Positions 1 through 64,000 of a stretch of 64,000 nt of DNA are shown here, piece after piece; within the stretch, counting starts at the first letter, position 1; each line of letters begins with the position of its first letter. A program made the translations under genes and the position numbers. Source of the DNA: Girardia tigrina (Eukaryota). The stretch covers positions 18,114 through 82,113 of the forward strand of contig MQRK01232790.1 of NCBI GenBank assembly GCA_001938485.1, read 5' to 3'. The notes below the pieces were generated by a model, which ran no database searches, was not told the DNA's origin, and saw nothing but the letters and a program-made list of their open reading frames with translations.

Positions 1-11
1 TTTGGGTACCC

Positions 12-14
<3 letters not shown>

Positions 15-58
<44 letters not shown>
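15..58. repeat. (TA)n microsatellite
   Basis: Direct reading. Other (TA)n tracts lie at about 9601-9621, 17660-17775, 23016-23045, 35012-35137, 36763-36879, 38937-38970 and 39210-39256; three contain N gaps. Confidence 0.95.
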
Positions 59-60
<2 letters not shown>

Positions 61-124
61 TGTAAATGCTAATTTTGATATTTTTGAAGTATTATTTTGT
101 TAAAGCATTTTTAGGGAACTGATT

Positions 125-166
125 ATGTTACATATTTTGGAACTTAATTTTTCCATCATCACCAAT
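125..166 (-). ncRNA. Degenerate minimal hammerhead ribozyme (Penelope-type remnant)
   Basis: Minus strand reads attg GTGATGA t GGAA aaattaag TTCC AAAA tat GTA, with two core mutations. The flank 58-166 resembles 38971-39075. Confidence 0.45.
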
Positions 167-199
167 TATAAGGTAATGTGTAAGATAAGCAAATGCTAA

Positions 200-812
200 T
201 TAATTGGCAGACTCAAAGAAATGAAGGATACAGAATCGCAAGCCCTGTTGAATTAGGAAACTACCCAGACTACACATTAACTGACTTTACAACTTAAAGT
301 GAATCATTACATTGTTTTTAAAAAGAATATAAGCCATGAGAAACATTCTGAAGGTTGGAAGATAGTTGCCACTTCAGCTATCTCTCAAATATTGCTCAAA
401 GATTGAGTTTATGTTTCTTGCTTTATGCACGTCTAGAGGGAAAATCGTTTCTTTGACGAATTGTTACTGGTGACGAAAAATGTGTGCATTAAGAGAATCA
501 GAAGCGCAAAGGGTAATGGCGGACTATGGCTAATCAACAACCTAAACTTCCAAAATGAAAATCAAAATGAGAAAGATGAAAATTAGAGGGAACCAGATCT
601 GAATAATAGGCTGGATCCGGAAGAACATTTTTCCTTGCTGCAGCAACAGGGGGAAGAAGTGCCAGAGATCTTCCTGACACTATAACTAACTTGAGATCAC
701 ATTTGATTTTATAACTCAGTTTGAACACTTTTTCATTGTAGCTTTGGGTAGTAACTGTTTGTCCCGGTTTCAGAAACTCATAGTAAAAGCACACCTTTTT
801 GCATCAATCTGG
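200..812. mobile_element. Decayed mariner (DD34D) transposase with its two halves in opposite orientation
   Basis: + strand about 440-545 gives RIVTGDEK. - strand about 570-812 gives QKGV..YYEFLKPGQTVT and VLPDPAYYSDLVPSNFHL. Confidence 0.75.
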
Positions 813-991
813 GGATTAATTGGTTCGAGTTTGGGGCAAAGGCCGCCATATTAGAGGTTCTTGGAACATCGTCCGAATAATTACTATGAGTTATTTCAGA
901 CATCAAAACTTTTATTATACAACAAAAAATGTTTAAATCTAATATTTAAACAAACTTATTATTTTTTTGAGAAACAATTTGTTTTATAAAA

Positions 992-3726
992 TTAGTGTGG
1001 AGCCTGTACCGGGATGGGCGCTCTTCTCGGGCGACGGCATTGCTTTATGATCCAAAAATCAATGGGCTACGGGTCATTTCATTAATTCATTATATAACAT
1101 TATAAAACATACAAATAAGGAGCATGACACTTGTAAACAATGAAAACAGAAACTCAAATAAAGTTATAAAATCAAATTATTAAGAAACGAACATGTAATT
1201 CATAATAGGTTGAAAAAGGTACACGAATATATAATAGAAGCATAAGTAATTTGTGTTCATCCCCTCAAATTTTACATTAATTAAACATAAAATAAACAAA
1301 AAAATTAATTTTAAATTTATTTTTAATCATACTTAACACAATTTACATTTACTCATGAATCAATTTTAAAAGCCAATCAAGAAAGACTGTCAATAGTAAT
1401 TCAGTTAAGTGATAACTGGATCAGGATTGATGTAATCATCCATACAGTTCTCTTGACCGAAATAAATTTTATTTATAGACATGATTATAAGGAATTAAAA
1501 GAATGTAATCAACAAAATCATCAGATAGGGATGATCTCAATGGTTAGTGAATTAGTTTTTACACACTAAACACCTTTCAACTGCAACCTCATTCACAGTG
1601 GTTGTATTCACTTCGTGTTCTAAAAATAGTAACAATTATCTCGGAATTGAAATAACAGAATAGAATTCGCAGACGGCAATTAATTGCTTTAAATCGGGAA
1701 TGTGCAGAGCCTCCATTCATTTTAAAAGATATTTATCACATATAACAGTCATAGATACCTCTTGCCTCACAAAACGGTCGAGGAATACAAGACGATTAAG
1801 CAGAAGATTTCTGCAGTTCTCAGTCACAGCAACTACTCTGTTTCGACCACTTTCAACAGCAGTAACAACAACATTAGAAAATGCTTTGTAGACAGAAAAC
1901 CAATTACTGTCTTTTGTTTTTGTGATGTTTAAGTCTTCGATAAATAAAGATTCAGTCGCAATGATACTACCCATGTGGTTTAACAGCAAAAGATTATCGG
2001 AGCCATCGAGCTTGCACAAGTGTTTCTTCAAGTCTTTAAGTCGATCAAATACACTTTTCACCAAATCTAGCCGTAAAGTTTTACAACACCCTTCCAAATA
2101 TACTTCACTTAAATACGGAAGGATGTTTTCAGGAATTCAACATTGTCAAGGGAATCGCGGTAAATAAGCTCATCACGTGGGTCGCACACCGAAGGAGAAG
2201 GACAGTGGATTACTTTTAACAAACCTTTGCCATGGCAGCAACCATGCATCTTGTATTATCCATAAAGTTGCCAACAACGATGATTTGAAAATTGTACAGC
2301 TGAGTGAGAACATCAAGGATATGGTGCGAAATAGATGTCGCTGTTACGTCAGTATACACGAAACAGCGCATGAATATAGTCCTAGATGGTTCACGAGAGA
2401 ATAAATAAATAATAGACAAATGTTTGTACAGTATCCCTGCGTTTTCCCATCCATCAAAAGCCATTGTGGCTCAGTCTCCCTTGTAGTTTTCCACCAAATC
2501 GTCTTTGATAGCAGTAGTCATGTGGCGAAGATGACCGCGGACTTCACCCCAATTTATGGTTGCTAAAAAAACCTATTGAAATAAAAAGGTCTTCGAAGAA
2601 TTGGAGAGGCAGAATATGTTGACTGCACGCAAGTGTTAACTCGCATTTCTGTGCAGCGAACAATTCAATGTGATACTTAGAGTCTGGTTTAGAGTCTATA
2701 AATACTGTCAACACAAGAGTTAGCTTGTTTGATTTCATTTTTCTATTTTCCTTTGCTTAGAACACCTTTGAATGTTTGCTATTCAGATGCCGTTTTAGAC
2801 TGCTGGTGATGGTTTTTCGCAGGTTTTACACGAATTTTGTACGACACATCCTGCAGGAGGCTGAATTACCTGCGATATAGATGTCGTAGAAATGTGAGTA
2901 GGTAACACTATTGGGAAGCGAGCGAATTACTTCCGCCTCGGATAGCTTCTCCATATTTTCCTTATAGATTTGTGATTTATTTTTAAAAAAACTCAAAGAT
3001 TTGATAAAAGATATAAAAAATCAAGCGTTTAAACAAATGCTATAAAAACAATTATTGATATAAGAGTTTAGTAAAATTTAAAATTTTTGGAAGATTATTT
3101 GGGATGTTGTTTAATATATTTTAATATATTAATAAAAAAAATAAATTGCCTTTAATATATTTAGTTTAATATTTTTGGAAATATAAGTTTTTTTTTAAAT
3201 AAATAAAGTATATAATAATTTTTAAAATTAAATTGTTAAAATTTATATCATGTATATCATGTTAATTTAGATGCAGTTAGAATTCTGAAAATTTTCTGTG
3301 ATTTTTTACAGACTACCCCTTCATTTTTTAGTTAAATAAAAATCTTTGCAATTATTATATAATTAATTTTTTAATAAATTATAATTTTCGTATAAATTTT
3401 ACCATTTTTAAACAATTTTATAAAGTTTTCAAATTATTTAAAGTATTCAACTCAAATTTTCAAATTGTTAACAATGATGTATGATTTCTCCACTATATAT
3501 ATTTAACCTTTCTACCTAATCCTAACCCGTCTAACCAATTTCCAATCCCTTTATGTATATTCTTATAAGTATATATACTGGTCTGTTATGTATATGTAAT
3601 ATGAAATGCTAAAGCATTTATATATCTTAAACTCGTCTTCGGACCAGGCATCAAAGAACGGGCGCGGGAATGGGTACGGGCGTTAAATTTCCTAAGGGTT
3701 CAGACGCGGAACGGGCCCCACCATAG
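992..3726 (-). mobile_element. Degenerate hAT-superfamily transposon
   Basis: Imperfect 20-bp TIRs (14/20) and an approximately 8-bp TSD TTTATAAA. Minus-strand remnants include AFDGWEN, MDNTRCM, CATH (CxxH) and VAVERC (dimerization motif). An uninterrupted paralogous site lies at about 51943-52110. Confidence 0.8.
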
Positions 3727-5617
3727 TTTATAAATCTTAAACCGATATAAATAAAAATACTTATAAATATTCATATTTGATTTTTTTTATTACTTTTATA
3801 AATCAATTTCAAATTACGATAACATTTTTAAAAAATTAATAAAATTAAACGAAACTATTAAATATTTTAAAGTCGTTCCACGTATAAAAATTATACATTT
3901 TACGTTTTATATTATATTTAAAACTCTCAAAATTTTTTAATTATTAACGATTTAATTTATTAATTTAGATCTTCATAATTTTAGTAATTTATTTTTCCAA
4001 ACGTTACATATTTAATTATATATATAAATTTTAATTTGAACATATTTAAATTAAACTCCTTTCAAAAATTATCCTAGCATTTTTAATTCCTAACAATTAC
4101 TTTAGAGATTAGCCTTTTCTACTTTTCCTAAGATTATTCAATAAATTTTCTTAAAAAAGACCAAGAACTTTTGCATCAACCTAATAATTTTCTAAATAAT
4201 TTAAATATTAATTACATTTAGATTGTTAAGAATTTCCCGAAAGTATTTCTGGATATTAAGTTTCAGATCCTCTAATTAAATAGATATATTTGTTTGTATA
4301 TCTCCTCTGATCAATGTTAATCGTTAAAAAATAATCTTCTTTTTTGCAATCTCAATTTTATATTTTGATGTCAGATTTATTCAGAATAACTCGTAGTGTC
4401 AGTTAATGATTGAACTGGGAAAAGGATTTGGTAATATTTACGAGTTGATTTGACGGATGGATTCATTGAGTCTGAAATATTTAATCTATTTAAATTTCTT
4501 TCCCTCTAATTTGTGCACTCCCTAAATTCTGTCAACGCAACATGGTTAGATAAAATTTTGTATCAAAAGTAAGGAAAATGAAGGTAGAAACTATTACGAT
4601 GAATAATTTGCTTTGCCACTTCTTCCAGAGACGTTTCCCCATCCTCATTACGTCTAATAATTGTATCAGTAACACTAATTCGTCGTCTCATTTATTTCGA
4701 TGTCACTCTTTTTTCATAACCAGTTTTTTTTATTTGAAAAAGTTTTTTTTCGAATAAACTTTATAGAAAAAGGAATAAAATTTTGATCAGTTTTTACCGT
4801 AATTAATAGTTTATCTATTTTCATTTCTTCAATTATAATTCAATCTTATTCTATGTATTACCAATCTTTTTTATATAATTATGTATAGATTTGTTATGTT
4901 GAAAATATGGGAAGTGGGTTCTGAGGAAATTTGGAAATATTTACTTATTTTCAAATCTTAAAATAAATAAAATATACAAATATCGATTTCTGTAATTCCA
5001 TAAATATCATGTTACAATAAATCTTGGTAATAATTAATATGACTGGAAATCAGAAAATCACGAATATTTTAAAATATATAATCAAGGGAAACGGGGTCAG
5101 TCTAACAAACTAGTTTTTCTGAATGAGGTGCATCGGTATGAGGATGAATGAATAGTATTGGAGGAAGACAGGATCACCAGAATTAGAATTATTAGACGGT
5201 AAATTGATGGCTGTTTTCTCATCAGCAAACGGAGTCTGTATGATGAAATGTCATACAAAGATATCATGGAATCACAAAAAGGCAATGGTCGAAGTTTATG
5301 TTATTGAGAGTCTGGCACCAGTCTAGTATTGATGTCATATGGACGATGAGAAAGTTTGAAATCGGTTTGAAAGAAATATTTATGATTTATCTTGAAGACC
5401 AAGAGATAAAATTGATGATAAAAATCCCTTTAAGAAAACCCTAAAAATATTCTGAAGTACGAAAAATATTAATGGATTGATAGAAAAATATAGAGAAATA
5501 TTTAAGGTTTTACCATTTGAATTAGGGAATAAACAGATTGTCCATCTTTGTGGTACAAACATCATTATTGATTGTTATCAATACGCCTTTAACTTTGCAA
5601 TGTATTATTTTTATCAT

Positions 5618-6035
5618 TGTGAGGAATATTTTTGAATGGTGTTTATTGTGTGTTGTTTTAGGATTGTGTTTCTCCCACACAGATGGAAGATTGATATTTT
5701 AAATATTTTAAAACGTCTAATTAAAAAATTAAAATTTAAATATTAAAATTTAAACAACCAATTTTAAAATTAAATTAATATTTCATAAATAATATTTTAA
5801 TAACAATTTTCTTCAAATAACTAAAATTTATTTTTAATTTAAAGTATAAATTATTTTTGTATTAATTAAATTGTAATTTAAATTTGTTTGAATAATAAGA
5901 CTTTAAAGAATATTATTAAAAATTATCAATCAAGAACGATAACGCGCTACGCAAGTTTTACGGAGAATTGTTCTAGTGGCAATTCAAATTTTGATACAAA
6001 TAAGCGTAGTGAAAACTCAATTTATGTTATTAATA
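5618..6035 (+). repeat. Dispersed LTR-like repeat starting TGTGAGG (probable solo LTR)
   Basis: Co-linear with 17095-17415, sharing ctccca(c/a)ccagatggaagattgatatt and ggagaattgt(t/c)ctagtggcaattcaaatt. Related 5' parts occur at seven other positions. Confidence 0.55.
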
Positions 6036-6680
6036 ATCATAAAGTCTGAAATAGTATGAAAGTTCGTTGAAACTATCGCATGTGGTACCTACAAATGCGC
6101 TAAAATGACTGCGCAATTAACGAGTAAACTTTTAAAAAGATTAATATAATGGACCAAATAATGAAAAATATACAAATTTATTATCAATTAACAGTTGTAC
6201 AATTATCTAAAAGACACAGTTTAAATGTCAATATTAAGAGCAATCCATGCGAATAATCCTAAATTCGCGTACTTTATAAGTAAGAATAATTTCAGTAAGA
6301 CGTTTAGAAAATTGAACATACTTAGATTGGTTGGCGTTTTGATCAGAGATTTCAGTAAATATGTGACCTAAAGTTTGCTCTGTGAAGTCCTATTCAAGAC
6401 AAAAATGATCGACCCAGATGTAAATGGTGTGATGATGACAAGCAACAGATTACTAAAATTCATTATGCCAACCCTCAACTAAATTATTAGTTCGAGGTAA
6501 ACCTTCAGCAGCACGTCCTTGCATATTCCACATTGTGATAAGAAACAGCATTTTGCCACGTCAATTGCATCTTAAGCGACCAATATAGTTATCTTTCTAC
6601 TAATTATAAATATTTTCGAGACAGACATTAACGAATTAATAATAAATAATATTATTAATAAAAAAAATTTTTATAAAAAC

Positions 6681-7436
6681 TACCACGTTTTTCAAGCATT
6701 ACCAATGCACTAAAAAGAGGAAAATAATTTTTTTTCTAGACATGTGAGAAATTTTATANNNNNNNNNNNNNNNNNNNNNNNNNNNNNNNNNNNNNNNNNN
6801 NNNNNNNNNNNNNNNNNNNNNNNNNNNNNNNNNNNNNNNNNNNNNNNNNNNNNNNNNNNNNNNNNNNNNNNNNNNNNNNNNNNNNNNNNNNNNNNNNNNN
6901 NNNNNNNNNNNNNNNNNNNNNNNNNNNNNNNNNNNNNNNNNNNNNNNNNNNNNNNNNNNNNNNNNNNNNNNNNNNNNNNNNNNNNNNNNNNNNNNNNNNN
7001 NNNNNNNNNNNNNNNNNNNNNNNNNNNNNNNNNNNNNNNNNNNNNNNNNNNNNNNNNNNNNNNNNNNNNNNNNNNNNNNNNNNNNNNNNNNNNNNNNNNN
7101 NNNNNNNNNNNNNNNNNNNNNNNNNNNNNNNNNNNNNNNNNNNNNNNNNNNNNNNNNNNNNNNNNNNNNNNNNNNNNNNNNNNNNNNNNNNNNNNNNNNN
7201 NNNNNNNNNNNNNNNNNNNNNNNNNNNNNNNNNNNNNNNNNNNNNNNNNNNNNNNNNNNNNNNNNNNNNNNNNNNNNNNNNNNNNNNNNNNNNNNNNNNN
7301 NNNNNNNNNNNNNNNNNNNNNNNNAAAAAAATTCAGCTCAATTGGATGACTGAAAGTGGTCGAAAAATCAATCGCAAGATTTGTTCCAGACAAACAGACA
7401 AACAGACAAGAAAGCAAGCTAATAAAAACGTGGTAA
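6681..7436. mobile_element. Non-autonomous TIR element spanning an N gap
   Basis: taccacgtttttcaagc ... gctaataaaaacgtggta inverted termini, with a subterminal (CAGACAAA)n microsatellite. Confidence 0.5.
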
Positions 7437-7999
7437 AAATACACATATTTTCAAAAACATTTATTAACTTTATATTTCAAAAAATCTACATTTATCAGTT
7501 TTGACATCTCTTTTCAATCCTATATTAGTGCAAATTGTCAAAACGCGACGTTGTCGTCCGCGCATTTTCCAGGTCACGGTCGCATGTGTTGTAGAATCAA
7601 TTAAATTAAAATATCATAATGATACTTATCAGTTGAGCGATTTTGACCGTTTGAGTCTCATGTTTCTCAACTTCCTTCTTGGTCAAATACTACATTCACG
7701 AACAATCCCGTTTGGTTTCTAGCATTATTAACTTGGGACAAAAGTCTCCACGATTGTTATCATTCAACAAGTTAAAAGAAACTATAATTTAGTAAAAAAA
7801 TATTAATAAATAAAACAATTTAAAGCACTCAAAATATATTTTTTTTAGAGATATAGGAAACCCTAAACACGATAGGAATCATAAGAAGTTCACTTTCGAA
7901 TCGATAAGCAACGCAAAATCTTAAGTTTAAAATGCAGTATTTTAATAAATTTTGCATTGATTATACAGTAGCTATTCATGTTTATATTTAACAGAAATT

Positions 8000-8260
8000 T
8001 ATGTATGCGTTTTAAATCAAAAAGGGAATATTTTTTAAAGGAAACTTTATTTCACGATTTGTCAACCATTTTGATAAATAATCTTTGCTATCTATTGAAC
8101 AGTCACATTATTTCATCCTCCCGAAACTTTTTACCTTTCGCAACCATAAACTGAGAGAAATTCATTTTGAGGTCCTCCATAAAATCCAAGTTTTTATCAT
8201 TAAGAAAATTCTTTAAAACTCTGAATAAATGACAATCTGAAAATGCAAGATAAGATTATT
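8000..8260 (-). mobile_element. Mariner C-terminal remnant
   Basis: Minus strand resembles SDCHLFRVLKNFL and ends ...SKWLTN. Confidence 0.45.
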
Positions 8261-8746
8261 ATTGAAGGTTCATGAGTGTTTACAAGTAAAACTCCAAAAT
8301 TTTTTTCCATGTTAGCAAAGATTAAATGATAAAACACGTTTTTTTCTGCATTTCAATTTAAGTTACTATTCTTCAACTGTTCTCTTTTCCGGGTCTACTG
8401 GTGAGCATTACCAATAAAAATTAAATGTTTGGTTGTTTGGCTCAAAATAAAGGGTTTCTGTCTATCCTACAAAATGGAGAATGTGTTAGAGAAAGTTTAA
8501 CTTTTGCAATCTTCATCACCCCAGGATTTTCCATTTTTTATCTCCCATAATCTTTGTAATAAATGAATCATTTTCAATGCATTTTAGGTGCAAATATCAG
8601 ATTTTTTTACTTAATAAAGTTTAAGTAAATGAGAGTTTATGTAAAAATAATGTAAAGAATGTTAAGAAGGTTAATGTAAATAAATTGTGTTTGACATTGT
8701 TCATAACTCATCAAGGTTTTTTAGGACATGCCAAAATCCTCTTTAA

Positions 8747-8949
8747 CCCTAATTACCATTGAATGAGTCTTCGAAACTTATTTGGAAATTATCTTTAAAT
8801 AACTGCAACAAAATTATTTTTTGTATTCAGATATTTTAACGTATTATAATATTTACTCTTTATGTACGAAAATACGTTCTATTAATGTTTCACATATTTA
8901 CAAGACGATTCTCGAAATAAGCATGTAAAATGAACCTGGGTATTTAGGG
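8747..8949. mobile_element. piggyBac-type MITE
   Basis: TTAA-CCCTAA(T/A)TACC ... GGTATTTAGGG-TTAA. Confidence 0.7.
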
Positions 8950-9961
8950 TTAAAATTCATTAATTTATAAAAAAACAATAATGTATACAAAATTTTAAAT
9001 TATCCACGCAATAAATATGAATATTTAACGAAAAATATTTATTTATAATTTTTAATTATGTTATCAAGTTAGTTTATTTAAAATTAATGAACAAATAATT
9101 ACATTGGAATGGAGAGAAGAACAGACTGGTCAAATTTCAATCAACATACAATAAATATCAGACAAAACCGTCACATGGATATTTTCAATGTGTCAGCAAT
9201 ATCTCGTGTGGTATAATGAAGATGATTTTAAATTAATATCAAATAATTTAATATTGAATCATTTTTATAAAAATTATTAATTCAAAATTAGAAATTCTAG
9301 GAGCAGTTGATACTTTTGTTAAATTCGCAAAAAAATATTCAAACGATTGACGTTCCAGACAAGTTCAATTATTTCAGACCAGACGTATTTAATTTCTATC
9401 TGTGTCTTGGAATGAACCCCATCTTAATGTTAGACTACAGCAGCAATATGCACTTGTAAAATGAAGGAAAATAACCGGGAACAAATTTTAAAAAACATTT
9501 AACACCTGTTTCTTCGGCCTTTCAAAGATTTCAGCTCCCGCTGATCAACATGTAAATCAAAGTTTTCCGTGAAAATTATTAATAAGCTTTAGAAAATTGT
9601 TATATATATATATATATATATGAAAAATTACTTATGTTTCTTTTAGTTTGCGCACTTAAAAACAAATTAATTTTTCCAAAAAAATCGTATGTATAAAATT
9701 TAATAAAAGCACAGATCTTGATGTGCTCTACGATTCTTTAAAATAAGAGAGTCTTCGCCTGTTTTTTGGAAGAAATAAATCCCTGAGGACCTTCATGAAC
9801 ATTTTTTACATCACATGCTCTCAGTTATGATAGATTTCTAGAATTATTTATAACAAATTTACTATTTAAGCAGTGTTTTTTGTGTTAAACAAAAGTTTTT
9901 TTACCTTAACCTTTGGGTCAATAATACAGTAGCTTTTGTGGCTCGGTTATTACATATTTTT

Positions 9962-10300
9962 GAGTGTATCAGTAGGCAAGTAATCTGGTGGCGCCTATCT
10001 TATCTCCAGGTATACATGGCCATTGGCTCAATGGAGCTCATCCGCCCTTAGCCAGGTTTTCTTTTTCATCCTGTTGGGTGTTCTCACATCCTCTTCACTT
10101 AGGTTACCCTGGGTGAGGGGTCGCAAACCATCCGACCATAGGACAGATAGAATACGTTTACATGGTTCCTGTTTCATGTATGCATGCCTGACCTGTGTAT
10201 TCCTAATCTGTCACCCATATAAATACTAACTCGGCCGCAGCTTTCTTAACTTCGGCGATTTGTCGGGATCCGGTGTACTTAACCACGGCCATTGATTACA
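9962..10300 (-). mobile_element. 5S rRNA-derived SINE (SINE3-type) or 5S pseudogene with attached body
   Basis: Minus-strand 10300-10183 reads ACACCGGATCCCGACAAATCGCCGAAGTTAAG..GGCCGAGTTAGTATTTATATGGGTGAC..GGAATAC, co-linear with metazoan 5S rRNA including the A and C box regions. There is no oligo-T terminator, and about 220 nt of GC-richer body follows. Confidence 0.8.
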
Positions 10301-12367
10301 TGAGCAATATTTATTTCACTTTTTTGATTGTGCCTCGGATTGTTTGTTAAGTTGCCTTATCAACAGTAAACAATAAATTTGAATTTTCTATTCGGATTTC
10401 CATTTTCTTTTCATTTATATCAAATATTTTATAATTCTTTATTTTTTTAATTTATTTTAATTTTTTATTCTTTTATTTGTTTATAATTTTATATTTTAAT
10501 TTAAATTTTTCGATGTAACTTTAAATTATATAAAGATTTTACTCCTTCAAATATAAATAGTCAAGTACTACATTACTTTTCCAAAAATTTTATAAATAAT
10601 ATTGATATAGACACCTGAATGATGGGGCGGATCAAGGAATGCGAATAGAATTTTTTCTCTGTCAAAGAATGACACCACTCTCATTTCTTTCGAAGTTCGT
10701 TGAAATTATTAAATAAGTAAGTTATATATCAATAAAACACTTCCATTTGAGAAGCATATGTTAAACACCTTCATTTACCTGCTTCTGTATTTAAGGCTTT
10801 CGAGGATTCCTTACACTACTTCATTTCAGCAATGCTTAATGTGTCTTAAAATAGAGGTTCGTTATAGTCTATTTTTCAGAAACTTTTGTGAAAATAAGTG
10901 GTTAAAATCTGAGAGTATAAATCTGATTTGCAAATATCAAGATACATTTATCAATGAGCTCATAAATTTACAGGTTATTTAATAAATTGTAAATATAAAT
11001 AAATATTTAAATAAATTGTTATTTATTGAACATATACATTTGTCCACTGTGAAATAATAGCAAAGAATCGATATTGAACCTTTGGTGATGTTAGTTTAAG
11101 ATAATGGGAAGGATATGAAAAGCAAAAAGAAGTTGTGGAAACATTTCAACACCATAAATACAATAAATAATATTGATGGGGCATGTCGTCCACCTGCATG
11201 AATAGTGATTAGTAAAAACCATAAATCCACTGTATTATTTCAATCAATTAATGATAATTTTGGAAAGATAAAGGAGAAAATTAGTGAATTTAGTACTGAT
11301 GTGGAGAAACTAATATTTTCCTACTCTGAGCCCTACATTAGTAAACAGATGAATGAATTTGATGGTCATGTTACTGATAAGGTCGAAACCAACTAAACAG
11401 AAAGCACTTCTCGAAAGGGTCATTAAAGAGTTCCTCCCAGAAACTGGACATTTAAGAGGAAAGTTATAAAGAATTAGTTTGGTATGTGTAAACCGAAACG
11501 ATGTAATGAAAGCATGCTCTCTAGATCCTTTATACCAAATTAAAAATGACAAATCAATCCACTCAGGATAATGTTTTGAAGCCACCTACAATATTATATC
11601 TTTTTGTTGGGTATTAAATTATCTTTAATATGATTATTTACTTTTAAAACACAAATACAAATCAATATTTCGTGCGAGTTAACAGATTACAGTAAAGACT
11701 GTGAATCTTCCAAAACGAACGATGATTTGATTGAAATTTAAAATTTAAAAACCTTTTTCTCCCATACGGGTTACTTATGGTTTCATTAATAAAATAATAT
11801 TTTAAAGGATAAAATAAAAATAAAATAAATTTGGTATTCACTCTACTTGTTTACGTGAACTCTTCTTAGGCGAATTTTTCAGCAAATATTTTTGGGCAAA
11901 CTAAACTAAATTTGCTGCTGTTTATATAGTTATTTCGATCAGCCTTTAAAATTGATCAATTATAACAAAGACTAAAATATTTTTAATTTTAAATTCCAAA
12001 TTTTGTTAAACTAAATATTATTTTGTTTGAAATTAATAATTTTACTAAAATAATTATTTGAAAATTTTTCTTACATAAAATTTTATCAAAAGTGTTCTAA
12101 TGTATTTTTCGAAACCCTAACATTTTAAAAGAACGCTATATTTCTTTTTCATGTGGTGCTAATTGGAGGTAGCTTTTTCTATCGTTAACCAACCTACAAG
12201 TGTTATTAGATACGGACAAAATATATACTTAATACTGATAAATTTAAAAAACAATGGCAGTTGTTTTATAAAAATTGGAATACGCCCTTTTAAAATAAAT
12301 TTTTTTATTGATGCAATGTATTTCGAGCAATATATTTGATTCAATATATTTTCATTTTTTTATATTA

Positions 12368-12583
12368 CCGTATTTTCAGGGATAAAATCCACATATTCTT
12401 TTCCAGGCAAAAAGCATTTAAAGTAGACAAATTACACATTACCCGTTGGTTATCATCATAAAATGTTAGTTTCTATCATGTAAAGCATTTTTACGATATC
12501 CTACTTACTTTTACACCATGCTAGTGGCGTGAAGCCTAGGTAAAAGAGCAGATTACCCACAGGTTAAATGCGTGAAAATACGG
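12368..12583. mobile_element. pogo/Tc-like MITE
   Basis: TA-CCGTATTTTCA ... TGAAAATACGG-TA. Confidence 0.7.
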
Positions 12584-14330
12584 TAATTATTAAAAAATTT
12601 AAATATTATTATTAGCTGTATATTTAACAATCTTATAATGTTTTATGAGATTATAGTAAAATAAGTATTATTTATGTTGTAGATATTTTTTGTATTTGTA
12701 ATAATGATAATAAAATATTGCCAAATATTTTACGGATTTAAAATTTACGGAATTTACTTTGAGGGTTATCTGTAGGTTAAGTTACCATAAAATAATTATT
12801 ATTTAATAATGGCTTCCTTTACAGATAAAATATAATTATAATATGGGGACCGGCAAAAACAATTCGTATTTCTAAGTCAATAAAATCTACACAAAATATA
12901 ATTTGAAAGATTTATTTTTTGAAATTTAAATTTAAATCTTGATGTTTACCCTTTTGCCAGTGCAAAATTTCCCGAAGAAAAATCTACCTAAGAAATTTTA
13001 TATTTGATCTTCAGATATTTTCTTGCTGATTAAAACAAAATTGTTTTGTCGGACTCTATATTTTATAGTGTTAGATACAAATAATATAAAAAACTAATTT
13101 TTTAGTCGCGAATCCTTGCTATAATTAAGGAAACAGTTAGAGAAACATTAAAATCTTAAGAGTTAAAATTTTTTAAAAATTTTTTATTTCTTAAAATTTT
13201 CGTAAAATCTATGGAAAACAGACACCTTTCCTTTCTTCCTTTTTAGTTTTAAATATTGAATTTGTTAAGTAAAAATTAATATTAAATTTAATATAAATAT
13301 TGTCAAGAAATTTAGGGAATTCCGAAAACAAGTTATTGACTAAACGTTTTAAAAGGAAAAGTGAAAAAAGAACAACCTATTTTACGTGCACTTTGAGGGA
13401 TAAATGATTTAAATATCACCACAGTTTCATCACATGCCGAAGAAAGTTTATTTTTACCTCATAAATGTCAACCAAAACCAATTTGTGTTTCGTCTTCTTT
13501 TTGGCGAAACAATATTTATTTGGACTTACACTAAATTGCTGGTAATAATTTCTGTACTAATTTATTCAAGGGACATTTATTTGAACCATGTGAACAGCAA
13601 ATTGATCTAGGACCAGTTTCCATGCTTATGATTAAATCACTGAAACTAAAAAAAAGTATTTTAAATGTTAAAATAAATGAGGATACTAAAAAGAATTTTA
13701 ATTTTTTTGATTCAATAAAATTTAATTATAACATCATTATAAATCATTATAAATTGTGTGGTTTATATCGCTTTCTCTCCAGAATATTAGAACAAGAAGA
13801 AATTTTGAAGTAATAGTAAAAATTTGGAAATAAAAAATGGAGAAGTATTAAAATTGTACATATTTTAAAGTTTACTATATTTACTAATATATTCTATAAA
13901 TTGAAAACATGATCACCATTTATTTATACAAGTAACAAACTGAAATATACAACCAACCAACCAAATATACAAACAACCAATCAAATCACTCTGACAATCA
14001 TCGAAAACACATTAGAAACCTTCATCGTTACCTTAAAAACGATCAAATCACCTTGTTTTTATCAACAAAAAAAACTCGTGATTGAAAGTTATGGATTGAT
14101 GTCCGTGTAGATAAAGACGTGTTATTAAAAAAAATATATTTTATTCGTCCATCTATTTTTTCTTCTCTAATTATTTTTTTGGATTGATGACTGATATCGA
14201 CGAGAGACTCCTTTTGACGTCTTCCATATCGACGTCTCAAAATATCGAACCGAATACAATGTACCACCGACAAAAGTAATTTACATTTCAATGCATTGTC
14301 GTATGCGGTATGTTATTTCAGCTTTGTGCG

Positions 14331-14614
14331 ATGTTTCAATGAGCATAATACTTCGGTTTCAGGAAGTGCCCAACAACAATATCAATTCACACCATATATT
14401 AAACTAAACAACATTTTACCAATAAATTATGGATTGAAATGAATTTATTTCATTTTTCTTAGAAATTAAGTGATGTTTCAATGAGCATAATACTTCGGTA
14501 TCAGGAAGTGCCCAACAACAATATCAATTCACACCATATATTAAACTAAACAACATTTTACCAATAAATTATGGATTGAAATGAATTTATTTCATTTTTC
14601 TTAGAAATTAAGTG
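14331..14614. repeat. 142-bp tandem duplication
   Basis: 14331-14472 and 14473-14614 appear identical except for one substitution. Confidence 0.92.
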
Positions 14615-14690
14615 AAAATTAACGCCATTAATTCCTTTCTTGCAAATCGACTATTGACAGCTATCAACTGATGTTTTAGAAAACGATATA

Positions 14691-15281
14691 CAGGTTTGGC
14701 TCAAAGGTTTCTGTCGAAATTTCAATAGCAAATGAATGCACTCAAATAACCCTCTCATAACCCAATGCGCTCAGCAATTTTTCTTGTTGTAGCTCGCCGA
14801 TCTTCTTTGAGAACAGTTAGTATCTTCTATTCCAAATTGTAGGACGGCCGTCCACTGCGTGGTTCATCCTCACAGACAAAGTTTCCACTATTGAATTTTG
14901 CTACCCAGTCGGAGCATGTTCTGTGGTCAACTGTGCCTTCACCAAGGATGCGGTTGATTTGTTTATGATTATTGGCAGTTGACATTCCTCTCTTTCAGTT
15001 GTAATAAATGATTTTTCTAATATCTTCTCGAAAAAACTGCATTTTCAGTACAAATACTCACTAGAAAAACGAAAAATATTTGTAATAGATTTAAACAATG
15101 TTTAATTTCATACAAATTAAATATTTTAGTATAAAAGTTCTGTTCAAATTGTGAAAATTTTAACATATATTGTTAAAAAAAACTTCTGAAAAGTACATAG
15201 TAAAAATTTCATTAACAGCGAATGCATAGAACTAATTTTAAAAAGCTTTATTCATCGGCAGAAACTTTTGAACCAAACCAG
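14691..15281 (-). mobile_element. Internally deleted non-autonomous mariner
   Basis: TA-flanked TIRs caggtttggctcaaaggtttctg / cagaaacttttgaaccaaaccag. Only the HTH half remains (EDEPRSGRP). Confidence 0.8.
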
Positions 15282-15426
15282 TATTTACTCTTTCGTAACA
15301 TCATTTAATGGATAATCGAGACATTTGATAAGGATAAAAATTGACAGCCAACCAAACTCTAAATTTTAGAGTAAATTGAAGTAATCAAACTTTATCTAAA
15401 ATACAAATAATATTTATTTCTATATA

Positions 15427-16567
15427 TTAGGTTTTCCTAAAAGTTCCTAGTCAAGAATGAAAAATACAATTTTTTGTGCAAGAATTTATTTTAAATAAAT
15501 AACAATTAATCTTTAAAGTACAGTTCATTGTTTTTGACTACTTTCTGCCAATGGTCTACAAGCTTTCGGATCTGGTCAAAGTACTATTACGGCTGCTTCG
15601 AATTGAAAAACTCTTTAAATACGTGTTCAAATTCATCGAATGCTTTGAATCGGCGGCCTTTCAAGAAATGTTACATGGATCGGTAGAGGCCATAGTCGGA
15701 TGGAGCGCAATCAGGACTGCAAACACGATGCGACAGGATTTCGACTCCATCTAACTCTTGGAACCTTGCCGCAGTCTTCTTGGCGTTATGCATCTTGATA
15801 TTGTCTTGCTGAAGCAGTGCAAGTTTTCGGTTGATTAATGCAGGGTACTTCTCCCTGAGCTTCTCATAGACACGTTCCAGCTGTTGACAATAGAGTTCTG
15901 CATTGATGGTCTGGCCGTTCTGAACCAATTCAAAGTACATGGAGCCCATCACTTGTCTCGGTTGTGGTTGAGCAATTAGACCCACTTCTCGTTCAACGTC
16001 ACAATTCGTTTCCAAAAGCGGTCATTACATGGATTCATCCAATGGTTGTCGGGAAATTTGGGCTCTTTTATCTGCCTGTGCTTTGTGAGTTTGTGTGGAT
16101 CTTGACACGGTTTCTTGTGCACAAATTCAAGCTGCTTCAAATGCCAATGTACGGTTGACTTGCCAACTCCAAGCTTAAATGCCAAATCGCGAGTGCTTGA
16201 CGAAGGCATCACGTCCAACTAAGCTTGCAAGTCATCGTTATCTAATTTTGTTTGTCGTCCAGAACGAGGACTGTCATTCAAGTCAAAGTTACCTTTATTG
16301 AAACGCTTGAACCAATCAATTACCGTATTTTTTCCGATAGTTTGCGTACCTTCAACTTTGCAAATTGCCTTGGCAGCATCTCGTGTTGTTAAGCCTTTCT
16401 TCCAATAGTGACGCAGCAACTCACGGATTTCATGCTTTGTAATCTCGTAGTCCATATAATGCTAAAAATAAATTGATATATATATCAATATCAAATAAAT
16501 AATGTCAAAAGGAAATTTGAAAAAAAAGTATTTTCATTATTGACCGGGAACTTTTAGGACAATCTAA
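15427..16567 (-). mobile_element. Mariner (DD34D) element, frameshifted transposase
   Basis: TA-TTAGG TIRs. Fragments MDYEITKHEIRELL...RSGRQ, RIVTLNEKWV, LQQDN and SPDCAPSDYGLYRSM. Confidence 0.92.
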
Positions 16568-17094
16568 TATAACAATATTCTAACAAATAATGCTTCATAA
16601 AAACATTTTTATATTTCCACATACCCACCGACTTTGTCTTTATTCAAATGTAAATCCTTTCTTTCCAAATCGTTTACAGAATTATTGCTTTTATCGTCAA
16701 AGTCTTGAAAAGTAAGATTTAATTTTTTTGTTAAACTAACCAAGTTCCACTGAATGTTCCCAGTCTCCAACCTGGTACATATGAAAGAACACACTGTTTT
16801 CAGATTTTTCAGACGAATTTGTTTTGAAATTAAAATTGAGTATTCCAAAATTTTCTAAAAATTCGTTTACCGGTAAACCGGTAAATTACCGGTATATATA
16901 TACATATATATATATTTTGTCTTTAATAAGAGATAATTCATGGCCCTTTTCATCACATACTTTTCTAGGCCTTTATCATTTTTCGTTGGAGAACGGGTAA
17001 ATGGAAAAACAACAGACCTAATATTTTTAATCAAAACATCAATCTCCATATTTTTAAATTCGAAAGCCCCCTATATCCTCTTCAATTTATTTTA

Positions 17095-17415
17095 TTTTCT
17101 CCCACCCAGATGGAAGATTGATATTTTAAATATTTTAAAAATTAAATAACTAACTTAATAAGTGAATTAATATATCATAAATAATATATGTAAAATTTAT
17201 TTCGTAATTTAAGTTATTAATTATTTCGAAATTGAATTGTGAATTAATTGTAGTTTAAATTTGTTTAAATAATAAAACGTTTAGAAATAGAATTTTAAAA
17301 TCCATCAATCAAGAACGGTTAATAGTTACTAATGTTTTGTGGAGAATTGTCCTAGTGGCAATTCAAATTGTGATAACAATAAATGTATTAAAGATCCAAT
17401 AAGTGTTGTTAATAA
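17095..17415 (+). repeat. 5'-truncated copy of the TGTGAGG LTR-like repeat
   Basis: Aligns by eye to 5670-6035. Confidence 0.55.
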
Positions 17416-17730
17416 TTGGGTTTCAGTGTTTTATTAATATTGAGTCACATTACTGTCTGTCGTAATTTTAATGTAAACCCTTCTGTAAAATACAAAAACT
17501 GATCTTGTGAAACGAAAGAGGTTCAATTCTTACAATGTAACCGAAAATCAAGAACCTTACTTGATGATCACTAATTACTTAGGATGAAGTATGAATTTTC
17601 GGAACCTGTTCAATAACCAATTTCTTAAAAAAAGATTTGCACACACACACACACAGACATATATATATATATATATATATNNNNNNNNNNNNNNNNNNNN
17701 NNNNNNNNNNNNNNNNNNNNNNNNNNNNNN

Positions 17731-17780
<50 letters not shown>

Positions 17781-18028
17781 TAAAGAATTATAATAATATT
17801 AATAACAATGTATTAAAATAATGTATTGGATAAAGTAAAGTTGTATTATTACTACTAAACATGCTAAATAAGTTCGAAATTTTGTTATCATCCTTATATT
17901 TATAGATATAAAAATTATACAATATTTTAATCAACTTTAATTCACAAACCGAAGTTCAAAGAACATTTTAAGCCGTTTTTAATTGGATTTTCTTAAAAAA
18001 ATCATTTATCAATAATTTATTTATTAAA

Positions 18029-18164
18029 ATGTCAGAATCATCAAATGATGAGGAGAATGTGTTCGACGTGGTCGTCGTTGGGGCGGGCCTGAGCGGAATG
18101 ACCGCTGCATACAGATTATACAAGATGAAACCAAATCTATCAATTAAAATTCTTGAGGCAAAAG
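18029..18164 (+). CDS. Flavin-containing amine oxidase (MAO-like), exon 1
   Basis: MSESSNDEENVFDVVVVGAGLSGMTAAYRLYKMKPNLSIKILEAK contains the FAD-binding GxGxxG motif. GT donor at 18165, phase 1. Confidence 0.93.
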
Positions 18165-19793
18165 GTACATTTCTTCCTTTTTATTTATTTATTCAAAATA
18201 TATATTATATAAATTTAAGTTTGTCATTTTTTTTGTATTTGGTTGTTTTTATTTACTCACAAATGCCGACTGAGATTAATGTTAATAATAAAAATGTCAT
18301 AATTTGACAAGTTAATTAAATTTTTTATTTAAATTTCTCAAAATCATTTGATTTAATATTTGTTTTTTGTGAAGTAAATAAATTGAAAAATATTTTAAAT
18401 AATAAAGATTTTGTAAATTTGTATTTATCATTTTATTGGTAATTTGTAGTTTTTAGGGAGATTCAACCGACCGCATGTTAATCTTTTAGGTGGGGACATT
18501 CTAAAAGAGACCTTCAAAGGGGTTTAAGATCCTTACAAGGTTTTCTCATCCTAAAATTTCAAAAGAAAGACACCTAAATTTTTGATCGAGTCAAAGTGGT
18601 TTCATAATTTATAATATCATAAATTTTATTTTACAAAACTAAAGAAAGAGCTAAAAACTACAAGTAAAAAGGTTTGACTAATTGGGTCTTAAGTCTTAAC
18701 TACCGGATATAGATAAATCTTTAACTGATAACACAATTTTTATATTGATATGAACATTCGAAAGTCTGTCGTCGGATCGGTGATAGTTTTGAGAGATACG
18801 AGATTGTAAATATATAACATGCCTAATATTTTTATTTTGTTTCTCTATTTTAAGGGGTCATCTGAAATATATTTAAACCAGAAACAGTTATGTATTGACT
18901 TTCATCAGTTACCCATTTGAGGTATTCTAAAACCAACTAGGAAACGATGAATATATGAAAATCTTTTCGTATTTTGTAAATAAATACATTCACGCTATAT
19001 AATTCTGAAAAATATATAGTGCATTTTAAGAATATTTTAAGTAAAATCTATGAAGATAGATGCGGCTCAAGATAATATAAAAGTAGAAGAAGTTGTTATA
19101 GAGAATTGTATAAATGAACTGAAGAATGTTAATAAAATCAATGAAATGCATCTGAGCGTAAGATTGATGGATGTGAAAATGATTGAAATGATTAGATTTG
19201 AACGTGAAACTGAACGAGTAAATATGGATTCAAATTCATTAGTGTTTGAACAAAAGAACCGAAAAGATTCGGAAATTAAAGTTCTAAAAACAACGAGAAA
19301 AGAAAAGATATTAAAATTGAAAGAAAGCAATTATATGAATGAAATTTGAATAATGAATGATTTGAATGAAAGTGTTGCAGAAAGTATTTATTTAAATTAT
19401 TTAGAGTTTAGTTCAATGATGTGTGATGAGCAGGAAGTGGAAAATCAAAGTATTTTAATAAAAGGAAAAATAAATTTGGATTTATCGGAATTTAAATTTT
19501 ATTAGCTCAATTTATAATTCAAATATATTATATTTATATTCGAAAATCCTTCCTGCAATATTAAATTCAAATTATACATTTATTTTTGTTTTATTTGAAT
19601 GACAATCACTGTTTCGTTTTATTAATTTAATTTGCTGAATCTTTTTCATATTCAAATATATAAGCATAAATTCAATAGTTAAATAAAAAAAAGCAAATAG
19701 ACTAAAAAAATAATTTAAATAAATACAACAAATAAAAATAAAAAGAATTTTATTAAATTTATTAAATGATCTTCATTTTTTTTAACGAACGAT

Positions 19794-19953
19794 TGACTCA
19801 TTGAGTCACGTTTCAATATTTTAATATCAGCATTCTTTTGATTGATCAGTGTGAGTGACTGTGCCGGTGTGTTGGTGATTGGCTGTGTGTGTTTGAGAGC
19901 TCGAGTGATATAAGAGAGTTAGAATGTAAACTCGCTCTGATTGGCTAGCCAAT
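19794..19953. promoter_or_regulatory. Cluster of AP-1 and CCAAT motifs, probably TE-derived
   Basis: TGACTCA-T-TGAGTCA (19794-19808), ATTGG (19878), GATATAAG, and palindromic ATTGGCTAGCCAAT (19940-19953). Confidence 0.3.
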
Positions 19954-22900
19954 GACCAGGAGTGAAATTAAAATTGTCTCTTTTTTAATCTGATTTTTGA
20001 ATTATTACAAATTTTTTTTATTCTGACGAAACAAATTTAAATCTGAGATTTAATTGTCGAGTTTTTGCGAACGATTATTATTTATATAAGAAATCTGAGT
20101 TTTAAATTGACCAGTTTTTTGCGAACTATTATTATTTTTCGAAACAAAATCTGAAATTTAATTTCCAATTTTCACGAATTGAATTTTTCTACGTACGACG
20201 AGTTGTTTTGATTATCTGATAGAAAGAAAAAATTGCTTTTTTAAAGAATATATTTTTGAAAATAAGTTCATTACTTTCACTCGATTTATGAACAATCAAT
20301 CCATTTAAAAAATTTACCTTCAACTTTATTTGCAGATAAATTTCAAAACAACATAAATGAACGATATCAATATAAAATGGGTCCAGTACTACGAGTGTGA
20401 GCTAATGGTTCACATGTGAAACTCTGCTACCACCGTCCGGTCTTAGAGGTAAACCGGGAATTGGGCGGAACATGAATGAAATTGCTATGTCTTTAGAAAA
20501 CATGAAAGAATCATTTGTTAGAGAAATTGTGGACGAATTGATTAGAACATGTAATGGAAAAGATTCGTTTGATACAATAAAAGCAAAAGATCTAAGTAAT
20601 AAAATGGATAAAATGTTGGGAATCGATGCACAGAAAGCGTTTCCAAGATAATTTAAAAAACCTTCAAATGTTTAGAACGAAAATCGCAGTAACAAAATTG
20701 GAAATTGATACAAATGAAAATAGGAAAGTAATTAAAATAAAAGATTGTGAATGTGAAGAAATAAATAATTTGTTAATAATTTAAGCAATGATTGATAAGG
20801 TGTTGAATTTCCATGAGCTAGGAATATTTTATTTAGAATGGAGTGCGATGAGTACAATGATTGGATGAGTTGAAAGGGATTTGATTCAAGCGGAATTATC
20901 TGCCAAATTAATAAGTTATAAAAAAAACTTTGAGTGGTAAAAAAAATAATCGAAAATTGAAAAAATTGGAATTAAGAATTATTCAAATATTAAGAGAACA
21001 GTCGTTGCAATACTGAAGTACAATGTTATGAATTCAAAAACGATAACGTACGGTGGAAAATGTTTGTAAATAAGTGTTGATGGAATTGCAGAGAAGGAAA
21101 AAAACGGAAGCAAGAAGTATCTCCCAATTGGAAAATCTTTAAAAACAAGTATTGAGGGAAAGACTGCAGCAGTCAGGAGGCGAAGTTCACCAATGAGAAG
21201 CTTGGGCTTTGGAAACAGCTTATGTCACGGTGGTGGCGCTCTTTTTAAAATAAACCCTTTATTTCAATACAATTTCTAGTTTTCAAATTTCCTGCTTTAC
21301 GTTCGTTAATAAAACACTAAAATTTAATTACGCTGCTACAGTCTAAAAACGAGTTGTCTTAAAAATCCAGGTCCATATATGTAAATTATTATTCTAATCT
21401 ATCCCCAAAATATTTCTTATTCCAGAAGTCTGTTAAAGACAGCAGTAAATTAATTGATCACCGATGCCATCGTATTTAGGGTGACAGGAAATATTCATTA
21501 GAGTTTGTTATAGAATATCGATATTTCTTCTTTGCAATAATTTATGGCAGAATTTCTTTCTGAGAGAAAATTCCGATAATTCTGTTTGTAACGGGCAAAA
21601 ATTAAATTGTAAAATAAACAAACAAATTGAATTTTAAAAAATAAATAATATAAAATGTAAAATTGCAATTTGGAAAGCGAACCGTGACGTTTCCGAGAAT
21701 TTAGTAAATGCTAAACAGATAATATTGCGTTATTATGAATACCGATGGCACTTCTCTGTTTTATTATATTTTCAATAAATATAAATATAAAAGATAATTC
21801 ATGGTTGAAGATCAAAATGTAAAGTAAAAATATCTATTCTCGATTGTATAAAATCGTATGTGCCTTCAGAATCGTATTTAATAATTTCTAATTAAATGTT
21901 TCCAACATATTTATGACAGAAATTATTTATTTTTTATATATTTCCTTTTACACTTCAATACTTTACTCTTTCATTAAATATATAACATATCCCAAAATTA
22001 GAGAAGGGACAATAAATGTATACTTAAGAATAAACGTATAACAAAAGCAAGTACACTCACGTGTGACCAATTATAAATATATTAATTATATATAATTATA
22101 CTAATTATATATAAATTGTTATAGATTGTTAATCCTCGTCTGAAATGTTTTCAATATCTTTCCTTTAACCTTTAAGCAGTATTGCTGGGAGGTTAAAATC
22201 AAAATATGAAAAGATATTTAGGAATGATGGACCATGTATATCTCATTAGATAAAAAGAATGTTGTAGGGCTTCAAACTATTAAAATAATTCCACCTCTGT
22301 TACACTACAAAGAAGAAAAACATTTTAGATGCTTTCCCAAAATATTTTGTTCCTGCTACTACTTTACTGGATTGTAAATAGTATCACTCGTCTGGTTGAG
22401 AAGACTCTGGTTGATATTATTACTGTAAAAAAGTGTTTATCTTTGAAAAAAAAGTCCACTAAAATTTGTTTACGATTTCTGTAATGGTATTCTTTGGCCG
22501 AATGATGATTTTCTTTCTTTTCTTGAGGCTTGAAGGCTAATTCTGGGTCATTTCCTCGATAAGGCCAAAATTCTAAGTCATTCAATTACACTTTTGAAGG
22601 ATTTGTGTATATTTGATTGTCTTCTTTATATTCAGATTCTATGACGATTTCTTCAGGCATCTGGACAAAATGCATTGTATCATCATGTTCACTATCACCA
22701 TCCTTAGAAGAAATTAAAACTTTGACAGATTGAAACCATGAGTCTCAGATTATATTGCGGAGAGAATATTAGAATGAACAATCATATTCTATCTTTTTCT
22801 TATTTATCTTTACATTCACACAAACTATGGGAATATCAAATAAAATTCCTTTGCATTAACTTTTTGTTTAGGCAGTGAGCGTTTGTATAGAAATATGACA

Positions 22901-23012
22901 TACATATGAGGAGCTCAATAGTTCCTTTTGATCGCCAAAAGAAACCTGATGATAGGCAATATATACACGTGTCCAAAATGATAATATATTGTGTCACTGA
23001 TTTTGAAGTGTG

Positions 23013-23043
<31 letters not shown>

Positions 23044-23048
<5 letters not shown>

Positions 23049-24252
23049 ACTGAGTGCAAAAAATATTACTAACTTTAAAATCCTCTATCTTCAAAACCAT
23101 ATTTTTGATTGGAAAAATACCGACTGTTTTGATAAAAATGTGTTTAATTCAAAATAGTTTTGGTAAGCTAAGAAAGATTATTTATTTTTTTAATAAATTC
23201 TGCGAGCTTTTCCGGAATGCCTGTCATTAGACTTGCAATTGCAGTTTCTGTCAAGTTTTTTTGTTGTATTATTCCACTTTTTCCGAAAATCTGCAATTGT
23301 CTGTACCTTCTTGTTTGTTTTTTTAATTGCCTTTTTACCAGGGCGCAATATCTTTCGATTGGGTGAAGCTCAGGGCAATTTGTGGGTTTGCCTCTCTTTG
23401 CATCAAATCGGCGTTATTGTCTTGACTTATGAATGTTAATAAACGCTTTTGCAAGCACTCCTTCACATAGACTTCTGTGTTTATAGTGCCAGATGTGACA
23501 AAGCATTAACTTCCTTTCCCGCATCCACATATAGCCTGTCAAACAAGAATTCTTTTGGAAACTTAGATGTTTTCTTGCTTTTACAATTTTCTTCGACTCC
23601 TCCTCTTTTAGTTGCAGAGTAAAATTCATGCCCGGCTAGTTTTCCGGCGGGAAAACTTGCAGAGTACATAAGTCTCATCATCCATAATGCAACATTTTTT
23701 CTTCGCAAGAAAACCAGATTTCAACTTTCTGACTCGCTGCTGCGTCTTTACGTTCTTGTTTGCGTTCCGGTCTGGTATTGTTTGAACTTTATACGTTTTC
23801 AAACCCACAGATTGTATAATTTTCTAAAATGTTTTCTCGCTACAATTTGCCTTTACCGCCAGTTTTCGATTTGATAGATGAGGATTTCTCTCAAACAGAG
23901 CCTTTACTTTCTTCACAATCTGTGTACACGAAAAACCCTTTCTTCTTTCCGAACAAATTTTTCTAAAAACATTCAAGTATTCATTGAAGTTTTTAATAAC
24001 ACTAGAAACTGTTTTCTGACGAACCTTTGTCTTTCTTGTAGATTTTCTTGAAATAAACAAATAATTAATTCGCGACTTCCAGTTTCTGACGACATTTTCA
24101 TGAAAAATGAAATTTAAAAATGAATACCAAAATGAATTTTACTTTGATTTATTCAAATAACAGCCTACTTGATTAATTTTTTTGTAAATTGTGAATTTAT
24201 TTTGGAGTTACAGAGATTAAAAGTTAGTAATATTTTTCGCACTCAGTCCTTA
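23044..24252 (-). mobile_element. Tc1/mariner-superfamily element, DD37E(TRT)-like, decayed
   Basis: TIRs taaggactgagtgc(a/g)aaaaatattactaacttt. Motifs CIMDDETYV and NCPELHPIERYCALVK. One end abuts a (TA)n tract. Confidence 0.85.
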
Positions 24253-25964
24253 AATAGCAGAAGACAACAATCACTCTTACTTGAAGAAGCCATGATTCAA
24301 TCTAAAATTGAAACTTAAAAATTGAATGAAATAGTTTCAATTTAACACCAATTTATGGCACATAGTGTAACAAAAAGAAATTCAAATTGTATAAAAACTA
24401 AAACATTGACCAAAACACTGATCTCAGAATTGGAATCAGTGATTCAGGAATACATAGTAAAGGGTCTAGACCCTGATACGATAGAAATTAAAAGAAACGT
24501 TTACTTTATGTTATTTATAAGTAAAACCTGTTTGTTATTTCATCTTAAGAAATAATAGCAAAAAATACTGATTCAAGAAAAAATAAAATATTTTTAGGAA
24601 AAATTCGCAAATAATTAGTAAAAGCAATTTACATTTGCATCACAATCTAGTAAAAATATGTTCTCAATGAGGAGGATAAAATACGCCTCTGCGTTTAATA
24701 GAGAAACTATCACGTCGTCTTTTTAGTAATGTAACTTTATGTTCTAAAAGTGGTAATTAATTTTTGAGTTTAATGAAAATAATCTAAAACAGAAAGGATA
24801 ATGTAAAAAGAGAAAGTATAAGATACATTCTTAAGAAAAATCAATGTTCAATTAATTTTTTATATTTTGTCCCTTACTTTTATCAGCGAATAGAATATAA
24901 ATTATTCACGATCTCTTATGTCTTTTTAATTATTAAATTCATTTTATAATTATGTAAAATTCATCCAATTTTGAATGTAATTTAATCTGAATAATTAAAG
25001 AGGTTTTATTGATTAATACCCAAAAATGAAAAAAGTAAAGCAGTCTCAAAATTAAATATGTTCAATTATCATAAAGGATATAAAATTAATATAAATAAAG
25101 AAAAAAATAATAATTAATAGTTATTGTGAGGAATATTTTAAATTTGGTATGTTGAAATTGGTTTGTTGTATACTCTAAAAATTATCTAAATATTAAGTTG
25201 CTGAAGGCGATAGATCAATACAGCATTCCACATCAATTTCAATAAATCGTTATTTTTCATTCAGAACCGGGAGAAGGTAAAATTTTTATGAAGGGTTATC
25301 AAGAACAAGATTACAATTGTGTCTGGTAGATGGAACACTTAATATAGTTTTGTTCATTTTTTTAGCAGTATAGAATTAATTTTAAACTTGATGCTGGCAT
25401 TAATGCCAAGTAGAATCGGATAATATAGTGAAGACATTTTTTATATTCAAAACTGAAATCACTTTGAAATTGCTTGTGAGGGAATATGTAAGACAACAAA
25501 TAAAATAGAACAATGTCCATGTATATTTTAGTCGTTTTTTCACCTAACATTTAGGATATGTCGGCAAAGAATTTTTAGAGATAAAAATACAAAAAACTTC
25601 CTTTTTTCGAAGGATTTTAGATATTCGATTAGCTTTGTCTAAACGAAATCAAACTTTGAAACAACGAATGTCAAATATCGTTTACCGTTATTCCTTTTGG
25701 TCTTCCTGAAGTTTATAGCATATTTGTCTAGTGTTTAAAAAAAATTTCTTTATTAATGCATCATTTTTAAAAAAACCTAATTTTTAATAAAACAATGAAA
25801 TTAATTTTCAAAAAATATACTTTTTCAAATTATGTAATTTACTTGTTTGGTGAAAAAGTTGGTAAAAAAATATAAAATGTCGCAGTGATAAAGGTCCTGC
25901 TTAGTACCCATATTAGGTCTTCCTCACCATTATTTAACAATTATGAAAATGCTATATCAAAATC

Positions 25965-26330
25965 CAGAGCCGTAGTAAGGAAAAATAGCGCCCTGTGCGA
26001 AGTTCAAATCTGGCGCTCCCAGCACGAAAAAGATTCACTACTACAAATTATGTCTTAAAAGAATTAAATTTACTTTGGACGTTCGTATTCACATGCTCTA
26101 TGACGCAGCATTGATGCTTAAGCCTTGCATCGCCTAGCTATAAGAAAACATCAATTTATTCGGATAAATTCATGGATGCTTTGCCATTAAACAAAAAAGA
26201 CTACTTTAATTATTATTATAAAGTGATTAGCTTACAGAGATTTGATCAGTCAAAATTGGTCATTTTGCGATTTTGGCGCCCATGCACCCGGTGCGGCCGC
26301 ACCGCTCGTACCGCCCTCACTACGGTTCTG
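25965..26330. mobile_element. hAT-type MITE
   Basis: TIRs CAGAGCCGTAGT / ACTACGGTTCTG, perfect 8-bp TSD TCAAAATC, and GC-rich TGGCGC subterminal motifs. Confidence 0.92.
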
Positions 26331-27270
26331 TCAAAATCAATAATGAATAAGATTTAAAAGTTATATCACAATCTAATAAAACTAAAAATATTTTTTAAAC
26401 TAATCTTTTTAAATTTTTTAAATTTAAGCAATGTGTTCTAATATTTTCACAAATATGAATTTACCGGATGCGACACAACATATTCTCTGTTGAGAGGCTA
26501 ATCCTAGTCATCTCAGAAATCGAACAAAAGAACACAGTCAAAAAGAGGATAAAAGTAATATAGCTGAGCAAAGGAGAAAAGATAATGTAATGTAATTATG
26601 TATGAGTATTTTGATAGATATTGAAAAAGATTGTTCACTGAAGCATCATTGGTTAAGTCAGTCTTCCCTAAAATTAATGTCCAAATGGAACTATCAACAG
26701 GTGTTTACTGAGAATTTTTTAATTAGCATGATTACATGACACTGATTACTTAATCGTCAATTTGCACTTAAATTTGTGATTTACAAATTAGTCAGTAAGA
26801 CCAACGATTACAGTTGATCCATCGAATTATATTGTCTTAATAAAAAAATAAAAGATTTTTTATTGATTTTTTAATAATTTAAACTTTTTCGATTTACTCT
26901 TTTCGCTTCATCGGTTTTTTTCAAAAAAAAACAAAAATCATGTTATAAATAATTAAAAAGTTTGTCGCTCGATGCAAAACAAGAGGAATGACAGCTTTAC
27001 GACGTACAGTAAATTCATTTCAGGATGTCAAAAACATTTTAAATGACTCAAATGTTGAGGAAAACAGTTTTCGATAGTTCAATCAAATTGATTTAATATA
27101 ATTCTTTTAAAAAATATTTAACAAATATTTATTAATGCAATTTTTGCGTTTTTGTTTCTGTCTAATATAAGTTTTTTAAGAGCAACGCCATTGCAACTGG
27201 AAATTACGACTGTTTTTCTTTAGTGGAACACGTTTCGTTACCGTAAGAATATCACTATTATTTCTTTTAA

Positions 27271-28217
27271 CCCTTAAATCCCCATGCCAAGTCTCTTGAG
27301 GACGGCAAGCATATATTCTTTTGTAATAACTTGTTTATTTGTTCATTTTGGTCAAATTACTCCTAGGTATTTGTTGTTACATGCTTAGGCATTTTATTTC
27401 TCAGTATATTGGAATTTGTCGTCGCATGTTTATCAAATTAATCTGTGTCGTCCGGTTTTGGGTATATTTTGTATCCACAAAATTCAAACTATTAATTATT
27501 TTTTTCAAATATAAATAATATTAAAAGATTTGCACTGTGTAAATCTCATCAATGAAATAATAAAACACGAATTATTGTTAGTGTTTAATTATTATTCAAT
27601 ATTAACAATGGCACTGTCTGGTTTGAAGACCTTTTATGACGCATAAACCAGTTGCAGTTAGAACTATAACATTGGCCACGTCCACTGCTACACATAGATA
27701 ATTATAGATAATAATAATAATTGCTACATGTATAGATAATTACGTTTGATCTAGGTGTTAGTCTTAGTAGGATGCGTCGCAAAATTTAATATAAAATATA
27801 ATTCAAAATATAAATTTCATAAAATTGGTTCTAAGACACTGTGAAATATGCTTGAATAATGTTTTAGAGCATGAACCCGAAAGAGTAAATCTGGTTGATA
27901 ACTTGAAAGATGTTATCAACGTCCATGGAAAATGATAAAAATGTGTATGTCACATTCAGTACCTGTAAAATGTTTGTATGTAAAAAGCATAGAAAACTAC
28001 AGCAAATTATTATATGTAGAAATTTTTATTAAAATGAACTATATATAAATATTTATTATAAAAATCATAATAAAAATGTGGAAAAATATTATTATATAAA
28101 TTCATTTTTCTTTGAAAATATATACAAATTTATCATTAAACTAATCAAATTAAAGCGGTTCTAAGAGAACCCCGCTTGGGAATTTAAGTTGGTTTTAATA
28201 GTATGGGTACTTAAGAA
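27271..28217 (+). mobile_element. Non-autonomous piggyBac derivative
   Basis: TTAA-CCC left end and a degenerate right end with an internal repeat. A Cys-rich C-terminal remnant (STCKMFVCKKH) lies near 27960. Confidence 0.6.
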
Positions 28218-29080
28218 TTAATTAATGTTAGTCTTCCTTATTTCATTCTTTTTACTAACTTACTTTATATATATATTTATACATATATGTATCCATTGAA
28301 TTTAGAAACCTGTTTTTGAAGGCTTTTTACTCAATCGATTTTCTTCAAACTTTGCACACTTACTCATTCTTGCTGACTATTAACAACATCAATATGAGTT
28401 TTACAACATTTATTAATATCACAAGCGCATTCACCATTTGACATTTTTCTTGTTCGATATATTTCTGAGTTCAAACTAATTATTTTCAATAAATGAAAAT
28501 CTTTTAATAAAAAATATTAATCATAAAGAATCTAATTGGTTAAAATTAAATCTAAACATTTTTTAAAAAAAAAAGAACATATTAAATTAATATATTAAAA
28601 TTTTAAATTACATTAAAAAATAAATAATACATTCAAAAATTATTTTAAATATTTTTACTTTAAAATTAAATTAAATTAGTTTTAATTATTAGGAATCAAA
28701 GAAAATACCAATCATCCATCTGGGTAGGAGAGGCACAATCCGAATCAAAATAAAACATGCACAATATCAACATACAATTCAGAACATTCCTCAGACTGAC
28801 AATAAATGATTATGTAAAAATTTGATCAATAAAAACTTTGTAAGATCCCAAAATTGGAAAAAACGGAAAATTCAGAGTTCCCGAACAATATTAATTGCAA
28901 GATATCTACATATAAATTATAAGTAGTTTATATTAATTTTTGTGTTTTTTTAATTAAATTTTATTAAATTTTTTAACTTTAAAAACTTGGTTGAAAAAGT
29001 ACAGTTTTGTCTGCATCAAGAATGGATATAAAAAATTAATTTTTTTGATTTACTAGTTTTTACCTTCCATTCATAAAATA

Positions 29081-30342
29081 TTAGGTTGAGTCATAAATAA
29101 CTTCCACGCAGGTACATGGTATCTATTGTTATTGTTTACACATACAACGGGTTACCGAGATACGGAATTTTTATTTTCGCAACGCAGGTAGGACTTTAGT
29201 TAGTCTTTAAACGGCTGGCTAGCGTTGTGCGCATTAAGTAGAATTTTTTTCACCTTTAAAATGGAGAATCAAAAAGTGCACTTACGCCATGTTATGCTTT
29301 CGGAATTTAAACAAGGCAATAGTGCTGTTGCTACGGCCTAAAAATATGCAGTGTGTATGGTGAGGGAGTGGTGGGGTAGTAAGAAATTGGTTTGTCAAAT
29401 TCCGTTCTGGATATGTGACCTTGAAAGACGAAATAAGAGGGGTCGCCCTCAGACTTCGATGACGATATTTTGAAGTCAATATTGAAACAAAATCCAAGCT
29501 AAACAATGAAAGAGTTAGCAGAGAAGCTTGATACGTCACAACCAATTGTTTGTCGTCACCTAGAGAAATTGGGGAAAGTAAGCAAACTGGGACAATGGGT
29601 ACCCATAATCTGAGTGAACACAATAAAGCGGATAGGATGTAGATTGCGACATGTCTCCTCTCAAAAGAAAAAAATGAATTTCTTTTGAAGAATATTATTA
29701 CAGGTGATGAAAAATGGGTCACTTACGAGAACATTGTCCGTTTAAGGCAGTGGCTTGATAAAGACTAACTACTTCTACCGGATTCTAAAGCGAACATTCA
29801 TAAGAATTAAATTTTGTTGTGTGTACGGTGGCATTGCCAAAGGATCATTCATTATGAGTTCTTAAACAGGAATGAAACGTTTACTGCAGATTTGTATGTT
29901 CAACAACTGAAAAGTGTACTCGAAAAATTTTTGGAGACGGCTCTGTACTCGTCAACCGTAAAAAATTCATTTTGATGTACGATAATGCAAGACCATATAC
30001 AGCGAGCGTGACCTCAGAAAAAAATTGTCGAACTTTGCTGGTCTGTTTTACCTCTTCTACTCTCCGGACCTTGCTCCGACACATTATCATCTTTTCTACT
30101 CCTTGCAGAATTTTTTAAATGGAAAATTCTTTGATTCAGACCAAGCACTGAATGAAGCTGTCCTTGGCTTCTTCCAATTCGAACCGGCCAAGTTTTACGA
30201 GGAAGGAATCAATAAGTTGAGAAAAATATAGGAACAGGTCATAACAAATAATGGACAGTACATTTTAAATTAGTTTCGATTTTTTGTGTAATTGAAAAAT
30301 AAATGCATACAAAAAACAGAAATTATTTATGACTCAACCTAA
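29081..30342 (+). mobile_element. Mariner (DD34D) element, pseudogenised
   Basis: TA-TTAGGTTGAGTCATAAATAA TIRs. Motifs MENQKVHLRH, WVPII, IITGDEKW, YDNARP and YSPDLAPTHYHLF. Confidence 0.93.
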
Positions 30343-31903
30343 TAGAATCATCCTTTCTTTTATTTTAAGGGTTGTCAAATTTTTTTTCTCCTCATAATTT
30401 TCTTAATTAATCTTTTCTTTGTAAAATCATTTTTTATCATAATCATTATGTACCTAATTACTATTTGATTGTACCATTACCCACTTTAAAAATTATAATA
30501 TAACAAGAAACATATAAAAATTTAATAGAATTGCAAAAGATTCTACATTAATTTTAAGTTTCTTTTTCTTATAGAGAATAAATCATAAGTTTAAAGTGAT
30601 TGTAATTAAGTCAATATACATATAAGTCTTTCCACAATCAAAAGTGTAATTCTTTTATCTTTCTACTCTGACAAGGAATAGGTCAGAACAAGAATGAGTT
30701 TAATTTTTTGCTCGTGAAGTTTTACAGCTAAAAACAGAAATATTTCAGAAAGTGTCAGAAGAGGAAAAAGAAGAAAGCAAAGAAAAAAACTCTTAATATA
30801 TGAAGACAGAGAATCTAATGCTTGTCCTTTTAACCAAGGAAAATTTTTCTGATTATCTTTGTGAGTTGCATAAGACTGAAGAACTAAATATAAAAAAAGA
30901 TTTAAGATTAAAAAAGCAGTGTCTCTTTTTTATATAATAAAAATTTCCTCAATTTTTTATTATAAAAGTATATAACTAAAACAACAAATTAGTTTTTAAA
31001 GTAAACTTTTTATTTATTTTGTATTATCTAATAAAAATAATACAGTATATGAGTAACTTTTATATAACCTTATTCGATTATTAATTTATGTTTGTGTTCA
31101 CGATTCGATTCGCTCACATTTCGGTCTGTTTATCAAAAAAAACAAGATTCTTCTTAAAAAATCAAATATTTAGAAAATAATATACAATCACGACAAATTT
31201 TTAATTTATCCGCAGATATAAACTAAATATTAAAACAAATACACTTATTTGTCATATATTTATTATATCATTAAATAATAAATCGTCATACAAATAATTA
31301 CATTAAACGGGAGAGAACATCATACTCAACAAATTTCAATCAACATACAACAATTATCAGACAACGCCCTCACTAGATGCACTATATTTCTAATATTATT
31401 ATGTATTGGATTATTTTTCTGTTTCTTTTCAACCCCAAACGACACCGTTAGGAAGTATACTTTTAGATAATAAAATAAAAATTTAAAAAGAAACATTAAT
31501 ATTTACTGATTTTATTACTAAAATGATTAATTAATAAATATTATACTTTTAATTCTTTTTTTTTGTATTTTTGAGATTTTTTTGGATTATATTTGAGTAT
31601 ATTTTTATTTATAAATCATATAAAAACTAAACTTTTTTTAGTTTTAAAAAACAATATGAATATATATTATATAAACATTAGTCGTATTTTATCATAAATA
31701 TTTTCTTGTCTTCAATAAACAAATTCGAATATAAAATAATCAAATATTGATCGGATCAGAATACCATTCGCATTTTTCCAATCAATAAGATTGTAATTTA
31801 TAGATTTCCAACATTAATTTCTATAAAAATTTAGCAATACCATTTAAAATTTCCATTGATGTGTGGCCCCATTCACAATATGTCTAAATAAAAAATAATT
31901 TAA

Positions 31904-32143
31904 CCCTATTATGCATGATTTTTTGTTTTTAATATCAAACTTGTATTATATAGAGACACTTAACACATTAAAATGTCAAAAGGATGTGAATTATCATCCA
32001 AAAATAATGTCAAATGTTTTCATTCATTGATAATTTATTGTCTTTGTTCATAAAAATGTATTGGGCAACGTCAACACGCAGGTTTTATAAAAAGTTAAGT
32101 AATAGAGGAATGTAGACAATTGATAAAAATATGCGTTTAAGGG
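31904..32143. mobile_element. piggyBac-type MITE
   Basis: TTAA-CCCT..ATGCAT ... ATGCGTTTAAGGG-TTAA. Confidence 0.6.
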
Positions 32144-33580
32144 TTAAATCCGCGGTTAAAATGGATTTTTGTTGGATCGTCTAATTGTTTGAGTACGATA
32201 CCATTTTTATAGAAGAGAGTATGAAAAACAAGAATATTTGATTACAAATTTTTATTTTGCAGAATTATTATCTAATCAAGAAAGAAGAAAAATTGTGAAA
32301 TTTTGACATTCTCAATACATTTAATTTTAAAAGAGCCAAACTATTAGATAGAACAAATCCTCGGCGTTCGGTCAAAATAACAAAAAAAAACTATTGAAAA
32401 TTTATGTGGCTTCGATCTAAAATATCCGTGTGGTGTTCAAAAAAACACCAAACCAAAACACAAAAACAATTTAAATTAAATTCCAACAAATTAATAGAAT
32501 AAACAAAAATAATAATGTTTTGTTTAACTAAGCAAATTGGCAAAAAATACAAAAATACGGAATCCACCATAACACCAACCAGAAACACAATCAGTGTAGT
32601 CAACGAACTCTCAATCAGTAACCCAAGTATGCCCAGACAAGACGCGAGAATCTATCCCAATTATTGTGCTGACAGACGTCTCTATCCTACCGATTCGGGT
32701 CATGTTTTCGTTTTATGCATCAATACATTTTATGTTCCAGTTATGTCTTTTTTCTTCCCGTTCCAACGACAGAAGTTTGTGGTGCAAATTGCACTCGCCA
32801 AAATACATCAACATATTTTTTAACGTGATTCAACTAAAGTTTTACATGAACAATTTAATAATAATTTATGAAAATTGTATACTTTAACAAATATTTACTA
32901 TGAACTTGAATATATATAATAGAAAAAAATAGAAAGACAAGAATGTATTGGCATCGAAAAAGCTAACTTTAAAACATGCGACTGAGATGCTCACCAAAAA
33001 GAAATAATTTGGTTATGTAAAAAATAAGTGGTGGTTAAACAAAAGGTGTCAAAACGAGTAGGGTTAAAAACAATAAAAATATGGTCAATACAAGTGTTGT
33101 TAAAACAAGCGGGATCAAAACAAAGCGTATCTAATTATTAAACATTTTAGAATGTTAGGAAAAGACGGAATACAATTTTCAGAACATTTATTTAATACAA
33201 AAAACTCCGTAATCTTTTTCTGCATCTTCGTGACAATTAATTTAAAATAACTTCAAAAACCACAAAATTATTAAAAAAAATTATTAAAGCAAATTACGTA
33301 ATTTAATTTAATTTCATGTTTTTCGAAATTAATACGTTTCTTTTGTTAATTATATTCGAATTTGTTTTTAATTATTTAATTTTAATTAGTTAACGTTTGA
33401 CAATTATTTTTTGGAGAGACAACATACACAGCACTATACATTTCATCATATATTTAATCATTCCCAAAGAACCCTCACACAGTAAATTTAACTATCGGCT
33501 CATAATGTCTGAAAATTAATGTTCCTTTTCACTTTCAAATAAAATTAAAATATATTGATAAATAATAACCTTTTATTCAG

Positions 33581-33671
33581 ATAGAATTGGTGGAAGAATA
33601 TTCACGGTCGATCTCCCTGCATCTAAAAATGCGATTGATTTATGGGACTTGGGAGGAAGTTGGATTGGCAA
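33581..33671 (+). CDS. Amine oxidase exon 2
   Basis: Acceptor ttttattcag. (D)RIGGRIFTVDLPASKNAIDLWDLGGSWIG continues exon 1 in phase, giving the EAxDRxGGR and DLGGSW motifs of the MAO family. Donor gttaga, phase 2. Confidence 0.92.
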
Positions 33672-33720
33672 GTTAGATATTTTGCCATTAATTTCGAACG
33701 ACAGTATTAATTTTTAACAG

Positions 33721-33904
33721 TAAAAATATTCAGCCTTTTATAAACCAACTCTTGTCCGAACTGCAATTAAAAGTATATCCACAAAGTTTCGTTGGAAATA
33801 AACTTTTGCAAACGGGAAACAATAATAAAATTACATTTTATGATTCTTCAATACCAGATATGGGATTACTGTCTCTTTTTGATGGATCCAAACTCATGAA
33901 ATCG
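33721..33904 (+). CDS. Amine oxidase exon 3
   Basis: Follows a 49-nt intron ending tttttaacag. In-phase NKNIQPFINQLLSELQLKVYPQSFVGNKLLQ...SIPDMGLLSLFDGSKLMKS. Donor gttttt, phase 0. Confidence 0.85.
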
Positions 33905-35006
33905 GTTTTTTTAATTATTCTTTTTTTTCATTAAAAAAATTTTTAATAATATTGTTAGGATTTTTGGGAGCTCATATATTTTTTTTTGAATTTTAATACT
34001 TAAAATCTATCAAGGAAATTTTAAAATATTTCATACATAAATATAGAGAAAGAAATTTTAGAGTAAAAAAAATTGTTTTAAAAAATTTTAGAAAATTTCA
34101 TGTTTAAAAATTTTAATTTTTGAAAAATATTACTTATATTAAAAATTATTATTACTTTTATATTATTATATTTTTACTTTTTAAATTAAAATTTTATTGG
34201 ATTATTAAATCTTAATTAATTTTAAATATGTAAATTCTGTTCGAATGATCAGTTTTTGTAAGTACAATAAAGCACCGATTTTCCAATTGGATGGGAGAAT
34301 CACAATTCCAATTTGAGCACACTCAAATAAACACACCACATCCATACAAAATTTAAAATATTCTTTACGTGCACAATGAGGCAGAATATGTTTCTTTTCT
34401 TAATAAAATTCTAATTTATATTCTCGTCAATTTTAAAATCTATTTTAAATAATAATTCTGATTGATGTTTATACAAATCGAGATGAAGTACAATGGACTG
34501 TTGATAGCATATTTATCATTACCCTACCAACTTAATGATCTGGGATTTTATCGTCGCTCTCGAAGACACTTGAGACTATTATAAATTAGACACTCCAACC
34601 CATCGAACAAATCCTCTGAAGAATTAATTACCTAAATTGTACTGTATCTATTGTATTCATTATAAATCTCTGTCACCAATTGACAATTCCCAGGTCTTTA
34701 GTTCCCCGATTAATAACAATGAACGTTTTAAAAATCTGGTTAAATAATAATGAGTCTTCTTTATTATCGTCACAGAAGAATCTATTAAGAGACGTATAAT
34801 AGTCACGCGATTTTTAATTATTCTCTTCTTTCGTTTATCTCACTTAATAAAATCGTATAAGATTCATCAGTTTTATAAATTATTATTATTAATGATCTTA
34901 TTATTAATGAATATTCATAAATAATGACGAATATAATGGGGGAAAGTATAGACGTTTGCTGGTTTATTTATTCAATTAAGTAGTAGCCAAAAAGAATACA
35001 TTTTCA

Positions 35007-35040
<34 letters not shown>

Positions 35041-35090
35041 NNNNNNNNNNNNNNNNNNNNNNNNNNNNNNNNNNNNNNNNNNNNNNNNNN

Positions 35091-35139
<49 letters not shown>

Positions 35140-35257
35140 AAATAGACAAAAAATTCAAAAATTATAAATTTATTTTCCAGAAATTTGTAATATACCGGGT
35201 CGGCCAAATTAGTGATTTCACAAATAATATGATAGAGTACATAATAATAGAGTGTGT

Positions 35258-35330
35258 TGCGCAGCGGTTCCGTGGCCGTGACACCCCAGCATCGGGGGAT
35301 GGACTACGAGTCGGGAGGAATAAGAAACTA
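35258..35330 (+). mobile_element. Possible 3' tip of an RTE-like LINE
   Basis: GC-rich segment with hairpin CCCC-agcatc-GGGG followed by a purine-rich ggaggaataagaa tail. The resemblance to RTE 3' ends is from memory only. Confidence 0.3.
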
Positions 35331-35331
35331 T

Positions 35332-35871
35332 CTAACTCGATAAATTTTTTACTCCTCGGCCACTTGTCTTACAATCTATCTCTGCAATGATCCTCCTCAA
35401 CAATTCCGGATTGCCCTTCAATCTCTCTTGGAATGACTCGATTAACTCATCGATATCTTGTTCCCCAGAGAGATCGATCACCAACTCGACAGTCGACGAA
35501 AATCCGTCCTCATTGTCTTTGGTTTCATTATCCCTTTCGATAAATTTCACAATCGATCCGGTCGATTTCGTTAAAATAGAATTTTTAGAATTATCTTCTT
35601 TATTTTCAGAAACGTTTTTCGACATGGCCACTGCCGATTCCGATTGTTTGGTGACCATAACGAGAATGAAGCTCTTTTCATTGTACACGAGACTATCGAT
35701 ACTTTGATTGTTTTCCAAATTTTTTCCTTTGAAAATCAATTTCAATCGATCGGCGGGGAATTCTGATCCGTGTTAACTTTCGATTTTCGATTTCAAATCG
35801 CCAATGGAATTGTGGTTGTCGACATAGACGTAAAAGAGTTGTCGGTTCAATGTTTTGAGAGTCAATTGCAT
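35332..35871 (-). pseudogene. RAD23: RAD23-like pseudogene (UBL domain plus XPC-binding-like segment), intronless and 3' truncated
   Basis: MQLTLKTLNRQLFYVYVDNHNSIGDLKSKIES*HGSEFPADRLKLIFKGKNLENNQSIDSLVYNEKSFILVMVTK closely fits the RAD23 UBL pattern, with TAA at codon 33 (35775-35773). NPELLRRIIAEI resembles the STI1/XPC-binding region. Confidence 0.8.
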
Positions 35872-36759
35872 AATGACATAAATTGAGTTGAATTTGGTCA
35901 TATCGATTCGTATGACGAAATATTCGATTTCCTTTTTCTACAAAAATGAAAATGAAATTAGAAATTGTCTCATTCGATTTTTGGATTCATTGATTTGATC
36001 CGTTTTGGTTGTGAGAAAAAATTAACTATTGTGTCAACAAATTTCAAATCACTCCAATAATACGATTTCAAAAAAAATATGGCTGCTCACAAAACTCAAC
36101 TCAAAAAATTTATTTTATTTCAATTAAACAAAAACAATTAAAAAATTAAATTCGATTTGATTAACACAATAAAAAAAATTTGATTCGAAATTTTGTTTGT
36201 TTGACTTTTTGGCCAATCAGAACTGGCCACGAACAACACACAGTCAAACAGTAAAAAATCAACAAACACAAGATTTTCAATGTTCGACAATCCTCCATGC
36301 ATACACTCCAGGTTCACAATCGACAAATTAGCGAAATCGTGTGGAGACCTCTCTGCTAACAATCGTACATGAGCTGTCTTTGATTTTCCTGAATCAGTAA
36401 AAAATGTTTTGTATAATTTTCTTGGAAAATATTTGGAAATAATGGAAATAATTTGAGCGATTTTTGTTTGAATGGGATCATAAATCGATTTTAATTGATT
36501 CGGTTTGTTGGAAAGGTCGTTGAAGTTTTCAATTGCAACGCCTGATATATGTTTTGTGGATATCTTTGGCAACGACGAAAGATGTTTCCAACGGACGCTC
36601 ATTGAAACCCATTTTGAAGTTTCGACACGTTAACGAAAACCGAAACGAGTTTTGAGCGATGGAATTCGAAGAGATTTTATAACGAATTTTTGATTATTGA
36701 AGTATTTCTTAGTCTTGGGTCGGGTTTATCAGAAGTGTCATTCTGCTGATTTATACATT

Positions 36760-36792
<33 letters not shown>

Positions 36793-36842
36793 NNNNNNNN
36801 NNNNNNNNNNNNNNNNNNNNNNNNNNNNNNNNNNNNNNNNNN

Positions 36843-36885
<43 letters not shown>

Positions 36886-38932
36886 AGTTTGTTCACAATG
36901 TCGACCGTTTAAAAACAATACAATCCATACCACACCTCGACTGGCAATGTAACCTTAGGCAATCGTTGTATCAGTAGCTGAGTTAATAAAATTCTGAAAT
37001 TCGAAAGAAATTTGTTTGACTTTGATAAAGAATTATTAAAATTGTTGACGTTTTTTGAAAATTTTATCGATTTGATAGAATTTTGGAGAAACGATTCTAA
37101 GATTAGCTCAAGGAAAGAACAAATTGAGTTTTAATAGAATTTTAAACTTTTGCTCGCAAGGCAGTACACATGTTTAAATGTATTCTAATTCATGCGAAAC
37201 AGAAAGTAGTATCATGAGTCATATACTGTATTTCATTACTGTGTGTGGTACTTTGGTCTTTGTGTATTGTAGAAAAGAGTTTGTCACTTTGCATATGGAT
37301 GAATTAGTGTGTATTTTATAGAGAGTCCATATTTGTGATAAGTCTATTTGTTGACAGTTGGTCAGCCTTTCCAAGTGCAAGGAGTACTCCATTGTATACT
37401 TTTATTTTCTGTATTGGGTTCACATTTATTTCTTGTTACAAACCAGCTATGTCCTGCGATATCACCACGGAATTGCAAAACCAAATTGTGACGTTACGTC
37501 AGTATACGACGAAATCTAACAGAGAGATTGCACGCAATTTGAAAATCTCTCATTTTGCTGTGAATAGTGTCCACTAATAGACGGGGAAGATGTGGACGAA
37601 AGGCCAAGTTAACCAATAGAAAAAAGACGGTTATTCTTCGTTAGTGCAAGAAGGATTCTCAGCAAACAGCCCAAGTGATGCGGTGTAACACAGGTTTAAC
37701 GGCACTTTCTGTGTCACTGAGAACCGTCAAGCTTGTTCTGAATAATGGTGGATTACTCGTCTATCTTTGTTAAAGAACAATGTATGTCGATATGGCAAAG
37801 GATTAACACGTGCAGAAGTCATCAAGAAAGCACATGAAATATTGTTCAAGGATACTAAACTCCCAAGCATGTGTATTTCTTGTGTGTCATTAATGCCTCA
37901 GCGAATTCGAATGATCATAAAAAATTGTGATGACTCTTGCTTGTATTGAATTATAATCTTTTTATCTTAGTTTTTCAATTTTCTCTATCATATTATATAG
38001 GGAATAACTAATTTGCCCGACCATATATATATATAAAAGTTTGACTGACCATTAATATGACATTATTATGTCAATCATAATTAATTTCGCAAAATATTTA
38101 TTGAGTATTGTTGCAATATAAGGATAATGAGTATAATACGAAGTTTTTGTATGGTATATTGAAGGATTTAATATGACTAAGGAAACAGGATTGTAAGGCT
38201 GATGATATAAGTGATGGAGATTTGGGTCCAAGCTTTGCAGTTCGAAAACAAATAAGAATTTTTTTATTATATTTGAGGGACAGCTCTCAAATTTTAAATT
38301 TTTTTTGTAAATTTCTTGTTGGTTATGTTCTTTTTTTCTTTTTGTTATCTAAAATTCCTAAAATTTTTACTTGAAGACAAACATAATCAAAAGATGTTAA
38401 AAATAAACATAGCTTTAGAAGAGATAATGTTTACTAAATACACAGAAAATAATATGAAAATAAAAATAGAGATTTTAAAGTAGTAAATAATGGTATTTAA
38501 TAGTATGGTGTATAAAAATACACATATAAAATATAAATATTTTTTTTAATTTTAGTTTTGAAAGTTTTCCTAAATTTTCTTAAGAGCACGAAACATTTTT
38601 TTATTAGTAATGTAAAAAATTAATTTCAAAATTATTTCAACCTTTGATTTTTGGTGTTTAAAGATTACAGGAAATGATAATCAAGCAAAGCTGGGGGGCA
38701 AGGATTCAAAATATTCTAAATGAATAAGAATCTACAAATTTTGCTTGAGCTTATCTTAAGAAACTGTTGCTAACCAATTTTGAGTTTCTCGAAACTGAAA
38801 AAGGCAATTTTTTTATAATTAAATTTGAAACGAAAAGCCATCTTGCTATTCAAGCTACAATTATTTAGAAATTTCTTCGGATTTAAAAAATATAATTTTT
38901 TTTTATTTTAACTTTTAGAAATCATTAAAAAA

Positions 38933-38970
<38 letters not shown>

Positions 38971-38974
<4 letters not shown>

Positions 38975-39206
38975 TGTAAAAGCAAGTTTAATATTTTGAA
39001 AATATAATTTCATTAAAGCTTTTTTATATAATTATTGGACATAATTCGATGCTTATATACATCATCATCAGCAATTTTTATACAATTTTAATAGATACAT
39101 TAACTTTAAAATGTATATTACGAATTAAATATTATTATTTATGCAAGTATTATTGGGTAATAGTGCCCAATAATTATATAAAAAAGCTTTAATCAAATTA
39201 TATTTT

Positions 39207-39209
<3 letters not shown>
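38971..39209 (-). mobile_element. Miniature hammerhead-bearing element between two (TA)n tracts
   Basis: An inverted repeat of about 45 bp (38996-39038 versus 39166-39208) flanks a hammerhead-like core. Confidence 0.6.
39034..39075 (-). ncRNA. Minimal type I hammerhead ribozyme with one core change (GAAT)
   Basis: ATTG-CTGATGA-T-GATG-tatataag-CATC-GAAT-tat-GTC-CAAT. Stem I ATTG/CAAT and stem II GATG/CATC both pair. Confidence 0.65.
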
Positions 39210-39256
<47 letters not shown>

Positions 39257-39260
<4 letters not shown>

Positions 39261-39720
39261 TTTGTCACGTTTTTGACATCGTCAGTTCTGTGATAAACTA
39301 AATTGCTGATGTATTTATAGTCAGCAGGTCATTAAGTCACTATGTATTACATCAAAATACTCTGAATACACGAATCATTTTGCATATTTAAACAAAATTT
39401 ATTAAACTTAATTAACTGTGCTTCAGTAATTATCCTTGTATAGTTTAAGTCAAAGTTACCAATCAAAATCCGAAATTCACTCTCCTTTACCCTCCTGTGA
39501 GTTCCAAAACAACTCTTAATGTGATATAAAATAGAGCTTTTTCTACCAATTTTGGTATGTTCAGTAATTCTAATACGGTCGTGTCAATTTTCTCTTCAAT
39601 ATACAATAATCCACACTTGTGACATTTAATCTGGTAGACTAAATCCGCTTTCATTCCCAGTCGTGTTTTTGATTTATTAGAAATGTAATTAGAGATTTTA
39701 TTGGTGTTCCGTTCCTTACT
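39257..39720 (-). mobile_element. Second, older Penelope-like element: GIY-YIG remnant plus decayed hammerhead
   Basis: LVYQIKCHKCGLLYIEE, IRITEH and RIITEAQLIK. It ends in CTGACGA-T-GTCA-aaaacg-TGAC-AAAA abutting (TA)n. Confidence 0.7.
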
Positions 39721-41987
39721 CTGAAGTTATAATACCAAAGATATATGCATACATATCTGAGCAAACAATAACGTGTTACCTACATATTTTACTATTGGGT
39801 TCTTGATCAAAAGACGTTGTCATCAACACAAAATTTTATTTCTACCACAATTTTAGTTTTTTTAAACAAATATTTCCGAGGAACTTTTGCACTTTCTTTT
39901 TACACAGACCATTATAAATAAGAATTGATATAAATAATAAATATGGTTATTGTATTTTTTACGAATTAAAATTCTATACTTTTTTTAATAAAAGATTATA
40001 AAGTGAATTAAAATTTTGTCACAAAGATTTTGTTTCGTCTTTTATTAAATTTCAATTTTATTGTAACATTAAATTTACCTATTTCTCAATTAAATTTCCC
40101 AATTCTATACAATAGCATTTTCCGTTTCGTTTTCATAATAGTTTTAAAAATTACATTGGATTTAATAATATTTTGAAAATAGAATTTAAAATCGCAATTT
40201 CATTTAATTTAACATTTTTTAAATTACCTCTTTTTTACATAAAAAATAAAATTATATTTCGATTAATAATTACGTTTTCCAAAATAAAATTAAAGTTGCA
40301 TTTTCATTTAAATCGATGTAATAGTTTTACAATTATATTTTTATTCCAATTAAAATTTCAAAAAAAAATAACAATTACATTTTTAATTTACTTTGATTTA
40401 AAAGTTACAAAAAATAGTTTAGTTTACTTTCATTTCGCAAATAAAATATTAAACTTATATTACTTTTGATTTTATTTCAATTAAATATTTTCATCAAATT
40501 TGAAATTAACTTTTACTTTATAATAAATTTTTACATTAATCTTTTAATAAACGTACCGTAAAATTTATTTTATTTCTTACATAAATTATTTTACATTTAA
40601 TTTCTGAAAATCTTATCTTAACATATCTGTAACAATATTTTACGGGATGTAATTGTTTAATTATTAATTTGATAAGATTGTACATTCAGAAATTTTATGA
40701 ACTCAACAATGCTCCCAACAGTTACTAAAACATAGCAATGCAATAAAAACACTACAAGTGTTATAAAAACGTTTTTTGAAAGCAAGAAGAAAAAACAAGA
40801 TGTTAATTATAATTATTAATTTACCGCAGTTATAATTACCTAGTTCACAAACTATTATTTCTGTTCAATAATTTCTTGAGATTTATTCACTGTTTGGCCC
40901 ATCGAAAGAAAGGGGCACCATTCGGAATCCAAATCTATTTCCCATATACCAATGGTACATCCCTAATGATCAGGAGATCCCTGAATAAACCCTAGAAATA
41001 ATGAAAACAAAATAATTAAATAAAGAAAAATTAAATAAAATCACTTTGTTTTCCAAAATGACTGACATCATCAGCTAACGCGACCTGAAAAAACAGAGAA
41101 TTAATCATAAAGCACTATTTCGAAATTACTACTCCACGAGTGTCCAGTAATGCAGAAATCCGAATACGATCCATTCGCAATCGAAAGAAGCATGTACACA
41201 ACTACGCAAACCGCGTGCGTTGTCCAAGAATCTCGGGTGGTTGATTGGCCTAGATTTCGGACTTCAATACGGACATCAATTTCATTAGATCTTCTCTTAC
41301 TTCTCAACAACGATAACTGTAATTTCGATCCTTACTCTTACGAAAAGTAGACACTCATAACAAATAATAAAAATGAGTAAAATTCAAACGGAAAAACAAG
41401 AACTCTCACACTCATTAGATGCAGGAATTTAACAAAGCTAACCCAATAGCGAGAGCACTTACAAACGCAACTCCACATTGTGTCGAGATAATACAACAGA
41501 ATTATACGAAAACCATCTTAGCGAAAGTAATCCTACGAAACAGGGTATAGAATTAAAATCAGCGGAACCGTTTTTATTTTTTATATAGTTTTACTTTTAT
41601 GTAATACCCCAATTCATTCGCATTATGTAATGTAATAAGTTTATAATAATTATAAATTATAAATAAATTATAAACTACAGTTATACATGATTATAAACTA
41701 TAAATTGTAATTACGATTATGATAAATTATAAACTTGTAATGTAATAGATGTAACTCGAGTGAAAATGTTAGTTCCATCGAGATATATAGGTCGTTAATC
41801 ATATAAATAATAAACAAAAGTTTAAAAAATAAAATGATAATTAAAAATGAAAACTTCAAAAGTTAAACGAAATATTAAAATAAAATAAAATACAATTCCA
41901 TTAAAATAACTATATTATAAACTTATTATATAAATATTTTAAAAATAACGACAATCAATTTTTAAAAGTCAAAAAATTTTCGTCAAA

Positions 41988-42045
41988 ATATATTGTGATT
42001 AATTTCGACGGATCGACCGTCATCATCAGACTGAATTAACAATGA
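41988..42045 (-). ncRNA. Minimal hammerhead ribozyme in the 3' pseudo-LTR
   Basis: CTGATGA-T-GACGG-tcgat-CCGTC-GAAA-ttaATC, with palindromic stem III ATTAAT. Confidence 0.8.
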
Positions 42046-44253
42046 TATACTCGCGTTTATATATCAAAGCAATGTTTATGTAATCATTATGTCATTTAAA
42101 TTATGAAAATACTTTCAATAAAGTTGAAGAGGAGGATGTTTGGACATTGATTTTAGTATCAAAAGATTTGATCAACAATGCTTCACTCATCACCCTCTCC
42201 CAGTAATTATCAAATTGTGAACACAAAATCTTAAAATTACTTACATCAACTTTACTATTCAAATAGTTCTTCTTATGTTGAGCAATATTGCTATCACTTT
42301 CCCTGCCATTATGTTCCTGAATCCGTTTACAGAGATGACGACAAGTCTCTCCGATGTATGTGGCGTCACATCCATTACATTTATATTGATAAACTAAATT
42401 GGAACATAACCCAGTTGAGTGATAGATTTACTAATAAACAAACTTCCTATCTTACATGATCTAGATACAATTTTTAAATTTAATAAATTATTTTCATCAT
42501 GTTTCAAAATAGAGTTTTTAAATTTCCTGAAACCCTCAGAGTAGGGAACAGTCAAAACAAAACCAATATTATCATAATTATTATTTATCTGATTTTTGTT
42601 TTTGTCGCTATTTATTGTATTTGATTTTTCATTTTCATTTNNNNNNNNNNNNNNNNNNNNNNNAGTTTCACGAGTTAATTTTTCAACTATCGATTTGGAA
42701 TATCCATTTTTATGAAGTAAATTCATTAACTTATCAATACTTTCATTACATTTAGCGTACGTAGACGAAAGTGTCCAAGATCAATAGATCAAACCTTTAA
42801 TCATATTTCTTTTATATTTAGGTTCAAAAAAGCTGTTAGGGGTTGTATATAACCCTGTATCAGTTTTCTTTCTATAGATCCCAGTTTAAAAATGGTAGTT
42901 TTTCGCTCTTTCTATCAAAAGATCTAAGAATGGTAAAACATTATTGTTTTCATATTCTACCGTGAATTTTATATTTGAATGTAAGGAATTATTATAATTT
43001 AAGAAAGGCTCAACTTGTTCTTTATTATCAAACAATGGAAGAATTTCATCTACATAACGTTTATAAATTTTAGGTTTAATACCATCATATAGACTTATTT
43101 TCTCTTCAGTCTGAGAAAGAAATATCGAAGTTAAAGTTGGAGCTAATGGAGAACCCATAGATACCCCATCAACCTGTTGATACCAATCATTATTAAATAA
43201 AAATCGTAAATTCGATGTTGCAAAATATAACAATTCCCGAAAAGCAATCTCATCAACTAAATGGTGTTCATTAACATTATTTCTCCATAATTGCTAAATT
43301 TGCTCCATATTTGTCTATAGTTTCATGTAAAAGAACATTTGTAAACAAATTTACAACGTCAAACGATACCATGAAATTATTATTTACGTCAAGATTAGAA
43401 ATTACCTCAACAAACTCAAAACTATCTCTACAAGTGAATTCAGAAGAAAGTAAAGGNNNNNNNNNTGAATCTAGATATTTAGCGATTCTGTACTGGGAAG
43501 TGTTAATCATTGAAATTACTGGTCTCATAGGAATTCCGTCTTTATGAACTTTTGGGAGACCATAAAGCTTAGCAGGTTGAGAACCAACCGAACGCAATGC
43601 AGATTCAAGATCACTATTTAAAGTACCAAAATAACGAGTTTCTTTAATAAGCAAGAAAGAGTTTCATCATCTTTGATAGGTGGTAATTTCCCATTTTTTC
43701 TAAACTTATCAATTTTAATAAATTGATGGCCACTTAAAACAATTTCTACTTTATTAATATAATCAGTACTGTTTAATACAATGAAACCATTTCCTTTATC
43801 AAACTTACATATTTTAACATCTTTCTTTCTTAAGTTTTTAAAATTGAATAATCTTTAATATTTTGTTCCTTATTTTTTTCAATATAATTAAGCGTGTTTT
43901 TATTTAACACGTTTTTTAAAAAATTCAAAATTTAGTTTATTAACTGAAGCAGCATTTGCGTGATAATATCTAAACGTATTTTCTACCTTTGATTTAAATT
44001 GAAATTCATTAAATCCCATTCTAATACTATGCTTAGGACCAAATTTTAATATAGCTATTTCTTCATTTGATAATGAACTATCACTTAAATTTAAAATTGT
44101 ATTTTGTAAATAAAATTTAAATGCACCAAAAATTCTCCGTAAATTATTTAATTTTTTATTTTGTGTCACAATTTTATCGTTACATGCTTTTTTACTAATA
44201 TTTTCAGAAATAGCAAAACATAAATGAAAACAATCAACATTACTTACATTATA

Positions 44254-45563
44254 CAGTGCGTTCAAAAAGTAACTGTGCACCTGCAATTTCAAAACAAGAA
44301 CGAAATCCTGTGTTCTAAAAATCAATAACAAAATATTTTGAATAGTCAATTTTATGTTAATTTAATTTAACCGTCTCTTAATTTATTAAAAATAACAAGA
44401 AAAGAGTCACAACAACTGCTGGAAATGCCCACCAGGTTCGTGAATACAAACGTTAATTCGACGTTTCAAGTTTTCGAACACTCGATGAATTTCCTGTTGG
44501 GTGATGGCTTCAATTTGGTGTAGGATGTTATCAAGTAGGTCTTGCAAAGCTTGTGGTTTGTTTCGGTAAACCTTTTGCTTTATCGCTCTTGGCGGCCAAA
44601 TTCCTTTGGAAATGATTCTCTTCGGGAAGATCTCATTCAAAAAACGAAGCGAAATGTTTGCGGTATGTGCTGTTGATGTTATGGTTTCAGTAAAAAAGAT
44701 GGGACCAATTACACGCCTCCTGGACATGGCACACCATACTCCAACTTTCAAGGAATGCAGAGGCTTCTCAACAAATTCATGCAAATTTTCACTGGACCAA
44801 ACTCGAGAATTTTGGCTACTCACATATCCAGACAAATGAAACCACGCTTCATCGGAAAAAAAGTCTTGTTGAGCATGTCATCCTCATTCAGATTTTCCTT
44901 GAACCAATGACAAGACTGGAGTCGCTTTTCAAAGTCTGTGTCTTTCAACTCATATTGACAAGTAACACGATATGGATATAAGCTTAAATTTTTCCTCACG
45001 GCGGCATGTGCAGTTCCAACGGATACACTCACTTCTTGAGATAAACGGCGCATTGACTTTGTTGGACTCTGGCTCATGGCTNTCGAAATAACATTGACTT
45101 TTTGCTCCGTTAAAATCGTTGGTCGACCTGAGCGGGAGGCATCATGAACGGATCCAGTTTCTCTGAACTTGTTCACTAACGCTCGAACTGCATTTCGATG
45201 AGGTATTACTGTTGCGGAAAACTTTTCGGCAAATTTTTCCTTCACTGCTTCTGTGTATTCATCATTCGCACGAAAGACATGTTCAATCAATAATATTCTC
45301 TCCTCCGTTGACAAAACCGGAATTAACTTCGCAATAAATTAACTTTCGTCAATGATTAGATTGAATATCAAAATGATATATTTTTTTAAAAAATTTAAAA
45401 CGCTCAGTGTCAAGGTCAAAGTGTGTAGGTATGTTTTTTGTTCACGAATCTATTTCATAGTTCGATTTCATAGAAATTTGCATTTAAAAAGTCTGCTACA
45501 ACGCTGATTATCTAAAAATAAACCAGACAATGAAAGGTGCACAGTGACTTTCTGAACGCACTG
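44254..45563 (-). mobile_element. Tc1/mariner (maT/DD37D-like) element nested in the Penelope ORF
   Basis: 29-bp TIRs CAGTGCGTTCA(A/G)AAAGT(A/C)ACTGTGCACCT and TA TSD. Transposase fragments at 45314-44407. Excision restores the Penelope frame (...TALY|NVSNV...). Confidence 0.95.
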
Positions 45564-45899
45564 TACAAAGCGGTATTGATCAAAGCTAATTGTTTCGTCA
45601 AATTATCCAATCTTTTATTTTCAACTTCCAGAATTCTTCTAAGTATTCTTCTGTGAATTCTTCTGACATCTTCTGATGACAAACATTCGTGTAATTTCGA
45701 TTTGAAAATGAACGATGGGATAATGTGTTCATCAATACAAGTTTCTAAAAACTGAATATCTAATTGTTTTCGATTTACCGATTCCAAAATTTTGATCTGT
45801 CTTCTAAAAATCTTGATTGCAATAGGATAAGATTCATATAAATATTTAAAAAATGACGACAATGAATTTTTAAAAGTCAAAAAATTTTTGTCAAAATAT

Positions 45900-45952
45900 A
45901 TTTTGATTAATTTCGACGGATCAACCGTCATCATCAGACTGAATTAACAATG
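45900..45952 (-). ncRNA. Minimal hammerhead ribozyme in the 5' pseudo-LTR, overlapping the ORF start
   Basis: CTGATGA-T-GACGG-ttgat-CCGTC-GAAA-ttaATC. ATGATG at 45934 lies inside the core. Confidence 0.8.
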
Positions 45953-46015
45953 ATATACTCGCGTTTAAATATCAAAGCAATGTTTATGTATTAATTAACT
46001 TAATTAATATTAAAT

Positions 46016-47030
46016 ATAACTCGTGAAACTGTCGATAAATTAATTAAATCGGAAAATGAAAATGAAAAATCAAATACAATAAATAGCGACAAAAACAAAA
46101 ATCAGATAAATAATAATTATGATAATATTGGTTTTGTTTTGACTGTTCCCTACTCTGAGGGTTTCAGGAAATTTAAAAACTCTATTTTGAAACATGATGA
46201 AAATAATTTATTAAATTTAAAAATTGTATCTAGATCATGTAAGATAGGAAGTTTGTTTATTAGTAAATCTATCACTCAACTGGGTTATGTTCCAATTTAG
46301 TTTATCAATATAAATGTAATGGATGTGACGCCACATACATCGGAGAGACTTGTCGTCATCTCTGTAAACGGATTCAGGAACATAATGGCAGGGAAAGTGA
46401 TAGCAATATTGCTCAACATAAGAAGAACTATTTGAATAGTAAAGTTGATGTAAGTAATTTTAAGATTTTGTGTTCACAATTTGATAATTACTGGGAGAGG
46501 GTGATGTGTGAAGCATTGTTGATCAAATCTTTTGATACTAAAATCAATGTCCAAACATCCTCCTCTTCAACTTTATTGAAAGTATTTTCATGATTTAAAT
46601 GACATAATGATTACGTAAACATTGCTTTGATATATAAACGCGAGTATATCATTGTTAATTCAATCTGATGATGACGGTTGATCCGTCGAAATTAATCACA
46701 ATATATTTTGACGAAAATTTTTTGACTTTTAAAAATTCAGTGTCGTTATTTTTTATATATTTATATAATAAGTTTATAATATAGTTATTTTAATGGAATT
46801 GTATTTTATTTTATTTTAATATTTCGTTTAACTTTTGAAGTTTTCATTTTTAATTATCATTTTATTTTTTTAAACTTTTTTTATTATTTATATGATTAAC
46901 GACCTATATATCTCGATGGAACTAACATTTTCACTCGAGTTACATCTATTACATTACAAGTTTATAATTTATCATAATCGTAATTACAATTTATAGTTTA
47001 TAATCATTTATAACTGTAGTTTATAATTTA
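46016..47030 (+). mobile_element. Inverted 5'-truncated copy of the Penelope 3' end (GIY-YIG, pLTR, tail)
   Basis: Near-identical reverse complement of 41665-42677. Confidence 0.93.
46650..46706 (+). ncRNA. Minimal hammerhead ribozyme in the inverted copy
   Basis: CTGATGA 46665-71, stem II GACGG/CCGTC, GAAA 46688-91, ATC cleavage triplet ending at 46697. Confidence 0.8.
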
Positions 47031-47786
47031 CAATTATAATTTTTAATTTATGGTTTACAAATGTGTACAGTATGACCTCAAAAATTGACCAATTTCTTAA
47101 ATTAGCCAACTTCCCACTTTGTCCACTTTTAGAAACAATATTTTAAAAATCGGTGGAAACCCTCTAAATTTGGCAAAACTCTGCTTTTGGCCAAAATTTT
47201 AAGATTTTAAAGCAAATATTCAAGATCCTCTGGATGAAGATGATTTTAATGATTACTTTTGGAGAAAATGATACATTAATGTGATATGAAATTGGAGAAA
47301 ATGAAAATTGAGATGGTAACAACTCAGTATTAGCTTTCTATATTTTTTGTCACATTTAGAGGTTATACTGTATAATTATCATTTACAATTTATCATGGTT
47401 ATAATTTATAATCTATAATTTACAATTATTTGCAATTATTGTTTGTAACTTATCATTTTGGTAATCCCACTTACAAATTAAAAGTTAATTTAAATCGCCG
47501 TAATAATAGTCTTGGTAACTGTTTTAGTAATAACTGTTTATAAGAATATAAATACAACAGCAATTTACATTATTATAGAATCGAAGATGCCAAAAAAGTG
47601 ACAAAACATGTTTATGAATAAAAATTTTAAATTAAAATAGTTTTTTTATTATTTTTTAGTACTAAAAGTGCCGTGTGATAAAAAATAAATTATCTTTGCC
47701 GAAAAATTGTATCGTAGTAAACATATTACATTTTTCAAAAATATTAACAAATTGTAGGACGATAATAATTGAGCTTTAATTTTTAA

Positions 47787-48098
47787 AACCTTAAGCTAAA
47801 CCCCGAATCCTAACCCAAACCGAAACAAAAAACTGATCATAACCCCTAACTCTAATCGTAACCTTAATCCCTAACTTTAACCCTAAACCGTAACTGTAAC
47901 TCACTAACCTAACACTCACACCTCAGCTAATCCTTACAACTAACTCCAACTCTAACCATAAATATAACCTTAATCTTAAACCCAAATCCCAACCCCTAAC
48001 ACTAAATCTAACCTAAATCCTACCCATAACCCACCATACCCTTATCGTAACCCAGAAAGCCTAAGCTTTAATTATATCCCTAACCTTAAACCTAACCA
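47787..48098 (+). repeat. Degenerate (CCCTAA)n-like interstitial tract
   Basis: About 300 bp of taaccc/ctaacc/taatcc variants with strong C-strand bias. Confidence 0.75.
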
Positions 48099-48909
48099 TA
48101 TATAAATGAAATGTTGATAATATTATTAATAACGAAAATTTTTAATTTATACTAAATTGATATTTAACAATATAATTAGTAAATAAGTGATATAAATCGT
48201 CATTTATCAAATAAATTGGTATTTTATTAGTATTTTCATAAAAATTCTCACGAAATTATTTATAAAAATCATCCAAATCGGCATTTTTCGATAATCGGTG
48301 ATGATTTAACAATTAACGACCTGCGAGGTTTTCAGTCGATTTCGTCGGCATCTTTCGACAAAGGCGCACTACCGATAGAACTCTCTCGATGCGCGCGATG
48401 CAGATTAACCACGTACTTACGTTGATTCTCTTCTATTTCTCCATAGTTGCGCATTTTGATCAAAGCGTGACCGAAAAACCAACAAACAAACTAACTAACA
48501 TTTTAGACAAACATTTTTAATTATTTATTTTTTTAATTTTAATTTTCATTAAATTATCTTTTATATTGTATGTTTATTCACATATCTATAAAATCAGTTA
48601 GTAATTTTGCTATAAACAATTCAAATAGTGAAATACAAAACAAATCGAACATTCGACAAATTTAATAAAGATAAATTGACTTAAGGCAGGAGAAGAGGAA
48701 GACATTACATATAAATAGAGAATTCAAAATCTATGAATAGAAATTTATTTAAATTCTGAAATACTCCGCATGATTTTAATATCAAAACGAATTGAATTAG
48801 TGTTGAAACTCTAATTGGTCTCCATTTCCTGTGTTTTTGAATCTCCTCATCTTGATTTTCGAAAATGTTGTTATTAAAAAGCGCTTTCCGATTATAAATT
48901 GTTGATATA

Positions 48910-50168
48910 TAGGGTGTTCTAAAAGTAAAGGGGCATGTTTGTTTTAATCTATCTCAGATAGGCATTTTATTTCGCGGAAATTCATATTTACGTTTTAACA
49001 CTAACTATTCTCATTTATTTACAGATGAATGAAATCTTGACACGACGCCCACTTAAGGAGAGAATTAAAATGGTACTTCTCTACTCACAATTCCAAAATT
49101 ATGAAGATATACAAAGACAGTTTCATTTTTCTTTTGCTACATCACTTCCTAAGTTTATGACGATCAAGGCAGTGTTTGAGCAATTTCAGCAGACTGGAAA
49201 CGTTGAAGATCTTCCAAGGTCAGGGCACCCAGCTACATCTACAATGCCTGAACGGTTCGAACAATTTCAAAAGTTTGCCGCCGCAGATTCTTCAACGTCA
49301 GTGTCTCGTAAGGCAGTCGCTCTTAACCTGCCACGAACGAGCTACTACCGCCTGCTTGTGAAACTTTATCTTAATCCCTACCGCCTGCAACTCGTGCCAA
49401 TGCTCACCGATTGAGACTTTGATAAGCGAGAAGAGTTTTTCAAAACGTTTGTGGAGAGATTCGCTGCCGACCCTCACTTAATTGACGACATAATGTGGAC
49501 ATATGAATCTTTGTTTCACCTATCTGGAATAGTGTCACACCACAACAATATTTGGTGGGGTTCAAAGAATCAACACACTCAAAAGCAGATTCTAAACTCT
49601 CTCTAGGGAATTATGGTGTGCTGTGGAGTAATTTCGGTGGGTGTATTGTGACCTTACTTATTTGATAATTACTTCTTTGTCAATGCTAATGCAAACAACT
49701 GGGTGGCCTTATGCGTGATACACGAGGCTTACTTTCCAGCATGACGGGACTTCTGCGCATTACGCAGCTATTGTACGCAGCTGTCTCGACCAAAGGTTTT
49801 CTCAGTGGTGGATCGGTAGAGGTGGTCAAATGGAGTGGCACCCTCGTTCATCTGATTTAATTGTGTGTGATAACTTCCTCTGAGGCTAATTGAAAGCCTG
49901 CTAATATTGCTGATCTCCGAGACAAGATTTAGTGCAGCATTAAGAAAATACCACAGAACATTGAAAATACCACAGAACATAGTATATGAACGGTTTGAAT
50001 AGTGTACCGCCTAGCAGGGAAAACAATTGCAAATTTGATCCCATTCAGAACACTTTCTATATGTTGACAGATACAGCTGTACCTGTAAAAGAAAAACTTT
50101 GTATTTTCTTTTATTTTGTCAGATATGCATACAAAATAATGTCTTCCCATTGCTTTTGGAACAACTTA
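48910..50168 (+). mobile_element. Tc1/mariner (maT/DD37D-like) element, decayed
   Basis: TIRs tagggtgttctaaaag / cttttggaacaactta. ORF 49025 has GNVEDLPRSGHP, followed by IMWTYESLFHLSG, FQHDG and EWHPRSSDL. Confidence 0.88.
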
Positions 50169-51384
50169 TAGTTTGACTATAAAAAATAGAAAATGTAAAG
50201 AAATATTTATTGAGAATATTGTTCATTTACCAGTTCATTTATCAGTTGAGATTTAAATAGTTCAATTAATTTATAGTTTGCTTAAAAATATAAAAATATT
50301 TAACAATTATACAAATCACATTAATCCCATTGGATATCATAATAGTGTCAAATAACCCCGTCTGGTAGACTGACGACCAATAATTTATTTTTAGAGAAAT
50401 ATTTGAGCAAATTAAAAAAAAATTTTAAATACTAAAAATTTATTTAAAATTATATTCATTTATTCTAATTTTACAATTATTTTTATAATAGAATTGAAAT
50501 TTTTAAATATGTGGATAAGTTCTATACATAAAAAAAAGTCTATTAACCTGTTTATTATGTTTGAAACTGTAGGACTGACTGCAACCAAACTTTCTTCACA
50601 CAATCACTGTAAGTAGCGTTTATGCCACTTTCATTATCATTAGAATCAGGATTCATAATTTAACATATATTAAATTTTTCTTCGAATTAAATTTGTAAAA
50701 TTTAATAAATTTTAAAACTTTGAATTAATAAAATAATTTTTAAATAAAAACTAAAAATTCTATAAAATTTTATCTTAAAACTAATTAATTTAAATTTACC
50801 ATAATTCTTTTATTTAACAAAATTATTTCTTAAAATATTATAAAATTTAATCCGTTTATTATTTATTTTAAAATTTATTTAAAAACTTAACTTAAAATTT
50901 GTTTAAAATTCTTTCAAGCCTTTTATTAAAATATATCAATTGTTATGACTGTAAACATTTCTTTATTTTTAAATAAGTATTTAATCTTTGATAATTTTCT
51001 TTATTATATCATTTTTAATTTTAAAACTATTGTATTTATCTATTTTTTTAAAAACATTCAAATTAAAAAAATAATAAAATATTTTGGAGAGATGCAAATT
51101 TAAATTAACTCCTCATAATCACCATATCCATATTTTCTAAAAAAACCTATTCTTTGATACTTACCAATAGGATTGCAGTAAAAGTAAGAGTTTCATTAGC
51201 CAAGACGTATCCTTAGCACTTTCAGTATACTTGGTGAACCTTTTCTGTTAAATTAAATACGCGCTATCAGATTTTTAAAATGCACGGCAGATACCTCCGC
51301 TTTGGGGGTAAATAAAGCTTCATAAAAGAAGATAAATATTTAATTATTTCATAAATTTAAAAAAATATTTAATTAATTTTGTAG

Positions 51385-51499
51385 TTAGAAACCCTGCAAA
51401 AGAAAATGTCATCTCCAGATTGTTTGATGGATCAGAATTTATTGGAATATGATTCTATAACTGCTGAAACATTGATAAAAAAGAAAACATTTACAAGAT
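51385..51499 (+). CDS. Amine oxidase exon 4
   Basis: Acceptor ttttgtag. LETLQKKMSSPDCLMDQNLLEYDSITAETLIKKKTFTR resembles the MAO (W/Y)DxxT segment. Donor gtaagt, phase 1. Confidence 0.85.
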
Positions 51500-52142
51500 G
51501 TAAGTAAATTAACTTATTTATTTCAAAGTTGAACATTTTAAAATGGAAATTGGCAAAATGTAACAGTTGTAACTTTTTTGTATTCATTACATGAAGTAAT
51601 TACCGGAAATCAGGGGTATGTTGCAGAGAGGAATCAGGAAAAAACATTCCTTGCAACAAGAAACAAAATTATAATTACTGAATTTCAAAATATTTTATTA
51701 TTTAATTATACTATTTTATGCACTATTTTTATGATTTCATTGTCATCGAGTTAAGATTCTAATTTATTTGTGTACTTAGATTACTTTTTTAAATGCCATG
51801 AACTGAATTCAAAAGTACATTTGAATTATAATTAAAAATATTTGTAATTAATTTTAAAAAGTAATTCTCTCAAATGAGTTAATGAAATTTTATTTGCTAT
51901 AAATGTAATTTTCAAAACAGATAATTTTTAAACGTTAAAGCTATTAGAGGTTCTTGGAACATCGTCGGAATTATTACTCTGAGTTATTTGAGACATCAAA
52001 ATTTTTATTATAGCACACCAACAAAAATGTTGAAATCTAATATTTAAACAAACTTATTAATTTTTTTGAGAAACAATTTGTTTTATAAATCTTAAACCGG
52101 TATCAATAAAAATATCAATAAAAATATTCTATTTATTTCAAG

Positions 52143-52300
52143 GTGTCTTAGATTCAATACGGTCAGGTTTAAGAGCGTCCTTTGGATCGGAAATGAATAA
52201 ATTATCCGCTCTTTATTTATTTGCTTTTGCCAATTCTTGTGGAGGATTTTTTAACATGCTCGAGAGCGGAGAAAATTCAGCTCACGGATACAAAATTGAG
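52143..52300 (+). CDS. Amine oxidase exon 5; gene presumably continues beyond the window
   Basis: Acceptor tttcaag. (C)VLDSIRSGLRASFGSEMNKLSALYLFAFANSCGGFFNMLESGENSAHGYKIE resembles the MAO E-x-x-x-x-SALW...CGG segment. Donor gttaga. Confidence 0.88.
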
Positions 52301-52720
52301 GTTAGAAAATAATGTGTATATAATTATCAATATATTAATAAATTTATGTATTTAAATGATTTCAAAACTTATTTACATGATGTACGACTAGGTTAGATTT
52401 ATTTGCGATAAATAAATAAAATTAATTATATTAATGTTTTATTGAAAACTTAATATTTATTTAGAAATATAAGGAAATAATTTAGTCCATGACAAAGATC
52501 CAAGATGTATTTTAGAACAAAATATTTTGGAATAGGCATCCCGAATCTTCCATACATAATTTTTTACCTAAAATTACAAAAAGGTTATTTAAAGTATAGA
52601 GTATTTTAATAAATCCTTAAAATACAATAACTTATTTTTTATGACAGTAACTTAGTAAGGTATAACACTATTTTTCCAAAGGTGTCAAAAGACACCTTTT
52701 TTAATTTTAACTTTTTATTA

Positions 52721-53993
52721 TTATGTTGTTTAAAAAATAATGTCGTTTTTTGAATGGTTCTGATTTTTGATCATATTTTGAAATAAATCTTTATCATTTA
52801 TTTATACATAATTGTAAAGCCTATGAAAAACTCTATATTTATATGATACTTTGTTTAAATATTAACTTTAAAATAACGCGTTTATTCAAATAGTTTTCAA
52901 TTGCAAAAAGCGCAATTACGAGCAATTTTTTATATGAATTCAAACTTGGCCACAAAGCATCGGAGGCCGCCCGTAATATCAACGGTGCATTCGGTGATGG
53001 AACCACAAACGAACGAATGCTACAACGTTGGTTCAAAAAATTTCAAGAAGACGATGAGACCCTCAAAGATGAAGATGGCCGTAGACGGAAACCTGCTATT
53101 GAAAATGAAAATTTGAAGGCTCCAGTAGAAGCAAATCCACGCACAACAGTTCGAGAGCTTGCGGAGAAACTAGGTGTCACGATAGGAGCAATTTCAAACC
53201 ATCTGTGTGACATTTGGAAGTCAAAAAAACTGGATAAATGGATTCCATACGAATTAAATGACAATTAAAAAATGCGTCGTTTTGAGGTTTCGTCTTCACT
53301 TCTTCTGCAGAACAAGAATGAACCGTTTCTGGACCGAATTGTTACATGTGATGAAAAGTGGATTCTCTACGACAATCGGAGACGTTTTTTCTCAATGGTT
53401 GGACCACGATCAAGCTCTGCAATCCTTTTCGAGACTGAATTTGTACCAAAAAAAGATGATGATAACTGTTTGGTGGTCTGCAGCCGGTGTTATTCATCAT
53501 AGCTTCCTAAATTCAGTAGAAACAATTAAAACATATACTATCAAGAAATTGTCAAAATAAACCAGAAACTCCAACAACAACAACTAGTATTAGTCAATAG
53601 GAAGGGGCTTATTCTTCTCCACGACAACGATCGGTCACACATTACACGTCTGACAATGCAACTGTTGAACGAACTTGGCTACGAAATTTTGAGTGATCAA
53701 CCATACTCACCTGACCTCTCGCCTACTGATTATCACTTTTTCAAACATCTTGACATTTCCCTCCAGGAGAAAATCTTCAAAAATCAAATAGATGCTAAAA
53801 CTGCCTTCAACGATTTCATCGCCTCCAGAAAGCCAGAATTTTATGCAACCGGAATACATAAACTTGTTTCTCGTTGGCAGAAGTGTATTGATGCTAACGG
53901 TTTTTATTTCGATTAAGAAAGTTGATTCTACGCTGAGATATTTGTCTTTAAAGATCAAAGTTAAAAAACGACATTATTTTTTAAACAACCTAA
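52721..53993 (+). mobile_element. Mariner (DD34D) element, pseudogenised
   Basis: TIRs tta(t/g)gttgtttaaaaaataatgtcgtttttt. Motifs LDKWIPYEL, RIVTCDEKWILYDN, LHDN and YSPDLSPTDYHFF. Confidence 0.94.
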
Positions 53994-54899
53994 TATTTTC
54001 TACGTTTAAATATTTTTTTCTCAATTGAAGTTTTAACTTCTCGAAGATTAATTTACTATTAATCATTTCAAAATTTGTTTGCTTTTAAATACAAAGTTGT
54101 CAAAAGAAACCTTTTCTTCGAAATAGGTGTACACAAAATCGTGGTAGAAATAGGGTTAAAAGACATTTTAATCAAAATACATCTAGTAAAAAACACTAGC
54201 TTAGTAAGCAGTATTAGCTTATTAAAAAAAGAACAAAACTCTTTGCGTTTAAAAAGTATACTAAGCTAATAGCTTAATATAGAGTACTATTAGATTTTAG
54301 CAAAAGGAATGAAGGTTTTTAATTTTTTGTAATTACCGCAATGTTTTACGACTAAAGCATGTATGATATTATGAGTCCTTCGAAAACCTAATATATACTC
54401 TTTCAGATATATTTGCTATTAAGAACACCAATTTGACTTTTTATATTTTTATTTAAACAACAATTTTGATTGTTCTTAAGACAATCTTTGTCAAAACTTT
54501 CGTACATTTGCATTCTAAGCAAAATTGATTAATGAATTAATTCTCATTATTTTTTTAGCAAATGGGGAAATAAATATTTTAATAAAATATTCACTCAAAA
54601 CTTATTGGATAATAATTAACATGATAATTAATTATTTAAAAATATTAATTTGATTTATTTATTAAATATTATAAAAATTAATAAACTTATTTAAAATTTT
54701 AAAATTATTTGAAATTAAAAATAAATTTAAACATTACATATTTTAGATAATAAGAATTAAAATATTAATCATCCATCTGGGTAGGAGAGACACAATTCCA
54801 AATCAACATACACATTCAAACACAAAACATCAAACATTCAAATATTCCTCACAGTCTAAAACGTATTATGTTTCTTTTGTTAATAATTTTGATTTTAAT

Positions 54900-55600
54900 T
54901 ACTGATTTCAAAACGAGATTTTCGTAACATTTACTTCTAAGCGTTCAAGCTATGGTGTAATGCAGCTCAAACCGCTCGAAACATCAACGAGGTTTGGGGC
55001 AATGGAAGTGTCAACGAATGCACTATGCTGCGCTCGTATCAAAAGTTTCACTCTGGCAATACCAGCCTGGAAGAAGAGCCTTGTGGCAGCCGCCCATCGA
55101 CGATTGACAACGACAAATTGAAGGAGCTGGTTGAAGCCGATCTTTGCACAACTGTTCGAGCACTCACAGAAGAGCTTAATGTTGATCTCACAACCGTTGC
55201 TCGGCACGTGAAGCAAATCGGAAAGTCAAAAAGGCTCGATAAATAGGTACCTCATGAATTGACTGAAAGTCAAAAAAATTGCCGTTTTCAGGCCTCTGTC
55301 TCATCCACCCTACTCATCGGACTTCTCGCCCACCGACTACTATTTCTTCAAGCATCTGGACAACTTCCTCCAGGAAAAGTGCTTCAAAAACCAAGACAAT
55401 GCCAAAGAGGCCTTTAACACTTACATTGCATCTAAAACGCAGGAGTTCTACACTAGGGGCATCAATAAACTTGTTTCTCGGTGGCAAAAATGTATTGATT
55501 CTGATGATCTTAGTTTCGACTAATAAAGATTATTCTGTGCTGAGTTACATTTGTTTAAAGTTTAGTTTCAAAAACCTGCATTACTTTTGTAACAACGTAA
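54900..55600 (+). mobile_element. Internally deleted mariner, left end missing
   Basis: The HTH half is joined at about 55289 directly to LSHPPYSSDFSPTDYYFF. Right TIR ...cattacttttgtaacaacgtaa-TA. Confidence 0.85.
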
Positions 55601-57479
55601 TAGCTTGTAACCATAAAACAGGATATTTAAACATTAAAATTCACTTTGTTACTTTGAATAATGAAGATTATGAATGGACAAATCACTTGAAGAAAATTTA
55701 CGAATAGAAAAAAGACTTTTATAAAGCCAAAATTATTAATTTTTGATGCTTAGATGTTTAAATTTATGCCATGGGGTATAATTAAAGTTTGAAAGAACAA
55801 AAGTTCCGTTGTTCCTTTCAATGTACTCTAATATGCTACAATAATATTGAATGAATAACTTGATGTATTTTTAATGACATTTTAATTCGAACAACTGTTA
55901 CTTTCTTAAAAGTTTTTCGGAGAAATGTTTTGAATTTTTTAAATGTTCTTATCAAACATTTTTCGATTTATGGACTAACAGATGTATGGGTCGGCATTAT
56001 ATAGTCCAGATAATTGTTATTAAATGAAAAATCCATAGAAAATTCATTATAGTAAATCATCTCTTTCTATTGTGGATCTCTACAAAAGTCGAGGAATAGA
56101 TGCACCGCCGATTGGACACTCATGGCAAGAGGTGCTCGATTGAATACCAATAATGATGAGAAAACATTAGGCGTCCATCCCCAGTGACGCCCCACTAACG
56201 CTACAGTGCCGCAGCAACTGTACTACGCCCGCTCTATTAATACCACCACCAATGATTGTTAATAAATCATTAAACTATGCTTAAATGTTTAAAGCGATTC
56301 ACTTAGACAGATTTTCAAGATTAGACCTAAACAATGGGTTGATAATACCTAACAAAAAAATTCTAATCATTATCTGCAGCAAATGAATCAGAAACAGACA
56401 TGTATCCGTCTTGTAAAAACATGAGCAAAAATGCGAGATAAAAATAATAAAGCAATGACATTTAATAAAATAAGATGTACGCATCAAGCGTTTGGATGCG
56501 GAGATATAATAATTTTATTTTAATAACATTCGAATGATTTAAATTTGATTCAAAAACACAAAAATAAATTCGATGGAAATGTACAAAGTACGTTATTCGT
56601 TTCTTAAGTCCTAAAATAGTGTAACTAATTCGAACATCTAAAAGTCATCAAGTATACATGAAGACAATTTCTGTGTGGTACACTTTTGACAATTTCCTAA
56701 TCCTATAATGCCAGAGTTGTGAAAAATATTGATGTAGGCATTTTACCTATCAAATATTAAAGCATGATACACTTCTTTGTCCTTCAGAAGAATGCTAGGA
56801 GGTAAGTTCCTGAATTCTTAATATCTACTTATTTGGAGGATGTTTCATCTTCATCAGCTAGGAAGAATTGCATCAGTGAAAATCAGTACTGAGTGGTAAT
56901 TATCTGGTAAAAACCGATAATTAAAGATGCATTTTTGAAGGAAAACTCTGATATGATTGAAGATTTATATAACGAATTATATGAGTTATTAAGGTTATAT
57001 AATGAAGAATTGTAAGTCATATAGTCTAGCTTAAATTTGAAGTGAAATAAGTCAAAAATATTTTTTAACTATGTTGGTCTTAATGAGTCTAAAATATAAA
57101 AGTTTAACCAATTTATTTTAACCTTTGATCAGGGACTTGATTTCTAAAAACGTATCATTTGATAAACCAAGTCAAAATATTTTCTCATTTGTAATTTAAG
57201 AAATATCAAAAATATTTTGTACAAATTATAAAAATTTAACAAAAAACGATTTTCATACACAAATTATGCTTATAAATTTTTTAGCAAAAATAAAGCGTAT
57301 TTTCCTATTATCTAATGCTATTCCAGTGAACTTGCCAGTTGTGTTTTTATATAATATTTATCCGTTATCTTTTTTAAGATCAATTTTAAAAAAATCATTT
57401 CAAAATATTTGTGTACTATGTTTTGCTTCAAAGTGGGCTGTTTGTGATTATTATATTAGGGTACTATATTCAGATACGA

Positions 57480-58443
57480 TGCTATCGCACAGCAGACAGT
57501 CTCAAATTGGTTCATGAAATTTGTGAAATTTATTTTTAACCTCAATACTGAGTCTCGGGGTCGCCCAGGAACAGAGGCAGACAATGAAGAACTGAAGGTA
57601 CTCGTGGAGTCTGAATCCGTCACAATGTGCTTATGATTTACCCCGAACGTTTGCTGCTAGACAGAAAAGAATATTGAATCACGCGGTTCAAATTCGTAAA
57701 GTAAAAAAGTTGGAAAAATGAATTCCAAATGGGTTGAATGAAAAGCAGATATAAAAAGTGTTTAAATGCCTGCTTGATGATGCTTTGTCACTTTTAATGA
57801 AAAGTGGATTCGATATGTTAATTGCAAACGTTTAGCAAACTGAATGGATTTGAGTGATGAACCAAAACACACTCCAAAGCACAACATTCATAAAAGGAGG
57901 CTGATGGTGATTGATTGTCTGCCGCAGGTGTAATCCATTATGATTTCATGAAACCTTATTCGTCAATAGATGAAATAATAGATGATTACTACAACCGATT
58001 GGAAGATATAATGAGGAAACTCAAAGAAAATTAGCCTAATTTCGTAAATAGTTTGACTCCTATCTTCCCATAAGACAATGCAAAACCGCATGCAGCACTT
58101 TAGACTTTGACAAAACTACAGCAACTAGAATTTGAACTTCTGCATCATCCTCCATATTCGTCAGATCTAGCCCCAACTCACTACCATTTCTTCTTCATTT
58201 CGAACAACTTTTTAATAGAAAATAAATTGAATTCCGAAGATTCCGTAAAAATGGCCTTTCAAGAATTTATAGATTTTCGCCCAACAAATTTTTATTCAAA
58301 TGGTTCTAACAAGTTGCCGCTCAAAAGGCAAAAGTGTTTTGATAATATCGGTGCATACTTTGATGAATGACATAAATATTTTTATTGGTAAATTACCAAA
58401 ACTTTGACTTTAGGTCTACAAATTTCATTGTTGATGACCTAAA
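57480..58443 (+). mobile_element. Decayed mariner remnant
   Basis: VKKLEK*IP, DNAKPH and LLHHPPYSSDLAPTHYHFF. Confidence 0.82.
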
Positions 58444-58790
58444 TTTTATTTATGTTCTTTTTTGCACCGATAATTATCAACGGGAACTAATGTAATGTAA
58501 AGAGTAATGAGAAATTTCCGTGAAAATATCTTGCACAAAAATCTATCTTGGGATGAGATCTTAATTACTAAAATTATTCTAGTGAACAATCGTCATTCAA
58601 GGTTAAATTTTGGACTTCTAACCTCTTGAATTTCATGTTTTCCTTCTTCTTGGATAGTAAGGTAGTTCGCATAAACCTTACTGATAAATAAGTTAGGATA
58701 ATTCCCGTACTCTAAAGCGACCTTGTAGAGACAGCTGAAGAGAAAAGTTAAACTCGGGTAGGGAGAACTCTAAATATTACTTCATCAATA

Positions 58791-59137
58791 CAGTGTTTCC
58801 ACTTTTAAATGTGATTTTTTTTCATTTTGAAGTGTGAATATTTCCACTTTGAAGTGTGAAAATTAAAAAGATGAAAAAGTTATATAAAAACATATAAAAA
58901 ATTGTTAAATAAAAAACACTTTCATGTAATGATTTAATTATAATTTTCATCATCAATTATTTTTCTGTTCAAGCATTTCGGAATAAAAGATAGCATGTGC
59001 CGATAGAAACAAGCCTATATTTATTAAATTATTTTCAATATATTAGTAGTAAATTTATTTATAAAGTTTTCACACTTCAAAGTGGAAATATTCACACTTC
59101 AAAATGAAAAAATTCACATTTAAAAGTGGAAACCCTG
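58791..59137. mobile_element. MITE with TIRs of about 72 bp
   Basis: CAG(T/G)GTTTCCACTTTTAAATGTGA... long TIRs built from 22-bp subrepeats, TA on both sides. Confidence 0.9.
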
Positions 59138-61893
59138 TAAATTTATTATTTTCATTTGTCTTTTTTCTTAGGAAGTAAAAAGGTGAAACTAAAATAAAAA
59201 AATTCGTACAATGTGATTTTATAAAATCGAAAAAAATATTTACTCTTTGTCTGATTTATGTATTTTATTTTGACAAAATCCACTTAAAAATTCTTTAAAA
59301 ATAAGTGTATTTTTCAATTACAAAAAATTGAATAGACATAATTCTCTCACAATACCGTCATTAAACAGTTTTCAATTGCCAAGATTAAAATATATATAAT
59401 TTTCTTCATTAAAAACATTAAAATAATTCTAGAAAGAAATGGTCTCTCCGAAAATTAATTTATGTAAATTGGGCATGAAATATTTCTTTAATCAATTCAA
59501 TCTTAAAATATAAAAAAAGTTTAAATTTCAACTTTAATAATATTTAATATTTTTATAGTATTTATTTATATTTATTATTATTCGAGTTGTAAAAACGACT
59601 AGTTTACTTAAAATTGATAACGCCGTTTGTTAAAGGGTCCATCGTAGCTTTGAAAATACATTTATATTCTATTGACAAATTAGTTTAACTTTTAAAAAAA
59701 TATCAAAATGTTTTTTGTAATTACAATAATTTGAAATGACTTTGAGAATTTAACTTCTTAAGAATGAGAATATCGAAAATGACAATTTATTTATAACACA
59801 AGAGTTTCAAAAAGTTTCCCGAATTCTGCTTATTTAAACAACTTTCCGAAATTTTCATTACACTTCTATTGACAAATTTCGTGGTTTATTAATTAAAATT
59901 AAAAATTATTTTTACATAATATTAAAATTTAAAAAAAAATTTTTAAAAAATATTTTTGTTTTGAAATAATGAAATTATTACTATTATGAACACTAATATG
60001 AGTTTTCACACATTTATTTTCATCACAATTCGAATTGTCTTTGAGTCAATTCTTTGCAAAGCTTTCATAATTTGACATCTCTCTAAATTGATAAATTTTT
60101 CTTTAAGTCTCGTTAATAAACAATTATTCGAACAAATTTTCATTTAAAATGATTTTCAGATTTTATTTTAAAAATCCTACTTTTTATAATTTCGTAAATA
60201 ATTTTATCTAAAAACTAATTTAATTTAAAAATAATTTTATTTATTTAATCAATTTAAAAATAAGTTTAAAAATTATTTATTCTATTAAAAATTTTCAAAT
60301 TTTAAACGATTTAATATTTTAAAAGTTTTTTTAACTTGTAGTAATTTAAAATGCAAACAATGCTCGAATAATTATTCATCACGAACATCCAAATTACCAA
60401 TTTTCCAAATACGATATTGTGATTAAATGAATGTTTATTTTAAAATGAATTTTTCGTGGTTTAAAAGAATTAATCAATTTGTGAGTTTAATTGAAAAATT
60501 AAAATTCAGTTACGTGACTTCTATTTAAATTGAATAACAGATAGTGACAAAAATAATTGCTAAAATATTTGTGATTTAAAATAAAGGAAAATCAATGGAA
60601 GCATTTGTTGAGGTCCTACAAGTCTTATATTTATTACCTCAAACTAGTCAAAGTGTTGTTTAATTCAGACGATCAAAATAATATTTAAACCGAGGGAAAG
60701 TAGATAATAAAATAAAATCCAAAACTCAATTTAAGAATTAATTCTTTTCGTATTAATAAGCTCGTTTTATTCAGTGATAAAGGTGTCCGTACAAATGATA
60801 GTTTGAGATTAGAACTAATAATTACGAAAATAAAAGTTTTATTGGATAAACAATGAAAAATTCCTAAAAATCTCTAACAATTATATTTTTAAGTCTTTAG
60901 AAACAAATCTCTTGAATCCAGCTTCACTGTGTCCATTGCTTGACTTCTCGTATCTTTTAAAGTGCCATGTCGTTTACATAGGTACCAAATACAGCGAAGA
61001 ATTATTTATCTTAATTAATAGGATAACGAGTTTTTAGTGCTAGATAAAGTATATAAGTCATACATCTAACTGTTTAAAAAGATTGTTCCCCTTTCGAGTT
61101 TAAAATATAGCGGTATTTTTGTTGTTTTTTTGATTAGTTAATAATGTCGTTAATGTTTTCACTTAAAACATTTAGGATCACTAATTACTATTTAGGATTA
61201 TTTGAGGTATAAAAAGTTCAAGGAAGTTACTATGACATACAAATTAAGAAGAGACATAATTTAATACTCTTATTATATAAATTTTATGAAAAGAATAAAC
61301 GCAAAAAATTAAAACAAGAAAAATAAAATAAAAGAAATTAATTGACTTAGAAAGAAGGCTGTTAAAAAGTTTTTATTTACTTTCCTCATTCTGTCTAATC
61401 AAAGTCGATCTGTAAACAGAATATTGTCTTGATGAGACATCGAATAATTTGCTTATCGCTTCGACCGCTAGATTCACTCTCAGTTTAGTCGAAATATTCC
61501 TTTCAGTAATGTGGATTCACAGAGAATATCGTCTCTTTGTATTCTATCTATTTTATTTTCTAAATGCTTTTTTGCAAATTCACTTGTGTCTTGGAGAAAG
61601 GGTTTCTTTTTTGAAAAGATTACCTTATTGTGTACGAATTGCATTAACACCTTTATTATTTAATTCGCATAAACCTTTTATTTTAAATGTTTGAAATAAA
61701 TTTATAACCTCTAATAAAAAAGATATTTTTGATTCCACAGCTTAACATCATAATAACAAAGAATCATTGAAAACTCCTAAATTTAATTCGTTTTTCAATT
61801 CATTAAATGTATAATTAACTCTATCACTGCTCCACATATATCGGTTGTTGTGAAAGTCTTGTCAAAAAAGTACTCCAAACAGATAAACATGTA

Positions 61894-63199
61894 CAGGGTG
61901 ATCATAAAGTAACTACGGGTTTTAAACTGCAATAACTTTTTTTTGCAAAATATTATGAAAAAATGGTTTTAATAACAAAAAAGCATTTATTAAAATTTAA
62001 TAATATTCAACAGAATAACCATCGACATCAATACAATGTTTAAGGCGTCCATGAAAAGACTATATAGCATTTTGGCTCATTTCACCACCTATTTTTGCCG
62101 CTTCTTGACAAATAGAATCTTTAAGTTGCTGAATTTTTCCTGGTTTTCTCTTATACACTTCATTCTTCAAATACCCCCATACAAAAAAAATTGAGTGGTG
62201 TCAAATCAGGTGACCTGGCTGGTCATACATATGGACCACATCGTCCCACCCAACGTTATGGAAACGCTTCATCCAGAAATTGTCGCACAATCATTGAATA
62301 ATTGACAGTGCTCCATCTTGCTAGAACACAGCTTTCCGTTTGCATGTTCTTGATAACGATAGCATAGAGCAACTTCTTAACATATCCAGATAAAGCGCCG
62401 CTGTTATGTTTCCTTCAATAAAAAAGGGCCCATAAATACGAGTTGAAGATAACCCCATCCAAACATTAACTTTTTCACTAGCTTGTGACCTTTGATATAT
62501 TTCTGTTGGTGTTTCAGTGCCCCAAATGCGACAGTTATGTCGGTTTACAATGCCGTTAAGATGGAAAGTTGACTTATCAGAAAATAACAGGTTACTTAGA
62601 AAATTTTCATCTGCATCTATCGATTGAATTAACGTTTCAAACAAAACAAGTCTAAGAGCGCAATCTTCTTCATACAATAGTTGCGTGGCTTGAATTCTTT
62701 GGGGAACATTTTAATTTGTTTCGTAATACTTTTGGAACAGTTCCATAAGAGCAATTCAGAGTTTCGCACGATTTCCTGATAGAAGACTGGGGTTTTTGCT
62801 TAAAATGTTCTGCTATCTCATTTTTATTTTCATCATCAATTGATGGTCTTCCAGATTTTGGGGTATTTAGAACGCTTCCTATTTCTTCAAACTTTTTGAA
62901 GATGCTTCTAATACTTTTTTCGGTCGGAATATTTTTCCATTTAAGTCGTTGAAGTTCTCTTCTTACTAAAGTCCCTGACTCATGCTTCGCAAATAAAATA
63001 ACAATTTTTACACGCTGATTTACATCCATTTTAAATCTTACATTTAAAACATTAACGAAAAGTAATACATTTAAACAAAATGTACTTTTAATTAAATTTT
63101 ACCTTTTAAATTAAGATACCTTTATAATTAAAAAGAAATACAATATAATTCAAACGTTATTGCAGTTTAAAACTCGGTAGTTACTTTATGATCACTCTA
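61894..63199 (-). mobile_element. Tc1/mariner (maT/DD37D-like) element, frameshifted
   Basis: TA-flanked TIRs of about 43 bp (cagggtgatcataaagtaactac...). Motifs PKSGRP, FSDKSTFHLNGIVNRHN, QDGA and PARSPDLTPL. Confidence 0.93.
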
Positions 63200-63269
63200 T
63201 ATATTTTAGAGAATATAAATAAATAAGATAAAGCAATGAAACTTTAAATTTAAGTTGAATAGAAGTGTT

Positions 63270-63790
63270 TTATACAATTCGTCAAAATGATCTCCAACCG
63301 CATACACGACGGCTTCCAGACTTTTTGTAAAAGCGGTACAGGCTTCACGACAACTTGTCACAACTTGGCACTTGCGTGAGGAACATGTCACTCTTTACAC
63401 GTATCCATATAGAGTAATCCAGAGGATTCCCACCTGGTGAAGCTGGTGGCTACTTTTCTTTGGTTGTAAAAGTAAGGCTTTTTGTCCTTCAATAACCTTT
63501 GGACGGCATTAGCCGTATGGCACAGTGTTCTGTCTCGAAACAAAAATTCTTCCCTTGGAAACTCCTTTTTAACCTCGGCAGTACAGTTTAACGCAGAGCT
63601 TGTAGGTGACCTGTGGCATTCAGTCTGTAACTAGCAGTGAAGAACACTGGAGGGCTGAATTGTTAATTCGTTGCTACTACATCAGACTCGAAATAATGTT
63701 CACACAGAGCATCCCGGTTGCTCAGCAATTTCATAGTCAAGGTGGCCCAACCGAAATAATGTGCAAATCAATGCAAATTTTGATGACATA
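63270..63790 (-). mobile_element. Tc1/maT-like transposase remnant
   Basis: PPASPGGNPLDYSIW and ACTAFTKSLEAVVYAVGDHF. Confidence 0.7.
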
Positions 63791-64000
63791 CATCTACAAA
63801 TAGATTTTTAAATATCAAAGATTGGTTTAAAAAAATATCATTACTTATAATCTCTAAATCAAATATAAATAAATTACTACATATTACACGGGGGGTTTTA
63901 AAATTTTATTTTCGAAAAAAATTACCCTGACATTGGTAAACGTATATTACACTTTTAACTATAATTAATAGCGTTTTTAATTCTAAAAAAAATGTATACA

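Follow-up and report, generated by a model that had tools for sequence, protein, structure and literature searches.

The start codon of Penelope-like retrotransposons in the genome of Girardia tigrina is found at three positions within a predicted hammerhead ribozyme, and all three precede the site at which the ribozyme is predicted to cut. This comparison is the new point of the present analysis, and it is a modest one. Two further results accompany it: in other organisms the pattern is that of a minority, and the genomic record is almost devoid of copies that end at the cut. The relationship between AUG and cut addresses the role of the hammerhead in Penelope-like elements (PLEs). We give an even chance to the reading that RNA left uncut serves active relatives as mRNA and also as template for reverse transcription, with the cut being an off-switch for translation. 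If so, the hammerhead has a simple and testable function (translation feedback), and the genome holds natural pairs of variants; if the overlap is incidental, the element described here is an ordinary dead transposon.

Organization of the element

The window is the whole stretch of DNA analysed (64,000 nt of contig MQRK01232790.1), and coordinates are those of the window. The element lies on the minus strand. A 5' pseudo-LTR (pLTR) remnant together with the first ~95 nt of the ORF (45836..46007) forms a direct repeat, 92% identical, of 41928-42099. Within it is a minimal type I hammerhead (45905..45939, minus strand; core C3 at 45937, A9 at 45931, extra U at 45930) with a 5-bp stem II, GAAA at 45914-45911, a palindromic helix III (ATTAAT), a mutated second stem I pair and a predicted cut at 45905|45904. 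A single ORF, now broken (42101..45931, minus strand), contains an N-terminal helical region, a DKG motif, reverse transcriptase (RT) and, at the C-terminus, a GIY-YIG endonuclease; it is interrupted by frameshifts, stops and a nested Tc1/mariner-type DNA transposon of 1310 bp (44254..45563, minus strand), which has terminal inverted repeats and a TA duplication. At the other end, also on the minus strand, a second minimal hammerhead (41997..42031; C3 at 42029, predicted cut 41997|41996), which alone among the three in the window keeps both stem I pairs, is followed by a 3' tail (41928..41996) made of ~70 nt of ORF-start sequence past the cut site. Because this tail runs beyond the cut site, the template was continuous across it.

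Adjoining the 5' pLTR is an inverted, 5'-truncated copy on the plus strand (46054..46766) comprising the GIY-YIG end, a third hammerhead (C3 at 46665) and a tail. A block of ~264 nt that does not belong to the element (41664..41927) has an inverted repeat at 46767-47030, and is complete only at these two sites of the assembly. Between the two inverted arms there are 12 differences over 992 positions, eight of them within one high-copy stretch of 165 nt: such clustering points to assembly mixing or conversion, for which reason a comparison of the 5' and 3' pLTRs as a test for circles was dropped.

A preliminary description of this DNA had called the copy dead, which holds, and had proposed a monomer of about 2.6 kb, a length that fits the geometry. 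In addition to the Tc1 insertion there are indels, single-base and larger, near 43910, 43830, 43630, 43300 and 42410, plus in-frame stops, and the distance from core to core (45937 to 42029) is 2596 nt with the Tc1 excluded. The Tc1-empty junction was present in all four sequencing runs compared (contigs of uncertain RNA status).

By its motifs and domain order the element is a Penelope/Poseidon retrotransposon, that is, an endonuclease-bearing (EN+) PLE. RT is followed by a C-terminal GIY-YIG in one ORF, as in EN+ PLEs, the RT core fragment (42886..43293, minus strand) matching Pfam RVT_1 below the curated cut-off (E 3.3e-05) and the endonuclease fragment (42101..42427, minus strand; two Cys and two His, CCHH type) scoring above its cut-off (E 5.6e-06). 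FDKG is found at about 43790, the GIY-YIG part has a CxxC and two His, and the linker is free of a Cys cluster: this fits the Penelope/Poseidon clade as defined, in the sections drawn on here, in PMC8557442 (DKG, CCHH and no CX2-5CxxC zinc-finger linker). The pLTRs, the tails and the 5'-truncated copy that adjoins the 5' pLTR in inverted orientation are the architecture of a PLE. The Hydra, Neptune, Nematis and Naiad clades were considered through their traits (a DKT or DKA motif, a zinc-finger linker, loss of CCHH, an N-terminal endonuclease) and rejected, since DKG, CCHH and a C-terminal endonuclease are present instead; so too was the class of retrozymes and viroid-like circles, which have a short non-coding tandem unit, the unit here being 2.6 kb with an RT-endonuclease ORF. 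Homologues P0045 and P0060 have no zinc linker, unlike Neptune elements. Searches with an N-terminal query found no longer proteins, and a distant N-terminus used as query in the G. tigrina genome gave no new family. The N-termini of 10 of 71 full-length homologues carry the hammerhead peptide signature, which is under the background of 28%.

The hammerhead motif

The minimal hammerhead pattern has 39,674 matches in the genome, compared to 274 for a reversed control. The core CUGANGA, an extra nucleotide, the G10.1-C11.1 pair, GAAA and UH are all present, as in the minimal type I motif, and the extra base between positions 9 and 10.1 is T in 38,130 of the 39,674 motifs (96%). For a closer view 86 distinct motifs were compared, a non-random sample taken from loci gathered by several searches. 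In 74 of these stem I has its first two pairs, whereas sliding the partner by 1, 2 or 3 nt leaves them in 2, 0 and 36, respectively; 79 have a palindromic helix III, for which four different sequences are used. Covarying stems I and II together with a palindromic helix III are found across motifs, as in the minimal hammerheads of PLEs, and since the stems covary across families the fold appears to be selected. As a motif the hammerhead is real, beyond chance; as a ribozyme it is predicted.

An Rfam scan of the window gave no hammerhead match, and folding of the monomer gave no hammerhead fold (z about 0), both of which are expected of a minimal motif of the dimer type. The earlier remark that stem I is weak was borne out: it is 2 bp in the family, and one pair is missing from the 5' copy and from the inverted copy in the window. 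Helix III of the window element consists entirely of A-U pairs, with a computed duplex energy of -0.2 kcal/mol. With such a helix III and a 2-bp stem I the ribozyme may barely cut.

A start codon within the predicted ribozyme

Read on the minus strand from 45937, the sequence CTG ATG ATG ACG GTT GAT CCG TCG AAA TTA ATC is in frame with the element ORF, and an in-frame stop lies four codons upstream of the ORF start. The preliminary description was thus correct in placing the start of the ORF inside the hammerhead core and in having the predicted cut, at 45905|45904, follow codon 10 when the first ATG is taken as codon 1. The tandem in-frame ATGs (45929..45934, minus strand) correspond to A6-U7-G8 (45934) and A9-U-G10.1 (45931) and sit 30 and 27 nt 5' of the predicted cut, so that cleavage would part the start codon from the ORF, as had been supposed.

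Of the two ATGs it is the second that lasts. The A9 ATG is conserved in 10 of 10 other family copies that cover codon 1; in a sister family, where 70 loci were found by an N-terminus search and 45 have a recognisable core, it is kept in frame in 39 of these 45 5' copies, the remaining six being frameshifted (three) or point-mutated (three). Conservation of an AUG in the core, offered earlier as a check, is therefore found, but the tandem ATG-ATG start is not general: the first ATG needs a U at N7, where 42 of the 86 motifs have A, C or G instead. A9-U-G10.1, with A at -3, is likely the conserved start.

It had further been claimed that no other in-frame Met occurs for roughly 200 codons. This is true of the window copy, in which the next is at 44019 (codon 202), but not of the family. 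Codon 100, counted from the A9 ATG (45632..45634, minus strand), is ATT here and ATG in 28 of 28 other covering copies (29 aligned), with Met at codon 101 in 13 of the 28; the ATG base at 45632 was read at full depth in all four sequencing runs. Judged from this alignment, the missing Met of the window copy is a private mutation. Among sister families the Met is Met18 (in 13 records, 8 codons beyond the cut), Met42 or Met98/102.

These codons raise the prospect that the 3' product of the cut is translated cap-free from Met100 (or, in sisters, from Met18 or Met42), in which case cleavage would yield a shorter protein and not a switch-off. The constancy of Met100, with Met101 in part of the copies and Met98/102 in a sister family, is what such translation would call for, and cleavage-dependent translation is reported for viral hammerheads (PMC13725137, in the part drawn on). 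Nevertheless, in the window copy four out-of-frame ATGs intervene between cut and codon 100, more distant homologues lack a Met at this position, the class of elements with an 18-nt stem II spacing has no shared early Met, and a start at Met100 would drop conserved residues around alignment positions 46-85. We consider this reading very improbable; given the loss of conserved N-terminal residues, the cut would still end full-length translation, as the off-switch reading has it.

A downstream AUG and a spliced leader had both been named as findings that would tell against the original proposal. The former exists, at Met100 and at Met18 or Met42 of the sisters; the latter was not found. A leader spliced at the AG that precedes the core was looked for in the genome: 21 matches have altered upstream bases, none of them being a spliced pLTR junction. 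Nor was such a joint seen among nine listed, or among 15 listed of 116 (contigs, which are unable to show absence). Read depth over the family is 3'-heavy and resembles genomic copy number, the contigs being labelled 'RNA?' or '?'.

Position of the AUG in this genome and in other organisms

To compare AUG and cut across the genome, records were taken in which the frame is fixed by homology and open from the core onward; 60 remained after broken-frame records were dropped (uncounted), and some of those in the 17-nt class are 3' tails. In 59 of the 60, spread over five stem II spacings, the first in-frame ATG is 5' of the cut. Where the spacing is 16, 17 or 20 the AUG is at A9 (51 of 52 records). 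Where it is 13 the AUG lies 8 nt later, on the 3' strand of stem II (3 of 3), and where it is 18 the AUG lies 23 nt later, in the helix III palindrome ACAUGU (5 of 5). In the classes with spacings of 13 and 18 the A9 AUG is out of frame and yet is kept. A class with 19-nt spacing carries the palindrome ACGCGT.

One interpretation is that selection keeps the start codon 5' of the cut: when stem II shifts, a replacement AUG would be taken up in stem II or helix III, and the hammerhead would then be a protein-triggered, self-destructing switch of translation. We regard selection of this kind as possible but tentative, and rather unlikely as matters stand.

Equally doubtful, in our estimation, is the contrary interpretation, that the overlap is incidental. 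According to this it is ribozyme function that accounts for the AUG in the core CUGANGAUG, some lineages with a shrunken 5' UTR use whichever in-frame AUG lies nearest, and cutting in vivo is rare or confined to the trimming of long read-through RNAs, with no real effect on translation. The extra U is in keeping with it: present in nearly all motifs of the genome, the U is retained also where the frame of the AUG does not match that of the ORF, and the AUG may thus be a by-product of the ribozyme. For the same reason the proposal that the extra U exists because of the start codon was rejected as a full account. Moreover, the out-of-frame A9 AUG opens an upstream ORF of 13 codons, CAUG is among the few palindromes used in helix III, minimal hammerheads are weak in vitro (PMC4209133), and no RNA ends at the cut were seen for the Anolis element PAc (PMC11167929), the last two points as given in the parts of these papers drawn on. 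What incidental overlap accounts for less readily is that the replacement AUG again falls 5' of the cut in both shifted classes (3/3 and 5/5, ~two independent events), and that selection appears to act on the fold, as the covarying stems indicate.

The pattern in other organisms also bears on this question. Among 80 metagenome loci, 32 have the motif (the extra base is U in 25 of them) and 12 have an ORF start that can be placed; L293 was left out because of a contig edge, and L257 and L298 because the ORF start is not placeable. The AUG is inside the ribozyme in three of the 12, each time in the helix III palindrome and never at A9, while the other nine start their ORF 10 to about 245 nt downstream of the cut. 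This spread of foreign starts, between 5 nt ahead of the cut and about 245 nt past it, again suits an incidental overlap. With nine of 12 starts past the cut, removal of the AUG is not needed by PLEs generally; the foreign minority, taken with 10 of 56 rows of an alignment published in 2014, indicates that an AUG in the ribozyme is a trait of lineages.

Genomic copies at the predicted cut

Were cut linear RNA the template as a rule, the cut is where insertions would be expected to start or stop. In one subfamily 864 copies are intact across the cut; the same subfamily gave seven matches (six distinct) with a 5' junction at most 7 nt before the cut, none clearly at it. A wider test for 5' junctions gave 23 matches, mostly internal indels and none at the cut. 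Truncations of the 5' end near the cut at loci L007, L010 and L014 were suggestive at first, but counts gave no pile-up. For 3' ends there were 11 matches, which amount to 3-5 distinct events with a possible end at the cut, a count made without a matched control. Within the family of the window element, none of 23 distinct cores ends at or before +30: the 3' ends run from +41 to +107, with six at +41 to +67 and nine at +87 to +107. This scarcity of ends at the cut implies templates that were uncut or religated.

The second of these options is the proposal of the preliminary description, in which both ribozymes cut, the 2596-nt monomer is ligated and the AUG is restored, giving a circle translated without a cap and a template for cDNA of more than unit length. 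The geometry fits. A religated circle would likewise give intact junctions, so the copies intact across the cut are compatible with it, as are the tails, the varied lengths of 5' pLTRs among copies and a long tandem at L015. Circular templates have been proposed for these elements (PMC4209133), and viral hammerheads can promote cap-independent translation (PMC13725137). Set against this, again from the parts of the papers drawn on, RNA of PAc with a dead ribozyme inserts normally in vitro (PMC11167929), Naiad elements, which have no hammerhead, make the same tandems (PMC8557442), and the viral start codon lies 3' of the cut (PMC13725137). Furthermore, the premise of no downstream Met fails in the family (Met100 in 28/28 copies), and in the majority of foreign loci the AUG is already downstream of the cut. 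We judge the circle improbable, and the PAc data, by analogy, favour uncut over religated templates. What stands of the preliminary description is an AUG in the ribozyme, conserved and separable from the ORF; translation of a circle is unsupported.

The cut as a proposed off-switch

The reading that we prefer remains the off-switch. Its observed part consists of the geometry, the conservation and the copies intact across the cut; its other part is borrowed from PAc, where cleavage depends on protein and the insertion substrate in vitro is mainly uncut RNA (PMC11167929, in the sections drawn on), and would apply here by analogy. We envisage that initiation by a ribosome at the core AUG would preclude folding of the ribozyme, and vice versa. 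Accumulating protein of the element would bind to the ORF at its 5' end and would pair two palindromic helix III strands, triggering the cut. The cut would remove cap and start codon, so that full-length translation would end (negative feedback), and the product would mostly be lost, as opposed to being circularised and translated.

Comparison with known systems

Much of what the window contains is already in print, as far as the sources drawn on in part here allow: the Penelope element, the minimal hammerhead, the overlap with the AUG (PMC11167929) and the idea of a circle (PMC4209133). With the overlap published for PAc, the observation at a single locus is not new. No paper on translational gating by Penelope hammerheads was found in the literature searched (subscription papers lay outside the search).

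The closest system is PAc (Poseidon_Ac of Anolis carolinensis; Frangieh 2024, PMC11167929), of which the following is taken from part of the paper. Its start codon is in the ribozyme, with the cut 26 nt downstream; the ribozyme cuts only once the element protein is added; uncut RNA is the main substrate for insertion in vitro, catalytic mutants inserting normally; and RNA-seq shows no ends at the cut. The start of the window element is at the same ribozyme position, and the 3' ends of the G. tigrina family resemble the two internal RT starts and the tail of PAc. Unlike PAc, the window copy has an extra in-frame ATG before this start, a 6-nt helix III palindrome, and is dead. The portions of the paper drawn on, together with a search of its terms, state the geometry and do not discuss translational control or circles.

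Similar limits apply to our use of Cervera and De la Pena (2014, PMC4209133), who proposed circles as templates for these elements and reported low in vitro activity of minimal hammerheads. The motifs of G. tigrina share with their metazoan PLE hammerheads the type I form with a short stem I, an additional nucleotide separating 9 from 10.1, the G10.1-C11.1 pair, a palindrome as helix III and thousands of dispersed copies. Counted by eye, 12 of the 56 rows of their Fig. S3 have U as the extra nucleotide, and in 10 of the 56 it makes an AUG, as against a U in 96% of G. tigrina motifs; a discussion of start codons was not seen in the portions drawn on. Naiad elements form the same pLTRs and tandems without canonical hammerheads, according to the part of PMC8557442 used here.

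The pLTR of Drosophila virilis Penelope likewise contains a hammerhead, close to where the transcript begins (Schostak 2008, PMC2377424; PMC4209133), the pLTR holding the promoter (PMC2377424, PMC6765202), and the AG before the window core recalls the end of the intron in that element (PMC2377424). D. virilis Penelope differs in having C as the extra nucleotide (PMC4209133) and a spliced intron of 75 nt, no spliced form having been found here; these papers, too, are drawn on in part. Lastly, the portion of PMC13725137 used here describes linear RNA viruses whose type I hammerheads promote translation independent of a cap, with cleavage helping. Like the motif in the window these hammerheads are small and adjoin a start codon, but the arrangement is reversed: the viral start codon lies 3' of the cut, whereas that of the window element would be removed by it.

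The Penelope Insertion and Its Surroundings

The dead minus-strand Penelope/Poseidon insertion is bordered on both sides by a block of approximately 264 nt that does not belong to the element, and the two copies of this block (window positions 41664–41927 and 46767–47030) are in inverted orientation. An assembly-wide search recovered the full-length block at these two sites only. The arrangement suggests either fold-back copying of target DNA at insertion, or a read-through template left uncut at the 3' ribozyme. Degenerate repeats of family D4 occupy positions 47836–48092; units resembling (T)AACCC are abundant and the repeats are telomere-like in composition. Elsewhere in the window, on the minus strand (10190–10287), an Rfam scan gave a weak 5S rRNA match (28.5 bits, under the family threshold), possibly a 5S pseudogene or the head of a SINE.

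Related Penelope Loci in the Host Genome

In the assembly of the same host (G000), a coding piece of the ribosomal protein L6/L9 family is joined, with the reading frame kept, to an ORF that belongs to a sister Penelope family and is truncated at its 5' end (L129:1–480, L130:1–530 and L131, on contigs C27166, C45977 and C169216, respectively). The family identity of the ribosomal piece rests on a match to Pfam Ribosomal_L6 (E 4e-25); it is intronless and approximately 63% G+C, whereas the host genome is A+T-rich. The fusion looks like a foreign mRNA captured by template switching, while contamination or chimeric assembly may instead account for it; the junction is identical in all three contigs. 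Open frames around Penelope N-terminal matches extend to 1177 codons (L188, contig C255192), 1911 codons (L220, C230034) and 816 codons (C239624): these may be gap-inflated, joined to other elements, or near-intact ORFs.

AUGs at the Ribozyme and Hammerhead Number

In loci of the 18-nt stem II spacing class (L036, L045, L055, L189 and L191) the A9 AUG of the hammerhead core is out of frame and starts a conserved upstream ORF of 13 codons, which overlaps the true ORF start in helix III. This upstream ORF could dampen translation. In L298, a metagenome locus, an ATG (a candidate ORF start) directly follows the predicted cut in two ribozyme copies (4745–4790 and 5135–5180).

A genome-wide search of G000 returned approximately 39,700 minimal hammerhead motifs, the extra nucleotide that lies after position 9 and before 10.1 being U in 96%. 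This number exceeds the single-genome counts reported in the portion of PMC4209133 consulted.
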